Source: an uncultured virus (IMG/VR IMGVR_UViG_3300023184_000097) (taxonomy: Duplodnaviria > Heunggongvirae > Uroviricota > Caudoviricetes). Taken from it: 64,000 nt of DNA. Each line of letters starts with the position of its first letter. Position 1 is the first letter of the stretch. Under the pieces are notes generated by a model that saw only the letters and a program-made list of their open reading frames with translations, did no database searches and was not told the DNA's origin. The position numbers and the translations under genes are program-made. The stretch lies in IMG/VR virus record IMGVR_UViG_3300023184_000097, one strand, 5' to 3'. This document shows positions 1-64,000 of the stretch, piece by piece.

Positions 1-635
1 TATAATGTGTCCTTCTTCATCAAACTCTGGGTTAGTATCCTCTATTCTAGATTCAACGTTTTCGTCCGAGAAGTATTCTTCGATTCCAGATACTATTCTT
101 TTTGCTATCTGGTCTATGTGGGCTGCGAACTTTTCCTCAGCGTTATTCCATATATCCTTTAGCACTTCGTGGCGAGGGTCTTCACTCATATATGGGATTT
201 CTATTTCAATGCTTGTCCTGCCATTCCTAATGCTTGACCCGCCATTCCAGTCCATAACCGATACGAAATGGTCTTGGAATATTTCGGGGATACCCAACCA
301 AGTTTTAAACATTGTATCATTTGTTATCTCTAACGCATCTGCGATTTGAACTGTTTCAAAGTAGTCATCAAACAATATACCCTTTCTTTTATTTTTGAAA
401 ACGAATTGGCTCCCGTTACGATCGTAATAGTCTTCTCCAAAAAGAGCCGCCATTTCTGCGTGGGGTGGTTCGAATAGAGAGCAATCATCAATAGCCCAGT
501 CATAGGCACATTGTGTTTCATGCTCTCTCATTTCTTCCCTCTCCTCTTCTATAGCTATTGCCTTAGCAGATTGAGAAAGTTCTTTGTAATTTAATAGTGT
601 TATTGTTCTCATATAGCTGTTGATTGATTATAAGG

Positions 636-667
636 CAAAGATAAGATTCTATGTTGGGATAAAAAAA
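636..667 (-). promoter_or_regulatory. Putative early promoter (Bacteroidota-type -7 TAnnTTTG plus upstream T-rich TTTTTTATCCC element)
   Basis: Minus strand reads TTTTTTTATCCC...TATCTTTG; the same architecture recurs about 10 times upstream of minus-strand gene blocks. Confidence 0.65.
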
Positions 668-1267
668 TAAATTTGGAACTTTTTTTAAATAATTAAATCC
701 GTTCCTGATTCTTCTATCATAGATATTCTAAGCTTAAGCTCTTCTATTTGTGAATCCCACTCTCTAATAGCAGCACCCTTCTTCTGAACCAAATCAATAT
801 GACTATAATATGGTCTTAGTTTACCAAGCCAACCCGCTAAATCTTTTTCATCCATATTATACTCGTCTTTTTGTACTAATCCCGTATGCTGTCCTGCCTT
901 TAACTAAAAGTCTTTCGTACTCAGCCACACCCATGGAACGGCGGAGACTAATTTTCTTCTTACGCAGGGCCTTAACCAAGTTCCATTTCTTTAACGGATC
1001 CTTTTCCAAATTAAATTCCAAATTCAAAATAATGATCTCGCTAAAATCACATCTTTGTTTCTCTGTCATTTTTTTTATTTTAGTTAAACTTCACATTCAT
1101 TTTTTCATTCAAATTCAAAATTAAAATAAAAACCCGGGAATAAAAAACGTTTCGTAATAAAAATAATTTTTATGTGTTTTTTTTAAGATGAACCCATACA
1201 CATAAAAAACCGCGGGAACGTTGACCGCGGTTTCTGGATGTTTTCAAGCCTAAGTCCTCTAGAACTA

Positions 1268-1552
1268 CTACTCCATTCTTTTATAGTAGTCCTTATCCTT
1301 ATCCCCCTTCTTGAATGCCTTAAACCTCTTCAGCTTTTTAATGACGTCATTCTGCTCCGAAGTTGGGCTATCTTTATAAAGCCATTGGAAGAAAAGGAAT
1401 GAGATCAACACGAAAATGGGTCGGCAAACTGCTGGCCACTTTAAGGGGTTCATTTCCATGGATGCCAGGGAGATACAGCCGCCAGATAGAAAGACAGCGA
1501 TAGCAAGGTACCCTAATACCCTCTTTACTCTTTTTGGTAATGGATTGTTCAT
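1268..1552 (-). CDS. Hypothetical membrane protein
   Basis: 94 aa with two hydrophobic segments; hairpin AAACCGCGG..CCGCGGTTT downstream at about 1206-1233. Confidence 0.55.
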   Translation of the reverse strand: MNNPLPKRVKRVLGYLAIAVFLSGGCISLASMEMNPLKWPAVCRPIFVLISFLFFQWLYKDSPTSEQNDVIKKLKRFKAFKKGDKDKDYYKRME

Positions 1553-2394
1553 GCGATTGTGATTTGAGATTCATATATTATAGCGCACAATCAGGAAAAG
1601 AATTCGGGTGTGTGGAGAGTATCTTACTAACATACTATGTTTACTGGGATATGACTATTGTGAAGCTTTAGCCGTCCGGTTGGGAACGCGGGCTCACAAT
1701 TAACACTGGAAATATTTTTTATTTCCGGGGTTAGGCCCTATATTTGTACTGGTGGGGTTAACTTAACCCCTATTAGCCTAAGCCCCAGTAATCACTTAGT
1801 GAGATGGGTGGTCTTTTTGTGCCCGGCCAGCTTATGTTCTGTGTTCACCCATCTCTAGCCCTATCCAGCTTCATGCACTCATATGACCTAAGTGGACGGG
1901 GGTTTTCACCCCAGATACCCCACCATCCCCGCCCTCCAAATAGATATCACTAATAAGGTTCCGTCTCTTATAGATAGAGAGTAGACGTAGAGAAAGGCTA
2001 AGTGAGATGCTAAGAGATAAGCTATAGATGCTGTGACCGAGGCGAGGTGAAGGTATCCCAGCCCTAAAAGGTGCATATGATACGGTATTTCGGGGCGGAG
2101 ATTTGGAATCTGAGTCAGGGCGGAGGGTTCTGGGATACGTTTCCCACATTTTCCCACATTTTCCCACTTTATCCCACGATTTTTTAAGATTCTAATAGAT
2201 TCTAATAATTTTTCTAGGACCGTGGGAATCCGGGTGGGGTTGGGGCGAGCCGGATGGGTGATCGGGGAAATCTTAGAAACCGAGTCAACCCCACCCTGGG
2301 TGGAAGCTCAGCCCTCTAGAGGGGTTGCCAAGAGGGCCTAGATTTCGCATAGCCGTCCGGGTAGTATCTTACTAACATACTATGTTCTGCTGTC

Positions 2395-2440
2395 TTGGAT
2401 CCCTAGGGTTGGATCCCTAGGGTTGGATCCCTAGGGTTGG
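2395..2440. repeat. Tandem 14-bp repeat (TTGGATCCCTAGGG)x3
   Basis: Read directly; unit contains palindromes GGATCC and CCCTAGGG. Confidence 0.95.
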
Positions 2441-2488
2441 GGTAGACTACGCCCTATGATCTCTTATAGAATTGGTGTGTGTTGTTGC

Positions 2489-2875
2489 CTATAGGGTTAC
2501 CTTGCTCCAGGTGCCATCTGAGTTTAGTGTGCCAGAGTATAGGTACTTCTTGCTCCACTCTCTGGGCGATATAAGACTAAGGAACAGTTCACCATCTGGC
2601 TTCTCATATAGATGATAGACTTCACCCATGACTGGTTCGAATGATCTGGTTGCCGAGTAAAGTTCTAGATTAAGCACATAGTCTTCCTGTAGGGTCTTTA
2701 CTATCATGCTTATCTCGTCTGCTCTCTTCTGTAGAGACTTTGTCACCTTTTGTGCCTGTAGTTGATTAAATACTGACAGGTCTACTGGTTCTATCTTAGG
2801 TGCTCCTACATGGTGTGGGTAGCTCATTAGATTAGGCTTTAGATTAATCCTGTCTGTCTGTGATGATGTGCTCAT
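2489..2875 (-). CDS. DUF2452-like protein
   Basis: YPHHVGAPKI and FEPVMGEVYHLYE...FLSLISPREW motifs typical of the Bacteroidota DUF2452 family. Confidence 0.7.
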   Translation of the reverse strand: MSTSSQTDRINLKPNLMSYPHHVGAPKIEPVDLSVFNQLQAQKVTKSLQKRADEISMIVKTLQEDYVLNLELYSATRSFEPVMGEVYHLYEKPDGELFLSLISPREWSKKYLYSGTLNSDGTWSKVTL

Positions 2876-3038
2876 GCTCTCTATCTTGATTAAGTGTGAT
2901 CTATCTATCTACTCTTATAAGAGACGGAACACGTGTTGTGGCTATTTGGAGGCCGGGCCTGGTTGGGAATAAAGGCCGAAAAGGCCCATTGGTTACTTGA
3001 TGCTGAATTGGGGTAAGTCTTTATAAGCTGTGTCTTCT

Positions 3039-3620
3039 CTAAACGAGAGCATCTAAATAATCGAAAAGGAGTTTGACGTCTGGAATGGTCTGTGCTTTCT
3101 GTGCCAGACTCTTGCCTAAATCTGAGAATGAGTTTCTGGTATCTATTGGATCTTGGATGCCAAAGACTGAAATCATCTTGTCATTTATAAAGAACTTCTC
3201 CCCTTTGGAATCGCCCTTGCCCACGAAGTTGGGGTTGATGTAGACCTCGAACTCGCTCGTCCCCATTGGCAGGATTGTTTTTTCGAATCTGATTACCTGA
3301 ACGAGTATGTTCACATTGCTTCTCTTGTCCTTTATCTTGTAGCCATACACCAGTCCATAATAGAGATGCTTCCACTCCTCATAGTCTGCTTCACCGGAAG
3401 GCCAAAGATGACTATTCAGTTTATAGACACTCTTCAGAGGGTCGAAGAACTCCTTCTCACTAAGCCCTTTGACGTACATGATATCTGCACCAACCGTTAG
3501 GTTTGGTGACCATAGATAATTAAACCTCTGCACATAGTCTGAAGCCCGTAATATCTCAAAAAGCAACTCCTTAAGGTCATTCGTATCCGAGTAGTCCTCA
3601 TATAGTTTTAAATGTTTCAT
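3039..3620 (-). CDS. Hypothetical protein with MKHLKLYE N-terminal motif (putative virion internal protein)
   Basis: 193-aa ORF; N-terminal motif shared with many ORFs in the window. Confidence 0.6.
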   Translation of the reverse strand: MKHLKLYEDYSDTNDLKELLFEILRASDYVQRFNYLWSPNLTVGADIMYVKGLSEKEFFDPLKSVYKLNSHLWPSGEADYEEWKHLYYGLVYGYKIKDKRSNVNILVQVIRFEKTILPMGTSEFEVYINPNFVGKGDSKGEKFFINDKMISVFGIQDPIDTRNSFSDLGKSLAQKAQTIPDVKLLFDYLDALV

Positions 3621-3803
3621 TATGTTATATATTTATTTGGTGTGAGTGTTCTGGTTCACTATCTTCCCATAGTAGACGGAATATATGTTATATCTATTTG
3701 GAGGCGGGCCCATCTGGTGAAAAAGGTCCAAAAGGCCCAAAAGGCCCCATTTCATTTTTTATCTCCGGGGATTGTGTTTATATTTGGCCGGATATATAAC
3801 AGC

Positions 3804-4484
3804 ATGAGACATGTAAAACTATTCGAGGCCTTTAGCGCCTCTACATCCCCTACCGAAGACCAGATTGGATGGCTTAATAGCTGCACAGCAGGAAGCTGGA
3901 AGCTGAATCACGCAACAGGACTAATCGATGTAGATGGCGGTTTTTATTGTGGCCAACAAGATCTGACAGACTTTAAGGGTGTTGCATTTGGACATGTTAG
4001 GGGGTATTTCTCTTGTAACTTTAATCAGCTCACAAGTCTTGAAGGAGCGCCTCAGACAGTTGGTTTGTATTTCCGTTGCGATAATAATGAACTCACAAGT
4101 CTGGAAGGATCCCCTCTGACCGTTAACGGGAATTTCTACTGTCACGACAATGAACTCACAAGTCTGGAAGGAGCAGCACCTCTGACCGTTGGTGGGGGTT
4201 TCAATTGCGACGACAACCAGCTCACAAGTCTTGAAGGAGCACCTCAGACAGTTAGAATGAATTTCAATTGTCACAACAATCCAGTATCAGAAGAAACATT
4301 ATCATCTATTTTTTCACTAATGAAGAAAGGAAAGAGCTATCAACAAGCTTTAGAAAAATGTTGGCCCAATATGAATAATGAGGATAGAGCTCTAATGTAT
4401 AAACAAATGCCTAATCTGCCACCAGAAGAGGTCAGAAAATATCAGGCGTTGGCTAGGGTTAGCAGAATAAAAGGTTATTTATAA
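3804..4484 (+). CDS. LRR-like 21-aa repeat protein, paralog A (4 repeats)
   Basis: LTSLEGAPQTVxxxFxCxxNQ repeats; start moved to MRHVKLFE just after GATATATA (3791). Confidence 0.85.
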   Translation: MRHVKLFEAFSASTSPTEDQIGWLNSCTAGSWKLNHATGLIDVDGGFYCGQQDLTDFKGVAFGHVRGYFSCNFNQLTSLEGAPQTVGLYFRCDNNELTSLEGSPLTVNGNFYCHDNELTSLEGAAPLTVGGGFNCDDNQLTSLEGAPQTVRMNFNCHNNPVSEETLSSIFSLMKKGKSYQQALEKCWPNMNNEDRALMYKQMPNLPPEEVRKYQALARVSRIKGYL

Positions 4485-5371
4485 TGAGATATTTAAAAAC
4501 ATATCGGGTATTTGAATCCAGTGCGGCAACTGAACTAGCTGCACCAACCCTTACAGAAGACCAGATTGGATGGCTTAATAGCTGCACAGCAGGAAGCTGG
4601 AAACTTAATCCCACTACAAGACTTATTGATGTGGATGGTGATTTCGATTGCTCGTCCAAAAGTCTAACAGATCTTAAAGGGATTAAGTTCGGGGAGGTGA
4701 GCGGGGGTTTCTATTGTTACCACAATCAGCTTACTAGCCTGGTGGGAGCACCTCAGACTGTTGACGGGTGTTTCTATTGTGAGAACAATCAGCTTACTAG
4801 CCTGGTGGGAGCACCTCAGACTGTTGACGGGAGTTTCGATTGTCACAACAATCAGCTCACCAGCCTGAAGGGAGCACCTCAGACTGTTGACGGGAGTTTC
4901 TCTTGTGAGAACAATCAGCTCACCAGCCTGGTGGGTGCACCTCAGAGCGTTGGCGGTAGTTTCTATTGTAACAATAATCAGCTCACCAGCCTGGAGGGAG
5001 CACCTCAGACTGTTGACGGGAGTTTCTCTTGTGAGAACAATCAGCTCACCAGCCTGGTGGGAGCACCTCAGACCGTTGTGAGGGACTTCTCTTGTGAGAA
5101 CAATCAGCTCACCAGTCTGAAGGGAGCACCTCAGAGCGTTGGCGGGAGTTTCTCTTGTAACGGTAATCCGGTATCTAAAGAAACATTAACATCTATTTTT
5201 GCACTAATGAAGAAAGGAAAGAGCTATCAGCAAGCTTTAGAAGAGCACTGGCCTAAAATGAATAGTGATGATAGAGCTCTAATGTATAAAGATCTTAAAG
5301 ATCTAACACCGGAGGAGGTCAGAAAATATCAGGCGTTGGCCACAGTTAACAGAATAAAAAACTATTTATAA
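4484..5371 (+). CDS. LRR-like 21-aa repeat protein, paralog B (7 repeats)
   Basis: 63-bp DNA repeats; TAATG stop/start overlap with the previous gene. Confidence 0.9.
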   Translation: MRYLKTYRVFESSAATELAAPTLTEDQIGWLNSCTAGSWKLNPTTRLIDVDGDFDCSSKSLTDLKGIKFGEVSGGFYCYHNQLTSLVGAPQTVDGCFYCENNQLTSLVGAPQTVDGSFDCHNNQLTSLKGAPQTVDGSFSCENNQLTSLVGAPQSVGGSFYCNNNQLTSLEGAPQTVDGSFSCENNQLTSLVGAPQTVVRDFSCENNQLTSLKGAPQSVGGSFSCNGNPVSKETLTSIFALMKKGKSYQQALEEHWPKMNSDDRALMYKDLKDLTPEEVRKYQALATVNRIKNYL

Positions 5372-5372
5372 A

Positions 5373-6050
5373 ATGAAGTATGTAAAATTATTTGAAGACT
5401 TTAGTTCTCAAGAAACCCTTACCGAAGACCAGATTGAGTGGTTAGATAGATGTGCAAAAAGAGGATGGAATCTGAATCAGTCAACAGGACTTGTTGATGT
5501 GAATGGTGATTTCAGTTGTGTACAACAAAATTTAACAGACTTTAAGGGTGTTGCATTTGGTCATGTTAAAGGATATTTCGACTGTCACGTAAATCGACTC
5601 ACAAGTCTTGAAGGAGCACCTCAGACCGTTGGTTTGGATTTCAATTGTAACAATAATCAGCTCACCAGTCTTGATGGAGCACCTCAGACCGTTGTGAGGG
5701 ATTTCTCTTGTAGAAATAATCAACTCACAAGTCTGGAAGGAGCACCTCAGACCGTTAACTGGGATTTCTATTGCGACAACAATCTCCTCACCAGCCTGGA
5801 GGGAGCACCTCAGAGCGTTGTGGGGGGTTTCTCTTGTCACGACAATCCGGTATCAGAAGAAACATTATCATCTATTTTTGCACTAATGAAGAAAGGAAAG
5901 AGCTATCAACAGGCTTTAGAAGAGCACTGGCCTAAAATGAATAGTGAGGATAGAGCTCTAATGTATAAACAAATGCCTAATCTGCCACCAGAAGAGGTCA
6001 GAAAATATCAGGCGTTGGCCACAGTTAGCAGAATAAAAGGTTATTTATGA
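5373..6050 (+). CDS. LRR-like 21-aa repeat protein, paralog C (4 repeats)
   Basis: Same repeat and same C-terminal cap as paralogs A and B. Confidence 0.9.
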   Translation: MKYVKLFEDFSSQETLTEDQIEWLDRCAKRGWNLNQSTGLVDVNGDFSCVQQNLTDFKGVAFGHVKGYFDCHVNRLTSLEGAPQTVGLDFNCNNNQLTSLDGAPQTVVRDFSCRNNQLTSLEGAPQTVNWDFYCDNNLLTSLEGAPQSVVGGFSCHDNPVSEETLSSIFALMKKGKSYQQALEEHWPKMNSEDRALMYKQMPNLPPEEVRKYQALATVSRIKGYL

Positions 6051-6083
6051 TATATATAGGACAATTAAAAAAAACATAATAAA

Positions 6084-6779
6084 ATGAAAAATCTAAAAAT
6101 GATTACCATTTGCCTCTTTGCATCTCTACTTATAGCTGGATGCTCAGATTCTAAACAAAAAGTGCAAGTTGCCCAAGAGAACGAGGCTAAAGCACTTAAA
6201 ATTCACGAAGGGACTTTTGCTTTTTGCGGAGCATCTGCTGCAGTGCCTACTGGCAAGAAGATTGTTATTCAAGGCGTGGAGTACGATGAAGGTTGTGCTA
6301 TCTGCCCAGTTCTAACCGGACCTTCCATCTCCAATCTAGCCATGTATGGCAGCGGAGGTACTTGGGGAGATTTTAATGTGGCGTCCAACTTTCAAACTCC
6401 AGACGGAACAGATAAAACAATCTGGAGCCTATTCTGGTACTTCGACACCACTACAACTATTCCTCAGTTCAACCCTGCAACTAAGAGCTGGGAATTATTA
6501 GCACCAGTGAATAGATCTTTTGTGATCAATTTAGATTCGTCAGCTACATCTGAGAGCAATATGTTTGCAATGCCTGGTATTATTTTCGATACAACATCTA
6601 CAGGCATAGTGTTGGCTAAAGTGTATGGTCCATTAAATGAAGCAGCAGTCCCATTACGTGTGGCTGTCCCAGTTAAGAATGGGCAAACTTCAGTAACTGC
6701 AGCTAAAGAGGGATCACCTTACCCAGTTGGAACTCCAGTTCCTGTTTCTGAGTACAGTAAAGAACTACAAAAAAAGTAA
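6084..6779 (+). CDS. Putative lipoprotein
   Basis: Signal peptide with lipobox-like LIAG-C. Confidence 0.65.
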   Translation: MKNLKMITICLFASLLIAGCSDSKQKVQVAQENEAKALKIHEGTFAFCGASAAVPTGKKIVIQGVEYDEGCAICPVLTGPSISNLAMYGSGGTWGDFNVASNFQTPDGTDKTIWSLFWYFDTTTTIPQFNPATKSWELLAPVNRSFVINLDSSATSESNMFAMPGIIFDTTSTGIVLAKVYGPLNEAAVPLRVAVPVKNGQTSVTAAKEGSPYPVGTPVPVSEYSKELQKK

Positions 6780-6812
6780 ATCCTATTTGGATATAGAACA
6801 TAAAACAATAAC

Positions 6813-7238
6813 ATGAAACACGTAAAATTATTTGAAAGCTGGCACAAAGTTGAAGTATGCAAAGACTGTAAGGGTACAGGATATGTTGGGCTATCTAAAA
6901 AAGAATCCATTGAAAATATGATAAAAAATGGAACAACGAAACAATTTCTTGACTATATTGATGATGGTGATTTTGTAGAAAATGCAGCAGATTTATTCAA
7001 GGAAAAAGGAGTATATACTCTTGAATTAGCTAAGATGGTTGCTGCTCTTAAATTTACCCGTGAACAGATGCAGGACATAATAAAAACAACAGAATATGGT
7101 TTTGAACAGTTTGAGTACATTTTAAAGCTTGATTCAGAAGAAAATCTTCTGTATTTAAAGCACGGTGATAAGCTGACTAGGATTAAAAACGTACTTAAAA
7201 ATAAAGCTGAAATATTAGCTATATTAAGAGGAAGATAA
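6813..7238 (+). CDS. Hypothetical protein (MKHVKLFE motif, CxxCxGxG)
   Basis: ORF track; single DnaJ-like CKDCKGTG motif. Confidence 0.6.
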   Translation: MKHVKLFESWHKVEVCKDCKGTGYVGLSKKESIENMIKNGTTKQFLDYIDDGDFVENAADLFKEKGVYTLELAKMVAALKFTREQMQDIIKTTEYGFEQFEYILKLDSEENLLYLKHGDKLTRIKNVLKNKAEILAILRGR

Positions 7239-7262
7239 ACACACTTACTTAAAAATAAATTA

Positions 7263-7289
7263 AAGCAGGCAACAGTCTGCTTTTTTTTT
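7263..7289 (+). terminator. Rho-independent terminator
   Basis: AAAGCAGGC-AACA-GTCTGCTTT followed by a T-run, between convergent genes. Confidence 0.7.
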
Positions 7290-7294
7290 GTGGT

Positions 7295-7876
7295 CTAAGC
7301 TTTAATATTGAAGTACGCTAGATCAGCAGGAGTTGCTTGATTGATTGGCATCACCTTAGATACTGGCGAACCTGGATGGAAACTTCTGATAAGACCATTT
7401 GGTTCCTGTTTATATTCCACCGCCATGAGTCCGATAGCAGGTTTTTTATAGCTGCTGAATGCTAGAGCTTTATCTGCTTTGTCAGGATTTAATTTGCTGT
7501 ATGTTGGGAATGCATCGGAGTATGTTGCTGGACTCCATTTACCTTCTTTGTATATGACCCACACCTGTTTATCGTTCTGAGTCTTGGATAAAGATATTTT
7601 GTATCCTTTATCTAATAAATGTTCATATGACATCATTGAATCTATATCATCTTGTGGTACAAACATGCTGTACGGATACCATTCTTTTAATCCAGAATCT
7701 TCACCACCTGTATTGGCGTGTGAAGATTTCCACCTCTTGGTCTCTCCCTTTTCCGATAACAAATACTTTGAACCTTGAGCTGTCTCAAAGTAGGTTGTAA
7801 TAGGTGATAATGTAGGTGACACCAGCTTCTTTGTGCTGTTGTTCTCGTATAGATGATATGGTGAAATGTGTTTCAT
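7295..7876 (-). CDS. Hypothetical protein
   Basis: 193-aa ORF preceded by GATATATA on minus (7884-7891). Confidence 0.6.
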   Translation of the reverse strand: MKHISPYHLYENNSTKKLVSPTLSPITTYFETAQGSKYLLSEKGETKRWKSSHANTGGEDSGLKEWYPYSMFVPQDDIDSMMSYEHLLDKGYKISLSKTQNDKQVWVIYKEGKWSPATYSDAFPTYSKLNPDKADKALAFSSYKKPAIGLMAVEYKQEPNGLIRSFHPGSPVSKVMPINQATPADLAYFNIKA

Positions 7877-8202
7877 TGTGCTCTATATATCATGTAAGCC
7901 TACTGCCTATTTCTATTATAGGATTTAGATACCCCTTAAATTCTTACATAATAACATAATGAACTACACAAGAGCTATTTGCTCGGGAAGAAGAATTTAT
8001 TAAGATGCTAGATGATATTAAAGCTGAAGCATATAAATGCAGAACGACTAATAATACTACTAGACCTAGTAGAATGGAGAAAGCAGGGCGAGATACTATT
8101 ATGAAAATTGAAAAAATACAGATTCCAGAAACAAAGACCGATATTTCCCCTATACTTATGAAGATTGAAAAAATGAAGAATGAACTACACATTAGCTAAA
8201 GA

Positions 8203-9381
8203 CTAATGTGTTTCAGGTTTCATAGGCTTATCTAACGACAACGCCTCCACCTGTTTTTGTTTTATATCCGACTCAATCCCTGAACCAGATAATGTTTTTA
8301 AACCTTGTTTTAATATATTTTTACTTGCATTAAAATCTCTATCATGTTTTTCGCCACATGAAGGACAAGTCCATTCTCTAATATTTAATGTTAAATCTTG
8401 GTTTATCCAACCACAATTAGAACACATTTTAGAAGATGGGAAAAATCTATCAATTTTAACAAATTGCTTATCATTCCATTCACATTTATATTCTAACATA
8501 GAATAGAATGTACCTAAACTAACATCACTCATTGCTTGTGCTAACTTATGATTTTTCATGATATTCTTTACAGCTAAATCCTCAACTGATATAATGTCGT
8601 GGTTTTTGACAATTTCCGTTGATACTTTATGTAAATAATCTTTTCTAACATTGGTTATTTTTTCATGAACAATAGCAAGTTTTTGCTTTTGTTTATTTCT
8701 TGATGAACTACCTTTAACTTTCTTTGATAGTTGTCTTTGATTATATTTTACTTTTTTTAAGTTCTTTTTAAGTGTTTTAATATTTTCGTATGTAGTTCCA
8801 TCACTTAATATGGCTAAATCTTTAATACCAGTATCTATACCAACTTCACTACCAGTTTTATCAAAAGGTTTATGATTTACTTCACAAGTAATTGATACAT
8901 AATATTTATCAGTTGTTGATTTAGATATAGTAGCAAACAATATTTCCCCATTAATTTCTCCGTGTAAATTAATTTTAATGCCACTTTTAAATTTAGGTAA
9001 AATTAATTCATTATTTTCCAATTTAACGAATTGAGGTATTTTAAAAGATTGTTTATCATATTTTGACTTAAATCTTGGAAATTTAGTTTGTTTTCTAAAA
9101 AATTTACCATAAGCAGTATCAAGATTTCTTAAAGATGATTGAAGTGATTGGCTATTAATTTCTTTTAACCAATTAAAGTTTTCATCTTTTTTAAATTGTG
9201 TTAAATCATTAGCATTATCATAATAATTAAGTGATTTTTTATCTTCAAGATATGTTTCTTTTCTTTTGTTTAGGTAATGATTGAAAACAAATCTACAAGC
9301 ACCAAAATGTTTAGCCATCAAGATTTCTTGATCTTTATTTGGATATATTCTAAACTTAAATGACTTAAATATTGTTTTCAT
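8203..9381 (-). CDS. tnpB: RNA-guided endonuclease TnpB
   Basis: N-terminal HTH (FKFRIYP), RuvC motifs GIDTGIKD / VEDL / DRDFNAS, zinc finger CSNCG...CPSCG. Confidence 0.95.
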   Translation of the reverse strand: MKTIFKSFKFRIYPNKDQEILMAKHFGACRFVFNHYLNKRKETYLEDKKSLNYYDNANDLTQFKKDENFNWLKEINSQSLQSSLRNLDTAYGKFFRKQTKFPRFKSKYDKQSFKIPQFVKLENNELILPKFKSGIKINLHGEINGEILFATISKSTTDKYYVSITCEVNHKPFDKTGSEVGIDTGIKDLAILSDGTTYENIKTLKKNLKKVKYNQRQLSKKVKGSSSRNKQKQKLAIVHEKITNVRKDYLHKVSTEIVKNHDIISVEDLAVKNIMKNHKLAQAMSDVSLGTFYSMLEYKCEWNDKQFVKIDRFFPSSKMCSNCGWINQDLTLNIREWTCPSCGEKHDRDFNASKNILKQGLKTLSGSGIESDIKQKQVEALSLDKPMKPETH

Positions 9382-9483
9382 ATAATGTATATATTAAACT
9401 TTAAAAGTCATTTTTTACATTTTTTAATTTTTTTGTAAATATTTCCATTCATTTTGAGAAACATTCACAAAAAATTAAAAATT

Positions 9484-9897
9484 ATGTCTAAAAATTCCAA
9501 TTACAATTCAACAAATCGTTCTAAACATTATTTAAAATGTCATTTAATCTTTGTATGTAAATACAGAAAGAAATTACTTGTTGGTCAGTTAAAAGATGAT
9601 ATGAAACAATTATTACTAAATATTGCTTCTAAATCAGATTTTGAAATAGAAGTCTTTGAAAGTGATATTGACCATATCCACTTTTTAATTAGATATATAC
9701 CAAGATTATCTATAACATCAATTGTTAGAAAGTTAAAACAAGAAAGCACATATCATATATGGCGTTCTCAACATAGAAATTATTTATACACTCAATTCTG
9801 GGTTGAAAAAACTTTCTGGTCTGATGGTTATTTTGTTTGTTCTATTGGAGAAGCAAATCCAAATACCATTAAACAATATATCCTTACTCAAGGTTAG
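9484..9897 (+). CDS. tnpA: IS200-like Y1 (HUH) transposase
   Basis: HLIFVCKYRK, DHIHFL (HUH), FWSDGYF, IKQYI catalytic Tyr; ATG at 9484 preferred over TTG at 9454. Confidence 0.93.
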   Translation: MSKNSNYNSTNRSKHYLKCHLIFVCKYRKKLLVGQLKDDMKQLLLNIASKSDFEIEVFESDIDHIHFLIRYIPRLSITSIVRKLKQESTYHIWRSQHRNYLYTQFWVEKTFWSDGYFVCSIGEANPNTIKQYILTQG

Positions 9898-9979
9898 AAT
9901 GTTTTTGTCAAATTCATCACACAAGCTAAAGACTTGTGTGTTTTCTTTGACGGGTACTACAAAATTAGGAAAAATTAAT

Positions 9980-10435
9980 TTATTTTTTATCCGCCGGATA
10001 GATATCACCAATCCAACTAGGAACTTCATCTAAAACCTCCATCTTATCCGAATATCCATACTTCTTATAAGCCTTCAGTGGTAGAACTGAGTATTTTTCA
10101 TTTTTGTCTTTAGAAAACTGCTTGTGAGCAAAATCGAGTACAAGATCATCAACTATGATTGCTATATGTGGGTCTTTAGCTTTCTCTGTCTCAGGAAAGT
10201 AAACTATTCTAACTGGGGTTCTGTTATTTTCACACCATTGATAAAACTCCTGAACATACCAAGCACAGTTACCTTTCTTCTTATCGAACTCTTTACCAAC
10301 TCTTAGATCGTAGTTTTTTCCTAGATCTCTTAGAAATTGATCCGCAATATTTTCCACCCCTGGTTTGCTAACTTTAAAGCTGGTTGGCACCATTTGATTC
10401 TCGTAATCATCAAAGGTTCTAATAAATTTCATCAT
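9980..10435 (-). CDS. Hypothetical protein, possible papain/transglutaminase-like Cys-His-Asp triad
   Basis: GNCAWY...HIAI...LDF ordering. Confidence 0.45.
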   Translation of the reverse strand: MMKFIRTFDDYENQMVPTSFKVSKPGVENIADQFLRDLGKNYDLRVGKEFDKKKGNCAWYVQEFYQWCENNRTPVRIVYFPETEKAKDPHIAIIVDDLVLDFAHKQFSKDKNEKYSVLPLKAYKKYGYSDKMEVLDEVPSWIGDIYPADKK

Positions 10436-10439
10436 GCTT

Positions 10440-10471
10440 TATATATCAGAATGCGATCGTATTGATATATA
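10440..10471. promoter_or_regulatory. Back-to-back GATATATA putative late promoters
   Basis: TATATATC at 10440-10447 and GATATATA at 10464-10471, each a few nt from a divergent ATG. Confidence 0.65.
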
Positions 10472-10476
10472 GTATT

Positions 10477-11571
10477 ATGAAGAATTTGATAACATATAAG
10501 ATTTTTGAAGCTGTCTCTAAACTACATCCCGATGCTGAAGAATTTCTAGAAGAAATTGAGAAATCACCTTATAAGAAAATTCTTGACTCCTGGTTTACAT
10601 TCACACCAAAAAGAACAGGAAGGATTGCAATAAAGGGTCAATCTATGCCTTCTCAAGCATGGTTTGAAAAAAACGGAGCTGGTAATTGGTATTATACATA
10701 CGCAGCTACTGGGCGTTATTACGGCAGACAGGACGGGGATCTCCAATATTTATTCATTAACCTTATTAAGGACGCCGTTAAGAAAGGCGCACCATCATAT
10801 TTCAATAGAAAAGATTTAAAAGATGCTTTGGATGATAATGATTGGTTTTTTTCTAATATTGATAGTGATTATTCTGGTATTTTTAAAAAAATAAAGAATA
10901 AGATTTTGGGCGAGTCCGGTATTGTGGATAATTTTAAAAATTTAGATTTACCGTTTTTAAATAGATTGAAAGAACTTGGATTGGCCAAAGTTGATAATGG
11001 TAAACTTCTTCATTTTGGTGAAATACATGTGGAATTTATGGAAGATTTAGCACGCGCATCAGCTAATTTTTTAAACACCGAACAATGGCAAAATATTAAT
11101 CTAATATTGGGATTCCAAAAAAATTCAACACGTATGACAACTCGTCTAGATAATACCAGGTTTTTTGCGTTCTATCCAAAGGGTAATGGGGCGAAAATAA
11201 AAACATACAAAAATAAGGTTAATTGTGAAATCGGGCTTAGTGATGAACAAGAGGTTGTCCAGAAAATTCATGATATCATTAAGAAGTATACCAAGAAGAA
11301 TAATATTGGCTACCGCGATTTATCTAGGATTGGCTCACCATCAAAAGAATCAATCGAAATAGTTAACATCTTATATCACTCATTATTAGATTCAGCTCTA
11401 AATACAGAAAACACAAAAATGGAAACCCCTTTAGACGATTATTTCAAAAAGAATCCACTTAAATTATATCTTCTCGATCCTTTACCACAAATGAAAGCTG
11501 ATATTATTAAAAGGACAGGAATAAGAGACTTGAGTAACGTAGGAAGTCTACTTGCTAGAAATATGTTTTAG
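10477..11571 (+). CDS. Hypothetical protein (MKNLITYKIFE motif)
   Basis: Long ORF; start at the ATG after GATATATA. Confidence 0.7.
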   Translation: MKNLITYKIFEAVSKLHPDAEEFLEEIEKSPYKKILDSWFTFTPKRTGRIAIKGQSMPSQAWFEKNGAGNWYYTYAATGRYYGRQDGDLQYLFINLIKDAVKKGAPSYFNRKDLKDALDDNDWFFSNIDSDYSGIFKKIKNKILGESGIVDNFKNLDLPFLNRLKELGLAKVDNGKLLHFGEIHVEFMEDLARASANFLNTEQWQNINLILGFQKNSTRMTTRLDNTRFFAFYPKGNGAKIKTYKNKVNCEIGLSDEQEVVQKIHDIIKKYTKKNNIGYRDLSRIGSPSKESIEIVNILYHSLLDSALNTENTKMETPLDDYFKKNPLKLYLLDPLPQMKADIIKRTGIRDLSNVGSLLARNMF

Positions 11572-11708
11572 TTATTTACTAACAGTGACTTTAATATAGC
11601 GGATGCCATATTAACTTTTCTAATCCAGAATGCCTGCTATTGACGAAATGATAAAATCAAATGCTTTTGCATTTTATCATGATATATAGAGAAAATAAAA
11701 GAATAACA

Positions 11709-12059
11709 ATGCAAAATATTAAAATGTACGAAAACTTCGTAAACGAATCTCCTGAAATGTCTAATGTTCCACAATTAAGAACTCAAAATTCTGATGTTGC
11801 CATGCCAGTTAACAACGAGCAACCTGTAACCAGAGAGCAAGAAGCTATGAGAGCAAGACTTGAAGCTGATGTTAAAAGAATGTACCCTAACCTATCAATT
11901 AGACACACACAAGACGGACAATCAGGTGTAGCAATAGATAACAATGTAATTTACGCTTCGGATCATTACGAAGCTTTTAACGCATTTCTATTCGGCCTTG
12001 TAATGGCTAAGATGCAAGAGGGAAGAGGCGGAAACGATAGAATGCCAACCAGATATTAA
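11709..12059 (+). CDS. Hypothetical protein (MQNIKMYENF motif)
   Basis: ATG after GATATATA (11681). Confidence 0.6.
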   Translation: MQNIKMYENFVNESPEMSNVPQLRTQNSDVAMPVNNEQPVTREQEAMRARLEADVKRMYPNLSIRHTQDGQSGVAIDNNVIYASDHYEAFNAFLFGLVMAKMQEGRGGNDRMPTRY

Positions 12060-12061
12060 TC

Positions 12062-12889
12062 ATGATAGACGTAAAATACGGATTTGAAATAGAGGATGTA
12101 AGGAGGTTCATTGAGAAGCTTACCCCTTGCAAGAAGGTGACATTCATAACCACATCTAGCAGAAGCCCGTATGTGGAGAAGTTCGGTGAAAGTCCAAAAT
12201 CTTCTCAGTTAGCTAGAAATCTGGCAGGGAAGCTAAAGCAACGTGATGTTAAGGTTGAGATTATAGATGCTGCCAAATTGAATATACATAACTGTTTAGG
12301 CTGTGTTAGCGAACTTCATGGTAATAACTGCGGTGTTAAAGAATCAGCTGTTAAAGACGATGTAAAGAACCCACACGGACATCTTAGATGCTGGGCTTCA
12401 CATGACTTTGAAGATGATGAGCTTTATAAGATAGCAAACGCAATCTATGATAGCCAGGCAGTTATTTTCTTTGGGTCTCAAAGATGGGGAAGTGTTAATG
12501 CGATCTATCAAAAAGTAATAGAAAGACTTGATTGGATGGAGAATATGCACTCAACACTAGGTGAAAAAAGCACGATTGATAATATAATGGCAGGTTTGGT
12601 TGTAATAGGCCAGAACTGGCAGGTTGATCAAAGTCTAACCACGCAGAAGAAAGTTCTAGAATTCTTTGGATTTCAGGTTCCAGAAGAACTTTATATGGGT
12701 TGGCAATACACAAGAGATGCTAATGAAGAATCCACTGAATCTTATCGAGATGCAGTAGATACTTTTGAAATTGCTTGGAACACCCCACTATTTCATTGGG
12801 AGAAGGAGAAAGGAACTGAATTGAGCACTGGCGAGAAACCAAACGAGTCTCAATCTTTCAGAACTTTTGAAGAATTTAGAAACAAATAA
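12062..12889 (+). CDS. Flavodoxin-fold NAD(P)H-dependent FMN reductase / iron-sulfur flavoprotein-like protein
   Basis: TTSSRS phosphate loop, NIHNCLGC...C...C cysteines, AVIFFGSQRWGS, KVIERL. Confidence 0.7.
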   Translation: MIDVKYGFEIEDVRRFIEKLTPCKKVTFITTSSRSPYVEKFGESPKSSQLARNLAGKLKQRDVKVEIIDAAKLNIHNCLGCVSELHGNNCGVKESAVKDDVKNPHGHLRCWASHDFEDDELYKIANAIYDSQAVIFFGSQRWGSVNAIYQKVIERLDWMENMHSTLGEKSTIDNIMAGLVVIGQNWQVDQSLTTQKKVLEFFGFQVPEELYMGWQYTRDANEESTESYRDAVDTFEIAWNTPLFHWEKEKGTELSTGEKPNESQSFRTFEEFRNK

Positions 12890-13018
12890 AATAAGCTATA
12901 GTAAGGAGAATATTTAAATACAATTCGTATTAACATTCGGATAGAATAATCCTTCTGATGGGGATTTAAACCGGTAGGAAGACGTATTTAATATATCTTA
13001 CATTATTTGTGTTAACAC

Positions 13019-13050
13019 AAAAATGGTCTGATAATTATCAGACCATTTTT
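13019..13050. terminator. Bidirectional terminator-like hairpin
   Basis: AAAAATGGTCTGATAA/TTATCAGACCATTTTT perfect palindrome between convergent genes. Confidence 0.7.
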
Positions 13051-13068
13051 ATTTCCGATGGTTATCTC

Positions 13069-13470
13069 TTATTCGAAAGTGATAACGATCTTAGCCCCAG
13101 ACTGTTTAGCTAATTTCGATAAGCTAGCAAAATCAGCATGAATGTTTGATTGCTTAACCTCCCGTGGCTTTCTAACATTCTTAGTAGCTTGATTGGGCTG
13201 AATTGTAGATTTAAATCCTTTACTGGTTTTTGTCCCCAGTGTTGTTGGCGCAAATACGTTCTGTCCCCTTGAAGAAGCTAAACGCCCTTTGATGCCTAAC
13301 ATACATTTACGTCCCCAAACCGATGCCTTAGTACGACCTAATGCAATTGCAATCTGAGCAGTTGTTGATTTATTAGATGCCATTTCTTTTAGAAGTGAAT
13401 CATCTTTTTTTGTCCATAAAGCGTTATTGGACGGTGCTTTCGGATTAACCGGATTTTTTGTGTAAGCCAT
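13069..13470 (-). CDS. Basic HTH (Myb/GcrA-like) DNA-binding protein
   Basis: WTKKDDSLLKEM...AQIAIALGRTKASV motif; early promoter at 13495-13528. Confidence 0.6.
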   Translation of the reverse strand: MAYTKNPVNPKAPSNNALWTKKDDSLLKEMASNKSTTAQIAIALGRTKASVWGRKCMLGIKGRLASSRGQNVFAPTTLGTKTSKGFKSTIQPNQATKNVRKPREVKQSNIHADFASLSKLAKQSGAKIVITFE

Positions 13471-13572
13471 ATTTAATTGTTTAAGATTATAAAGCAAATA
13501 TAAGATCGGGTTGCGGTGTAAAAAAAAATTAACATGTATTTTTTTGAATATATAAAAAAACTAAACCCCTAA

Positions 13573-13971
13573 ATGATACACAATTGGAAAGAATGGAATT
13601 CATTAAACGAAACGATAAGTCCAAATGAGCTTGATTTGTTGGAAGATTATGTGGATAGACTTTTTAAAGAACTTAATCTTGATGTGAAATTCAGTAGACA
13701 CTTCAGGGAGAGAGCTAACGATCCTAGAAATAGACCTCCAATCACTACACATGAGCTTATCGATCTATTTAAAAGAGCTTATGAGAAGGCAGGAAAGAGA
13801 ATCTCTGAAATGCCGCCTAAAGCTGAAGCTGTGCTTCAAGATATGAGAACTAACTTAAATACACCCTTTACTATTGAATTTGACCCCGATAAGGGGGGAC
13901 TATACCTTGTTCTTAAGACTATAATAAGAAAAAAAGACTTTATGACCACTAACAATAAAATAGTAATCTAA
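13573..13971 (+). CDS. Hypothetical phage protein
   Basis: 132-aa ORF, FSRHFRERANDPRN...KTIIRK. Confidence 0.6.
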   Translation: MIHNWKEWNSLNETISPNELDLLEDYVDRLFKELNLDVKFSRHFRERANDPRNRPPITTHELIDLFKRAYEKAGKRISEMPPKAEAVLQDMRTNLNTPFTIEFDPDKGGLYLVLKTIIRKKDFMTTNNKIVI

Positions 13972-13984
13972 ATTAATAATACCA

Positions 13985-14254
13985 ATGGCAAACAAAAAAG
14001 AAAGATCGATAGAGGTGATAAATTACGAAGGACCAGTTCTTAAATTAATAGAATCGGGATCAGAGGTAATTGCTGTTGATCAATGGGATAAACCAATTGC
14101 AAAATTAAACCTCGTTAGTCTGCTATCATACATAAGAGGTGAGATTAGCCTCTATGACTCAAAGGGAAAGGAATGGCATTATCCAAGTCAGCACGAAGAA
14201 TCTAGGACTGACATTAATAAGTTGATGGAATTTTTTCAAAAATTAAAAGCTTAA
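13985..14254 (+). CDS. Hypothetical protein
   Basis: ORF track. Confidence 0.55.
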   Translation: MANKKERSIEVINYEGPVLKLIESGSEVIAVDQWDKPIAKLNLVSLLSYIRGEISLYDSKGKEWHYPSQHEESRTDINKLMEFFQKLKA

Positions 14255-14368
14255 GTATATAAACTGTTTTAGCTATCATACTTATTGTTCCTGCAATAAT
14301 CTGGGACTGGACAGCAACGGTATTTTTAATACTAGGCTATATTAAGTCGCGTAAGAATTTGGTACGTG

Positions 14369-14412
14369 TAGTCAGGATGTTGCAGCCTAATCAATCAATC
14401 AGCCACCTGACT
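14369..14412 (-). ncRNA. Mini tRNA-like element (acceptor stem only)
   Basis: AGTCAGGTGGC...TCCTGACTA ends match the tRNA-like elements at 15938 and 16107; interior deleted. Confidence 0.45.
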
Positions 14413-14608
14413 ATATTTTCCACCAATTGTCTCCGTAAGTGCCAGGACATAGCTTATTGAGAAGAATGTACATTTGGCTAATCTCGTTCTCGATATCAGT
14501 TGATTTATCCATTAAAGGGGTAATAGTGTTTTTGCTAGGACTCGCAATATTTATTTAATTTTAGCAAAAATGATATAATCCTACGGGATAAAAAAATAAA
14601 ACCCACAA

Positions 14609-14634
14609 AAAAAGCACTCTAGAGTGCTTTTTTT
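14609..14634. terminator. Terminator-like hairpin
   Basis: AAAAAAGCACTC-TA-GAGTGCTTTTTT. Confidence 0.65.
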
Positions 14635-14890
14635 AATTAATAGGTAACAATTAAATGCTGGAAACAATCCAATGGAAAAGCATACCAATTACGAAACCTG
14701 CTGCAGCTAATATTACATAGAATGCAATGTTTCCGTTATTGCTAACTTGTCTTTTCGATCTTCCCCGATAAGAACTGTAATCCCAATTAATGCCATCATT
14801 TAACTCGACTACTGGTTTTTTCTTTTGCTTTGCCATGGCGTTAGGGTTTGTGTATTCTATTATTATTTGTTGGTATTTGTTTTGATTGTT

Positions 14891-15571
14891 CTATAACATA
14901 TTTCCTTCTTCGTCAAAAGTGTGACCCCCAGCTTCTAAATCGCTGGCTATCGTTTCGTCAGAGCTTAATTCATCGTAATACTTTTCAAGATCTCTATAAA
15001 GATCTTTGCTTTTATCTCTTGCCCAGTCAGTAATTGTGGGTTCTATTCTGTCGCACACATCGTTAACATCAATCTCTATAATCATACCCAAGCCCAGATC
15101 AAGTTCGATCTCCTCGTCTCCATCAACCTCAACGTTTGCTGAGATCGTGTTGTGGTGATAATAGTTTCTATCATTTCTCAGTATAGTAATGTAGATATTT
15201 TCCGCAATTGAATCCAATGTGGTATCAAATTTTTTTGAAGCCTTATCACCAAGTCCTACTGATGCAGGGGTTATCCCAATAGCCTTTAGAAATGTTTTAT
15301 TGTCGTTAACCTTTCCTGTAAAAGAAGCTCCATCACCTTGTGAGTTGAATCCTGAGAACTGGCAATCAATATCTGTCATGCCGATCTCCTCCATTTCTTC
15401 GGTGAATCCCTCTATAATAGGATCCCACCAATCGTAAGATTCTATGTTATAGTCTCTGTTACTATCGATGGCATTCTGTTTAGCCTCTGGTGATAGCTCG
15501 TCAAATGTATAAGATTTATCTCCGTCCGATTCGGAGAGATTTGAAAATTGGTTGTAGTTAAGGATATTCAT
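14891..15571 (-). CDS. Acidic conserved phage protein (YTFDELS...FSGFxSQGDGASF)
   Basis: 226-aa ORF; GATATATA at 15577-15584. Confidence 0.65.
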   Translation of the reverse strand: MNILNYNQFSNLSESDGDKSYTFDELSPEAKQNAIDSNRDYNIESYDWWDPIIEGFTEEMEEIGMTDIDCQFSGFNSQGDGASFTGKVNDNKTFLKAIGITPASVGLGDKASKKFDTTLDSIAENIYITILRNDRNYYHHNTISANVEVDGDEEIELDLGLGMIIEIDVNDVCDRIEPTITDWARDKSKDLYRDLEKYYDELSSDETIASDLEAGGHTFDEEGNML

Positions 15572-15597
15572 AATCCTATATATCCAATAGGGTGATT

Positions 15598-15915
15598 TTA
15601 AAAGCGTTTAGCGAGCTCGTTTATCTTTTCAATATCTTCATTAGATAAACGGTAATAAGATTCGCTAAGCTTAAGTAAACTACCTAAAAACTCATCGTGC
15701 ATGAATGTATTGTTAGAAGATCTCAGGGAACCGATTGTTGCTTGGTAATCCTGGGGAAAGTGCTCCTTAATGCTCTTGATTAACTTTTTCTCAAGCTCAG
15801 AGTCATCTGCACATTCCTCGACTACTAAATCGATTAATTCAATTTTTTCTCTTGTACTGCATTCGATTACGAATTCGATTGGATCTATGTCCACTTCTGT
15901 GCTAAAATCTGCCAT
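15598..15915 (-). CDS. Hypothetical protein
   Basis: ORF track. Confidence 0.6.
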   Translation of the reverse strand: MADFSTEVDIDPIEFVIECSTREKIELIDLVVEECADDSELEKKLIKSIKEHFPQDYQATIGSLRSSNNTFMHDEFLGSLLKLSESYYRLSNEDIEKINELAKRF

Positions 15916-15937
15916 ATTGTTTATAATTTATTTTTAG

Positions 15938-16007
15938 CAGTCAGGACAGGAATCGAACCTGCTCTCGCCCTTATGATCGGGTGCGTATGCCAACACGCCA
16001 CCTGACT
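15938..16007 (-). tRNA. tRNA-like gene, CAT in a defective anticodon arm (possible pseudo tRNA-Met/Ile2)
   Basis: Acceptor AGTCAGG/CCTGACT, D arm GCGT/ACGC, T arm GCAGG-TTCGATT-CCTGT; anticodon stem only about 3 bp. Confidence 0.6.
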
Positions 16008-16106
16008 ATTTTTAAAAACAGACCTTAAAAGACGTATTATTCTTCTCATTATCCTTCTAGATGGGAAGCGCGGGTCTGTTTTTAATATTATTCAAAAAAC
16101 TTTTTG

Positions 16107-16191
16107 TAGTCAGGACAGGATTTGAACCTGCATATTCCTTACTCATTACTAAGATGGGCCCAGGAAACCTTTCCGGTTCGGACACCTGACC
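16107..16191 (-). tRNA. tRNA-like element with non-canonical D/anticodon region
   Basis: Acceptor GGTCAGG/CCTGACT and T arm GCAGG-TTCAAAT-CCTGT intact; centre does not form a standard anticodon arm. Confidence 0.5.
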
Positions 16192-16378
16192 ATTTGTTAC
16201 CTATTAATTATACTCAAATATAAGAAACCGTTTCGATTATAAAAAATTTTTTTGGAAAAAAACCAAGCTTTTTCCGATATATAGATAGAATAACTCGAAT
16301 TACACAGATTTTTTCCACTATGAGGTCAATTTGTGAAAATATTTTCCACTATGGACGATTCTAACAGTAAAACAACTA

Positions 16379-16585
16379 ATGAAATTAAAGAGACTAAAAA
16401 CCATAGCACTCATGCTGGCAACGTTTTTCAATCCCCTGGGATTCGATGCACTCTTTGCGATAATTACAAAGTGGACGGGATCGTATTTAATCACAGACAT
16501 CTTATTGTATTTGGCGTCTGCTTCCTTCTTTGCACTATATTTCTTTCTTGTAAAAATTGAAAAAGAAAAGGGATCAGCAGAATAA
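16379..16585 (+). CDS. Small membrane protein
   Basis: Two hydrophobic segments, FFNPLGFD motif; start uncertain. Confidence 0.5.
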   Translation: MKLKRLKTIALMLATFFNPLGFDALFAIITKWTGSYLITDILLYLASASFFALYFFLVKIEKEKGSAE

Positions 16586-16620
16586 GCTAACCCCTCTCTT
16601 GGTGTTTGAATTGGCTCCTT

Positions 16621-16989
16621 TTATTCTTCTGTGTAATCGTCTCCGTCATGAGCTTCTTCTAGAGCTGTCTTAACAAAATCTTGTTCTGCTAGATATTTTT
16701 CTATTATTCCCAATACTACCGGATTTTTAACCGGTATGTAGGTGTCAAGCACGTCAACATCAAGATTGTTTATTGATATGACAACGTCCTCTACCGTAAC
16801 ACCGCCTCCGATGTTACGAAATCCGTGTCCTTCTTCCCGGGAAGGAGCTTCGTAGTAGGTTCTCCCCTCAGCTTGAAAATCAGCTATAAAATTGAATCCT
16901 TCATAACTAAATTCTTCACCCTCTAAATCTACCATGGTGTTTTTAGTTATACCCTCGTTTAATTTTTCAAATTCTTTTATGTGTCTCAT
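16621..16989 (-). CDS. Hypothetical protein (MRHIKEFE motif)
   Basis: ORF preceded by GATATATA (17012-17019). Confidence 0.6.
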   Translation of the reverse strand: MRHIKEFEKLNEGITKNTMVDLEGEEFSYEGFNFIADFQAEGRTYYEAPSREEGHGFRNIGGGVTVEDVVISINNLDVDVLDTYIPVKNPVVLGIIEKYLAEQDFVKTALEEAHDGDDYTEE

Positions 16990-17280
16990 AGGATAAGTTA
17001 TTTGTTTTTGCTATATATCAAAAAATATTCAGTGACTAATCTTGTAATCGCGGAAACCCGAATCTTTAAATAAACGTTTTGTCTTTTTAATTAATGTCTC
17101 CATCTAGAAGAAAAAAAAGGCATTTTTTTAAGTTTTCATCTTCTAGTTCTACAAAAAGATCCTTGGGTGGCTTATTTCTTATAAGTTTAAATATATTCTG
17201 AACGGTTTCTTCCCCATATGTTATAGTGGCCTCTGCCACCGTATGTGACTTTATTATTGTTGCTTTTATCATTTTTTTTA

Positions 17281-17588
17281 TATTAAACACCAAAGAAAAC
17301 GCACAAGTCTTTAGCTTCTGTGATGAATTTGGTAATTATTTTAGTAAAAATATCAAAAAAGTTCCAAAAACCACAGAGGAGGAAAACATTTTTTGATATA
17401 TAAGATGTTAGATTTTTTTAATTTTCTAACATCGGCAGGGACTGTCGATTACAGACGTGGAGCAAAAATAAGACCTGATTAGCTAACCAATTATTTGGCA
17501 GTCTAACATAAGGCAAAAGCAATGAAACGTCTAAAAAGAAGGGGCTTGTCTCCCGAAACCCGTTAGTCTTTAGCTAAGGGGTAGTTCA
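17281..17588 (+). mobile_element. Non-autonomous IS605-derived miniature element retaining both ends and an omegaRNA-like segment
   Basis: CAAAGAAAACGCACAAGTCTTTAGCTTCTGTGATGAATTTG matches the IS left end; GAAACCCGTTAGTCTTTAGCTAAGGGGTAGTTCA matches its right end; no ORF. Confidence 0.85.
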
Positions 17589-17641
17589 TTGTTATATTAA
17601 ATATAGGGTTAAAGTAGTTCATGCTGTAATGATATATAACT

Positions 17642-18234
17642 ATGATGAAAAATCTTAAAACATTTACCTTATTTGAGTCTTCTTCGTATAATTATACGAT
17701 TGATGATGTTAAAAAGTTGCCATTATTTAATCTATTGCAAAAGCTTGGGTTTTATGATTCAACATCAGCTGCAATATGGAAACATGGTAATATGAGGATT
17801 TATAACGATGTTCTTCATATGAGTGAGCCTGCTGAATCCATAACTATCTATGGAAATGGTCCAGTCAGAAAAACTGTTAAAAAAACTTTCAAAGTAGGTT
17901 CGGCAGTACCAGTTCACAACATATACTGAAAAGATTCAATTCAAATATCTCTTCATTAACAGACTGGAATATCAGATTTGCTTATTTATTTAACTGGGCT
18001 AGAAAAAGATATGCTAAACAAGGATTAGCTTTTGATTTATCTAAAATTCCTAATATAGAAAGTTATCTGGAATCTATCTACAAAGAGGATATCTCAATTT
18101 TTATGAGCATATATAAAGATTTAGACCCAAGATCTAAATCTTTGTTTCTGAAAAAAATAGGGAAGACAGAGGATGATCTGAATAAATTAGTTGCTCTTTC
18201 TAATAGAGCCTCTGATATCATGAGATGGGCTTAA
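17642..18234 (+). pseudogene. Frameshifted hypothetical gene (MKNLKTFTLFE motif)
   Basis: Frame 1 stops at 17929, but an open frame from the A7 run (17879-17885) continues to TAA at 18232-18234. Confidence 0.65.
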
Positions 18235-18656
18235 TCGTTTCTCCTTAAGTCCCTTTCAATATCTTTTTTCTTAATTGATTCCCTTTTATCGTAAAGCTTT
18301 TTACCTTTAGCTAAAGCTATTTCCATTTTTAATCTATTCCTTTCATCTGAGAATATCTTAACTGGTATTATGGTTAATCCCTTGTCCAGGGAGGAGCTTA
18401 GTTTTTTTAGCTCTTTCTTTCTAAGTAGAAGCTTCCTATCTCTAAGAGCTTCGTGTTCAAATGCTCCAGTACCTGGTGTTATCCCCAGTCCTTTTACCCA
18501 AAGCTCGCCGTTATTAAAAATACAATACGAGTCAACCATAGAAGTCTTTCCGCTTTTGATTGCCTTTACCTCTGTGCCTAATAGGCATATCCCTGCAGTA
18601 TAGGTGTCAATAAACGTGTATTCAAATTTGGCTTTTCTGTTAAGTATTGATTTCAT
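18231..18656 (-). CDS. smpB: SsrA-binding protein SmpB
   Basis: NRKAKFEY, AGICLLGTEVKAI, RDRKLLL, ALAKGKKLYDKRE. Confidence 0.95.
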   Translation of the reverse strand: MKSILNRKAKFEYTFIDTYTAGICLLGTEVKAIKSGKTSMVDSYCIFNNGELWVKGLGITPGTGAFEHEALRDRKLLLRKKELKKLSSSLDKGLTIIPVKIFSDERNRLKMEIALAKGKKLYDKRESIKKKDIERDLRRND

Positions 18657-18662
18657 TATTGA

Positions 18663-19346
18663 CTATTTTTTCTTAACGTCTTTTTTTACAACAACCTCAT
18701 CGATGATTCCGTATTTAACTGCTGCATCAGCACTTAACCAAAAATCTCTTGTTGCATCTTTCATTACCTGTTCTGGCTTCTTCCCACAGTAACCCCCAAG
18801 AAGATCGAAAAGAATCTTATTACACTCCTCCCATTCTTGCATGTCGATTTTAGCGTCTTGAATGTTTCCTCTGAACCCGCCACTTGATTGGTGTAACATC
18901 ACTTTGCTGAATCTAAGTGAGCTACGCTTTCCTTTTGTTCCAGCTCCAAGTAAAACCGATCCCATTGAAGCTGCCATTCCTGTATTAACCGTTCTGATGT
19001 CTGCTGAGATGTATTCCATTACATCAATCATAGATAAACCAGACTTAACAGATCCACCTGGCGAATCGATGTGCATGGTAATATCTCTGCTATCAACAGA
19101 ATCTAAAAACATCAGCTGTGCTTGAACCACAGTTGACATGTTATCGTTAACTTCACCAGCAACCCAAATTATTCTATCCATTAGCATTCTTGAAAAAATA
19201 TCAATTTGGGTTGCCCTCAATTCTCTTTCCTCTAAGATATAAGGGGTCATCGACGATTGAATTTGTTTATCGAAATAATCTAATTTTAATGGGGTAATCC
19301 CATACTCGCTTTTAGCGTACTTTTCAAATTCTGATTTATAGTTCAT
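18663..19346 (-). CDS. clpP: ATP-dependent Clp protease proteolytic subunit
   Basis: DIFSRMLMDRII, IDSPGGSV, GMAASMGS (Ser), MLHQ (His), RDFW (Asp). Confidence 0.95.
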   Translation of the reverse strand: MNYKSEFEKYAKSEYGITPLKLDYFDKQIQSSMTPYILEERELRATQIDIFSRMLMDRIIWVAGEVNDNMSTVVQAQLMFLDSVDSRDITMHIDSPGGSVKSGLSMIDVMEYISADIRTVNTGMAASMGSVLLGAGTKGKRSSLRFSKVMLHQSSGGFRGNIQDAKIDMQEWEECNKILFDLLGGYCGKKPEQVMKDATRDFWLSADAAVKYGIIDEVVVKKDVKKK

Positions 19347-19354
19347 ATTTTATT

Positions 19355-19699
19355 TTAATTGTTTTCTTTTTTTAACTCATCCCACACCACTTTTGTTTCA
19401 TAAAAGCATTTGAGTTTAATTCCCTGCTCGACAAATTCCATTGCTTCGACTATGAGCCCCTTCCATTCTGTCTCGTAGTAACCCATATCAGATCCGGGTT
19501 GTCCCCCATATTTTGCTGTGGTGTAAGGTCCTCCCGGAGGATCGAACATTATAAGCTTATTGTCGTCAGTGACTGAAGTTCTATAAAAATCTGGGGAATA
19601 TCCAGACATTATAAATTCAGTTAAAGATATTCTTTCAACTACTATCGTATCCGAATGACGATTTACGTGACTTGATCTCTTGATATTATTTTCCATCAC
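19355..19699 (-). CDS. Hypothetical protein
   Basis: ORF track; early promoter at 19713. Confidence 0.55.
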   Translation of the reverse strand: MMENNIKRSSHVNRHSDTIVVERISLTEFIMSGYSPDFYRTSVTDDNKLIMFDPPGGPYTTAKYGGQPGSDMGYYETEWKGLIVEAMEFVEQGIKLKCFYETKVVWDELKKENN

Positions 19700-19808
19700 A
19701 GATTTATATGGGCAAAGATAAGAAATAATCCCGTTTATAAAAAATAAATTACCATATTATCAGGATCATTTATCGGTTAATCCAGTATAACTTATAAATT
19801 AATTAAAG

Positions 19809-20870
19809 ATGGCAGAAGATCCAAGAAAAATAGTAGATAAAGCTTTTAAGAAGCAACTGGATGGAAAGAATTTAGAATCGCTAAATCTTTATAAGTCACT
19901 AATTGAAATGTCACCAAGCGAACCCGCAAAAAAAACTATATTTTATAATATGGGTTTATGTTACATGGGACTTGGTAAATGGCAAGATGCAATAACTTTT
20001 TTTAATAGATCAAATGCAATAGAACAGGATCCAGCAAATTGTTGGAACAAGAGTCTATGTCACTTAAATCTACTTCAATGGGAAGAAGGAATGATGCTCT
20101 ATAATAATAGATATAGGGACAAGAGTTTAAAAACGGGGGTTAAATTTCCTGACTTTCCAATACCTCAATTTTCCAACTCGGGAGAATGGAAAGGAAAGAA
20201 AGTACTTGTAATGAATGAGCAAGGACTTGGTGATGAACTAATGTTTTCAACACAATTTCGAAAATTCTCTTCCCTTGTTGGCTCTGCAGTTATAAAAACG
20301 TCAGAAGAGAATGTAACCCTATTTAAGTACATCTTTGACGATATTAAGAATTTGGAATTTAAGAGTTTTGATTCGGTTTCATTAGAAGAGATTCAATCTT
20401 TCGATGGGTTTATTCCAGCAGGAGATATCTTTAGTGAACTCTATGAATTTGGAAATTCAATATCCTTATCCAGATATGAATCAATTGGACAGACAGAAAT
20501 AGGTCTATGCTGGGAAGCAAACGCAGCTTCGCCCAATCATAAATTAAGATCTCTTAAATATGAAGACTTTAATTTCATAAGGAAAGAATTCGGGACACAG
20601 TCAATTCAATACGGAAAAGATAATTTCCGACCTAATGATATGCTTGAAACGTGGAATAGAATTATTACCCTGCATAGTTGTGTGACAATTGACACATCAG
20701 TTGCACATCTTTGTGGAATAATAGGTATACCGACCATTCTTGTAATTAACAGGCATTTTGATTGGAGATGGAAATATAGAAACGAATCAGGAATGAGTCT
20801 TTTCTATCCTTCAGTTAAACCGATTCAATTCGAAAATTTAAAACAGGAAATAAACCAATTCATAAAATAA
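19809..20870 (+). CDS. TPR-containing glycosyltransferase (GT9-like)
   Basis: TPR helices then EQGLGDELMF, TIDTSVAHLCG, DWRW. Confidence 0.8.
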   Translation: MAEDPRKIVDKAFKKQLDGKNLESLNLYKSLIEMSPSEPAKKTIFYNMGLCYMGLGKWQDAITFFNRSNAIEQDPANCWNKSLCHLNLLQWEEGMMLYNNRYRDKSLKTGVKFPDFPIPQFSNSGEWKGKKVLVMNEQGLGDELMFSTQFRKFSSLVGSAVIKTSEENVTLFKYIFDDIKNLEFKSFDSVSLEEIQSFDGFIPAGDIFSELYEFGNSISLSRYESIGQTEIGLCWEANAASPNHKLRSLKYEDFNFIRKEFGTQSIQYGKDNFRPNDMLETWNRIITLHSCVTIDTSVAHLCGIIGIPTILVINRHFDWRWKYRNESGMSLFYPSVKPIQFENLKQEINQFIK

Positions 20871-20942
20871 GTAATCAATCTTACCTAGTTTCTATCATAT
20901 ATTCGGAACTTTATATTATTTTCATATAGAATAATAAAGATC

Positions 20943-21524
20943 ATGGAGGAAGTAAAATCTAAATTAGTGTGTGTAATAGGTGCACCCTCATCAGGCAAGA
21001 GCACACTAGCAACATCTATACATCATGGGTTAAAGATATCTAAAAGAAATTCAATATTTGTGGGGGAAGCAGCCACAGATTATATCGCAGAGTGGGGAAT
21101 ACCAGATACACCGACAGATCAGATCATAATATTTTATAAACAGCTAGGGAGAGAAAGAATGTACGTTGGATCTAAGGAGTTTATTATCTGTGATTCTAGT
21201 TCTATCCTGAATTACTTCTACTTTAGATCTTTATTCAGCACTAAGCTAAGTCTGAAGGATATAGCAACGATAAACCATTTGCAGAAAGAGATACTGAAGT
21301 CTTTAAACCAATGGAACAAAATATATTACGTTCCTCCTTTTCTAGAGGATGATGATCAAAACGATGGCATAAGGTATCACAATAAAGAGGAGATAATTAA
21401 ATTGGATTTAATAATAAAGAATTACCTTGATCTAGAAAAAATTCAATATACTGATTTGTCTAATATACCAATTCGTGAAAGGGATCAGTGGGTTCTTGCA
21501 GATCTCACTAAAAGCAGTAAGTAA
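20943..21524 (+). CDS. NadR/AAA_28-like P-loop kinase/ATPase
   Basis: GAPSSGKST Walker A, IICDSS, DGIRYH. Confidence 0.75.
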   Translation: MEEVKSKLVCVIGAPSSGKSTLATSIHHGLKISKRNSIFVGEAATDYIAEWGIPDTPTDQIIIFYKQLGRERMYVGSKEFIICDSSSILNYFYFRSLFSTKLSLKDIATINHLQKEILKSLNQWNKIYYVPPFLEDDDQNDGIRYHNKEEIIKLDLIIKNYLDLEKIQYTDLSNIPIRERDQWVLADLTKSSK

Positions 21525-21968
21525 CTAGAAAACCGGTATAATAGCCCAGGGCTCAGCAGGTAACCAATATTGGGCATCAGCGATAACATTTGGCATTTGC
21601 TGTACGTTTATACTATTTCTCCAATTAGGAGTTTTATTCTTATTTAGTGCTATATTAAATCCGCTCATGCCGACCCATTTCTGTAGGTATTCATATGTAG
21701 GCATAGCTTTTTTATATGATAACTTATTGTCTTTATATCCGATGATGTAAATTTCATCGTATAAATTAGCCATATAAACGGGTATTCCTGGCTTATCCCC
21801 CATTTTTGCCCTTGGTAATTCTCTCACATATTTAACAGGCATAAGAAAAACGTAGCTTTTATTCTCTTTGTCTTTCTGAGGCTTGCCCTTAATAAAAACC
21901 CATCCACCTTGTGCCCAAGATAGTGTGCTTTCATTTAGCCAGCTTTGGTATTCTAGTAAGTTTTCCAC
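21525..21968 (-). CDS. Hypothetical protein
   Basis: ORF preceded by GATATATA (21973-21980). Confidence 0.6.
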   Translation of the reverse strand: MENLLEYQSWLNESTLSWAQGGWVFIKGKPQKDKENKSYVFLMPVKYVRELPRAKMGDKPGIPVYMANLYDEIYIIGYKDNKLSYKKAMPTYEYLQKWVGMSGFNIALNKNKTPNWRNSINVQQMPNVIADAQYWLPAEPWAIIPVF

Positions 21969-22018
21969 ACCTTATATATCAATTCTATAAGATATATAAC
22001 ATAAAAACCAAACTTACT

Positions 22019-22279
22019 ATGAAAAAATTCTTTACCGATCTTCTTTCAGGACAAAGCGACACATCCAGTAAAAGATTTGCTGCTCTTTTTACCCTTTTTA
22101 ACATTATAGCTATAACATGGGTGGCTACGATTAGAGCTAAAGACTTTGTTACACCCGAATTTATGTATGATTCATTAGCATTAATATCAGGTGGTGGATT
22201 AGGATTAACCGTGATAGAAAAAATATTTTCGTCTAAAAAAACAGGAAAAACTGACGATCCTACAAAAAATGATATATAG
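22019..22279 (+). CDS. Small two-TM membrane protein (SSKR motif)
   Basis: ATG after GATATATA (21991); two hydrophobic helices. Confidence 0.6.
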   Translation: MKKFFTDLLSGQSDTSSKRFAALFTLFNIIAITWVATIRAKDFVTPEFMYDSLALISGGGLGLTVIEKIFSSKKTGKTDDPTKNDI

Positions 22280-22308
22280 AACAAATAATCTAAAAAAAAT
22301 AATACAAA

Positions 22309-22779
22309 ATGGAAAACCTATTAGAATTTGATACATTTAGCCCACAAACTTCAGGTAATGCATCAGCAGGAGCAGAGGTAGCACCACCAGTTTTCGGTGC
22401 TATTGATTTTAGTATGTCTGGAGTTTCTGATGATGCTATGAAGCTTATTGCAGGACTTATGGCTCAATCAGTGTTAGCATCGGGTGAAGCAGAAAAGATT
22501 GCTAGAATGGCAGATACCGACCCAGCTTCAGCGGCATCTTATCTACAGAAGAAGGTGGAGGGAATTTTAGCTGAAGTTCCTGGATTAGCACCTGCATTCA
22601 TACAGTCTATGAAATCTCAATCTTCGAATATAGCTAAGGTTATGGTTCAATCAATCCCCGGATTGCTTGGTAATTTAACTGACAAGGACATTGAAGCAAA
22701 TGAATTAAAACCCGACACTTCTAAAGCATCTTTCCTAAGCAAGCTTAGTGGATTTTTTGCTGACAATCAAGGAGCATAA
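22309..22779 (+). CDS. Hypothetical Ala-rich protein
   Basis: ORF track. Confidence 0.6.
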   Translation: MENLLEFDTFSPQTSGNASAGAEVAPPVFGAIDFSMSGVSDDAMKLIAGLMAQSVLASGEAEKIARMADTDPASAASYLQKKVEGILAEVPGLAPAFIQSMKSQSSNIAKVMVQSIPGLLGNLTDKDIEANELKPDTSKASFLSKLSGFFADNQGA

Positions 22780-22784
22780 TAACT

Positions 22785-23351
22785 ATGAAAAGTATAAAAT
22801 CATTCAAGAACTTCATATCGGATGTAAACGAGAATTCTAGTGGTATTACCATGTACACCACCGATGATGTTAGAAACGCATTTGCAGACGTTGAAGATGA
22901 TATAAAGGATTATTATGCGGTAGACGAGGATAGCGCAAGGGTTACACTTTCATGGAATCTTAGGTACGGTGACCTTGATATAAAGGGAGCTTTAGATCAC
23001 TTAGAGTTTGAATTTGATACATCAGGATTCGGCAGAGAACTTTTAAGAAATATTTCTCATGATGATGATACCAAAGGCCCAACTTTCACTAAAGATGAAA
23101 TACAGAATGCAATAGACAGTGCAGCTTTCAGTAAGGATATTTTCCTTGAAAGTTTCGACTACAATATCAATAGCGCAAATATATCTATTGAAGTTGATGA
23201 GAATAGATATTCAACTGAGTTGAGGGTAAGTGGTAAACTAGATGAGGATTCTATTGATATTGATGACGCCAAAGTAGATACCAGCGATATAATAGAAGCA
23301 ATAATAGAGGATCTTTTAAGGGGTATAGCTAAAAGGATTGATTACACGTAA
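22785..23351 (+). CDS. Hypothetical acidic protein
   Basis: ORF track. Confidence 0.6.
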   Translation: MKSIKSFKNFISDVNENSSGITMYTTDDVRNAFADVEDDIKDYYAVDEDSARVTLSWNLRYGDLDIKGALDHLEFEFDTSGFGRELLRNISHDDDTKGPTFTKDEIQNAIDSAAFSKDIFLESFDYNINSANISIEVDENRYSTELRVSGKLDEDSIDIDDAKVDTSDIIEAIIEDLLRGIAKRIDYT

Positions 23352-23712
23352 ATCTATCAGATGAAAAGAATTAAATTATCCTAATCTTTTGTAAAAGAAG
23401 CTGAAATAGATCTTCCAGATGCAAGAACCGCCGGATAAGTTTTTGCTGACGTGTTAGCAGGTCTATACATACTGTTAGTGGTAAAATATAATCGGCTGAT
23501 GAAATAAAAGATCAGCTTTACAAGATTAGGTAAGCTTGATAACCTCTTTATTTTTTATTCCCCCCAAAGTCCTTCTTCGGCCATAAGGCTCATTCTCTTC
23601 GTCTACCAGCCAAACATATGTTTTATTGTGCCCCTTCTCGTCTATTAGATACTTCTTTCCCCCTATTTGATAGATTTGATCAACTTCTAGTACGATTGGT
23701 TTTTCTTTCTTG

Positions 23713-23970
23713 TTATACATCTTTATTTTTTATAATTTCTGGATATAGCTCTTCAATCTCTTCCTGCTCCATTCCGAATCTCTCTTTTAACATAGTTGTT
23801 ATTGATAAAGGTCCTCCGGTATATTCCACTGAAGGCCATCTGCCTTCCTCTTTTTCTAATATTTTATGAGATATCGAATATTCATCCAGATACTCAAAGA
23901 AAGATTTATCAAATTCATCATTTTCTCCAAGAACAGTGTCAGCTGTTACTGTAACAAACTTAAAATCCAT
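23713..23970 (-). CDS. Hypothetical protein
   Basis: ORF in a dense minus-strand block. Confidence 0.55.
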   Translation of the reverse strand: MDFKFVTVTADTVLGENDEFDKSFFEYLDEYSISHKILEKEEGRWPSVEYTGGPLSITTMLKERFGMEQEEIEELYPEIIKNKDV

Positions 23971-23973
23971 ATT

Positions 23974-24282
23974 CTATTTTCTTTTTTTAACTATTTTATA
24001 GACCTGAGTAGACCCAATGGGTACGTGTGATCTTGATTTGAATGTGCTGTCCAAGTTGGTTGTGTTTATCCAAACAGGAGAACCTTCTTCCATAACGTTT
24101 CTTGCTGGTAATCTTTCTGAGCTTACCACTCTGTGGGTATCAACGTAAATGTCAAAAGTATCTTTTCCGATAATCATAACATCTCCGTCAGCAGCCTTTG
24201 AAATTGCTTTCTGTTTTTTTGATTCGCAAGAAGCAAGGAAAATAATTAGTAGTGCCGGGAATAATATCTTAATTGATTTCAT
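23974..24282 (-). CDS. Putative lipoprotein
   Basis: Lipobox FLAS-C after a hydrophobic stretch. Confidence 0.6.
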   Translation of the reverse strand: MKSIKILFPALLIIFLASCESKKQKAISKAADGDVMIIGKDTFDIYVDTHRVVSSERLPARNVMEEGSPVWINTTNLDSTFKSRSHVPIGSTQVYKIVKKRK

Positions 24283-24619
24283 CTAATAGAATTTTAGAGA
24301 TTTGCACAGCAATATCACTGGTAGCTGCATAGATTCTTGAGATTTCATTTTGTATTCTTTCGCCAGAGAAGTAGTGTTCAGATACTCTTGGTTTGATAAA
24401 CTCCTCAATGGAATTCACGTATTTCCACCCTACTAATGTTCCCTGATGGCATGAGCTTTCACCTTTTAGTATTATGCAGATTTGATCGTTAACCAAAAGA
24501 GTGCTATAACCTAATTTTTTTATATGTTCAACACATTCTTTTAAGAATTCCTGATCCTTTGCTAGATTTTTTATTTCCCCCATTTCTGGGAATAGTGTTA
24601 CCTTTATCGTTTCTGACAT
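24269..24619 (-). CDS. Hypothetical protein
   Basis: ORF track. Confidence 0.55.
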   Translation of the reverse strand: MSETIKVTLFPEMGEIKNLAKDQEFLKECVEHIKKLGYSTLLVNDQICIILKGESSCHQGTLVGWKYVNSIEEFIKPRVSEHYFSGERIQNEISRIYAATSDIAVQISKILLDEIN

Positions 24620-24658
24620 ATATTTTATTTTATGACTTAATTACAAATTCATTTTGAT

Positions 24659-25144
24659 CTACTGGAAGCAAAGAACTCCACCTTTAGAAGATAATTCAAA
24701 TCCTAGCATGAAGTTGTCGTACACATCTTCATAATAACCTTCATATGGATTTTTTTCTTTCACTTCTGAATGAAAATTTTCCCTATTCTCTACGAAGTCT
24801 TTATGTAGTTTTTCTGATACCTTTGGTCCGAATTTTCCTTCACAATCTGAGAAGTTAATTAACTCAATGAAAGGCTTATCGGTGTATTCGTCAATATTCT
24901 CCCAAACATATTGAGCTCCATTGCCTAGTATAATCTGGGAAAGAAGATTTCTGAAAGCTCCATAACCCGAATAAGTCCCTGCTCTGAATCCATGGTATTC
25001 GCACAAAGGATCTTCGATATACTCTCCAACCTCTATGTCTTTTGCTTGATCGTTGTGATATTCACCTCTCCTGATGAAAATTGTTGCCTCGTCAAGATCT
25101 TCTGTCTTGTTTATTTTGCTGTAAGCTGAAATGTCTAATCCCAT
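24659..25144 (-). CDS. Conserved phage protein (MGLD...FRAGxYSGY...FSDCEG)
   Basis: Motif pattern. Confidence 0.6.
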   Translation of the reverse strand: MGLDISAYSKINKTEDLDEATIFIRRGEYHNDQAKDIEVGEYIEDPLCEYHGFRAGTYSGYGAFRNLLSQIILGNGAQYVWENIDEYTDKPFIELINFSDCEGKFGPKVSEKLHKDFVENRENFHSEVKEKNPYEGYYEDVYDNFMLGFELSSKGGVLCFQ

Positions 25145-25154
25145 GTTTTTTATT

Positions 25155-25394
25155 TTAAAAAGGTTGATCTAAAGCTAGTGCCATCATGTGTGTTTCTTTT
25201 GCTCCCCATTCTACCAGAATGTTTGCAAATTGGTTTCTTGTTAACCCGTTTATGAAGTAAGATTTTTCTTCTATCAAATACTTAGCTGAATCCTCATCTT
25301 CACTAAGGTCAGTAATGTCGTAGAAATATCCGAGTGCATGATCGAAACCATACACTAGTTTCTTGTTTTCTTTTTTGATACTATATCTGCTCAT
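25155..25394 (-). CDS. Hypothetical protein
   Basis: ORF track. Confidence 0.55.
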   Translation of the reverse strand: MSRYSIKKENKKLVYGFDHALGYFYDITDLSEDEDSAKYLIEEKSYFINGLTRNQFANILVEWGAKETHMMALALDQPF

Positions 25395-25406
25395 GGATAT
25401 TTTATT

Positions 25407-25754
25407 TTAGTAGTTTATTATGTGAACTGATAGACCTCTTTCGGTTGCAAGATCTATCATGTGTTTTGTACCCCTTGATTCGCCGTCCCAGAATGCAATT
25501 AAACAATCTGAGTAATCTGCCATTTCTTTGTTTCTAATGTATCCTGACGCTCTACCGTGTTTATCCCAGTCGGCAGGGAATTGGATCACGCTATGTCCCT
25601 TTAAACTGGCGTAGTGCTCACCTAACTTATCCGCTCCTCTAGCAGTGCCACTTACAATCTCAACTTCATCGACATTTGCAAGTATTTCTTCGCACTTTGC
25701 GTAAAGAAGTTGAAAATCAGAGAAGCCTCTGCTGCCTGCTATTATTACTTTCAT
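25407..25754 (-). CDS. SLOG/YspA-like (DUF2493) protein
   Basis: MKVIIAGSR, SGTARGAD, RNKEMA, FWDGESRGT. Confidence 0.85.
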   Translation of the reverse strand: MKVIIAGSRGFSDFQLLYAKCEEILANVDEVEIVSGTARGADKLGEHYASLKGHSVIQFPADWDKHGRASGYIRNKEMADYSDCLIAFWDGESRGTKHMIDLATERGLSVHIINY

Positions 25755-25838
25755 TTTGTTAATTTTTACAATATTAATCAATACTCTCGGTAGAAAAAAA
25801 TAAAAAAGGGAAAACTTTTTATGTTCTCCCATTTTAAT

Positions 25839-26720
25839 TTATTTCTTAAAGATCTTGTTTATATTATGCGTTATTATATTATGCGGTTTTTTTGTGATCT
25901 CAAAAGTTAAATACCTTTGATGAGCATTATCAGTAGCAATTAATGCCATTCTTTGGGAAAGTGCGATATCCACATCAAGCATCGTTTCGAACTCTTCAAA
26001 TACAGGATCTGCGTGAACGTGATAGATTCCTTCGTCATGCTCTTTAATATTCGATCCCATTATTATTCTCATATCGCTATAAGATAGATTAGGATCAATT
26101 AATACGGAAAGCCTTCCACCAAGATTACCCTGTGAATATATGAAACCAGTTCCCTGGTCGAGATTAGGCTGATTTGGATCGTTATAGACGAATTGTGATA
26201 GGTTCATAATTCTATTCGACATACCTCCTGAAACTATGATGTAGTCTGCAGGTCCTCTTCTTGATTTTGCTGCTATCTTATTAGAGAACAAAATGATTTT
26301 TTGAAATAACTGGTCATCACTTTTTATCCTAACCTTTGGGGTATACCCAAACCAATTATGTAGGAACATTTGGGTTTTGGTGTACGATTCCTTATAGTTC
26401 TGTTCACCTGCAAATGAAATAATGTCTCTTATAAGCTTCTGTTGCATCATTGCGCTTTCTTCTTCAAGAACTGACTTAAACATAGAAGTTGTATCTATAA
26501 CGCCCATGCCGTGTAGCTTTTGTATATCTGACATTTGTTCTTTGCTAACTTTAGTGTTAACCCTATAAGTTTCCAGATGCGCAGTTTTTCTTACAGGCTT
26601 TAGACCTATTTGGTTTATATCATTTTTGTCCTTACCTTCGTCTACCAAACTTAGATAAGTAAGTTCACATATCGGTAAATCTGTTTTCTTTGAGAAAATT
26701 CTACTTTTAATTTCTTTCAT
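25839..26720 (-). CDS. Divergent T4 gp23/gp24-like capsid protein paralog
   Basis: EQMSDIQKLHG, IAAKSRRGPADYIIVS, GNLGGRLSVLIDP resemble the C-terminal half of gp23-type capsid proteins. Confidence 0.65.
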   Translation of the reverse strand: MKEIKSRIFSKKTDLPICELTYLSLVDEGKDKNDINQIGLKPVRKTAHLETYRVNTKVSKEQMSDIQKLHGMGVIDTTSMFKSVLEEESAMMQQKLIRDIISFAGEQNYKESYTKTQMFLHNWFGYTPKVRIKSDDQLFQKIILFSNKIAAKSRRGPADYIIVSGGMSNRIMNLSQFVYNDPNQPNLDQGTGFIYSQGNLGGRLSVLIDPNLSYSDMRIIMGSNIKEHDEGIYHVHADPVFEEFETMLDVDIALSQRMALIATDNAHQRYLTFEITKKPHNIITHNINKIFKK

Positions 26721-26758
26721 ATTGATTCATTTTGTTTATTATATCAGAATATAAAAAA

Positions 26759-27223
26759 TTATTTCACAGTAATCCAGTTTATTTCTTTCTGAAGGACCTT
26801 ATCGTTAATTGGGATAAGATCAACACTAATAATGTCATTAATTATGATCTCGCTTGAATATTCTGTGATCTTTCCCCTTATTGTTGGTCGAAAAGTCACT
26901 GTCCCGTCTTCGTACATTTTTAAAGCATCCTTCCCATTTCTCGTTGATTTAAAGTTAACCACAGCAACAAGAAATCCGTCATCGATAAACATGTTCTTTA
27001 TTATATGTGAAGCTTCCCTAATTGGGTTTCGTATTTTCCGTCTGGATTTGTCTGGATTTATGTTGTATACTAATTCTCCTGTTAAGTATTCACGCTGGGC
27101 TAAAATCTCAAATATCTTATTTACAGATTTTTCACTATAGATGTTTCCCGTTGAATTAGGAACCCCTATTTCTATGAGTGCTACTTCTCTGATTAACGAT
27201 TTTTCCTGTTTTATTTTGAGCAT
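26759..27223 (-). CDS. T4 gp21-like prohead protease paralog, probably inactive
   Basis: PNSTGNIYS, GEL, ASHII, TRNGK; catalytic HP and SSRG motifs are replaced. Confidence 0.55.
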   Translation of the reverse strand: MLKIKQEKSLIREVALIEIGVPNSTGNIYSEKSVNKIFEILAQREYLTGELVYNINPDKSRRKIRNPIREASHIIKNMFIDDGFLVAVVNFKSTRNGKDALKMYEDGTVTFRPTIRGKITEYSSEIIINDIISVDLIPINDKVLQKEINWITVK

Positions 27224-27483
27224 TATCCGAATGGATTTAGTATCTGTCTGTTGATCAATCTAGAATCTTCATCTTCCCTCGATTTTATGCCTAATGATAT
27301 TGACTCGCCATAGCAGCTGGCAACAGCTATACCATTTCCTGCTTCGTCAATTTCAGATCTAAATGTTACGAAACCTGCACCTTCGCACTTCTGATTATAT
27401 CCAACCATGTCCTTATGTGTGATTGCTGCAGAGAAAACTATTGCGCTTCCTCTTACTATCACGTATTTTGCATTATACATCAT
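27223..27483 (-). CDS. Hypothetical protein
   Basis: ORF track. Confidence 0.55.
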   Translation of the reverse strand: MMYNAKYVIVRGSAIVFSAAITHKDMVGYNQKCEGAGFVTFRSEIDEAGNGIAVASCYGESISLGIKSREDEDSRLINRQILNPFG

Positions 27484-27487
27484 TTTT

Positions 27488-27826
27488 TTAATTTTTAACG
27501 TTAAATCTTTTTATAACTTTCATTCTGTCAATCTCATAGCCCATAGCTTCTAAGCTTTTTGTATCGAAAATAACTTCCTCCTTGTCCTTATCCATCATCA
27601 CCCTATTATATTCGCCTGACTCCTTATCTCTCACAACAAAGCAAATCACATTCAACGCATCGTTCTGCTCACCGCTTCCCCAAAGAATAGATTTCTTTCT
27701 AGCGTGCTGAGTGCTGATCTTATCGTGGAACCATTCGTGGGTTTCCGATTCCCAGTAAAGCCCGTCCATTTCTAAAAATTCGTTTCTTTCTGACATATTA
27801 TCACTGCTTATTTTTAACTGCTTCAA
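27488..27826 (-). CDS. Hypothetical protein
   Basis: ORF track. Confidence 0.55.
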   Translation of the reverse strand: MKQLKISSDNMSERNEFLEMDGLYWESETHEWFHDKISTQHARKKSILWGSGEQNDALNVICFVVRDKESGEYNRVMMDKDKEEVIFDTKSLEAMGYEIDRMKVIKRFNVKN

Positions 27827-28202
27827 TTAGTTTCTTTAAACATTCAAGTTCTGCTTCTTCGTAAGTTCCAACTTTAGGGTCTTTGTTATACTCTTCCATT
27901 GTTCTTTGTTTGACATATTCTTTACCGGAAAGTGACATATCATAAATGTGACAATCGAATTGTTTTACGTTAGGTCTAAATCCAATAAATCCTCTTAAAT
28001 TATACTTCTCCCGGAAGAAACGAAATGCTTGGGAGTAGGTTGGTGCTGTTGGATAAAACTTAAATTCAGAATTAGTATTGCAACTTCTTACATCAGCAAA
28101 AAATTGAATCTTGTTATCCAAATGGTATCCAAAACAAGGTTCATCAAATCCTAATTCTTTTAATTCTAATGCCTGTTCGTAAGGTATAAATTCTTTATTC
28201 AT
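27801..28202 (-). CDS. Conserved phage protein (EFIPYEQALELKELGFDEPC family)
   Basis: Motif pattern recalled from Bacteroidota phage proteins. Confidence 0.65.
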   Translation of the reverse strand: MNKEFIPYEQALELKELGFDEPCFGYHLDNKIQFFADVRSCNTNSEFKFYPTAPTYSQAFRFFREKYNLRGFIGFRPNVKQFDCHIYDMSLSGKEYVKQRTMEEYNKDPKVGTYEEAELECLKKLIEAVKNKQ

Positions 28203-28606
28203 TACTTTGCGTATTTGTATTTTGTTTGCATTATCGCATATTGTCTTTTTAATTCGTATTGATGAGGTCCACCTTGTGCTAGTTCTCTAAGTGATTGAAA
28301 TTCGCCTTTGTATATCGAACCTAATTCTTCTTTTGTTTCTGCTTTATCAATTAGTGATTCCACCTCTTTAGAGTAGTTCCAGAATTTATTAGATTTCCTC
28401 GTTATTGAAATCATTAGCATAAACATCAAGCCAAATAGAATTCCTGTTGTAGCTCCGATTTTAAGATTGACTGGTAATACCGTTCCTCTAACGAGAAATG
28501 TAACACATTCAAACATAGAGAATGTAAATAAACCGGTTAATGCCCATCCGAAAATATAGATTTTCCATAATGGAGCTTTGTCGAAGAAGTTGTTGATTGA
28601 TTTCAT
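28202..28606 (-). CDS. Two-TM membrane protein
   Basis: Hydrophobic segments. Confidence 0.6.
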   Translation of the reverse strand: MKSINNFFDKAPLWKIYIFGWALTGLFTFSMFECVTFLVRGTVLPVNLKIGATTGILFGLMFMLMISITRKSNKFWNYSKEVESLIDKAETKEELGSIYKGEFQSLRELAQGGPHQYELKRQYAIMQTKYKYAK

Positions 28607-28889
28607 TTTAGTATTTTTATTCGGTAAACATAAAACATAAATACGGAGATAAAAAATTATTCTTCTTCATCTCCGTAATCTTTATCGTCGTTGTATGCCT
28701 TTAGGTTGGCATTTTCTATTGATAGTCTTTTTATGTCGTCCTTTAGAATCCTTATATCCTCCAGCTTCTCCTTCATTAGCTCAAACCCAAATTCTATTAT
28801 TCGGATTTCATTTTCTGTAAGATCATCCTTGCGAACTTGAATCCTATCCGTTACTAGATCATAGTATTGTTCATTTAAACCCTTGAGCA

Positions 28890-29360
28890 TTATATCCCTA
28901 AATAAGTTAAAACCTCTTTCCATCCTGGAAATTGATCTGTTCCGAAATGAATGTGTTCACCACCGAAATCTGCAACACCATTGGCAATTCTATCATCGAT
29001 AAGAAAATCACCTCTAACCAATCCCTTGTTGTGGCAAAGGATAAGCTTTTTGTTAACTGATTTTCCTAGATAACTATCTACCCAAATTCTTTTCTCCGCC
29101 CATCCGTCAGGATTGCTCCAGGGTGGTGTACTTAAAATATAGGTCTCGTACTTATCCTGCAAAGCAGCCCATGCACTTATTGCTCCTTCAATAGGCTCAA
29201 GATCTTTATATGCACTTGGATGCTTAAAGAGGCTTTGCCCCTTTATCCCTTGTGCTTCTAATTCCTTTGCTCTCTTATCGAAATCACAGATAACACCGTC
29301 GAGATCGATTAACAAAATAGGCTTTGTAATCTTAATACTTGCTCTTAAATAGTCCGCCAT
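28890..29360 (-). CDS. 5'(3')-deoxyribonucleotidase (HAD, NT5C-like)
   Basis: DLDGVICDF, ILSTPPW, EKRIW, LIDDR. Confidence 0.85.
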   Translation of the reverse strand: MADYLRASIKITKPILLIDLDGVICDFDKRAKELEAQGIKGQSLFKHPSAYKDLEPIEGAISAWAALQDKYETYILSTPPWSNPDGWAEKRIWVDSYLGKSVNKKLILCHNKGLVRGDFLIDDRIANGVADFGGEHIHFGTDQFPGWKEVLTYLGI

Positions 29361-29597
29361 ATTATTCTGATTTATTTTTTTAATGGTTTAGGTAAATTTA
29401 ATTGAGTTAAAAATTTACATTTTTCATATTCCTCATTTTCAGTAAAATATTGTATCATCCATCCAATTTCTGGGTAATTGTTAGTTCCGTATTCCCTACT
29501 TAAGAAAGAATAATCCCCTTTTTTTTAACAAATCGTACATAGTGTCAAACGTTTTAAAACTATTCGCAACTTCAATTAAATCTTTTTTCATTGTTTT

Positions 29598-30140
29598 TCA
29601 TTTTTCAAAAAGGGTTTCTAAATAATGACACATTTCTCCAAGTGGATGTGCTTGTCCCACACCGAATCCAAGACTTGTTAAGAAGTGATCATTTTCTTTT
29701 TCGTACATCTCAAACATACGACTTTTGGTCATCTTTGAATACTGAACGTTGGCAATCCGATCGGCAAGTTTAACAAAAACCGCACCTGAAGTGTTTCGAA
29801 TTCCCTCGTAGTATTTTTCGTTGGCACGTTCTTTGCGATTCTTTCCTTTCTCGTTCGAAACTGCATAGATGATATCTGCTGCTTGTAGTCCGAGGACTTC
29901 TTTTACGTCGTTGTAGGAAACCCTTGTATCCTCAATTAGATCGTGTCCGTAAGCTGCCATAGTGACGCTATCTCTAAACGAGTTTTCGCCGTCGTTTGAA
30001 TCCGGAATTAGGCTAATAAAATCTTTAGCTGCCTGAGCAACCATTCTCAGATGAAATTCATAATTGAGATAGTCATCATATTTATGATTAGTGTTCTCGT
30101 GCTGATCTATGCACCATTTGATCTTATCCTCAGTCTTCAT
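29598..30140 (-). CDS. HD-domain (p)ppGpp hydrolase-like protein (small alarmone hydrolase/Mesh1-like)
   Basis: H...Y..H, HDLIEDT, VKLADRIAN. Confidence 0.75.
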   Translation of the reverse strand: MKTEDKIKWCIDQHENTNHKYDDYLNYEFHLRMVAQAAKDFISLIPDSNDGENSFRDSVTMAAYGHDLIEDTRVSYNDVKEVLGLQAADIIYAVSNEKGKNRKERANEKYYEGIRNTSGAVFVKLADRIANVQYSKMTKSRMFEMYEKENDHFLTSLGFGVGQAHPLGEMCHYLETLFEK

Positions 30141-30208
30141 ACCTTATATTTTTTACAAAAATAATAAACAGACACGGGATAAAAAATAAATAAAGGGATT
30201 TTTTGAAA

Positions 30209-30616
30209 TTATGAGAATTTCATACGGTCTTTAACACTGAAATATTTAGGATTAATTTCCTTTTCCAGATCAAATTCTATTCTCTGAGCATTACCGTTCG
30301 GTGAAAATTGCCAATCTATTTTCGTTCCGAATTCTTCTGAAAGTATTTCTGCGATGTCATCTATGTAGTAGGATATTCTTTGCGGGATTCTTCCATCGAA
30401 AGACTTTGGCCAGTATTCAATAACAAATTGTTGCGGATCAGACACCTCTATAAAATCTACGTCCATTAATCTGGAGTTGAAATGAGATATGATGTCTTTT
30501 TTAGCCGACTCAACCATTTTAGATAAAAGCTCTATACCTTCCTCCTTTTCATTTTCCTTCTCGTGCTTAGCCCTTTCCGAAGGAAGCCACATTTCATATA
30601 GTTTAATGTTCTTCAT
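30209..30616 (-). CDS. Hypothetical protein (MKNIKLYE motif)
   Basis: ORF with TAATG coupling to the upstream gene. Confidence 0.6.
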   Translation of the reverse strand: MKNIKLYEMWLPSERAKHEKENEKEEGIELLSKMVESAKKDIISHFNSRLMDVDFIEVSDPQQFVIEYWPKSFDGRIPQRISYYIDDIAEILSEEFGTKIDWQFSPNGNAQRIEFDLEKEINPKYFSVKDRMKFS

Positions 30617-31425
30617 TATAAATAACCTTTCATTCTGTTAACTGTGGCCAACGCCTGGTACTTTCTTGTCTCCTCTGGTGGCAGATTAGGCATTTGTTTA
30701 TACATTAGAGCTCTATCATCACTATTCATTTTAGGCCAGTGCTCTTCTAAAGCTTGCTGATAACTTCGGGTTTTCATTAGTGTAAAAATAGATGCTAATG
30801 TTTCTTTAGATACCGGATTACCGTTACAAGAGAAACTGCAACCAACGGTCTGAGGTGCTCCCTCCAGGCTGGTGAGCTGATTACCGTTACAATAGAAATC
30901 CCAGTCAACGGTCTGAGGTGCTCCCTCCAGGCTGGTGAGGAGATTGTCGTTACAATAGAAACTCCGGTCAACAGTCTGAGGTGCTCCCTCCAGGCTGGTG
31001 AGCTGATTACCGTTACAAGAGAAATCCCGGTCAACAGTCTGAGGTGCTCCCTCCAGGCTGGTGAGGAGATTGTCGTTACAAGAGAAATCCCGGTCAACGG
31101 TCTGAGGTGCTCCCTCCAGGCTGGTGAGCTGATTGTTACCACAAGAGAAATCCCCACCAACGGTCTGAGGTGCTCCCTCCAGGTTGGTGAGGAGATTGTC
31201 GTTACAATAGAAACTCCCGCTCACTTTCCCGAACTTAATCCCTTTAAGATCCGTCAGATTTTTGGACATGCAATCGAAATCACCATCCACATCAATAAGT
31301 CTTGTAGTGGGATTAAGTTTCCAGCTTACTGCTGTGCAGCTATTAAGCCATCCAATCTGGTCTTCGGTAAGGGTTGGTGCAGCTGGTTCAGATTCAAATA
31401 CCCGATATGTTTTTAAATATCTCAT
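30616..31425 (-). CDS. LRR-like 21-aa repeat protein, paralog D (6 repeats)
   Basis: Near-identical caps to paralog B. Confidence 0.9.
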   Translation of the reverse strand: MRYLKTYRVFESEPAAPTLTEDQIGWLNSCTAVSWKLNPTTRLIDVDGDFDCMSKNLTDLKGIKFGKVSGSFYCNDNLLTNLEGAPQTVGGDFSCGNNQLTSLEGAPQTVDRDFSCNDNLLTSLEGAPQTVDRDFSCNGNQLTSLEGAPQTVDRSFYCNDNLLTSLEGAPQTVDWDFYCNGNQLTSLEGAPQTVGCSFSCNGNPVSKETLASIFTLMKTRSYQQALEEHWPKMNSDDRALMYKQMPNLPPEETRKYQALATVNRMKGYL

Positions 31426-32162
31426 TATAAATAACCTTTTATTCTGCTAACTGTGGCCAACGCCTGGTACTTCCTGACCTCTTCTGGTGGCAGATTAGGC
31501 ATTTGCTTATACATTAGAGCTCTATCATCATTTCCCATCTTAGGCCAGTGCTCTTCTAAAGCTTGCTGATAACTTCGGGTTTTCATTAGTGTAAAAATAG
31601 ATGCTAATGTTTCTTTAGATACCGGATTACCGTTACAAAAGAAACTCCAGTCAACGGTCTGAGGTGCTCCCACCAGGCTGGTGAGCTGATTGTTACGACA
31701 ATAGAAATTAATACCAACGGTCTGAGGTGCACCCTCCAGGCTGGTGAGGAGATTGTCGTTACAAGAGAAACTCCTGCCAACGCTCTGAGGTGCTCCCTCC
31801 AGGCTGGTGAGCTGATTACCGTTACAAAAGAAACTCCAGTCAACGGTCTGAGGTGCTCCCTCCAGACTGGTGAGGAGATTGTCGTGACAAGAGAAACCCC
31901 CGTCAACAGTCTGAGGTGCTCCCTCCAGGCTGGTGAGCTGATTATTGTTACAATAGAAATCCCCGCTCACCTCCCCGAACTTAATCCCTTTAAGATCTGT
32001 TAGACTTTTGGACGAGCAATCGAAATCACCATCCACATCAATAAGTCTTGTAGTGGGATTAAGTTTCCAGCTTCCTGCTGTGCAGCTATTAAGCCATCCA
32101 ATCTGGTCTTCGGTAAGGGTTGGTTCAGATTCAAATACCCGATATGTTTTTAAATATCTCAT
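31425..32162 (-). CDS. LRR-like 21-aa repeat protein, paralog E (5 repeats)
   Basis: Near-identical caps to paralogs B and D. Confidence 0.9.
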   Translation of the reverse strand: MRYLKTYRVFESEPTLTEDQIGWLNSCTAGSWKLNPTTRLIDVDGDFDCSSKSLTDLKGIKFGEVSGDFYCNNNQLTSLEGAPQTVDGGFSCHDNLLTSLEGAPQTVDWSFFCNGNQLTSLEGAPQSVGRSFSCNDNLLTSLEGAPQTVGINFYCRNNQLTSLVGAPQTVDWSFFCNGNPVSKETLASIFTLMKTRSYQQALEEHWPKMGNDDRALMYKQMPNLPPEEVRKYQALATVSRIKGYL

Positions 32163-32313
32163 TATAAATAATCTTTTATATTTCTATATGTCTCCAATGC
32201 ATTGTACTTTTAAATCTCTTCCGGTGTTAATCAAAACTGGATTCTGGAATATAATTTTAACAGCCTATTTATGAGGTTCTGCATTTTTTTATATATCTCT
32301 CAGCAGGTTATTT

Positions 32314-32763
32314 CTACTGAGTAATCTGAACTGCAATCACTTCCGAAAACTTTTCAGCTTCTCCAGACTTCTGAGATTTCTCCTTAAATGGCGATATTTT
32401 CTTGTAAATACACTCTATTTCCTCAAATGAAAGGTTACTTTTCTTACCGTTTATGTCAACTGTGCATGCAACCACGTTGCCTTCTATGTAACCCTTAGCC
32501 GAGTCAACCCTGTCGAAGCTTCTTGAGAAGTTACCCTCTTCCTCGAATTTCTTATTGGTGTAATAGCATGTCTGGTAGCTTAGCAGTTTTTTAACAGATT
32601 CGAATGATAAATTGAATTCTAGCTTCCTATCTGCTGCACTTTGATATATTTTTAGCATCTTTTTTGCAACCTCCAGATCATTAATCTCTGTAGATTCTGG
32701 TAAAAATGCGGGTCTTGGTTTTGGATGATTTATTTTCTTTGGTTTAATGTTCTTTTTTTCCAT
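32314..32763 (-). CDS. HNH-like fold phage protein
   Basis: EFNLS...CYYT...SFDRVDSAKGYIEGNVVAC...N. Confidence 0.6.
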   Translation of the reverse strand: MEKKNIKPKKINHPKPRPAFLPESTEINDLEVAKKMLKIYQSAADRKLEFNLSFESVKKLLSYQTCYYTNKKFEEEGNFSRSFDRVDSAKGYIEGNVVACTVDINGKKSNLSFEEIECIYKKISPFKEKSQKSGEAEKFSEVIAVQITQ

Positions 32764-32986
32764 ATATAATGTATGCGTTACTTAATTATTTTAATCCTAT
32801 TTATCCCTCTTAATTCTTTTGCCCAAATAAAAATTGATAAGGCTGGGGATTTCTGGGATCTTAAAGTGGATTTGACTTTAAATAAGATAAAAAGGATCGA
32901 CACTGTTTATTATAGTCACATTCTCCAGGTTTGTGACACTATTTCTTTTAATAAAGAAGGTGGGAACCAGATTCTTATGATGGAGA

Positions 32987-33649
32987 CTAAAGGAAATCTA
33001 TGTCCTCAATCTCCTCAAGTTCGTACCCCGCATTAAAGCTACCACTAGCACTAACTGACATAGAGTAGTTTTTGTTGTCTGATGTTTCGTAGCTTTCAAA
33101 AATTAATGTGATCCCATCTTCTTTGTATGTGTCTGTGTGTTCGAATTTACCTGTAACCAGATACTCGCCATTCCAGAATAGCATATCTATAAGATTCTCA
33201 TTAAAGTCTTTAGTGGTAATTTCTACCATATATTTTCTCAAAATCTGGTAAGTAAATGCTGTTGGTGTTATATTAATGCATGCTTTGGATTTTTGTCCCT
33301 TATAGTCACAATCAACCAAAATAGTTATGCCATATTCAAGATCTTTAAACGGATCAGAATAATCTATCCCGGTTAGCAAAGTCATAGCCTTTAAACCCAT
33401 TTCGCTTAAGACCGGAAATGTCTCTATCTTATAATTATTGTCTTTTATCAGTTTGATGAGGACTTTAACTTTCTCTATGGTAGAAAAACTATTCCCAGAA
33501 AGAGGTACATAAACACTAAATTCGTTTTTCATTCTTTTTTTTCGAAAATCCTCGGTTATATCAAAGAGCTCACTAATTTCTTTAGCTAGATACGTCTCAT
33601 TGGGTATAGCAGCTCCAGTATATTCTTCGTACAGTTTAATATTTTTCAT
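32987..33649 (-). CDS. Hypothetical protein (MKNIKLYEEY motif)
   Basis: ORF after GATATATA (33654-33661). Confidence 0.6.
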   Translation of the reverse strand: MKNIKLYEEYTGAAIPNETYLAKEISELFDITEDFRKKRMKNEFSVYVPLSGNSFSTIEKVKVLIKLIKDNNYKIETFPVLSEMGLKAMTLLTGIDYSDPFKDLEYGITILVDCDYKGQKSKACINITPTAFTYQILRKYMVEITTKDFNENLIDMLFWNGEYLVTGKFEHTDTYKEDGITLIFESYETSDNKNYSMSVSASGSFNAGYELEEIEDIDFL

Positions 33650-33815
33650 GGATTATATATCCTGCTTTTCTGTGATTATTATTTCATATACTGTTTTCCA
33701 ATTCTTCTAGTGTTGTCAATATCTTTCCTGCTGCTATTCTAGTCCATGCATCGGGAATCATCCGAAGAATAATCTCATCTTCATTGGGGTAAAATTTTCA
33801 TTAATTGTTCCCATG

Positions 33816-34958
33816 TTATTTCTCTTTTAATAAAAATGTATTTGATATAGCTTTGAAAGAAACGCTCTTGTCTTTGTTTCTAATAACTATGCCCTCTCTA
33901 TCTGTTTCCCCGTTCAATCTAGATTTATCATCAGCATATCTGATGATCTCGTCGATGGTCGGTGGTAATTTGTAATCGTAATTAATGACAGGCACAAGCT
34001 CAAGTGGTTTGTCGTCTACATTTATCTTGTTTAGGAAATGTACCATATCATCAAGTCCAAGATACTCTTGCTTATCTATATTGAACACATTAAAGATCCT
34101 TAGAGTGTGACCTTTGATTCTATAAGGGTTTTTTTGAACACCTTCCCCGATAAGTTCACCCTGAATAGCGTAATTTTCTTCTAGTGTTCCCAATTTTTCT
34201 TCTATGAATAATTCACGAGCAACTTTCCAGAAAGTGTTTTCTTTCCTAGGTCTTTCGACACCATCATCGCAAAGAACTGATCCCGGTTCGAATATCCCTG
34301 GATCTGCTAATTCCAGATTTCTTGAACACACACCGAATACTCCGTCTCTGAAGTAATACGTTGCAGAACTTCCGTCAAGCTTTTCTGTAACGTAATAGTG
34401 CTTATCCTTCATGCTCTCATATTCAGCAGTCATGTTTTGGATTCTTTCCTCGTCGGTTTTTCTGATGAATCCAGGAAAATTTCCTTTAACCTTCCCTGAG
34501 AGTTCTGCTGGGATTGGCGGTTCGTATTTCAGTACACACATGTAAGCAGTAACATCAGCTCCTTCTTCGATAACTATTGCATCATCATAAGGTCCAAGCT
34601 GAAGTTGATCGCCCCAGGGTTGCTTGCTGATCCCGATTTTCATTTCATCATCTTTTTCAAGAATAGACAGTGGAAGTAAAAGACCTTGACTTAATTCTTG
34701 CCTAAGTTTAATCGTTTTTAATCTGAATCCTTCAATATCCCCCATCTTCTTATATGATGATTTTCTTAGGAATTCAAAGTCTTCCTCTAGGGGTAAAAAG
34801 GAATCAACTTCAAAATAAACAGCTAAATCGCCTTCTGTATATTCCCCTATTTTAGTTACGACTTTCCATCCACCAACGTGACATATTTCTAAAGAATCAG
34901 CATTTGGATGTTTTGTTATTTTATCAATCTTTCTGATCGATGCGAGTTTTCTTTCCAT
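33816..34958 (-). CDS. RNA ligase, DRB0094 family
   Basis: RKLASI..HPNAD, SQGLLLP, KTDEERIQN, TEKLDGSS, GELIG, EGIV, SFKAISN. Confidence 0.9.
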   Translation of the reverse strand: MERKLASIRKIDKITKHPNADSLEICHVGGWKVVTKIGEYTEGDLAVYFEVDSFLPLEEDFEFLRKSSYKKMGDIEGFRLKTIKLRQELSQGLLLPLSILEKDDEMKIGISKQPWGDQLQLGPYDDAIVIEEGADVTAYMCVLKYEPPIPAELSGKVKGNFPGFIRKTDEERIQNMTAEYESMKDKHYYVTEKLDGSSATYYFRDGVFGVCSRNLELADPGIFEPGSVLCDDGVERPRKENTFWKVARELFIEEKLGTLEENYAIQGELIGEGVQKNPYRIKGHTLRIFNVFNIDKQEYLGLDDMVHFLNKINVDDKPLELVPVINYDYKLPPTIDEIIRYADDKSRLNGETDREGIVIRNKDKSVSFKAISNTFLLKEK

Positions 34959-35009
34959 ATTTTCTTATTTCCTCTGGATTATTATTAAAAAATTTTTTTG
35001 ATTTATTGA

Positions 35010-35477
35010 TTATTGTTCTTCGTATATCTTATTGATTGTTTGTGAAATTATTTCATTATAAGGTAGCCATTCCATGATCATTTTTTCCTTTTCATAAGCA
35101 GCCGGAACGTGACATCCGTGATTTTCCATCGGTATTAAAGCCTTACATTGTGAAGGTCTTTCTTTGAATGCTTTTAAACATCCAGATTCAGTTAAGAATA
35201 CACATTCACCACCCCGTGAACCATCTACTATTTTACCAACAGATCTTTTAGTTTGTGGTCTTAAATAGTAGAACGTGATGCCTTCATGCTCAGGTTTATG
35301 AGTCATATTCCCTTCCCAGTAATCAAACTGATAGCCCTCTTTAAAAAGATCTGTTAGAGATTCGCCAGTTATTTCACTTAGATCTTTAGGCGAAACTATA
35401 CCGGGCATCCTTTTGCAGCATTGACCGCATTTTGAGCAGAGCGATTTATTCTCGTTATTTTCCATTAAGAGTGGCAA
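35010..35477 (-). CDS. YkgJ-family cysteine cluster protein
   Basis: CxxCGxCC, CVFL, RPxxC. Confidence 0.75.
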   Translation of the reverse strand: MPLLMENNENKSLCSKCGQCCKRMPGIVSPKDLSEITGESLTDLFKEGYQFDYWEGNMTHKPEHEGITFYYLRPQTKRSVGKIVDGSRGGECVFLTESGCLKAFKERPSQCKALIPMENHGCHVPAAYEKEKMIMEWLPYNEIISQTINKIYEEQ

Positions 35478-35559
35478 TTTTTTTTATTTATTTTCTCAAA
35501 TATATGACATACGAATGAGATAAAAAAATTTTATTGGACATTTTTGTGATATATAAATC

Positions 35560-35814
35560 ATGAAATATCCTAAGAAGTACCTAACAGCTAATCCCAATAT
35601 CATGAAACGTGAGATCAAAAAGCATATGAACAAGTCTGACGATGACTCTTCGGCATATAAAGAATGGGACGCCGATTATAAAAGCGGAAAGGCTGGAAAG
35701 GGCAAACCAGTTCCAACTAAGCCCAGCAAATACACTAAGAAATTTAAAGAACTGTATGGCGAGAGCGAAGAATTTAAACATTTAAAGGGGTTTAATGATT
35801 TTATCCCTGATTAA
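35560..35814 (+). CDS. Basic protein resembling the N-terminal half of DUF5824
   Basis: PKKY...TKPSKYTKKF. Confidence 0.55.
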   Translation: MKYPKKYLTANPNIMKREIKKHMNKSDDDSSAYKEWDADYKSGKAGKGKPVPTKPSKYTKKFKELYGESEEFKHLKGFNDFIPD

Positions 35815-36843
35815 TTCTATAAAACTGTAACTTTCACTGAGTGATTTTAATTTACTGTCATAATCCTCTCTTCTCCATTTTTTTAATTTTTTAGTTTCTA
35901 AAATTTTATTAATTTTGATATATTCCCTCCATTCTCTTAATAGGTTTATGGAATCCCCTAAATTATTACAGCTGTTAAAATCAAATGTGGATTTTTTGTG
36001 TGTCAGTGAATATTTTTCTATAATTATATCTCTCAGCCAAACAAGACCATAATAATCAGTATGAGACACTTTAATAATTCTTTTTGAATTTTTTTTAGGT
36101 ATTAGCTCCCATCTCATGAATGATGGATTGAAGATAATCAGGCTATAAGTATTTTCTACTTGTAATATACCATCGATTGGATAAGTTGATGGTGAATTGC
36201 ATAGATCTACTATACTTCGGGTATTAAGCTTTCTCCCCTTAGTAAATCCATCAGGTATGGGTTTACCTGCATGTATCATCCTAGTATCCCCAGTCTCATT
36301 ATCGGTAACCCAAAATGTTCCTTTTACGTTATCCGAATTGGCTCTAAGCCATTCCAAATTAACCCTTGCCATATTAACACCCTCGACCCAATCTTCCCCT
36401 GGACTATCAAAAGATGCAGTTTCCTTTCCTGTTAATATATTGAGCCAATATTTTTTACCCAGATTTTTCCCACCGCCGAGTGGAGCTATTCTTTTGCAAT
36501 GTCCTGATTCGCTGTGTTTTTTACCAGAGATTTTACCACCAAGAGAAATCCCATCTTTATAGAACTGCTCGTCTCTAATTCCTTCCCTGAATATCCCTCC
36601 TCCCTCCAATAACATTTTTTTACCTACTCTTTTACCATTCTCCACCATCAATTCCCTTATAATTTCTTCCCTTTCGATCATTCCGGAAAGACCCAGCCAC
36701 GCTAAACGATCCTCAATTTTCCCATGCACCTCATAAAGTACTTTGTGTGCTTCCGCATGTTCCCCTATGGAGAGGGATTTTATATTTTCTGGGTCATTTG
36801 TCCCACCCATATGTTTGGGTATTATGTGATGTTTATGTTTCAT
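35782..36843 (-). CDS. HNH homing endonuclease
   Basis: HKHHIIPKHMGGTNDPENI...EHAEAH. Confidence 0.85.
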   Translation of the reverse strand: MKHKHHIIPKHMGGTNDPENIKSLSIGEHAEAHKVLYEVHGKIEDRLAWLGLSGMIEREEIIRELMVENGKRVGKKMLLEGGGIFREGIRDEQFYKDGISLGGKISGKKHSESGHCKRIAPLGGGKNLGKKYWLNILTGKETASFDSPGEDWVEGVNMARVNLEWLRANSDNVKGTFWVTDNETGDTRMIHAGKPIPDGFTKGRKLNTRSIVDLCNSPSTYPIDGILQVENTYSLIIFNPSFMRWELIPKKNSKRIIKVSHTDYYGLVWLRDIIIEKYSLTHKKSTFDFNSCNNLGDSINLLREWREYIKINKILETKKLKKWRREDYDSKLKSLSESYSFIELIRDKIIKPL

Positions 36844-36890
36844 AATTGTATATAGATATATAGAGTATATATCAAAAAAGTTCCAGAGTT

Positions 36891-37241
36891 ATGACCAATT
36901 TAATAGAATATAATAGTTTTTTTCAGCTTATCGAACAAGGTGCATATGAGGTTTTTATGGAGTGTGAAAGTGCAATAGACGAAGCAAATGAATCTACATC
37001 AGAGACGGCACTAAAAAACAAAGCAAAAAAATCAGGATTTCCGTTAGGGATATTGAGACAAGTTTATAAACGCGGCTATTCAAGTTGGAAGCTTGGCCAC
37101 CGACCTGGTGTGCCCCCACAGGCCTGGGCAATGGCACGTGTGAACAGTTTTATCGTTGGAGGTAGAACAACAGAGGTTGGTGACGGAGCTCTTTATAAGC
37201 AAGCTAAGAAAGCGAAAGCAGCCAAGAAAAAGAATAACTAA
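36891..37241 (+). CDS. Protein resembling the C-terminal half of DUF5824
   Basis: KAKKSG.PLGILRQVYKRG..W..GHRPG..PQAWAMARVNSF. Confidence 0.7.
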   Translation: MTNLIEYNSFFQLIEQGAYEVFMECESAIDEANESTSETALKNKAKKSGFPLGILRQVYKRGYSSWKLGHRPGVPPQAWAMARVNSFIVGGRTTEVGDGALYKQAKKAKAAKKKNN

Positions 37242-37296
37242 ATTGAAATTATTTGGCTCTTTATCAGAGGGGTAAAGCCAATTTAAAGGATAAGAA

Positions 37297-38027
37297 TTAT
37301 ATAATTTTTTTACCGTAATCTATAACAGAATAACCATCAGCTTGTTTTACTAGAGGTGTTTTCGTAGCAAATATCGGAACACGTTTATCATAATTCCAGT
37401 AGAACCAAATATCCCAGGCATGCCATCCAGTATTAGCTAATTTGTATTGTATGCTTTCTTTCTCTGATTTAAAAATTAAATAACAATGAGCCATAAGAAA
37501 ATGATCTATTTTTTATATCTACCCATTTCTATCGAAGTATCAATTATTGAAGCACTAGAGCCTAATCCATAGCTAACATCACCTAAAGTAATTACTGCTG
37601 CGGATCTTTGAATCCCAAAATAATAAGAATCATAGATAGATTCAACCAATTCTTCGGGACTTATATCATATATCGCATCTCCTTCAACCACTAATAGGGC
37701 ATCATAATTTCCAAAATTCTCTATAGCGGATCGATGTGCAGAATAGCACCCATAATGTCCATATGAAAGTACTGGTGGGATGTTGATGAATTCCTTTGAA
37801 GTGTTTATGATCTCCGGCTGTGCGCAATTTTCTGATGGTAAATCGGTACGATTGACAACAGAGTACATCTGGGAATAACAAGCAAAGTTGCTGGATATTT
37901 TTTCAAATGCTGCAATTGATGCTTTTTGCTTATCCATAGTCGAATCCCATCTTTCAGGATGAATGTCCTGTGGTTGATTAGGATCTAGAAGTAGATGACA
38001 GATTTTAATTCTTGGTCTTACACTCAT
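37297..38027 (-). pseudogene. GT25-like glycosyltransferase split by a 1-nt frameshift
   Basis: GHYGCYSAH..LLVVEGDA in 37506-38027; adding one A to the A6 run before TAG gives KKIDHFLMAHCY, continuing into 37297-37494. Confidence 0.6.
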
Positions 38028-39088
38028 TACTTTTTAAATCTATTTAATGAATTTGTAGAGATCATATTCCATTTAGCATTTCCTATGAACTCTTGTAGGG
38101 TAGCTGCATTGCTATAACTCATTGCCGAACTAAGATAGCTTATAAAATTATCTCTCCAACCAACAAGTGTGTATTCAACAGGTTGCATCCGGGTAACACC
38201 TTCGCTTGTTTTTAAATCTGTCTTGCCCATAGCCTTCTGAGCCTCTTTGGTGCTCATTCCCCTGAACTTCTTAAACATCTTAGTCCCGTAGTTAAAAAGA
38301 TTTCTAGTCTCGTCAGAATACTGATCTATCTTCTCGCCAGGCTCTGTCCAACCTTCACCCTTCGTATTAGCTAAATAGGTGTCGCCTGCGCTCTCTAAAG
38401 TCTTATTCAATATTGAACCAAGCATAACGTGATCTGCTCCTAAAGCGAGAGCCTTAATGATGTCTGCGTAGCTTTTGAATCCTCCATCTGCAACGATTTT
38501 TGCTGGAGTTTGTAATGTACAGCTAATTTCATAGCACTCGTGGATGAGTGAAGCCATAGGATAGCCAACGCCTGTCTGAACCGAGGTCAAACAACCAGAA
38601 CCATTGCCTATAGATATTCTTATTAGGTCTGCACCGGCATCAGAAAAAATCCTATATGTTTCTGGATTTGCAATATTACCAACCATTAGAACCATGTCAT
38701 CCCCATATAGTGATTTAGCCTCTCGTGTCATGTCTAGCAAACTCTGCATGTGTCCGTTTGCAATGTCAATTAAAACATAATATCTTTCGCATACTTCCAC
38801 CTTACCGTTATCTAGAAAGATTTTTTTAAACTCATCCTTACCAAAAGATATGAAGTTGTTAAAATCACTTTCTAGATTAACCTCAGATACTGGTGCCTTT
38901 CTAGGTCTTACTACTTTTATCCCTGCACTTTGAAATATCGTGTAGTTACGATCATCGATCACAGTGTCCATTGGTGCGGTGAATAAAGGCAAGTAGCCGT
39001 CTTCATAGAAAACATCAACCTGTTTTCTCGATTCAATCCTGCTAATCGCTGCCGGCTGAATTAATATGTCGTCGAAGTCAAATTTCAT
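38027..39088 (-). CDS. IMP dehydrogenase/GMP reductase family protein
   Basis: FDFDDILI, TAPMDTV, DIANGH, IGNGSGCLT, ADGG, FRGMST, SEG. Confidence 0.9.
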   Translation of the reverse strand: MKFDFDDILIQPAAISRIESRKQVDVFYEDGYLPLFTAPMDTVIDDRNYTIFQSAGIKVVRPRKAPVSEVNLESDFNNFISFGKDEFKKIFLDNGKVEVCERYYVLIDIANGHMQSLLDMTREAKSLYGDDMVLMVGNIANPETYRIFSDAGADLIRISIGNGSGCLTSVQTGVGYPMASLIHECYEISCTLQTPAKIVADGGFKSYADIIKALALGADHVMLGSILNKTLESAGDTYLANTKGEGWTEPGEKIDQYSDETRNLFNYGTKMFKKFRGMSTKEAQKAMGKTDLKTSEGVTRMQPVEYTLVGWRDNFISYLSSAMSYSNAATLQEFIGNAKWNMISTNSLNRFKK

Positions 39089-39357
39089 TCTGATTGTTTT
39101 AAATAATTTACTAACGATTGAAGTCTTTCAGCATCATCTGGATTGAATATAAATTCATCGAATGCACCATACCTAGATTTATAGCCAAAAATATATTTGA
39201 TGCCATATTTTAATCTTTGCCAGAATGGCCTTTTATTTAAATGAACGTGTGAATAAACTCTTGGGTATCCGTCATCTTCGCTATATAGTATAACCATCTG
39301 ATGATCCGTGGAGTGGCATTCGCAAATAAAAATTTCTGGTGTGTTATTCTTCGTCAT
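39085..39357 (-). CDS. Hypothetical protein
   Basis: ICECHS..H motif; ORF track, start uncertain. Confidence 0.55.
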   Translation of the reverse strand: MTKNNTPEIFICECHSTDHQMVILYSEDDGYPRVYSHVHLNKRPFWQRLKYGIKYIFGYKSRYGAFDEFIFNPDDAERLQSLVNYLKQSE

Positions 39358-39566
39358 GTGATAGTGATTTAACAAAAGGTCTACCCAGAAAACATTTATA
39401 TGCTTCCCAAGAGCCTCTTAGTTGGTAAGTGTAATAGCCGTGTGGATCATCATATTCATTAATAACCTCTACAAAATACTTCTGATCGCTGTCTTCGATC
39501 ATGTTGTTAATAAATTCCTTTAGATCATTTTCATCCGATGGTATAATTCCTACGTAAAAATATATT

Positions 39567-39893
39567 TTATTCTTCATGTTCTTCTTTTTCCCAACCTGTT
39601 TCAGAGTACATGTACTCGCAGCAGGGATATTCCCTACCCTTCTCGTCTATGTCAGCCCATACGGAATCTTTCTTTATCCACTTCCAGTCAACTCCTTCTA
39701 TTCCCTCCGGTAAAATAGGAGCACTCAATGGCGGATGATAAGAATTCACGTCAACTGAATAGTGGTTACAATCGCATCCTCTATGCACACAATCATCACA
39801 GCTGTTAGAATTGCCTCCTCCAGAGTATCCTGGAAGGTAGCACCACACTGCGATTTCTCCACAATCGCATAAATCCTTACCAGCTATCAACAT
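39567..39893 (-). CDS. Cys-rich hypothetical protein
   Basis: Multiple CxC/CxxC motifs; start uncertain. Confidence 0.55.
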   Translation of the reverse strand: MLIAGKDLCDCGEIAVWCYLPGYSGGGNSNSCDDCVHRGCDCNHYSVDVNSYHPPLSAPILPEGIEGVDWKWIKKDSVWADIDEKGREYPCCEYMYSETGWEKEEHEE

Positions 39894-40083
39894 CGGTTAA
39901 ATCTAATTCAGTTTTAGTGTGATGACTATAAACAGAAATTCCGCTACCTATTCCTGTTGGTGAGATCTTCCAAGTGAAGCATCCATATTCCCCATAGATA
40001 GCTTTGATGTGTGAGATCCACTCATCATACATCTTTTGTTGCTTATCGTTAAGCTCCTCGTGTATTACAGTATTCCCCATTTC

Positions 40084-40524
40084 TTATTCTCCGTGATGTC
40101 TATTATACTCCTCTTGCTCCTGGAATTTTCGATAATTATCCAAATACATAAAGATATTTTTTCCGCCTGCTGGATTCATTGAGTGAACTATGTAATCAGG
40201 AAGATCCTGTTTTGTGTCCATACAGAGATCAACTAACCATTTAGCGCAGTCCATTCCAGTTTTTTCCTGGAATGTTTCGTAGTTCTTGTTGTAGACCTCA
40301 GTACTAGCATACATGTCCGAAGAATAATGTTCATGAGCCAAATCATGATCGAAAGATATGATGTTGGGCAAACCATTTTTTCTTATAAAATTAACAAACT
40401 CATCATAATTTCTAACTATAACAAATTCGTTATCGAAATAGAATTTTGCGTTTGGCATATACTGACAGCAGTCTTTTGGGTTTCTTACGTCGTCCAAGAA
40501 TAAATTGTATGTTTTTGTTTTCAT
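40084..40524 (-). CDS. Cyclic-phosphate processing receiver-like domain protein
   Basis: LFLDDVR, ISFDHDL, TGMDCAKW, VHSMNP. Confidence 0.8.
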   Translation of the reverse strand: MKTKTYNLFLDDVRNPKDCCQYMPNAKFYFDNEFVIVRNYDEFVNFIRKNGLPNIISFDHDLAHEHYSSDMYASTEVYNKNYETFQEKTGMDCAKWLVDLCMDTKQDLPDYIVHSMNPAGGKNIFMYLDNYRKFQEQEEYNRHHGE

Positions 40525-40527
40525 TTA

Positions 40528-40977
40528 TTAAAGTTTTACCTCGAATCTTTGTCTCATCCGATCCAACGTTTCCGTGGGAACGTTGTGAACATTTGAGTTA
40601 CCGTGTCGGTTCTCTATGATTAATGTTGTGACCTGGTAGCCATACTTCTTAGCAAGATCGATATAAGCCTGCATTTCCCATTCTTGCGTGAATGTATTTG
40701 ACACCACAATCTCTGGATAATATTGAGGATTTGTCTGATGATCACTCATTCGTGTCTCAACCTCGTTTCTACACCATTCATGTGCTTCCTTTAATCTTGA
40801 TGCGTCAAAGTTATATTCACCAGTTTCTTTGTTGTGAAAAAACTTATCAGCTTCGCAAATAGCGTAATCATTCCAGATATGCTTTGCAAATGTGGATTTT
40901 CCTGAACCTGAAATTCCTCTCACAAGAAATAGGGTTGGGTTCAGTGTGTGATATTCTTCGCTTCTTACGTTTTCCAT
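40528..40977 (-). CDS. Polynucleotide kinase-like P-loop protein (AAA_33)
   Basis: RGISGSGKST, EAD, VSNTF, HNVP. Confidence 0.8.
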   Translation of the reverse strand: MENVRSEEYHTLNPTLFLVRGISGSGKSTFAKHIWNDYAICEADKFFHNKETGEYNFDASRLKEAHEWCRNEVETRMSDHQTNPQYYPEIVVSNTFTQEWEMQAYIDLAKKYGYQVTTLIIENRHGNSNVHNVPTETLDRMRQRFEVKL

Positions 40978-41164
40978 TATTCAAAAATTATTCCTTCTTT
41001 TTCTACATACTCAACGAAAGCTTTTTCAGCTTCTTCTTTTGTTGGATAGTATCCTATAATCTCATCATGAGTGATAGGATCATTAACCCCAAATTTTTCT
41101 CCGCCTATTGTGGAGAATACGAATGTGTCTAAAATTTCTTGTGTTACCATTTTTTATATTTTTT

Positions 41165-41806
41165 TTATTCTTCTGTGTGATGATCTTTAGGTAGAACCAG
41201 ATGTTTAACAGGTCTTCCCTTCATGATCTTCGATATCTCGTTTAAGCTGTATGGTTTAAAATTGTTTCCGTCTACGCCAACATCCATTGCTTGGCCTTCG
41301 TGAATTTTTAGATTAGGTGGTAAATGTAAGTGCCCATGTAGATGTGGAATCCTCTTATTCATACCATCCCAACTTGCTATTGGAAAGTGACAGCATACAA
41401 ATTGATGTTTTTCGGTTTTATCACCTACAGGTCTTCTGATATCCAAAATATCATAGCTTGAAACATGTTTGAAGTAACTTCTTACTCCCCCCTTGTCGTT
41501 TAGTATGTGGTGATCGTGGTTTCCTAAGAAGAGTATGATGTTCTTGCAAGCTATTCTCTTCCTAAATTCACCAATTGATTCGAATCCACCAAAGCTCCAG
41601 TCACCAAGATGAACTAGTATATCATCAGGGCCAACCACTGCGTTTATCTCGTAAACTAGTCGATCATTCATTTCATTTAACGAATGGAATTTCCTAGTTC
41701 CCCTACCCTCCGGCCATTCACTGGTAGCACTACAGATATTTCTGTGGAACGCATGCGAATCAGAGGTGAAAAATATGTTCTGATTTTTTTCTAATACTAT
41801 TTTCAT
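41165..41806 (-). CDS. Calcineurin-like metallophosphoesterase
   Basis: SDSH, LGD, GNHD, HGHLH, DVGVD. Confidence 0.85.
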   Translation of the reverse strand: MKIVLEKNQNIFFTSDSHAFHRNICSATSEWPEGRGTRKFHSLNEMNDRLVYEINAVVGPDDILVHLGDWSFGGFESIGEFRKRIACKNIILFLGNHDHHILNDKGGVRSYFKHVSSYDILDIRRPVGDKTEKHQFVCCHFPIASWDGMNKRIPHLHGHLHLPPNLKIHEGQAMDVGVDGNNFKPYSLNEISKIMKGRPVKHLVLPKDHHTEE

Positions 41807-41809
41807 TTC

Positions 41810-42949
41810 TTAATCTTTTTTAATCCATTTTGAATCTGTTGGAATTTCTTCTTCCTTATTCCAGAAAGGTTTTTGATATTTTGGCTTTAGCATTTTCCAT
41901 ATAATGTGATCATAGTCCTTTCTATCCCACATTGCAAAACATATAGATCTTATGCTTGGCTCAACCTTACAAAATTCTAGATGCTCGGCAAACTCTTTTT
42001 TAGTAGGCTCTGTTTCGCGGTCACTGTATTTACCATATCTAAAGTAATCGTGGACCTTACCTGCTCTCTCACCAATTGCGTATTTACTGTACTTTAAATC
42101 ACGAATCGTTCTCTTAACCCATTTATCAAATTCATCAGGAACTCTATCTAGAAACTCGTCGACATTCTTTCCGTCTTTTAACAGCTCCCAGATATCAACG
42201 TTTGAGAAGTTTGTTATCAACCTATGTAACCTGACGTACTCCTCCCCTTTAATCTTCATTCTGAATCCAGATTTGAATTTGATTACAAATCCTTCTGCAT
42301 TATTCTCGATAATAGATTTCAGTTGCTTGTAATCCTGAACACCATCGTATTTTTTAACAATCTTAAATCCTAGATTGTTGTACATATTAACAAATCTAAT
42401 ACCCTCTAAATGTATGCTATTATGGTGGATTCTAAGTTCATAACCATCTTTGTTATCAATTACCCCAAGAAGTATTAAGTCCTCATAGTCATAGTTGCAC
42501 ACGATCCTGTTTTCGGGATAGATGATCTCGAACAGATAGGTAAATCCTGGGATCAGTCTCTCATATCTGTATTTTTTTAGGATTTCTTTACCCCTTATTG
42601 CCTGCTCAGAAACGAAAGATCCTCTGGTAGCCAAATGCCATTCGCTCTCATAGTGGAAAAGAATTACTAATGATCCGTCCATTTTTTCGAACACTTCAAA
42701 CTCCTCATTTGGAATTTCCTCCGGCTTATGCTCTTCCATGTTGAAGAACTTAGGAAAAGATCTAGCCACAATGTTACCCTCACGATCTAAAACCGTACCC
42801 CTCATATTTAACGTGATTTCATCCCACAATTGCGAAAATTGGCAATCTCTAGAATAGTTATAGATGTCTATAGGCAGAGTTGGGTGAGAATTCTTGATCA
42901 GAAGTCCACGCTCAATATAGTCATTTAATGTGTTTAAATCGTATTTCAT
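41810..42949 (-). CDS. T4 Rnl1-like RNA ligase
   Basis: RG.VLD, FPKFFN, EKMDGS, ATRGSF, FEII.PENRIV, EGFV, KIKGEEY. Confidence 0.9.
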   Translation of the reverse strand: MKYDLNTLNDYIERGLLIKNSHPTLPIDIYNYSRDCQFSQLWDEITLNMRGTVLDREGNIVARSFPKFFNMEEHKPEEIPNEEFEVFEKMDGSLVILFHYESEWHLATRGSFVSEQAIRGKEILKKYRYERLIPGFTYLFEIIYPENRIVCNYDYEDLILLGVIDNKDGYELRIHHNSIHLEGIRFVNMYNNLGFKIVKKYDGVQDYKQLKSIIENNAEGFVIKFKSGFRMKIKGEEYVRLHRLITNFSNVDIWELLKDGKNVDEFLDRVPDEFDKWVKRTIRDLKYSKYAIGERAGKVHDYFRYGKYSDRETEPTKKEFAEHLEFCKVEPSIRSICFAMWDRKDYDHIIWKMLKPKYQKPFWNKEEEIPTDSKWIKKD

Positions 42950-43290
42950 TCTCTTATTACGCGATAATATATTTCTTTTGGGTAATGACCAAATACAAAA
43001 ACTGTAACTGAGCAAAGCCAAAGTATTTGGTTAATATCTTCCCCCTTGAAAGTGTGAGCTATGTAAGTAGCTCCGGATTCGTCACTCTCGTATAGAACTA
43101 TTTTCTCTGTTAGCGAATCCTGATCCGATAAAGCTAATGTAACAGCTTCTCTGTTTTCTGAAATGAAATCCAGCCAATCATCAGCTCCTGCTACCATCTC
43201 GCACTCCTCCTCTGTTCCTCCTTGAGCAATATACTCCGGAAGATCAGCATACCATCTTCGATCTTCGCCTTTATAAAATCTTATTACCAT
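42946..43290 (-). CDS. DUF6717-like protein
   Basis: WYADLP, MVAGAD, WLCSVT..VFG.YP. Confidence 0.6.
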   Translation of the reverse strand: MVIRFYKGEDRRWYADLPEYIAQGGTEEECEMVAGADDWLDFISENREAVTLALSDQDSLTEKIVLYESDESGATYIAHTFKGEDINQILWLCSVTVFVFGHYPKEIYYRVIRE

Positions 43291-43738
43291 TGTCAAGTTT
43301 TCTTTCTATGTGTGCTGCAATATCAATAATAGAATTGCTATCAATCCAGTTGTAACTTTCCCCGTTAAACACAACGGAGAAATCCCCATCTGTCCAATCA
43401 TAAACAGCTGCATCAAACTTTTTAATTTCAATCTGTTTTTCGTTGAGCTCATTTATTATCTTGTTGAATATTTCAGAACGGCTTTTAGCTCTCCTGCTCT
43501 TCGTTCCGAAATATTGTGTTCCCCCGTGATTGGCGCATCTCAGCATAAGATGTAGAGTCTTATAATCCTTCACCTTCTCGTAATTGTCGAGAATGTAGAT
43601 CTTTGCTGCTTCTACAAGAGATCTTGTTTCTGCTGAAAGTTCTATATAAAGGGTTTCAAAGCTTCCCCCGTTATATTTTTTACCTCCTCTGATTACGGAA
43701 AGAACTTCTTCTTCTCCTTTTGATACATCTACTAGCAT
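43271..43738 (-). CDS. Hypothetical protein
   Basis: ORF after an early promoter at 43764-43795. Confidence 0.55.
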   Translation of the reverse strand: MLVDVSKGEEEVLSVIRGGKKYNGGSFETLYIELSAETRSLVEAAKIYILDNYEKVKDYKTLHLMLRCANHGGTQYFGTKSRRAKSRSEIFNKIINELNEKQIEIKKFDAAVYDWTDGDFSVVFNGESYNWIDSNSIIDIAAHIERKLDNGNKIL

Positions 43739-43795
43739 AGTTGGTATTTTAATTGTTCTACCGCAATGCTAAGTAAAATTTTCGGGGTAAAAAAA

Positions 43796-44626
43796 TTAAA
43801 TTGGAAGTTTTATCCTACTTAAAAGACTATTTGAGACGTGTGTGTAAATTTCTGTTGTTTTAGAGCTGGAATGACCTGCTATTTTTTGAATAATCCTTAG
43901 ATCAGTTCCTGATTCTAATAGGTTGGTGAAAGAGGAATGCCTTAGTGTATGTATTGATGACCCGTCATCAATGTATTTTTTATAAATTTGCTGACAGCTT
44001 CGTATTGAATACAATGAAGAATTTTGCCCATTAAAAAGATAATCTGAAGGTTTATACTCTTTAAAATATTCTCTTAGCAAAGTTAAAACAGTTAATGACA
44101 GCGGAACTATCCTATCCTTTCTGCCTTTTGCGTTTTTGATGTGTATAAGCATCCTTTTTGAGTCAATATCTTCAATCTTTAGATTAACTATTTCAGACAC
44201 CCTTAATCCAACTGAATAGGTTAGTGTTAAGATTGCTTTGTGTTTCAGATTACCAATCTTGTTTAGTTTTTCTTTTATAAATTCACCATCAATAACTCTG
44301 GGTAGCTTCTTTTCCGATTTTGGTCTTTTAAACGATACCTTATCGTATTTCTTATCAAGTCCGTACTTATACAGAAATCTAATAGCGTTAATAACCTGGT
44401 TTTGTTGAGAAACAGAGGTGAATTGATAATTATCTAGATATGATTGAAAATCTTTGGAACTACAATGAATTATCTGTTTGTCATTAAGAGTATTAAGAAA
44501 ATCTTTAATATGACACATATAATTGTCTTTTGTTCTTGGTGAGTAGTTTAAATATATAAACTTTTCCTCACAAATCTTTATAATTTTTTGATTCAAAGTG
44601 TTGATATTAAATGGTTTATGGTACAC
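43796..44626 (-). CDS. Tyrosine recombinase (integron-integrase-like, lacking the IntI-specific insertion)
   Basis: SAM-like N domain (SQQNQVINAIRFLY), KLPRVI, GLRVSE, AKGRKDR, HTLRHS, GHSS, TTEIYTH: all R-K-H-R-H-Y residues present. Confidence 0.92.
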   Translation of the reverse strand: MYHKPFNINTLNQKIIKICEEKFIYLNYSPRTKDNYMCHIKDFLNTLNDKQIIHCSSKDFQSYLDNYQFTSVSQQNQVINAIRFLYKYGLDKKYDKVSFKRPKSEKKLPRVIDGEFIKEKLNKIGNLKHKAILTLTYSVGLRVSEIVNLKIEDIDSKRMLIHIKNAKGRKDRIVPLSLTVLTLLREYFKEYKPSDYLFNGQNSSLYSIRSCQQIYKKYIDDGSSIHTLRHSSFTNLLESGTDLRIIQKIAGHSSSKTTEIYTHVSNSLLSRIKLPI

Positions 44627-44656
44627 TTACTTATATATAATAGTTATACACAATGC
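44627..44656 (+). other. attI-like site / start of cassette 1 (G|TTATACACAATGC at 44643)
   Basis: GTT core with no preceding hairpin; 13/14 reverse-complementary to GCACTGTGTATAAC (45136-45149). Confidence 0.7.
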
Positions 44657-44703
44657 TACATTTCTACTTCTAATCAAGTTCATCTAATAAAAATTAAAAA
44701 TTA

Positions 44704-45081
44704 TTAGTCATTGATTACATCCCAAGTAAAAATTGAATGGATAACTATTTCACCATCTTTATATTGTTCTGATGTTCCTGTGCTTCTTATTCCAAATATA
44801 CAATTCATATTATTAATAAAATTGTCTGCTTGTTTTCCGTTATCATTATTCAAAAATTCAACATCACCATAAACTTTACCATCTACAAAAGTTAAATTTT
44901 TAATTGAATGTGATGCTCTTGATAACGAAATCTCAAATGTTTCTGGATTCCCTATTTCACCAAATAAACATCCAATTTTATTAATTTTTTCATTCAATTT
45001 TTCTACTTGTGTTTCTGCACTTTCTATATTAATACCTTTCCATCTTTCAGTATTAAAATCTGTCAATAAATAATTTTTCAT
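44704..45081 (-). CDS. Cassette 1: prohead-protease-like (gp21) degenerate homolog
   Basis: FGEIGNP...ISLSRASHSI...VYGDVEFL...NGK...FGIRSTG. Confidence 0.55.
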   Translation of the reverse strand: MKNYLLTDFNTERWKGINIESAETQVEKLNEKINKIGCLFGEIGNPETFEISLSRASHSIKNLTFVDGKVYGDVEFLNNDNGKQADNFINNMNCIFGIRSTGTSEQYKDGEIVIHSIFTWDVIND

Positions 45082-45142
45082 AATTTTTAATTTTTTTATA
45101 TTTGTTTTTTAATTAAAGTTTCTACCAAATAAACCGCACTGT

Positions 45143-45237
45143 GTATAACAAGGTGTATAAGAAAGTTTGCTGTTAAGTTCAGTTGTAATTTGAAAATTTA
45201 TCTAAGCAAACCTTCTCATACACCAAAACCGTTATAA
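45143..45237 (+). repeat. attC-like site 1 (95 bp)
   Basis: GTATAAC; arms GGTGTATAAGAAAGTTTGCT / AGCAAACCTTCTCATACACC; AACC-GTTATAA. Confidence 0.9.
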
Positions 45238-45468
45238 AACATTTCCTCGCTTCTTTAGTTCTTCCATCATCCATTTTGCTCCTTTATCGTGATAGCACCA
45301 CGCTACCCCTTGCACAAACTCTGCCTCTATCCTGCACACCCTCAACGATTCCTTATGTATTTCATCATCGCTCGGAAACGATTTTATAACATAGGATTTA
45401 TTCAATTGCTCGGCTTTGTAGTCAGCAATAACTTTTTCTGCTTTTTTCAACTGTTCTTCTGTTATCAT
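45232..45468 (-). CDS. Cassette 2 hypothetical protein
   Basis: Likely start MITEEQ inside the site 2 loop; stop is the TAA of the core. Confidence 0.6.
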   Translation of the reverse strand: MITEEQLKKAEKVIADYKAEQLNKSYVIKSFPSDDEIHKESLRVCRIEAEFVQGVAWCYHDKGAKWMMEELKKRGNVL

Positions 45469-45516
45469 ATTTTGTAATTTTTTATTCGCAACTAAATAAA
45501 TCCTCAACCGTTATAT
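45384..45516 (+). repeat. attC-like site 2 (133 bp)
   Basis: Arms AGGATTTATTCAATTGC / GCAACTAAATAAATCCT. Confidence 0.9.
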
Positions 45517-45801
45517 GCAATTAAAAATGGGCAACGACCACCGTTTTGCATTTGGAAATTTCTTTTTATACATTGCTTTCACTCTAAGTTTTACGAGTTC
45601 TTTAATCTGTTCATCATTCATCCAAGAAGCACTTTTATCACTTAATCTTGTAGAAACAATTATAGTAGCTTCTTCGTCAAGTAGAAATGGGTGTCCGTGT
45701 TTAAACTCGTAAAACCACCTTTTCAACTGCCCATTTTTAACAGCATATAACAAAGTATTGCCAATAGTGGGGGTTTCGTGCTTTTTTGAATCTGTGTGCA
45801 T
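45511..45801 (-). CDS. Cassette 3 hypothetical protein
   Basis: Starts in the site 3 loop, stops at the core TAA. Confidence 0.6.
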   Translation of the reverse strand: MHTDSKKHETPTIGNTLLYAVKNGQLKRWFYEFKHGHPFLLDEEATIIVSTRLSDKSASWMNDEQIKELVKLRVKAMYKKKFPNAKRWSLPIFNCI

Positions 45802-45876
45802 ATTTTGAACTTTAGTTTGTTAATTGAACTTTGGTGGTGTAATGCCCCACCATCGGCAATACTTGGAACGTTATCG
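45745..45876 (+). repeat. attC-like site 3 (132 bp)
   Basis: Arms AAGTATTGCCAATAGTGGGG / CCCCACCATCGGCAATACTT. Confidence 0.9.
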
Positions 45877-45888
45877 GCAAGTTTGGTT

Positions 45889-46152
45889 TCAATTTTTTTC
45901 CTTCCCGCAGTAGTGCGAATGCCAACCGTCAATCTTATTTAGAATTTCAGTTGATATTCCTTTCAACAATAATTCGTCCTGTTCAACAAATTTCTGTTCC
46001 CACCTTGCCCCGCACTTACATACCCAATCAACATGGAATGATGTTGAGCAATCCATGAATTTACTTATTCGGTGCATCTTGTAATGATGCTCCACCGCTT
46101 TCCATTTCCAGAACAGAAATTTTTTCTCTACTATGCAATTATTGTTTTCCAT
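45889..46152 (-). CDS. Cassette 4 hypothetical protein
   Basis: ORF between sites 3 and 4. Confidence 0.6.
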   Translation of the reverse strand: MENNNCIVEKKFLFWKWKAVEHHYKMHRISKFMDCSTSFHVDWVCKCGARWEQKFVEQDELLLKGISTEILNKIDGWHSHYCGKEKN

Positions 46153-46215
46153 TTGTATATTTATTTAATGATGAAATTCTAAACCCTCAGCACAAAAATT
46201 GAAACCAAACCAGAC

Positions 46216-46301
46216 CGATAACAACGGATATAAGAAAGTAAAAAATTCTTGTTTATTTTTCATTGGTATTTTTTCCCTTCTCATATCCGCAACCGTTAGC
46301 A
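46216..46301 (+). repeat. attC-like site 4 (86 bp)
   Basis: Arms CGGATATAAGAAAG / CCTTCTCATATCCG. Confidence 0.88.
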
Positions 46302-46514
46302 TCAATGCCTACGAATCTGACAAATTAAATTGTATAGATGTAAATAACTTTTATCTTCACAATTATCCATACCGCTATTTGATGGGTTCTTTGATGCGTA
46401 CCTCAATGCTGTATAAACAGATTCGCTTTTAAGCCATTCCGTTAAGGCACTGATGCTAACACCACCTATACCCAATTGGGCATCTTCTTGTTTGTTAATA
46501 TTTTCGTGTTCCAT
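46302..46514 (-). CDS. Cassette 5 hypothetical protein
   Basis: Starts in the site 5 loop (QLGIGGVSIS crosses the core). Confidence 0.55.
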   Translation of the reverse strand: MEHENINKQEDAQLGIGGVSISALTEWLKSESVYTALRYASKNPSNSGMDNCEDKSYLHLYNLICQIRRH

Positions 46515-46586
46515 ATTTACTTTATTTTAAGTTGATTATTTTGTCTTTAAAATTGCCCAACTGGGCATAGCTGCAAAACGTTATGG
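46454..46586 (+). repeat. attC-like site 5 (133 bp)
   Basis: Arms CTATACCCAATTGGGCA / TGCCCAACTGGGCATAG. Confidence 0.88.
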
Positions 46587-46618
46587 GAAATTTTAAAAAC
46601 CTTTTCCCACCGCACGGG

Positions 46619-47077
46619 TTAGTCTTCATCATCAATAATCCCTTTATCAATTAGCATTTCTTTTACCTTTTCCCAATTAACATAAGGTCTGCCAACTTGC
46701 TTAATACTTTCGTCACCATCTTTTACAATGTCAACCAAAAGTGGGCATCCTAAAGCAGCATCATCAATGTAAAGTTGTGCGTATGCTTTCGGGCTTGTAG
46801 TCCAAGTGTGCTGTATCGGGTTGGTTTGTATTCCGTAAAGTGGTATTTCGTTTTGTTTAAACCAATCAATTGCATCAGTTAAATAGTTTCCGCTTTCAAG
46901 GTGCAATTCATTGTCCTCTCCCGTTGGATTAACTATGTCGCTTCGCATTGTAAACAAAACTAATTGGTGGTTATTTTTAACCAACTCTTTTAATACAGGC
47001 ACAGCACCAATGTCTTTGCCCACTTTTGGAAATTCGTGTGTTACGCAAGTTCCATCAAAATCAATCGCTATTATCAT
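46619..47077 (-). CDS. Cassette 6: HAD-superfamily phosphatase (BT0820-like)
   Basis: MIIAIDFDGT, LFTMRS, K.YA.LYIDD. Confidence 0.8.
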   Translation of the reverse strand: MIIAIDFDGTCVTHEFPKVGKDIGAVPVLKELVKNNHQLVLFTMRSDIVNPTGEDNELHLESGNYLTDAIDWFKQNEIPLYGIQTNPIQHTWTTSPKAYAQLYIDDAALGCPLLVDIVKDGDESIKQVGRPYVNWEKVKEMLIDKGIIDDED

Positions 47078-47122
47078 TATTTCGTTTTTAAATGCCCACC
47101 CTAAAAGGTTTTTAAAACTATC

Positions 47123-47216
47123 CCATAACACGGGTTTGGCAAAATGCCGCAGGACAGTTAGTGCTAAAATTCAAGTTTCGAGTAGCGGCACTTCGCCAAG
47201 CCCGAAATCGTTAGCA
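47123..47216 (+). repeat. attC-like site 6 (94 bp)
   Basis: Arms CGGGTTTGGCAAAATGCCGC / GCGGCACTTCGCCAAGCCCG. Confidence 0.9.
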
Positions 47217-47456
47217 GAAATGCTTATTGAGCGCATCACATATAATTTCAGCTTCTGCCCTGTCGAATGTTTCGCACATTGAACGCTTCCAGTAATCACC
47301 ATAAGCTTCTTTACCTGCTGCGGTATCAATTATTGTGCATTCAAAACAACAATGTGCTGAAACGCTTTCATCAACAATTATATACCTCGCACTGCTGCTA
47401 ACATCGGCTTGTTGCAATGCCTTACTTTCGTCTGTAATTGAACTTTTGTTTTCCAT
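47211..47456 (-). CDS. Cassette 7 hypothetical protein
   Basis: Starts in the site 7 loop, stops at the core TAA. Confidence 0.6.
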   Translation of the reverse strand: MENKSSITDESKALQQADVSSSARYIIVDESVSAHCCFECTIIDTAAGKEAYGDYWKRSMCETFDRAEAEIICDALNKHFC

Positions 47457-47526
47457 TTTATCTTTTGTTTTTAATTGAACATTTGTTTTTCAAAATCGGC
47501 ACTTCATTTATACCCAACCGTTAGCG
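47396..47526 (+). repeat. attC-like site 7 (131 bp, poorly paired or hybrid)
   Basis: TGCTAAC...CAACCGTTAGCG ends present; arms pair only over TGCC/GGCA. Confidence 0.75.
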
Positions 47527-47781
47527 GCAAGGCTTACCACTTCCATCTGAAAATAATGTGCAGTCAGGAAACGCATCCATGTAATCTGCCATTGCTCTAA
47601 ATTCTGCTCTACTCCAATTGTCGGGGAACATTATTTTATCAGCATAATTACTTGTTGTGCCTTTCGGAATAAATGCAGCTTGACCAAGAGATGTTCGTCT
47701 AAACTCCAGCCCAGCCGCTAACAAATGCTTGGATGCAATTGCTTGTTTCCGTTTTCTAAAAATATTTTTAATCCAATTCAT
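47521..47781 (-). CDS. Cassette 8 hypothetical protein
   Basis: Starts in the site 8 loop, stops at the core TAA. Confidence 0.6.
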   Translation of the reverse strand: MNWIKNIFRKRKQAIASKHLLAAGLEFRRTSLGQAAFIPKGTTSNYADKIMFPDNWSRAEFRAMADYMDAFPDCTLFSDGSGKPCR

Positions 47782-47846
47782 GTTTCCGTTTTTTAATTAA
47801 GTTTATCGTTCAATTTCGCAACTGCACCAAGCATCAACCGTTAGTT
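47716..47846 (+). repeat. attC-like site 8 (131 bp)
   Basis: Arms ATGCTTGGATGCAATTGC / GCAACTGCACCAAGCAT. Confidence 0.88.
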
Positions 47847-48026
47847 GCAATTTGCCCAATCGCACACAAAAGACTTTGGTATTCTAATAAATATTTCTGT
47901 TTCAGTAAGTTTAGCACATTTGAACCTTTGAATGGTGCTTGAAATTGCCACCCACAAAAAAACTGCAACTAACAGCACATAAGCAAAAGCAAGGGTGTTG
48001 TGGTAAAATGATGATTTCTTTTTCAT
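47841..48026 (-). CDS. Cassette 9 small membrane protein
   Basis: TM helix is encoded across the hairpin arm and core; stop at the core TAA. Confidence 0.6.
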   Translation of the reverse strand: MKKKSSFYHNTLAFAYVLLVAVFLWVAISSTIQRFKCAKLTETEIFIRIPKSFVCDWANCN

Positions 48027-48098
48027 ATTAAATTCTATTTTAAAGTTAAATTTTTGTTTTCTAAATCCTTGCCTTCGCCTATCTGCAAACCGTTAGTT
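47967..48098 (+). repeat. attC-like site 9 (132 bp)
   Basis: Arms GCACATAAGCAAAAGCAAGG / CCTTGCCTTCGCCTATCTGC. Confidence 0.88.
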
Positions 48099-48365
48099 GT
48101 AATATTGTTCCCACTCACTTTTGAAGTATTTTATAAGTTCGTTTTCCTTATCAAATTTCTTTGTGTAATCAATATTTAAAAAATGTGTTTTGAAATCATG
48201 TAACATATCATCAATCGCATCTTCAACAGTATCACATTCGTCATAGTAACCAATTTCACTATCAACCCATTTTTTAATATCATCAATACTACAACTAACA
48301 TCAGATATATGTAATTTTTTATTACTCTTATCCAAGTTTTGTTCTAAATTTTTATCTTTATTCAT
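48093..48365 (-). CDS. Cassette 10 hypothetical protein
   Basis: Starts in the site 10 loop (LHISDVSCS), stops at the core TAA. Confidence 0.6.
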   Translation of the reverse strand: MNKDKNLEQNLDKSNKKLHISDVSCSIDDIKKWVDSEIGYYDECDTVEDAIDDMLHDFKTHFLNIDYTKKFDKENELIKYFKSEWEQYYN

Positions 48366-48415
48366 ATTATTTAAGTTTTGTGTTAAACAACTACATATAT
48401 CTGTGACCGTTATAA
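48293..48415 (+). repeat. attC-like site 10 (123 bp)
   Basis: Arms CAGATATATGTAATT / AACTACATATATCTG. Confidence 0.88.
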
Positions 48416-48430
48416 GTAATAAAACAAAAA

Positions 48431-48598
48431 TTATGAATTTAATAATGTTTCTAACTCTTCTATTAGAATTTTACATTTTTCAATTCGTTCTCTTCTTGTT
48501 AAACCACCTGTTTGTTTAATCCAAACTCTATCTTTATCAGTTACATGTTTGTATTCATCATATAACTCTTTTAACCTATTTTCAATTTTTTCTTTCAT
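48431..48598 (-). CDS. Cassette 11 small coiled-coil protein
   Basis: MKEKIENRLKEL... between sites 10 and 11. Confidence 0.55.
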   Translation of the reverse strand: MKEKIENRLKELYDEYKHVTDKDRVWIKQTGGLTRRERIEKCKILIEELETLLNS

Positions 48599-48623
48599 AT
48601 TGTATAATTTTTGTTTTACATAC

Positions 48624-48677
48624 TTATAACAAAGTGTAAAAAACATTAAAACGATTTTTTACACTCAACCGTTATGT
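48624..48677 (+). repeat. attC-like site 11 (54 bp, minimal)
   Basis: Arms AGTGTAAAAAA / TTTTTTACACT. Confidence 0.88.
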
Positions 48678-48698
48678 GCCATTTTAGGAAACACCCCG

Positions 48699-49766
48699 TT
48701 ACTCATTGTTTTTAAGAAGATATTTATTGTTTATCACTTTGAAACTTAAATTATCTTCAACGCAACGCCAAACTAAACCCTCAACATCTACTGATGGATT
48801 AATCACGTCTTTAATTTCAGACAAAGCCAATATTTCGGGTAAAGAGTGATTTAAAACAATTTCCTTATACATTGGGCAATGTGGAATATTATTTGCCAAA
48901 CAAGTTTTTATAAATTCCTGTTGGTTTAATCTTTTGCCGTTTACATTGATATTAAACAACCTAATTTGCTCTTTTTGTAAGTTGTGGTGGTTGCCGTTAA
49001 ATTTGCCTATTGCTTCGCCTTGTACAATTATATCATCAGTTTTAAAGTGCTTTACAAGTTTTGCAATTTCATATTTAAAATTAGTATCAGTAAATACTTT
49101 GTACCAATCATTTTTTTTGTCGTGCAATTCAAATCTTCTACTGCAAATTCTAAACTTACTTTTACCAAAAACCTTTGAATGAATTATTGTAATACTACTA
49201 CCATCAAGTTTATAGCTTACTACAAATAATTTACCAGCGTATTGTTGTAATACATGTGGTATATTTTGTATTCTTTCTTCATCGGTAATTGATACCAAAT
49301 TTTTAGGGAATGGAGAACGGCTTAACCTTTGTAATTTTGGGAACAACTTGAAAAGGAAATTATATTTAAACAAGTAAATCCATTTCTTATACCATTTTTT
49401 AGACATTCTTGGCTTCTCATAGCGTTCTGGGTTATTGTCTGGCTTCTCGTATTTCTTTACTCCCAAAACCTCTGTAATATCATCGCCTTCTTTCCATTTA
49501 CCATTAGGTAAAGGAACTACAAGCCCCTGCGAAATTTGTTTACGCAATTTGATTGTTCTTACTCTAAATTTCCGTTCCCTTAAAAATTCATATTCGGGTA
49601 GTTCGGGAACTACTGTATCAATCTGAATGTAACTACATAAGTCACCCACTTTGTATTCGCCTTTTTTTACTACAATTTCCCAACCTAATACGGTTGCTGT
49701 TTCTATCAAATCTGCACCCTCAATTGGGGTTAATTTGATTACTTTTTGTACACTTGCTAAATTCAT
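48699..49766 (-). CDS. Cassette 12: RNA ligase, DRB0094 family
   Basis: LASVQ..PIEGAD, SQGLVVP, TDEERIQN, KLDGSS, QGE, EGLV, SFKVINN. Confidence 0.9.
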   Translation of the reverse strand: MNLASVQKVIKLTPIEGADLIETATVLGWEIVVKKGEYKVGDLCSYIQIDTVVPELPEYEFLRERKFRVRTIKLRKQISQGLVVPLPNGKWKEGDDITEVLGVKKYEKPDNNPERYEKPRMSKKWYKKWIYLFKYNFLFKLFPKLQRLSRSPFPKNLVSITDEERIQNIPHVLQQYAGKLFVVSYKLDGSSITIIHSKVFGKSKFRICSRRFELHDKKNDWYKVFTDTNFKYEIAKLVKHFKTDDIIVQGEAIGKFNGNHHNLQKEQIRLFNINVNGKRLNQQEFIKTCLANNIPHCPMYKEIVLNHSLPEILALSEIKDVINPSVDVEGLVWRCVEDNLSFKVINNKYLLKNNE

Positions 49767-49817
49767 ATTTTGTTTATTTTAAAAATTAATAATTTGAAGT
49801 CCATAAGAAAAAACGGC

Positions 49818-49912
49818 ACATAACAAGGTGTATATGTAAGTTTTTTATTTAGTTTTTAGTATATATTAAAGTTTAATTTCAAAAAACCTACACATACACT
49901 CAACCGTTATAA
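49818..49912 (+). repeat. attC-like site 12 (95 bp)
   Basis: Arms GTGTATATGTAAGTTTTT / AAAAACCTACACATACAC. Confidence 0.9.
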
Positions 49913-50149
49913 CTCATTTTTAGAAAGAGCCGTATTTACTATTGTTATCGCTTTTTTTATTTGAGATATAGTTTTAAATTCTGGCGTAATATCACTCAAT
50001 TCTTCATCAGTAAGTGTTTCACATAAATAATTATATTCTTCATCATTTATTCTCCAAAGTTGTTTATACATATCGTCAAAAGCATCGGTAATACCACCGA
50101 ATCCTTTATAAACTATTTCAGTTCTGTTTTTTCTTTCAAATCGAGTCAT
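49907..50149 (-). CDS. Cassette 13 hypothetical protein
   Basis: Stops at the core TAA. Confidence 0.6.
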   Translation of the reverse strand: MTRFERKNRTEIVYKGFGGITDAFDDMYKQLWRINDEEYNYLCETLTDEELSDITPEFKTISQIKKAITIVNTALSKNEL

Positions 50150-50161
50150 AATTAAAACGAG

Positions 50162-50254
50162 TTATAACAAGGTATATGTGAAATACCTCCTAAAGTTTCT
50201 ATTTAATTTTTAAGTTTTGTGGTAAGGTACTTCACATATACCCAACCGTTAGGT
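50162..50254 (+). repeat. attC-like site 13 (93 bp)
   Basis: Arms GGTATATGTGAAATACCT / AGGTACTTCACATATACC. Confidence 0.9.
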
Positions 50255-50452
50255 TCAATCATTAATTTGTTTTGGGTTTTCTAAATCTTTGATTGTGTTT
50301 TCAACCATCCGGTTTGCGGTCCTTTTTCTCTCAGATGGTTTGACCTTTACAACATCAACAAAATCAACACCGAATTGAATTGCCGTTTCTACTAAATGAA
50401 TTAGTTCTTCTTTTAATGTTTCTATTTTTTCCATATTCCATATTTTATATTA

Positions 50453-50484
50453 CAAATATAAGAATCAGACCCGGGAATAAAAAA
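50453..50484 (-). promoter_or_regulatory. Putative early promoter pointing into the cassette array
   Basis: Minus strand TTTTTTATTCCCG-N11-TATATTTG. Confidence 0.65.
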
Positions 50485-50519
50485 TAAAATGATATATACT
50501 TTAAAGTTTATGCACAGTC

Positions 50520-51314
50520 ATGGAAGATATCAAGAAATGTAAGATATGCGGATTCGAAACAAAGTCAAATAACGGATTCGGAAGTCACATAAAACAGAAC
50601 CATAAAATAGATACCAAGGATTATTATGATCAATACGTTTTAAATGGGGAGAAGATAAAATGCAAGCAGTGTGATAGGGAAGCTTCATTTAATAATATAG
50701 CTAAGGGATACAGAGAACATTGCGGTAAAAGCTGCAGCAAGAAAGTTCAACCAAATGCTGTGGGCTGGGCTTATGTACACAAGGAAGGATATGAACCTTG
50801 GAATAAGGGTAAGCCAATGAGTGAAGAATATAAGAGCAATTGGAAGAATGGGATTAAAGATACCGAATGGGGATCAAGCACGCCATGGAATAAAGGAAAG
50901 AAGATGAGTGATGAGCATAGAACTAATTGGGAAAATTCATTAAGAGATACTAAATTCGGGAAACACCATAACGAGGAGACTAGGAAAAAGCTAAGAGTAA
51001 TTTTTATTGATAAGCTTAAAGCAATCGATAAAAAATTCCATCCTCCATATAGCAAAAAAGGCTGCGAGTACTTTAATAAGCTAATGGAAGAAACCGGGAT
51101 TAGAATTCAACACGCAGAAAACGGGTGTGAATTTCACGTTAAAGAACTTGGATATTGGGTAGATGGATATGATAAAGAAAATAACACAGTTTATGAATGG
51201 GACGAAAAATACCACTATATAAATGACGAATTAAAAGAAAAGGATAGACTAAGACAAAAGGCTATCGAGGAATTTCTTGACTGCAAGTTTATCCGTATCA
51301 GAGAAAGCTACTAG
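50520..51314 (+). CDS. Putative homing endonuclease (Zn finger, NUMOD-like PWNKG repeats, C-terminal PD-(D/E)xK/vsr-like domain)
   Basis: CKIC..H..H, PWNKGK x2, YWVDGYD...YEWDEKYH. Confidence 0.75.
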   Translation: MEDIKKCKICGFETKSNNGFGSHIKQNHKIDTKDYYDQYVLNGEKIKCKQCDREASFNNIAKGYREHCGKSCSKKVQPNAVGWAYVHKEGYEPWNKGKPMSEEYKSNWKNGIKDTEWGSSTPWNKGKKMSDEHRTNWENSLRDTKFGKHHNEETRKKLRVIFIDKLKAIDKKFHPPYSKKGCEYFNKLMEETGIRIQHAENGCEFHVKELGYWVDGYDKENNTVYEWDEKYHYINDELKEKDRLRQKAIEEFLDCKFIRIRESY

Positions 51315-51372
51315 AATCTTCTCATGACGTAAACTTTCTTACTCGCCTGGTGTAGGCTGTATATTCGATTCT
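51311..51372 (-). pseudogene. Relic duplicate of the dda helicase 3' end
   Basis: Translates RIEYTAYT(R)ASKKVYVMRRF* (1-nt deletion) versus Dda RILYTSYTRASRKLYVLRRF*. Confidence 0.85.
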
Positions 51373-51407
51373 ATAGTTAGATATATATATATATATAAAC
51401 TAACAAA

Positions 51408-52577
51408 ATGGCGAAAAAACATCATCTGATTTATTTAATATTAAATCTAGTAAATAGTAAAATCTATATTGGGTGTCATTCCACATATAATATTAATGAT
51501 AACTATATGGGATCAGGTAAATTAATTAAACTAGCTATTAAAAAATACGGAATAGAGAAATTTAAAAAAATTATATTGTATGATTTTGATAGTAGAAATA
51601 AAATGTTAGAAAAAGAAAAAGAACTAGTAAGTAACGAATTTATATTAAATGAAAATGTATATAATATCACTTTAGGTGGTGGTGGAGGGGGAAGCTGTGG
51701 AGTTGTCACGGTTAGAAATAAAAAAGGGGATACGTTTCAGACCTCAGTTAATAATCCAGAGTACTTAAGCGGAGAATTAATATTTATATCAACAGGATAT
51801 GTTACTGTTAAGGACGGGGAGGGAAAGACCCAACAGGTTTCAACCGATGATCCTAATTATCTTAATGGTGATCTAAAAAGTATACATTGTAACAATGCTG
51901 TAGGAAGGGATAAAAATGGAATTATTCGTTATGTTAATAAGGACGAATTCAAAAATGAAAAAATGACAGGTATAATAAAAGGAACAGTATGTGTAAATGA
52001 TAAAAATGGTAATAACATAAGAATAAAAACCGACGATCCAAGATTAAAAAGTGGTGAGCTAATTCATAAATTTACACATAAAGTAGTTGTTAAGGATGGA
52101 GGCAAAAATTTAATATTGGATCGAAATGATCCTCGATTTATATCCGGTGAATTACAGGGTGTTACTAAGGGAACAATACCAGTTAAAGATGTTAGCGGTA
52201 ACGGAATGAGGGTTAAAATAGATGATCCTAGATTGGAATCTGGAGAATTGAGACACGTAAGTAAGGGGATGAAAAGATCAACGGATGCTAAATTAAAAAT
52301 GAGCAATGTTCATAAAAATACCATCTGGATAAATAATTGCTTTGATAAAAATAAAAAGGTTAAGGCTGACCAACTAGAAAAATGGATATGTCAGGGATGG
52401 TGTTTGGGAAGAATCGTTGATAAAGATAAGTTAAATATCACTGACGAAAGTCGAAAAGGCATGGGAAATTCATCAAGGGGTAAAAAATGGATAAATAAAT
52501 CAAAAAAATCAGTTAGGGTTGATGTGCAAGAAATCGATAAATATATTAGTGACGGATGGAGTTTGGGTAGATTCTAA
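51408..52577 (+). CDS. GIY-YIG (Seg-like) homing endonuclease with C-terminal repeats
   Basis: LIY...KIYIGCH, YMGSG, YN; repeated VKDxxG...DDPRxxSGEL units. Confidence 0.85.
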   Translation: MAKKHHLIYLILNLVNSKIYIGCHSTYNINDNYMGSGKLIKLAIKKYGIEKFKKIILYDFDSRNKMLEKEKELVSNEFILNENVYNITLGGGGGGSCGVVTVRNKKGDTFQTSVNNPEYLSGELIFISTGYVTVKDGEGKTQQVSTDDPNYLNGDLKSIHCNNAVGRDKNGIIRYVNKDEFKNEKMTGIIKGTVCVNDKNGNNIRIKTDDPRLKSGELIHKFTHKVVVKDGGKNLILDRNDPRFISGELQGVTKGTIPVKDVSGNGMRVKIDDPRLESGELRHVSKGMKRSTDAKLKMSNVHKNTIWINNCFDKNKKVKADQLEKWICQGWCLGRIVDKDKLNITDESRKGMGNSSRGKKWINKSKKSVRVDVQEIDKYISDGWSLGRF

Positions 52578-54019
52578 AATCTTCTAAGTACATACAGCTT
52601 TCTACTGGCTCTAGTATAGGAGGTATAAAGTATTCTATTTTTTTCAATTATATTAAAATTTTGATTTATGTCATCCTCCAGAACAAATGTTGTATTGTAT
52701 GTGCTTCCCTGTGATTTGTGTGCGCTAGTGCAATAAGCATAATTCACATCAGCATACTTTCTAAGAAAGTTGTAGTACACTATCCAGCTTTTATCTTTGC
52801 CTTTCTTTTCTATAGCTCTAAGCTTTAGAATATTAGCCAGCTTTTTAAAATCCATCTCGCTGTCCTCGTGTAGAATTTGTATGTTAACCCTTACCGTTTC
52901 ATCCTCATCATCAAGATAGCTAACAACAGTTTCATAATACTTTAGTGTTATTGGAAATGGTTCGGCATCGGGTTGATCTGATATGTGATATCTAAGATCA
53001 TCGCTACCGATAGTAAAACTATCCACACTGAATTCGTCGTTGGTGTTCAGAACTATTGACTCACCTTGAATGATCGGATTGTTTGCGATTAGTTTTTCCC
53101 CAACCAATATCTTTGATCCTAATGCTTCGTCTCCGTAGATAACTTTACGAATAACATCATTCATGGTTGCAACAGTTTTATTTCTCCATGCAATGATCTT
53201 TGCATACTCAGAATCTTTTTTAAATTCATCGGTGACAAAATATCGTCTCAGTATTTCTGAGAATCCTTTTCTTGTCTCAGGAATATTGAGATTAAGAAAT
53301 TCTATTCCTTCACCTTTCTCATTTAGCTTTGTAACGGGTTCAACTGGATTTTTAGCTCTACCTAATTCAGATCTAATAGCCACAGATGATTCGATAATAG
53401 CATTATCTTTCTTCTGACGCATGATCTGTTTTAGACTAAGAGTTTTAATTCTATAGCCTGCAGCAAGCTCTTCTCTAAAAGGAATACAATCGGGTTTACC
53501 TACAGGGGGAATCTGTGCAGGATCTCCCATGCAGATAATTTTTATCTTGTCTCTGTATTTTAATACTTCTTGAAACAGATCATCATTCAGCATCGAAACC
53601 TCGTCGATAATAAGTAGCTTTACCGTCTTTATCTTTGGTTGGAAATCCCCTTGATTAACAAATTCCTGTACACCTTCTTTGGTTATCCTTTCGGTTAGAC
53701 CAAGCATTTTATGAATGGTTTGAAACGAAACCCTAGGATTTTTCAGCCCGCTGGTTTTTTTAATAACCCTCACTGATTTATTGGTTGGTCCTGTAACTGC
53801 TATTCTATACCAATTATGTGTCGGGTGTATCACCTCGAGCACATATCTGACAAGCACACTCACACAATAGGTCTTTCCTGTTCCTGCCCAACCTTTTAGC
53901 ACATAGACGCTATCATCTCCCTTATCACAAACGAAATCCCTTAAATCTTCAAAAGCTGTCTTCTGATCCGTGTTAAGAGATTCTAAATCTATTATTGGTT
54001 TTTTTTTAACTTTACTCAT
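52574..54019 (-). CDS. dda: Dda/RecD-like SF1B DNA helicase
   Basis: GWAGTGKT, IIDEVSM, GDPAQIPPV, MRQ, AHKSQGST, YTSYTRA. Confidence 0.88.
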   Translation of the reverse strand: MSKVKKKPIIDLESLNTDQKTAFEDLRDFVCDKGDDSVYVLKGWAGTGKTYCVSVLVRYVLEVIHPTHNWYRIAVTGPTNKSVRVIKKTSGLKNPRVSFQTIHKMLGLTERITKEGVQEFVNQGDFQPKIKTVKLLIIDEVSMLNDDLFQEVLKYRDKIKIICMGDPAQIPPVGKPDCIPFREELAAGYRIKTLSLKQIMRQKKDNAIIESSVAIRSELGRAKNPVEPVTKLNEKGEGIEFLNLNIPETRKGFSEILRRYFVTDEFKKDSEYAKIIAWRNKTVATMNDVIRKVIYGDEALGSKILVGEKLIANNPIIQGESIVLNTNDEFSVDSFTIGSDDLRYHISDQPDAEPFPITLKYYETVVSYLDDEDETVRVNIQILHEDSEMDFKKLANILKLRAIEKKGKDKSWIVYYNFLRKYADVNYAYCTSAHKSQGSTYNTTFVLEDDINQNFNIIEKNRILYTSYTRASRKLYVLRRF

Positions 54020-54618
54020 GGGCAATATAAAATCGTCGGATTATCCCGGTGAACATCTATTTCCGGGTATTGTGTTTTAAATTTATCCAAATTGAATGGT
54101 CTGGTTATGATATGAACACCTCCTTTGGTGGGTATAATGTTCATGATCGGTTCCTTTCCAGTGTCAACCTGAAGATCATATACTAGTTGTCTAATTTTCT
54201 TTTGTTCCCCAGAATGATTGAAAGTGTCGATAGAAATATTATCTATATCAACTATCCAAGTCTTATCAGGATCTGAATTAAATTCACCCGCACAGGACGC
54301 AAAGGCGTTCTTAACTGCACGATAATTTTCAGACATAATATGATCTACCGTTCTCTTTAAAACTTGCATAGCGACCTTCTTAGAGTCCCTACGATTAAGT
54401 CTAAAGTATGCTCTGGCATTCTCTGTGTCGCATTGATGTATAATTCTCTGCCTTAATCCATCGAACTGTTCCAGACTATAGATATAGTAGTCCGCAATAT
54501 GGATCATATCCTTCCCTAGATCAGGATTGTCCTTTCTTCTTTTAAGTATTTGAAGAAAGTAGAAAGCGTTCTCGTCAGGGAAGCTTAACATTTTTCTTAT
54601 GAGGTCAAAATTGTTCAT
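54016..54618 (-). CDS. Conserved phage hypothetical protein
   Basis: FYFLQILKRRKDNP, WIVDID, PTKGGVHIIT. Confidence 0.65.
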   Translation of the reverse strand: MNNFDLIRKMLSFPDENAFYFLQILKRRKDNPDLGKDMIHIADYYIYSLEQFDGLRQRIIHQCDTENARAYFRLNRRDSKKVAMQVLKRTVDHIMSENYRAVKNAFASCAGEFNSDPDKTWIVDIDNISIDTFNHSGEQKKIRQLVYDLQVDTGKEPIMNIIPTKGGVHIITRPFNLDKFKTQYPEIDVHRDNPTILYCP

Positions 54619-54622
54619 CTTC

Positions 54623-54853
54623 TTATTTAGTCTCCACTTTGCCATAAGTTTCTATCCAAACTTTGGCACCACATGAGAGCGGTTTATCTTTTGAGTAGAT
54701 TATCCTAGCAGCCGGGAGTCCATCCTGTCCATATATCGTGACTTCGTTTGCATAAGTGTTTGTCTTATATGTCTTGCATGTGATAACAGGTTTATTTTCA
54801 CCCTTAGCATTGACCTTGATGTTGTGTTGGTTTACGTGGATTATAGTTTTCAT
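54623..54853 (-). CDS. Conserved phage hypothetical protein
   Basis: IHVNQH...KPLSCGAKVWIET. Confidence 0.65.
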   Translation of the reverse strand: MKTIIHVNQHNIKVNAKGENKPVITCKTYKTNTYANEVTIYGQDGLPAARIIYSKDKPLSCGAKVWIETYGKVETK

Positions 54854-55101
54854 ATCAGTCTTGCTTTATTAAGAGATTCGTACCATTGATTAAATTTAGT
54901 TAATGCTTCTTTTTTAGCATTTTTTCCGCCGATACAATTTTCATAATAGTATGGGGATTTTGTTTCACCGTCAGCATGCCTAAGCCCGCTCCTTATACAG
55001 CAGTATCCATGACCTGAAGATACCTCGAACCAGTCAATCATTGTCATGTCTCCGAATTTGAATTCAGGTCTTAATTTAGTTATCTGGGTTAGTGTTTTCA
55101 T
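54850..55101 (-). CDS. Hypothetical protein
   Basis: ORF track. Confidence 0.55.
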   Translation of the reverse strand: MKTLTQITKLRPEFKFGDMTMIDWFEVSSGHGYCCIRSGLRHADGETKSPYYYENCIGGKNAKKEALTKFNQWYESLNKARLI

Positions 55102-55527
55102 TCTCTTAAGATTTTAAACTATTCATTGCTATCAAAAGTTCCCCGGCTTTTTTCTCTGTATACAATTTATTTTCATCTTTCTCTTTTTAATTTTTCCTTC
55201 CTTTGTTAATACTTAGCAATTCTACATTATACTCAAAATTCCCAATCATGGCAACTTTTTTTAAATCTTCCCCTTGGATATCATACCAACCATCGGAAAG
55301 AGGATCAGTTCCGGGTTTAACTGCATTTATTTTCCGGATGGTATTTCCTTGCCAAAATAAATTGACATTGGCTCAAGCCATTGCTCATTTCTAGAGTCCC
55401 ATATTTTTATGTTCATAATACATAGCTTCTTTGAAGCAAAAGTAATATCTGGCTACGGATAAAAAAAATGTTTTCCAAAAAAAATCCAGACTGCTGCCTG
55501 GATTTTAATTATGTTAAAATTTATTTC

Positions 55528-55779
55528 TTAGAATTCTCTAAGTCTGGTAATTGTATTCTCACTTAGTTTTTGATTTGGCTGCATAACAGGCGAGTTCTGA
55601 AGCCATTTAGAAATACCTAGAGTTTTAACTGCTGCCCTCTCATGATAAGCCTTTTGTGGAAATGCTCCACAGGTTGGACATTCTTTTTCCTGGTCCTCTA
55701 TGCTTTTTCCGCATCCTTTGCAAAAGTCCTGCCTTTTTCTCTCTGCTATAAAGCTTGTTATCGGTTTAAGTTGTTTCAT
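55528..55779 (-). CDS. Zinc-ribbon protein
   Basis: CKGCG...CPTCG. Confidence 0.6.
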   Translation of the reverse strand: MKQLKPITSFIAERKRQDFCKGCGKSIEDQEKECPTCGAFPQKAYHERAAVKTLGISKWLQNSPVMQPNQKLSENTITRLREF

Positions 55780-55780
55780 A

Positions 55781-57082
55781 TTATACGTATCTTAATGCTC
55801 TAGAAACATTGATCAATCTCTTAGTTAATCCGTCAATATCTTCGATTCTAGTTGCCATATCAACATATTGAGACATTCTATCGTTTCCTGTGATTAGACT
55901 CTTAACTGACATTGAACCTTCTTTTAAAAGGTACTTAATTAGAATTGCCTTAGCATTCTCATGTACTGCTGTCGTGTCATGTTCTTTATCAAAGAAAACA
56001 GTTTGACTTACTTCCGCAGCTGCATCGTGAAAATAGTTTGCAAGAAGATCGTTAAGCTCTTCCATCGTCTCTTTATCTTCTGCTGATGCTCTCCATCCAG
56101 GTATAACCAATTTCTCGTTTATTGATTTACCCTTTGCTCTTTTAAAAGTTCTTTTTGCGATAGCAATAAAAATCGCGTTGAACATTTCAATGTCCTCTAA
56201 TCTACATCTTAAAGTGTTTTCTCCGGTTCTAAAGTTAACTGAGTTGATTGGCATTCTTTGTGTGTTAGTAACTGTCCAAGTTTCGTAGTCAGTTTTCTGA
56301 ATCATTTGTCCGTGTGCATCTCCACCTACTAGATCTTTAATTAGATCTCCATAAAGTTCTTTAGCTCTTTCTAATGCTCTTAGATAGAAGTAGTATTTAA
56401 CTTTACCACCTTTAGAAATATCCCTTACCAGGTTAACTGCTTTACTATTACTAGAATATCTTTCAATCTTTCCTATGAAATCAAGCTCGATTAGCCTTTG
56501 CATTGTTGCCAATTGAAGTAGTTCGGTGTTATTAGGATGAGCTAATTGATCTCCTCCCATCATAGGTTTAAGTCTTTCTCTAATTTGATCAAGAGTAAGT
56601 TCTTCACCTGCTGGGTACATTTTATCAAAATCTACCTTCTCGTTAACGTCTCTCTTGCTTATAAGTGAAGCAGGGATACCGTTCTTAACTATTCTAAGCC
56701 AGATGTGTCTGAAAAGTTCTTGTGGTGTATCGAAACTAGCAAATCCGTATGTTTCTAATCCTGGTTTACTTGAGTAGTGTTCACAACAGTAATTTCCATC
56801 CTCGTTAACCCACATAGCAGTTTTAGGCATTGAGCTTCCTCTGATCTCCAATCTGATCTTTTGACCATCTAATCTCTGAACGGTTACATATAACCCTCTT
56901 TTAAGATCTCTTGCAGATGGAAGGTCTCCGTCGAAAGCATCTATTAATTCTCTTCCTGGAGGATTAAGCCAGCTTCTACTCCAATAGGCTTCACCTATAA
57001 ATTCTTCTTGATCCGAATTTTTTATAGATTCTTCTTTCCCCGAATTTTTAATAAATTCTTCGTAATTTGAAACTTTTTCCAT
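55781..57082 (-). CDS. Hypothetical protein
   Basis: 433-aa ORF. Confidence 0.75.
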   Translation of the reverse strand: MEKVSNYEEFIKNSGKEESIKNSDQEEFIGEAYWSRSWLNPPGRELIDAFDGDLPSARDLKRGLYVTVQRLDGQKIRLEIRGSSMPKTAMWVNEDGNYCCEHYSSKPGLETYGFASFDTPQELFRHIWLRIVKNGIPASLISKRDVNEKVDFDKMYPAGEELTLDQIRERLKPMMGGDQLAHPNNTELLQLATMQRLIELDFIGKIERYSSNSKAVNLVRDISKGGKVKYYFYLRALERAKELYGDLIKDLVGGDAHGQMIQKTDYETWTVTNTQRMPINSVNFRTGENTLRCRLEDIEMFNAIFIAIAKRTFKRAKGKSINEKLVIPGWRASAEDKETMEELNDLLANYFHDAAAEVSQTVFFDKEHDTTAVHENAKAILIKYLLKEGSMSVKSLITGNDRMSQYVDMATRIEDIDGLTKRLINVSRALRYV

Positions 57083-57083
57083 A

Positions 57084-58658
57084 TTATAATTTAGATTTAA
57101 TTCTTTTAGCTATGTTTTGCTCTTCTTTAACCACATTTTTCATGATTTCAACCTGAGCGGGTTTTAGAGGAAGGCTTCCTTCTGAATTAAGTTCTAAAAC
57201 GTACTTAATCTCTTCGATACCTTTTTCTGTTGCTTTTAATATATCTTCGATGTCGGCTTTAGTGTAATCGTCTCCGATAAGTCTATCGAATACATTTAAT
57301 GTTGCCTCACTGAAAATACCATATTGTTTGAATTCGTTCATGAAATCGCTCTTCTTAAGATCTTTTTTAACCTCAAAAATGATTTGAGCAACCAATCCGG
57401 AGATCTTCTCCCAGTCTTCCTGTGGCATAGCACCAGATAAGAAACCTTTCGATGTCGTTATAAGAGATTCTATAATGTTTCTAATAGTAAGACCAACCCC
57501 TTCTTTATAGTATCTTTCAAGAGCGATTTTAATATCGCACTCCATTTTGAACTTAGCCATTACGGTGTCGATTAGATCCTTAGGGTAATCAAGTCCTTCT
57601 AAAGCATCTTTTAGCGTTCTGTACTGTTTACCGTTCTTATCTCTTAGTCTACTATTAGGCCTGGTAGCATCAGTGTGGATTGATCCGTCAGGATTAACAG
57701 TTATTCCTACTAAACTGTGGATATCGGTAATAGGAACGTTTGAATTGATGATGTTGATCTGTATTCTTCCACCACCATATGACCAGAATGTTGAATCTGT
57801 TCTAATACACCAGTTGGTATCTGCACATATTGCTCTTTGAGCTTCTGGTGTTCTAGCTGATTCCACTATGTAACCGTCCTTAGCATAAAGAATTCCTGCC
57901 ATTGGACCAAGATCTTTAAGCTTCTTAAGTAATCCGGACTCGTCTTGACTCCAACCTTCAGCGAATTCTAATGAGTCTCTAATAAGATCCGCAAAAGCAA
58001 CCTTTTCGTCTCTGTACTCTGGATAAGTGGTAGTGTCATCATATTTCTTAAGCGTCCAGCAGAAAGCTTCAAATGCGCTTGACTCTTTTTTATCACCTCT
58101 TGGACTTTCTAAAACTTTCTTCTTTTTAATAAGTTCAAGCTGATTTGCAATTTCAGTAAGCTCCTTGATTTGCTTGTCCGTTGCCTTAGAGAAAGATTTT
58201 TTCATTCTAGGAGTTAACTCAGCATATAGTTTTTTAAGCTTTCTTTTTCTTTCGATATTTCTAAGATCATCACCCAAAACCTCATATCCTGGACGGATAT
58301 CATCTTCTGTGGGCTCAACTTTAGCGTAATCGTTAATGTTCATAGACAAATCCTGTCCTAAGGTTTGCTTATATTTCATTAGATTGTCAAAAATCTCTTT
58401 TAACTCTTCCATGTGAGCTTTTTGATCAAATCTGAATTTTGCGAACATTGGGGTGTAACCCGGAGATTTCTCGGTTAGATCCTTAACCTCTTTAAATTTT
58501 GGATCTTCTAGGATCTTTTTTCTTGTTTCGTCATCTATTTCGGATGTTTTAATCTTATTTTTCAGGGCATATCTCTTCAAAAGATAATCCTTAGCAGCTT
58601 GGACATTTTCCATCAGAGCTTGTTTCTCTGTAAATGTTGGGAAACTATATTTCATCAT
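57084..58658 (-). CDS. Hypothetical protein (T-x-W-C motif)
   Basis: 524-aa ORF. Confidence 0.75.
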   Translation of the reverse strand: MMKYSFPTFTEKQALMENVQAAKDYLLKRYALKNKIKTSEIDDETRKKILEDPKFKEVKDLTEKSPGYTPMFAKFRFDQKAHMEELKEIFDNLMKYKQTLGQDLSMNINDYAKVEPTEDDIRPGYEVLGDDLRNIERKRKLKKLYAELTPRMKKSFSKATDKQIKELTEIANQLELIKKKKVLESPRGDKKESSAFEAFCWTLKKYDDTTTYPEYRDEKVAFADLIRDSLEFAEGWSQDESGLLKKLKDLGPMAGILYAKDGYIVESARTPEAQRAICADTNWCIRTDSTFWSYGGGRIQINIINSNVPITDIHSLVGITVNPDGSIHTDATRPNSRLRDKNGKQYRTLKDALEGLDYPKDLIDTVMAKFKMECDIKIALERYYKEGVGLTIRNIIESLITTSKGFLSGAMPQEDWEKISGLVAQIIFEVKKDLKKSDFMNEFKQYGIFSEATLNVFDRLIGDDYTKADIEDILKATEKGIEEIKYVLELNSEGSLPLKPAQVEIMKNVVKEEQNIAKRIKSKL

Positions 58659-58718
58659 AAGATATAATTTTATATTTTTTTTTTATATGAAGATATATAT
58701 CTAAATTAAAAAACAACT

Positions 58719-58985
58719 ATGAAAGTTTTTACCAAAATAGAAGAGTTTTTGGCAACTAAGCCACAAACAGCTCCTAGCCAGCCAACTACAAAGCCAAGTA
58801 CTGCTCCAAGTACCAAGCCAACTCCTTCAAGACCAAGCCCAATCAGAAGGGACAAACCATCTGTTAAGCCAGGTACTAAAGCTAAAGCAGCTGACGTTGT
58901 TGATAGATTTATGAGGGAACTTAAGAAGGCTAACGCCCCTATAAAATTTAACATTTCAAAATTAAAACAAAAATATGAATTTTAA
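58719..58985 (+). CDS. Pro/Thr/Lys-rich small protein
   Basis: ORF after GATATATA (58692). Confidence 0.65.
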   Translation: MKVFTKIEEFLATKPQTAPSQPTTKPSTAPSTKPTPSRPSPIRRDKPSVKPGTKAKAADVVDRFMRELKKANAPIKFNISKLKQKYEF

Positions 58986-60384
58986 ATCATTTACAAAATT
59001 AGTAGACGAAGCCTCTCTGAAAGATAACCCAGGAATACCGGGAGAAGGCGGAAAAGAAGGCGATTACCTTTCAAAGGTTGAAGGTAGAGCCAAAGAAAAA
59101 CTTGATGCTCTACAAAGAAGACATGGCGCTGATATTCCTAGATTCATGTCATTTGTTTCTAGAGTAAGACAAATTCAAGCAGGAAAAGAAAAGGAACTAG
59201 AAAAGCTTGCAGAAGATGCAATTAGAGCTTATTACGGGTCTATTCTAGAGGAAGTCACGTTAAACATTAAGTTTCCTAAGGATGATCAGATTAAGAAATC
59301 TATGGAAAATGTTCCATCAGAACCACCAGAAATGCCACAGCTTAAAGAGCTTAAGGATGCTAACATCATTTCAGAAATTCAAAAAAGAGAGATAGCAAAC
59401 AACATCACCCAAGGGGAAGCTAAGAACACTAAGCTAATACTAAATCTACCTGAGGTTAGAGATGGTTTAACTAGGATCTTAGGGCAAGAGCAAGGTGCAG
59501 AGTATAAAGATCTACTTAATAAGATCACAGAAATCGCTGGATTCTTCGATTGGCAAATCCCAATGGAAGTTCAGTTAGCGATGTGGACAGCGGATAAATC
59601 AGGATTCAGCGGATCTGTAACAGTTGAATGGAACACCGACGAAGAAGAGAATCCTGAAGAGCTTGCACAAAGGATCTTAAGTGAATTAGAAGACGGTATA
59701 GAAGTACCAGAGGAAACTGAAGAACTATTCGCACAAACCGGACCTACTATCAATGCATTAGGTACTGATTTCGCTATGCTACTTCACGAATCGGTTAAAG
59801 GTATCTATGAACTTATCGCTGCAGTTGGTATTCCTGATGATGAAGAAACAGCAGAAACTGTTATAATGAACACGGATTCATTAGCAGATGAGATCGAAGA
59901 TCTTAGATATGGCCCAGAAATTGCCGCAGATCTTAGAGACTTTATCAGTACTTTCCCTGAATATGATACCATACCTAACTTAAGGGAACACGTTTTCGGC
60001 AAGATGATGGCAATGGATGCTAAAGATTTTCTTGATCTTATGTACATGATACTTAATGAGGATTCTAAAGCTAAACCAGTAGTACAGGAGTTTATCGACG
60101 AGGTAGCAGAAGAGATTGGTAAATATGAACTAGGACAAGCAGGCATTGATAATGATGATGACTATGAGCCAAGCAAGGAAACCCCAGGTAGAGCACAAGC
60201 AGAACCTGAAGAAATTGATTATTCAGAACTTTCTAAGAGAGAAATCGAAAAATTAATAGATAAAGCTCTAGATGCTAAAGATTTTGATACCGTCAGAGAT
60301 CTTGCTAAGTATTTAAAGGAGTCAAAACAACAAGAAGTTTTCGAAAAACTTCATAGAGAGTCTGGTTATCCATCTAATCCATAG
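58975..60384 (+). CDS. Acidic hypothetical protein, probable virion component
   Basis: 469-aa ORF; LLHESVKG; C-terminal IDKALDAKDF. Confidence 0.7.
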   Translation: MNFKSFTKLVDEASLKDNPGIPGEGGKEGDYLSKVEGRAKEKLDALQRRHGADIPRFMSFVSRVRQIQAGKEKELEKLAEDAIRAYYGSILEEVTLNIKFPKDDQIKKSMENVPSEPPEMPQLKELKDANIISEIQKREIANNITQGEAKNTKLILNLPEVRDGLTRILGQEQGAEYKDLLNKITEIAGFFDWQIPMEVQLAMWTADKSGFSGSVTVEWNTDEEENPEELAQRILSELEDGIEVPEETEELFAQTGPTINALGTDFAMLLHESVKGIYELIAAVGIPDDEETAETVIMNTDSLADEIEDLRYGPEIAADLRDFISTFPEYDTIPNLREHVFGKMMAMDAKDFLDLMYMILNEDSKAKPVVQEFIDEVAEEIGKYELGQAGIDNDDDYEPSKETPGRAQAEPEEIDYSELSKREIEKLIDKALDAKDFDTVRDLAKYLKESKQQEVFEKLHRESGYPSNP

Positions 60385-60400
60385 CAGTAAATAATGCCAT

Positions 60401-60432
60401 AAAAAAAGCCTAGCATAAACTAGGCTTTTTTT
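60401..60432. terminator. Bidirectional terminator
   Basis: AAAAAAAGCCTAG-CATAAA-CTAGGCTTTTTTT between convergent genes. Confidence 0.75.
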
Positions 60433-60446
60433 ACGTTCTTTATAAA

Positions 60447-61109
60447 TTAAGATAAATATTTTTTAAAGTTGTCAGAGAAAGATTTAGTTTCTTTCTTTAT
60501 ACCTTTTATCCTGGACATATCTGCTGTTAGTCCCGTAGACATATAAGCTTGGATCTCATCACAAACTACATCATCACAATATCCCATATTTAAAAGTATT
60601 CTTTCCATATCTTCAAAAATTTTCTTAGATAAACCCAGGACTAGCTCGTAGGTAGACACCTTATATTTTAGATTAACGTGATATAGACCATGGGCTAACT
60701 CATGATTCATCGTTCTGCTATCAAAGCTATCTACACCAAGTAAATAGTATTTCGTATCTGGTCCTATTTTGCTCTTTATTGAGCTAATTACCGAATCCAT
60801 GATATAATCATAGGGGGTAGGAAAAAGTCCATTACGTGCATCTAAAACATGTTTAGTGCAAAGTTCGACAATTTCACCGGGCACATTAAAACCCGCCCAG
60901 TCGTCAGGATATGAAAAGTATTCTACACCTTTCCATTTCCTATATGTCTCCATAAAGAAAAAAGCATCGAAGTGTTTCCCTTTTATTTCGGGGAATGCAG
61001 ATTCATAGTGTTCTTGACTCCTCATAAAAAGCATAGCCCTCTGATATCCGTCCTCTATTTTAAGAGCAAATATCTTTGGCAGAATTTCCTCTATTTCGTA
61101 ATCAACCAT
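60447..61109 (-). CDS. HExxH-containing hypothetical protein
   Basis: HELAHG...DEIQAY. Confidence 0.6.
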   Translation of the reverse strand: MVDYEIEEILPKIFALKIEDGYQRAMLFMRSQEHYESAFPEIKGKHFDAFFFMETYRKWKGVEYFSYPDDWAGFNVPGEIVELCTKHVLDARNGLFPTPYDYIMDSVISSIKSKIGPDTKYYLLGVDSFDSRTMNHELAHGLYHVNLKYKVSTYELVLGLSKKIFEDMERILLNMGYCDDVVCDEIQAYMSTGLTADMSRIKGIKKETKSFSDNFKKYLS

Positions 61110-61396
61110 AGGTTTAAAGAAATTCGCCGTCTCCTAATTCGTCTGCTGCGTCGGCTACATCTTCAGCTGCACTACTTAGTAAGTTCTTTGTAGCATCTGC
61201 TTCTTCACCAGTAGCTATGCTTACTACATCTTTTACTATAGCCACAGGTGTAAGAGCTGTCTTAATAGTAGCGCTTATCATGTTTGTTAAAAATCCCATA
61301 TTGTTTTGTTTTTATATTCCCCAATTTATTAGTAGCCATGGCTCGAACATGTTCACCCTTATGATCTGTTGCGTTCTCTCCCGCGACTAATGATCA

Positions 61397-62071
61397 CTAA
61401 TATTGTGTTCTCAGTAACTGTATAACGTCCCAAGCATCTTCTAAAGCATCGTGTGTAACTATGCCTTGGATTTTAGCTCTCTGTTTGCATTCATATAAAG
61501 AAGGCATTGACTTATCTTCGTTCCAGTTGGTAAAGATGACAGATGGATCGATGATGCGTTGTCTAAGTCTGATAACTTGTTTCCATCTAGGTAATCTCTC
61601 TAAGAAGTGTTTGTCAAATGAAGCAAAGTTTTTACCCGCCACGTTAATTGTAACTGGTTTCATCTTTGATGTTAAAGCCGGATAGCTCTTTCCATTTTCT
61701 ATCCCTACCATTTGACCCGCTAACAAAGGATCAAAATCAACCAGTCCATTATCAAAAAGCCAGCGGTAAAATCCTTCGACAACTTGATCCTCTTGATAGA
61801 ATTGCATACCAGTCATCTGTACAATATCGTTCTTCTCATCCTGATTCTCTGCATTCTGATATTGAGCAACTGCTTCGATGATCTTACTATTCATATTGAT
61901 AGCGAAGGGTGAACCTGTTATCTCGTTATGCAAGATGGCTGCGTGAAACTTAGGTATCTCTTCAAAACTAAGTTTCTTGGTTGTGTCCTCAAGGATAGCA
62001 CCGATTGAAAGAATCTGATAGCGATCTTTTTCTAGTCCTGTTGTTTCGACATCCACTGAAATGTATATCAT
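61397..62071 (-). CDS. DEDDh 3'-5' exonuclease
   Basis: DVETTG, NFASFD, HDALEDA. Confidence 0.85.
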   Translation of the reverse strand: MIYISVDVETTGLEKDRYQILSIGAILEDTTKKLSFEEIPKFHAAILHNEITGSPFAINMNSKIIEAVAQYQNAENQDEKNDIVQMTGMQFYQEDQVVEGFYRWLFDNGLVDFDPLLAGQMVGIENGKSYPALTSKMKPVTINVAGKNFASFDKHFLERLPRWKQVIRLRQRIIDPSVIFTNWNEDKSMPSLYECKQRAKIQGIVTHDALEDAWDVIQLLRTQY

Positions 62072-62390
62072 ATTTTTAATTTATTGCTATTATTAAAGTT
62101 CATCAGGAATATTAGATTCTATGATCCATTTATAATATTCTTTTGCTTTTGAAAAAACATCAACCTTTGGATTAATTTTCTTGTGCTCAATAGCCATCAT
62201 CAAAGAAAATTTTTTATCCGATATACTGTTCATAGTACTATCATATAATTCTTTAATTTGTTCTAAATTTTTGTCATATCTTATTTTATTTGTTATCTTT
62301 AGCTAAATGTAGTAATTTGTTTCAACTATAGGATAAACGCTTTAGTAAAAAAACAAAAAGCGGGGATATATAAAAAAAAACCAAAAAAAT

Positions 62391-63209
62391 ATGTTACTGA
62401 AGAATGGATCTAAAGGAGATGATGTAAAAAAACTCCAAGAAAAATTAGGCTTAACAGCCGATGGTGCTTTTGGTCCCGGTACGGAAGCAAAAGTAAAAGC
62501 GTGGCAAGCAGCTAACGGTCTAACAGCAGACGGTTTAGTAGGAGACGTAACTTGGGTTAAAATGTTTGGCTCTTCTCCAGTAGCAGCTCCAGTAGCTATC
62601 CCACCTTCAGCATTTAAACTAGATGCTTTAAGAGGACACATTCCAGATGCAGTTATCGCACAAATACCAGATACAGCAGCTAAATTCGGAATCACTAACG
62701 TATTAAGATTAGCTCACTTCTTGGCCCAAGCGGGTCACGAATCGGGGGGATTCAAAGCAGTTACAGAGAACCTTAACTATTCAGCTGACGGATTAAAAAA
62801 AACATTCCCCAAATATTTCCCAGGAAATATTAGTGAGTCATATGCAAGAAACCCGGAAAAAATTGCTAATAGAGTTTATGCATCAAGAATGGGTAACGGA
62901 GACGAAGCATCTGGGGATGGGTGGAAATACAAAGGCGCAGGTTTCATTCAGTTAACCGGCAAGGCTAACCACCAATCTTTTGATAAAACTGTAGATGATG
63001 ATATTATGGCAAATCCTAGTTTGGTCGCTACTAAATATCCTTTGGCTTCTGCTGCTTGGTTCTTCAACAACAATAAACTTTGGTCAATTTGTGATCAGGG
63101 CGCTACCGATCAGGTTGTTACATCAGTAACTAAAAGAGTAAATGGCGGAATTTTGGGATTGCAAGACCGCATAAAACATTTCAAAGAATACTATAACTTA
63201 CTAAAATAA
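62391..63209 (+). CDS. Endolysin: peptidoglycan-binding domain plus GH19
   Basis: DGAFGPGT/DGLVG PG-binding repeats; FLAQAGHESGG, ENLNYS, IQLTG, VNGG. Confidence 0.9.
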   Translation: MLLKNGSKGDDVKKLQEKLGLTADGAFGPGTEAKVKAWQAANGLTADGLVGDVTWVKMFGSSPVAAPVAIPPSAFKLDALRGHIPDAVIAQIPDTAAKFGITNVLRLAHFLAQAGHESGGFKAVTENLNYSADGLKKTFPKYFPGNISESYARNPEKIANRVYASRMGNGDEASGDGWKYKGAGFIQLTGKANHQSFDKTVDDDIMANPSLVATKYPLASAAWFFNNNKLWSICDQGATDQVVTSVTKRVNGGILGLQDRIKHFKEYYNLLK

Positions 63210-63222
63210 TTACAACTTAAAT

Positions 63223-63552
63223 ATGTTTTCAGAAGGCGGAATTGTAATGATAATTGGAATCCTATTGGGTTTGTGTGTAATAGGCGGGTCAGTCTATTAC
63301 GTTAATAAAATGTTTGCAACACATACACAGGAAATATTGGTTCGATTTATCTTACTAGTATTCACCTCGTTGGTTGCGTTGTTCATTGTTGATAAGGTAA
63401 TAGCTTGGCAGGTTAAGTTACTCAGTGACGAACAAAACACTCAGTTATTCGATTTGATTAAAACATTGGTGCTTATGATTTTCTCTTATTACTTCGGAAC
63501 AAAGGAAGGTATTGAAACCAATGGTAATTCAAACAAAAAAGACAATAAATAA
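63223..63552 (+). CDS. Three-TM membrane protein, holin candidate
   Basis: Hydrophobic helices, YYFGT, adjacent to the endolysin. Confidence 0.55.
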   Translation: MFSEGGIVMIIGILLGLCVIGGSVYYVNKMFATHTQEILVRFILLVFTSLVALFIVDKVIAWQVKLLSDEQNTQLFDLIKTLVLMIFSYYFGTKEGIETNGNSNKKDNK

Positions 63553-63589
63553 TGGAAACTAAAAATGAAACACTGGCTTCCCGATTTAA

Positions 63590-63679
63590 TGTTGTCATCA
63601 ATGACTCGATTGTTGGTTCCATCGCTTTGCATGGCTGACACCAAGGTGCCCAAAAATCAATTACTTGTAATTTTTTCAT
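63590..63679 (-). pseudogene. Truncated thioredoxin
   Basis: DFWAPWCQPCK, then loss of thioredoxin similarity after about 30 aa. Confidence 0.6.
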
Positions 63680-64000
63680 TTTATATTATTTATTATTTCT
63701 GTACCTTTTTTGGTGCATTGTTAGATCTCATATTAGGATTTTCTTTATCTAATGTGTCAATTGAAACTTGATATGTAGGTTTAAAATCTGCTCCCGTTAT
63801 TTCATACCATCTTGATTGGCTATCTTTTTTAGCTAACCAATGATCGCCTTCAACTTTATATGTATAAGAATCACCAGTTCTAGAAATGATTTGACTTGTT
63901 GCAGGGTTTCCTTTTCTTAGATCTGTTGGAACAATATAACCTGATTGGTTTGTTACCAAGCCATCAATCTCCTTTGCTATGGTATCATATACTGGTAAAT

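Follow-up and report, generated by a model that had tools for sequence, protein, structure and literature searches.

Classical integrons consist of a recombinase gene located beside a conserved attI site and an adjoining array of cassettes with one gene each. An imperfect hairpin with TAAC and GTTA cores closes every cassette; its centre holds an unpaired spacer and its loop varies, and the beginning of a cassette is complementary to the inverse core of that same cassette. According to PMC5027507, the AAC triplet of the folded strand is found in the 5′ arm, and there is a preference for one strand, the integrase-sense strand being the one that folds. Folded single strands are also used by phage CTX, for which PMC7790495 describes that XerCD, which lack the I2 insertion, act on an attP hairpin mimicking the duplex core site. 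In T4-like phages, small accessory ORFs of variable regions lie between stem-loops termed PeSLs, which have been linked to modular shuffling (PMC2839356, PMC4122927). Clusters of attC sites with cassettes have been reported by Qi et al. 2023 in virulent phages, including a Polaribacter phage; as described there, the classical attC model served to detect the sites and IntI1 to test them (PMC9892861). All the features named above for classical integrons recur in the phage locus described here.

The analysed DNA, a stretch of 64,000 nucleotides referred to as the window, contains 14 GTTA cores and 13 TAAC–hairpin–GTTA sites among 13 small genes of a lake phage (Table 1). A symmetric hairpin detector found 11 of the 13 sites and missed sites 7 and 8. 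We propose that the hairpins are probably the attC-like sites of an integron-like array in a freshwater phage, with an adjacent insertion-less recombinase and with G·T wobbles as the likely strand mark. By the definition of IntegronFinder and Mazel, attC sites are imperfect inverted repeats that have R''/L''/L'/R' boxes and RYYYAAC...GTTRRRY cores and cross over within the core. In the window sites, TAAC/GTTA cores, R and L arms, a spacer and a variable loop were observed, and cassette homology ends at TAACG.

Table 1. Recombinase gene, attI-like site, hairpin sites and cores of the window. The L and R pairs are the A/C pairs of the two stems as read on the plus strand.
Feature	Position	Strand	Length (nt)	GTTA core start	L pair	R pair	Remarks
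Xer/IntI-like tyrosine recombinase	43796..44626	-					276-aa ORF without IntI insertion; Pfam Phage_integrase and SAM_4
attI-like site	44630..44646	-		44643			TAAC, then conserved TA-rich element; directly upstream of recombinase start; no hairpin
Site 1	45146..45234	-	89	45231	A45164/C45212	A44653/C45139	
Site 2	45387..45513	-	127	45510	A45405/C45492	A45241/C45379	minus-strand extra T in R stem
Site 3	45748..45873	-	126	45870	A45766/C45851	A45520/C45741	
Site 4	46219..46298	-	80	46295	A46237/C46277	A45880/C46211	
Site 5	46457..46583	-	127	46580	A46475/C46561	A46305/C46450	ORF 46302-46514 (-) starts within loop
Site 6	47126..47213	-	88	47210	A47144/C47191	A46590/C47118	
Site 7	47399..47523	-	125	47520	A47417/C47502	A47220/C47392	L pair hand-read; core-proximal part degenerate
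Site 8	47719..47843	-	125	47840	A47738/C47822	A47530/C47712	L pair hand-read; bulged A at 47733
Site 9	47970..48095	-	126	48092	A47988/C48073	A47850/C47963	loop holds an ORF start
Site 10	48296..48412	-	117	48409	A48314/C48391	A48102/C48289	
Site 11	48627..48674	-	48	48671		A48419/C48619	short class; L stem exceptional (part hand-read)
Site 12	49821..49909	-	89	49906	A49839/C49888	A48681/C49814	
Site 13	50165..50251	-	87	50248	A50183/C50230	A49916/C50158	
14th core	50248-50251			50248			closes site 13; position-11 A at 50258

The recombinase is slightly longer than its relatives, which typically have 266–267 amino acids. Among the NCBIfam models, it reached 176 bits with XerA_Arch (cut-off 220), 145 bits with integrase_gron TIGR02249 (cut-off 265) in two separate matching stretches, 142 with XerC (335), 141 with XerD (330) and 94 bits with NF011946 (435). 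A role as a Xer chromosome-dimer resolvase was considered and rejected, since every Xer score lies under its curated cut-off and the gene adjoins a phage cassette array and not a dif site, the single site at which such enzymes act. The alignment to IntI4 (2a3v) comprises residues 17–180 and 260–311, and 32 query residues stand against 80 in IntI4; aligned with IntI1, 263 query residues extend over 313 codons. The IntI insertion, the I2 helix that integrases of the IntI clade carry inside the catalytic domain, is thus missing. The hairpin-less GTTA core is located 16 nt from the start of the recombinase ORF. In most of the 78 related loci with enough upstream DNA the recombinase gene is preceded by TAAC-TAT(T/C/A)ATATATA, and a few of these regions have a variant element or no TAAC. 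The attI-like site is likely to be the cassette insertion point.

The original prediction claimed invariant A/C mismatches on the plus strand of both stems. An A located 15 nt after TAAC (16 nt in site 8) is indeed present in all 13 hairpins, but the C opposite it only in 12. In site 11, A48645 is opposite a G at the loop edge and the adjoining pair is C48644/A48654; the L-stem wobble is out of its usual register in this site and in the short class. Ten of the L-stem pairs were resolved automatically, and those of sites 7 and 8 were read by hand. For the R stem the claim stood in full: all 14 cores have an A at position 11 after GTTA, and in 13 of 13 cassettes it faces a C that lies 11 or 12 nt away from where the TAAC of the same cassette ends. 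At position 10 of this stem, an extra T or a T/T mismatch is found on the minus strand in 6 of the 13 sites. A third fixed A/C pair, not included in the prediction, is formed in all 13 sites by the A right after TAAC and the C right before GTTA and corresponds to a G·T pair on the minus strand. In stem positions 1–16 of the 11 sites found by the symmetric detector, the arm mismatches are mostly A/C, again as claimed: 21 A/C on the plus strand, one G/T and six others (one-sided binomial p ~5e-6 for the 21:1 split).

An asymmetric bubble separates the stems, with 1–3 nt against 4–6 nt. The predicted arrangement of the two wobbles around this bubble was not borne out in its simple form. They do not simply flank it; rather, they occupy equivalent positions of two pseudo-symmetric arms, and the third G·T lies by the core. 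Both wobble positions lie 7 nt outward of their core, TAAC or TAY, where the middle T of an ATT pairs with the G of AGT. Each arm reads ATT-N4-A-TAAC towards the spacer, with TAY instead of TAAC in the L arm. R and L may represent pseudo-symmetric recombinase-binding arms. Extrahelical L-box bases, the bottom-strand mark of integrons, were looked for in the window, and the L stems of 11 of the 13 sites proved gapless over 16 positions; the fixed G·T stands in the L stem where integrons carry these bases.

Both strands of the sites, rebuilt as circular junctions, were folded as DNA with the Mathews 2004 parameters. The minus strand was more stable in all 13 sites, by 0.9 to 9.2 kcal/mol. This confirms that only one strand folds cleanly: it is the minus strand of the window, has the same sense as the integrase gene and would be called the "bottom" strand of an integron. 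The whole family shares the bias: in related phage loci, the integrase-sense strand was more stable in 276 of 283 rebuilt junction sites, with a median folding energy of -23.3 against -18.4 kcal/mol. One-strand DNA folding of the sites is well supported.

The conservation of the wobbles was assessed in 80 loci taken from 217 phage relatives, whose recombinases are 62–96% identical. The integrase-sense strand of their 465 sites contains 801 G·T and 93 A·C pairs. For 313 non-redundant oriented sites from 67 loci the numbers are 527 and 41 (binomial p ~1e-108; this p-value, like the one above, overstates the evidence because the sites are phylogenetically non-independent). A T stands 15 nt before GTTA in 308 of the 313 sites; the base at this position is paired with G in 258 (82%) and forms a Watson-Crick pair (A-T) in 14. 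The cassette ends are complementary in 216 of 266 non-redundant cassettes, and clear end complementarity is absent in the other 50 consecutive site pairs. Position 11 of the 216 is G·T in 209 (97%) and Watson-Crick in three. An unpaired or mismatched T beside the R-stem wobble occurs in about a third of them (71/216), so features resembling extrahelical bases are not wholly absent. The core-adjacent bases are G in 96% and T in 98%. An alignment of 60 sites revealed compensatory changes in 16 of 19 stem pairs, with the wobble pair G·U in 58 sites. Paired cells amounted to 95.6%, compared with 66% in shuffles and 34–58% with partners slid, and cells changed on both sides with pairing kept numbered 309 against 89 in shuffles.

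The cassettes move independently of one another, with TAACG at their boundaries. A homologue of cassette 45870-46295 is found in a different array context (locus L047), and the homology limits are the TAACG cores. Two of 56 homologous cassette pairs have unrelated neighbours on both sides in the two arrays, and seven more differ on one side. Metagenome contigs diverge from the window immediately behind 47213, the GTTA of site 6 (run X8), and immediately behind 49909, the GTTA of site 12 (runs X3, X4 and X6). All 13 window ORFs are on the folded strand and point to attI. In 320 of 328 phage cassettes the folding strand carries the longest ORF, and an ATG lies inside 130 of 144 long-class loops. 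The bacterial relatives are mostly Bacteroidota; the position-11 G·T is preserved in 52 cassettes from 31 bacterial or MAG loci. Of these 52, 51 fold on the strand antisense to the integrase, and in 41 of 45 the folding strand lies opposite the longest ORF. The location of the bacterial site grammar on the non-coding strand argues against an explanation linked to RNA or transcription and supports the view that the folding bias is tied to site polarity. The stem of window site 3 closely resembles bacterial sites.

Once a cassette is circular and single-stranded, or a site is extruded, the integrase-sense strand folds into the R stem, the spacer and the L stem. The R stem is built from the two cassette ends and comprises 14–15 bp; it can form only in part while the cassette sits in the array. 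The spacer is asymmetric, its 5′ and 3′ sides comprising 7 and 4 nt, respectively. This asymmetry distinguishes the strands by itself, which counts against a wobble-based explanation. The two fixed G·T pairs, the core-adjacent one and the floating ones would keep the integrase-sense strand folded, and the hairpin of the complementary strand would carry A·C mismatches instead. There would thus be a single good substrate strand, and cassettes would enter one way round. Most likely, the recombinase would sense the wobbles directly, which would do the job of the extrahelical bases docked by I2 in classical integrons. The crossover is expected within TAAC on the folded strand, because the cassette boundaries fall there, and would take place against the conserved double-stranded attI beside the recombinase gene.

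The same system with the same folded strand is also conceivable with wobbles that are purely thermodynamic and unread by the protein. They would stabilise the hairpin of one strand and weaken that of the other strand as well as long perfect duplex palindromes, and the conserved ATT/AGT triplet would permit hybrid R stems within the array. Strand choice could come from stability alone, with a median difference of 4 kcal/mol between the strands, and the G·T excess is also seen at non-fixed stem positions (489 against 89 A·C in the 465 sites without position 15). For classical attC sites, PMC5027507 likewise describes unpaired spacer and loop features as swaying strand choice indirectly via stability. 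An energetic role alone would, however, let the wobbles float, whereas two positions are 82–97% G·T and 98% T, adjacent pairs covary freely, and the wobbles of the two arms have matching positions within a conserved ATT/AGT. We consider a purely thermodynamic role rather unlikely. There is little to recommend recombination of duplex DNA, in which the C:G versus A:T difference at position 11 would make the inverted half-sites unequal and so order strand exchange. Asymmetric duplex sites are common among tyrosine recombinases, and the enzyme lacks the I2 helix, which PMC7790495 describes as the step to single-strand recombination; yet according to the same source Xer recombinases without I2 recombine the folded single strand of phage CTX. 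Moreover, the arm sequences vary between cassettes while complementarity is kept, as the 309 double changes demonstrate, which points to pairing and not to sequence reading. The two L arms are 3–90 bp apart in the duplex and therefore do not form a normal core site with a 6–8-bp spacer.

Action of the hairpins in phage mRNA, as intercistronic stem-loops serving as terminators or in processing or translation control, with G·U merely tolerated, would agree with the coincidence of folding and coding strand in phages, with the many ORF starts in loops and with the PeSLs of T4-like phages (PMC2839356, PMC4122927). It is nevertheless very improbable. It was disfavoured already by the bacterial grammar on the non-coding strand, by the movement of core-bounded cassettes as units and by the existence of a conserved attI and a dedicated recombinase. 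In addition, the R-stem partners are 200–1200 nt apart in the transcript but adjacent in the circle, and an Rfam search gave no family above threshold. Hardly any weight can be given to a functionless by-product of strand-biased mutation, such as cytosine deamination on the non-template or lagging strand. Coding-strand C-to-T changes would turn G-C into G·T in phage arrays, and the mismatches are chiefly transitions, but this account was likewise already disfavoured by the fixed positions, which keep 97–98% base identity across recombinases only 62% identical, and by the bacterial polarity, which tracks the site and not the coding strand.

We found no published description of a wobble-marked phage cassette system. 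Tentatively, the loci may belong to a widespread I2-less sister lineage of integrons, distributed among Bacteroidota chromosomes and large freshwater phages, in which the strand is chosen via the G·T pairs at arm base pair 11 and beside the crossover, read as an identity mark. The G3·U70 pair is the identity mark of tRNA-Ala and would offer a parallel to these wobbles. If such a wobble-reading lineage exists, the I2 innovation was not required for recombining cassettes as single strands, and phages would possess a gene-capture device of their own, whose cassettes carry their genes in the opposite orientation.

PeSLs are reportedly regulatory motifs shuffled by homologous recombination, with no mention of a dedicated recombinase. 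The phage array differs from them by its recombinase, its attI, the cassette-specific complementary ends and the non-coding-strand grammar in bacteria. With CTX and XerCD it shares the type of enzyme, as the phage recombinase scores best against Xer-type models; there, however, host enzymes integrate one phage genome at dif, whereas here a phage-encoded enzyme is accompanied by a multi-cassette array and its own attI. Neither a phage recombinase lacking the insertion nor fixed wobbles or reversed ORFs are described in section 3.4 of Qi et al. 2023 (PMC9892861). Compared with classical integrons, the phage recombinase has no I2 insertion, and the R stem has 14–15 bp instead of 7. The strand asymmetry is provided by fixed G·T wobbles in the phage sites and by L-box extrahelical bases in classical integrons; four attC sites of one class 1 integron contain bulges and 0–2 G·T pairs. 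Finally, the ORFs of classical integrons are promoterless, are on the top strand and point away from attI/Pc, whereas phage ORFs occupy the folded strand, run towards attI and in many cases begin within the hairpin loop; the bacterial relatives differ from the phages in carrying their ORFs on the strand opposite the folded one (41/45).

The array consists of 13 units that follow a hairpin-less core next to the recombinase gene (Table). Each unit runs from GTTA to GTTA, closes with a TAAC-hairpin-GTTA site and carries one minus-strand ORF. In several units the ORF starts within the hairpin loop, so that each ORF shares its unit with the hairpin on its right. The 14–16 nt behind each GTTA are complementary to the nucleotides preceding the next TAAC. 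In integrons, circularization lets the first bases of a cassette pair with the inverse core of that cassette, and the cassette ends in the window obey the same rule.

Features of the array region and its surroundings (window positions)
Feature	Position	Strand	Remark
T4 Rnl1-type RNA ligase gene	41810-43021		outside the array
Tyrosine recombinase	43796-44626	minus	276 aa
GTTA core without hairpin	44643		16 bases from recombinase start
Long-loop site	45748-45873		three ~20-nt repeats in loop
Cassette shared with locus L047	45870-46295
ORF with start in hairpin loop	46302-46514	minus
Site with loop-started ORF	46457-46583
Long-loop site, loop-started ORF	47970-48095		three ~20-nt repeats in loop
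Gene in cassette 12	48699-49766		RNA-ligase-like gene, 355 aa
Two homing-endonuclease-like genes	50520-52577		just past far array end; NUMOD3, GIY-YIG/SegE-like

Loop-started ORFs occur in many phage cassettes, both in the window and in L031, L062 and L065, three of the fetched loci with relatives of the window recombinase. Where the ORF begins in the loop, translation runs through the 3′ arm and the GTTA core; thereby similar N-terminal peptides, ending in Q-L-x-I-G-A-V, are common to unrelated cassettes. The product of cassette 12 combines a PHA02142 OB fold with an RNA_ligase domain. Of the other 12 cassette ORFs, the 11 compared (all but 45511-45801) comprise eight with no Pfam or PHROGs match and three that match a PHROG family only. 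Across the family, site lengths fall into three classes of about 48, 88 and 126 nt. The repeats in some of the long loops contain a GCAC/AAnTTCAA-like motif, as in bacterial sites, and may serve to bind an accessory factor. The phage locus L048 holds a second run of seven sites (18273-20602), separate from the main upstream array and some 7.5 kb downstream of its recombinase gene.

Among the genes around the array are those for an RNA ligase of the T4 type and for NUMOD3 and GIY-YIG endonucleases. The nearest database record to the window virus, which is large and uncultured, is a virus contig with 79% of the sampled words common to both, and the runs containing at least half of the sampled words of the array region are recorded as lake-water or freshwater metagenomes. 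Megablast of the array region against isolated phages gave no match, and the best protein relatives in isolated phages are less than 40% identical.

The original prediction, which is confirmed, placed an invariant A/C mismatch in each of two stems, the hairpin inside TAAC...GTTA (L stem) and the paired cassette ends of the circle (R stem). An A lies 15 nt behind TAAC in all 13 sites (16 nt in site 8, with its bulged A), and a C faces it in 12. Only the 48-nt site 11 departs from this: its A stands at the loop edge opposite a G, with C/A as the neighbouring pair; the L-stem partners of sites 7, 8 and 11 were assigned by hand reading. All 14 GTTA cores have an A at position 11, and its partner near the cassette's own TAAC is a C in 13 of 13 cases. 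The remaining arm mismatches are, as anticipated, nearly all A/C (21 A/C, one G/T and six others) in the 11 of 13 sites found by a symmetric hairpin detector, which missed sites 7 and 8. A small asymmetric bubble, 1–3 nt against 4–6 nt, does separate the stems. An additional third fixed pair, A behind TAAC opposite C ahead of GTTA, is present in all 13 sites. On the minus strand, which is the integrase-sense and, in integron terms, the bottom strand, these A/C mismatches become G·T wobbles. When both strands of the rebuilt circular-junction sites were folded with DNA parameters, the minus strand was the more stable in 13 of 13. An Rfam search returned only two sub-threshold, miRNA-like chance matches, both on site 13.

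The same pattern was found in the phage family, sampled as the best 80 of 217 viral contigs encoding recombinase relatives (62–96% identical). The site detector is strand-symmetric and scores G·T and A·C alike. On the integrase-sense strand, 465 phage sites contain 801 G·T and 93 A·C pairs, and 313 non-redundant oriented sites from 67 loci contain 527 and 41, respectively. The family sites are related by ancestry, so that p-values are generous; the G·T pattern itself is not in doubt. A T is found 15 nt before GTTA in 308 of the 313 sites, opposite a G in 258 and in a Watson-Crick A-T pair in only 14. An R stem of 14–15 bp is formed in 216 of 266 non-redundant neighbouring site pairs; at its position 11, G·T occurs 209 times and a Watson-Crick pair three times, and beside this wobble there is an extra T in 41 of the R stems and a T/T mismatch in 30. 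For 276 of 283 rebuilt junction sites, the integrase-sense strand gives the better fold, with medians of -23.3 and -18.4 kcal/mol. RNAalifold predicted a 19-pair stem from an alignment of 60 sites of the 86–90-nt class. Compensatory changes are seen in 16 of the 19 pairs, and the wobble pair is nonetheless G·U in 58 of 60 sites. Paired cells amount to 95.6%, compared with 66% in shuffles and 34–58% with the partners slid.

The wobbles occupy equivalent places in the two arms. On the strand running into the spacer, the R arm reads A(84%) T(98%) T(72%) N4 A TAAC and the L arm A T(98%) T N4 A T A(98%) Y. The R arm thus recurs in degenerate form as the L arm, a relation also found in other core sites of tyrosine recombinases. 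Each wobble is the central T of ATT facing AGT, at a distance of 7 nt outward from the T of the core (TAAC or TAY), and in both arms its G belongs to the strand that leaves the spacer in the 5′-to-3′ direction. On the 5′ strand the spacer measures 7 nt (consensus GGTTG plus two, which pair), against 4 nt on the 3′ strand. A G follows TAAC in 96% of sites and a T precedes GTTA in 98%, which makes a third wobble beside the crossover possible. The expectation of two wobbles flanking the bubble is refined to equivalent positions in the R and L arms. Such equivalence is expected if two monomers each meet the same feature. We infer that the folded strand is the substrate of the recombinase, with two monomers probably binding the R and L arms and cleavage likely to fall within TAAC. 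The wobbles are likely to be read directly, beyond acting through stability alone.

In phage cassettes the folding strand is the coding strand in 320 of 328 cases, and RNA hairpins, which tolerate G·U, and transcription-linked deamination were therefore real rivals to a DNA fold. The same attC-like sites are found in bacterial and MAG loci, mostly of Bacteroidota, whose recombinases are 42–54% identical to that of the window. Here, the ends of 52 cassettes from 31 loci are complementary over 14 bp and have G·T at position 11. In 51 of the 52, the recombinase gene is encoded opposite the folding strand, as is the longest ORF in 41 of 45. Which strand carries the wobbles thus depends on site polarity (TAAC with the long spacer side, attI), not on transcription. 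RNA-level hairpins were set aside, as the bacterial grammar lies on the non-coding strand and the R-stem wobble links cassette ends that only circularization brings together. Mutation bias was set aside as well, the bacterial wobble strand being independent of the coding strand. The predicted folding of the bottom strand as DNA is well supported.

The bacterial attI-like TAAC element lies about 100–150 nt past the recombinase stop codon, with a direct repeat about 45–50 nt further on. The cassettes carry typical accessory genes (HEPN, GNAT, MerT, TetR). In loci L082–L161 (e.g. L159:6877-10262, L115:8771-12257, L129:2727-4115), arrays lie downstream of the recombinase, with ORFs opposite the folding strand and cargo including MerT/HMA. 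On the Acinetobacter baumannii plasmid NZ_CP104336.1 (L163:8055-10240), tet(X3) is immediately preceded by the gene for a shorter, 48%-identical tyrosine recombinase. The two genes are separated by an attI-like TAAC element, and the left half of an attC-like site stands behind tet(X3), the flanks of which are complementary at positions 8–16 from the cores, with A/G at position 11. tet(X3) therefore resembles a first cassette taken along from an array of this kind.

Cassette boundaries lie at the core, as in a functioning cassette system. One window cassette recurs in the phage locus L047 with unrelated flanks, and the homology starts and stops at the TAACG cores. Among 56 homologous cassette pairs between loci, both neighbours differ in two and one neighbour in seven. 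Within the covered parts of the stretch, Logan contigs from different lake and freshwater studies match the window until a GTTA core ends and carry different sequence from there on. Three runs diverge in this way at 49909 and one at 47213. As contigs only, these are weak evidence; they suggest array variants in natural populations. Divergence points at or just behind GTTA cores were noted at 47213, 49909, 50252 and 44649, and the same 13 letters open the new sequence in two cases. Contig joints with sides of 20–33 nt were set aside as probable repeats of similar hairpins. Ahead of the recombinase gene, TAAC-TAT(T/C/A)ATATATA is present in most of the 78 loci with upstream DNA, a few being variant or without TAAC. 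This TA-rich element is a conserved attI.

The best profile scores of the window recombinase are to XerA-type and integron-integrase models, all below the curated cut-offs. Its thousands of metagenomic homologues are called XerD wherever a source gives any name. Alignment to Vibrio IntI4 gives two blocks with 32 recombinase residues against 80 in IntI4 between them, and 263 of its residues cover 313 codons of IntI1. The insertion bearing the I2 helix, which docks extrahelical bases in classical integrons, is absent.

Hundreds of arrays with an insertion-less recombinase offer strong, position-fixed evidence for one-strand folding by a device other than I2 docking, and allow the need for I2 in folded-strand recombination to be tested directly. 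The site grammar gives a simple rule by which such arrays can be recognized in sequence; present-day integron finders likely miss them, as these programs are keyed to IntI. It also gives a view of how large phages gather accessory genes, and its presence beside tet(X3) suggests relevance to the origin of some resistance genes. The IntegronFinder 2.0 publication reports almost no integrons in Bacteroidetes, and a 2023 phage-genome survey describes classical attC clusters (PMC9892861). No description of insertion-less arrays or wobble-marked attC sites was found in the literature searched, which included few subscription papers; the word "mismatch" is absent from the main text of a paper on classical attC sites. 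Folding of four classical attC sites, all from one class 1 integron, gave bulges and 0–2 G·T pairs, a sample too small to exclude the use of G·T in such sites. According to two integron papers, docking of extrahelical bases by I2 was the innovation towards single-strand recombination (PMC7790495) and enabled attC recombination and strand choice (PMC7790495, PMC5027507). The wobbles could plausibly stand in for these extrahelical bases. PMC7790495 also describes the folded strand of phage CTX, which is recombined by Xer enzymes without I2.
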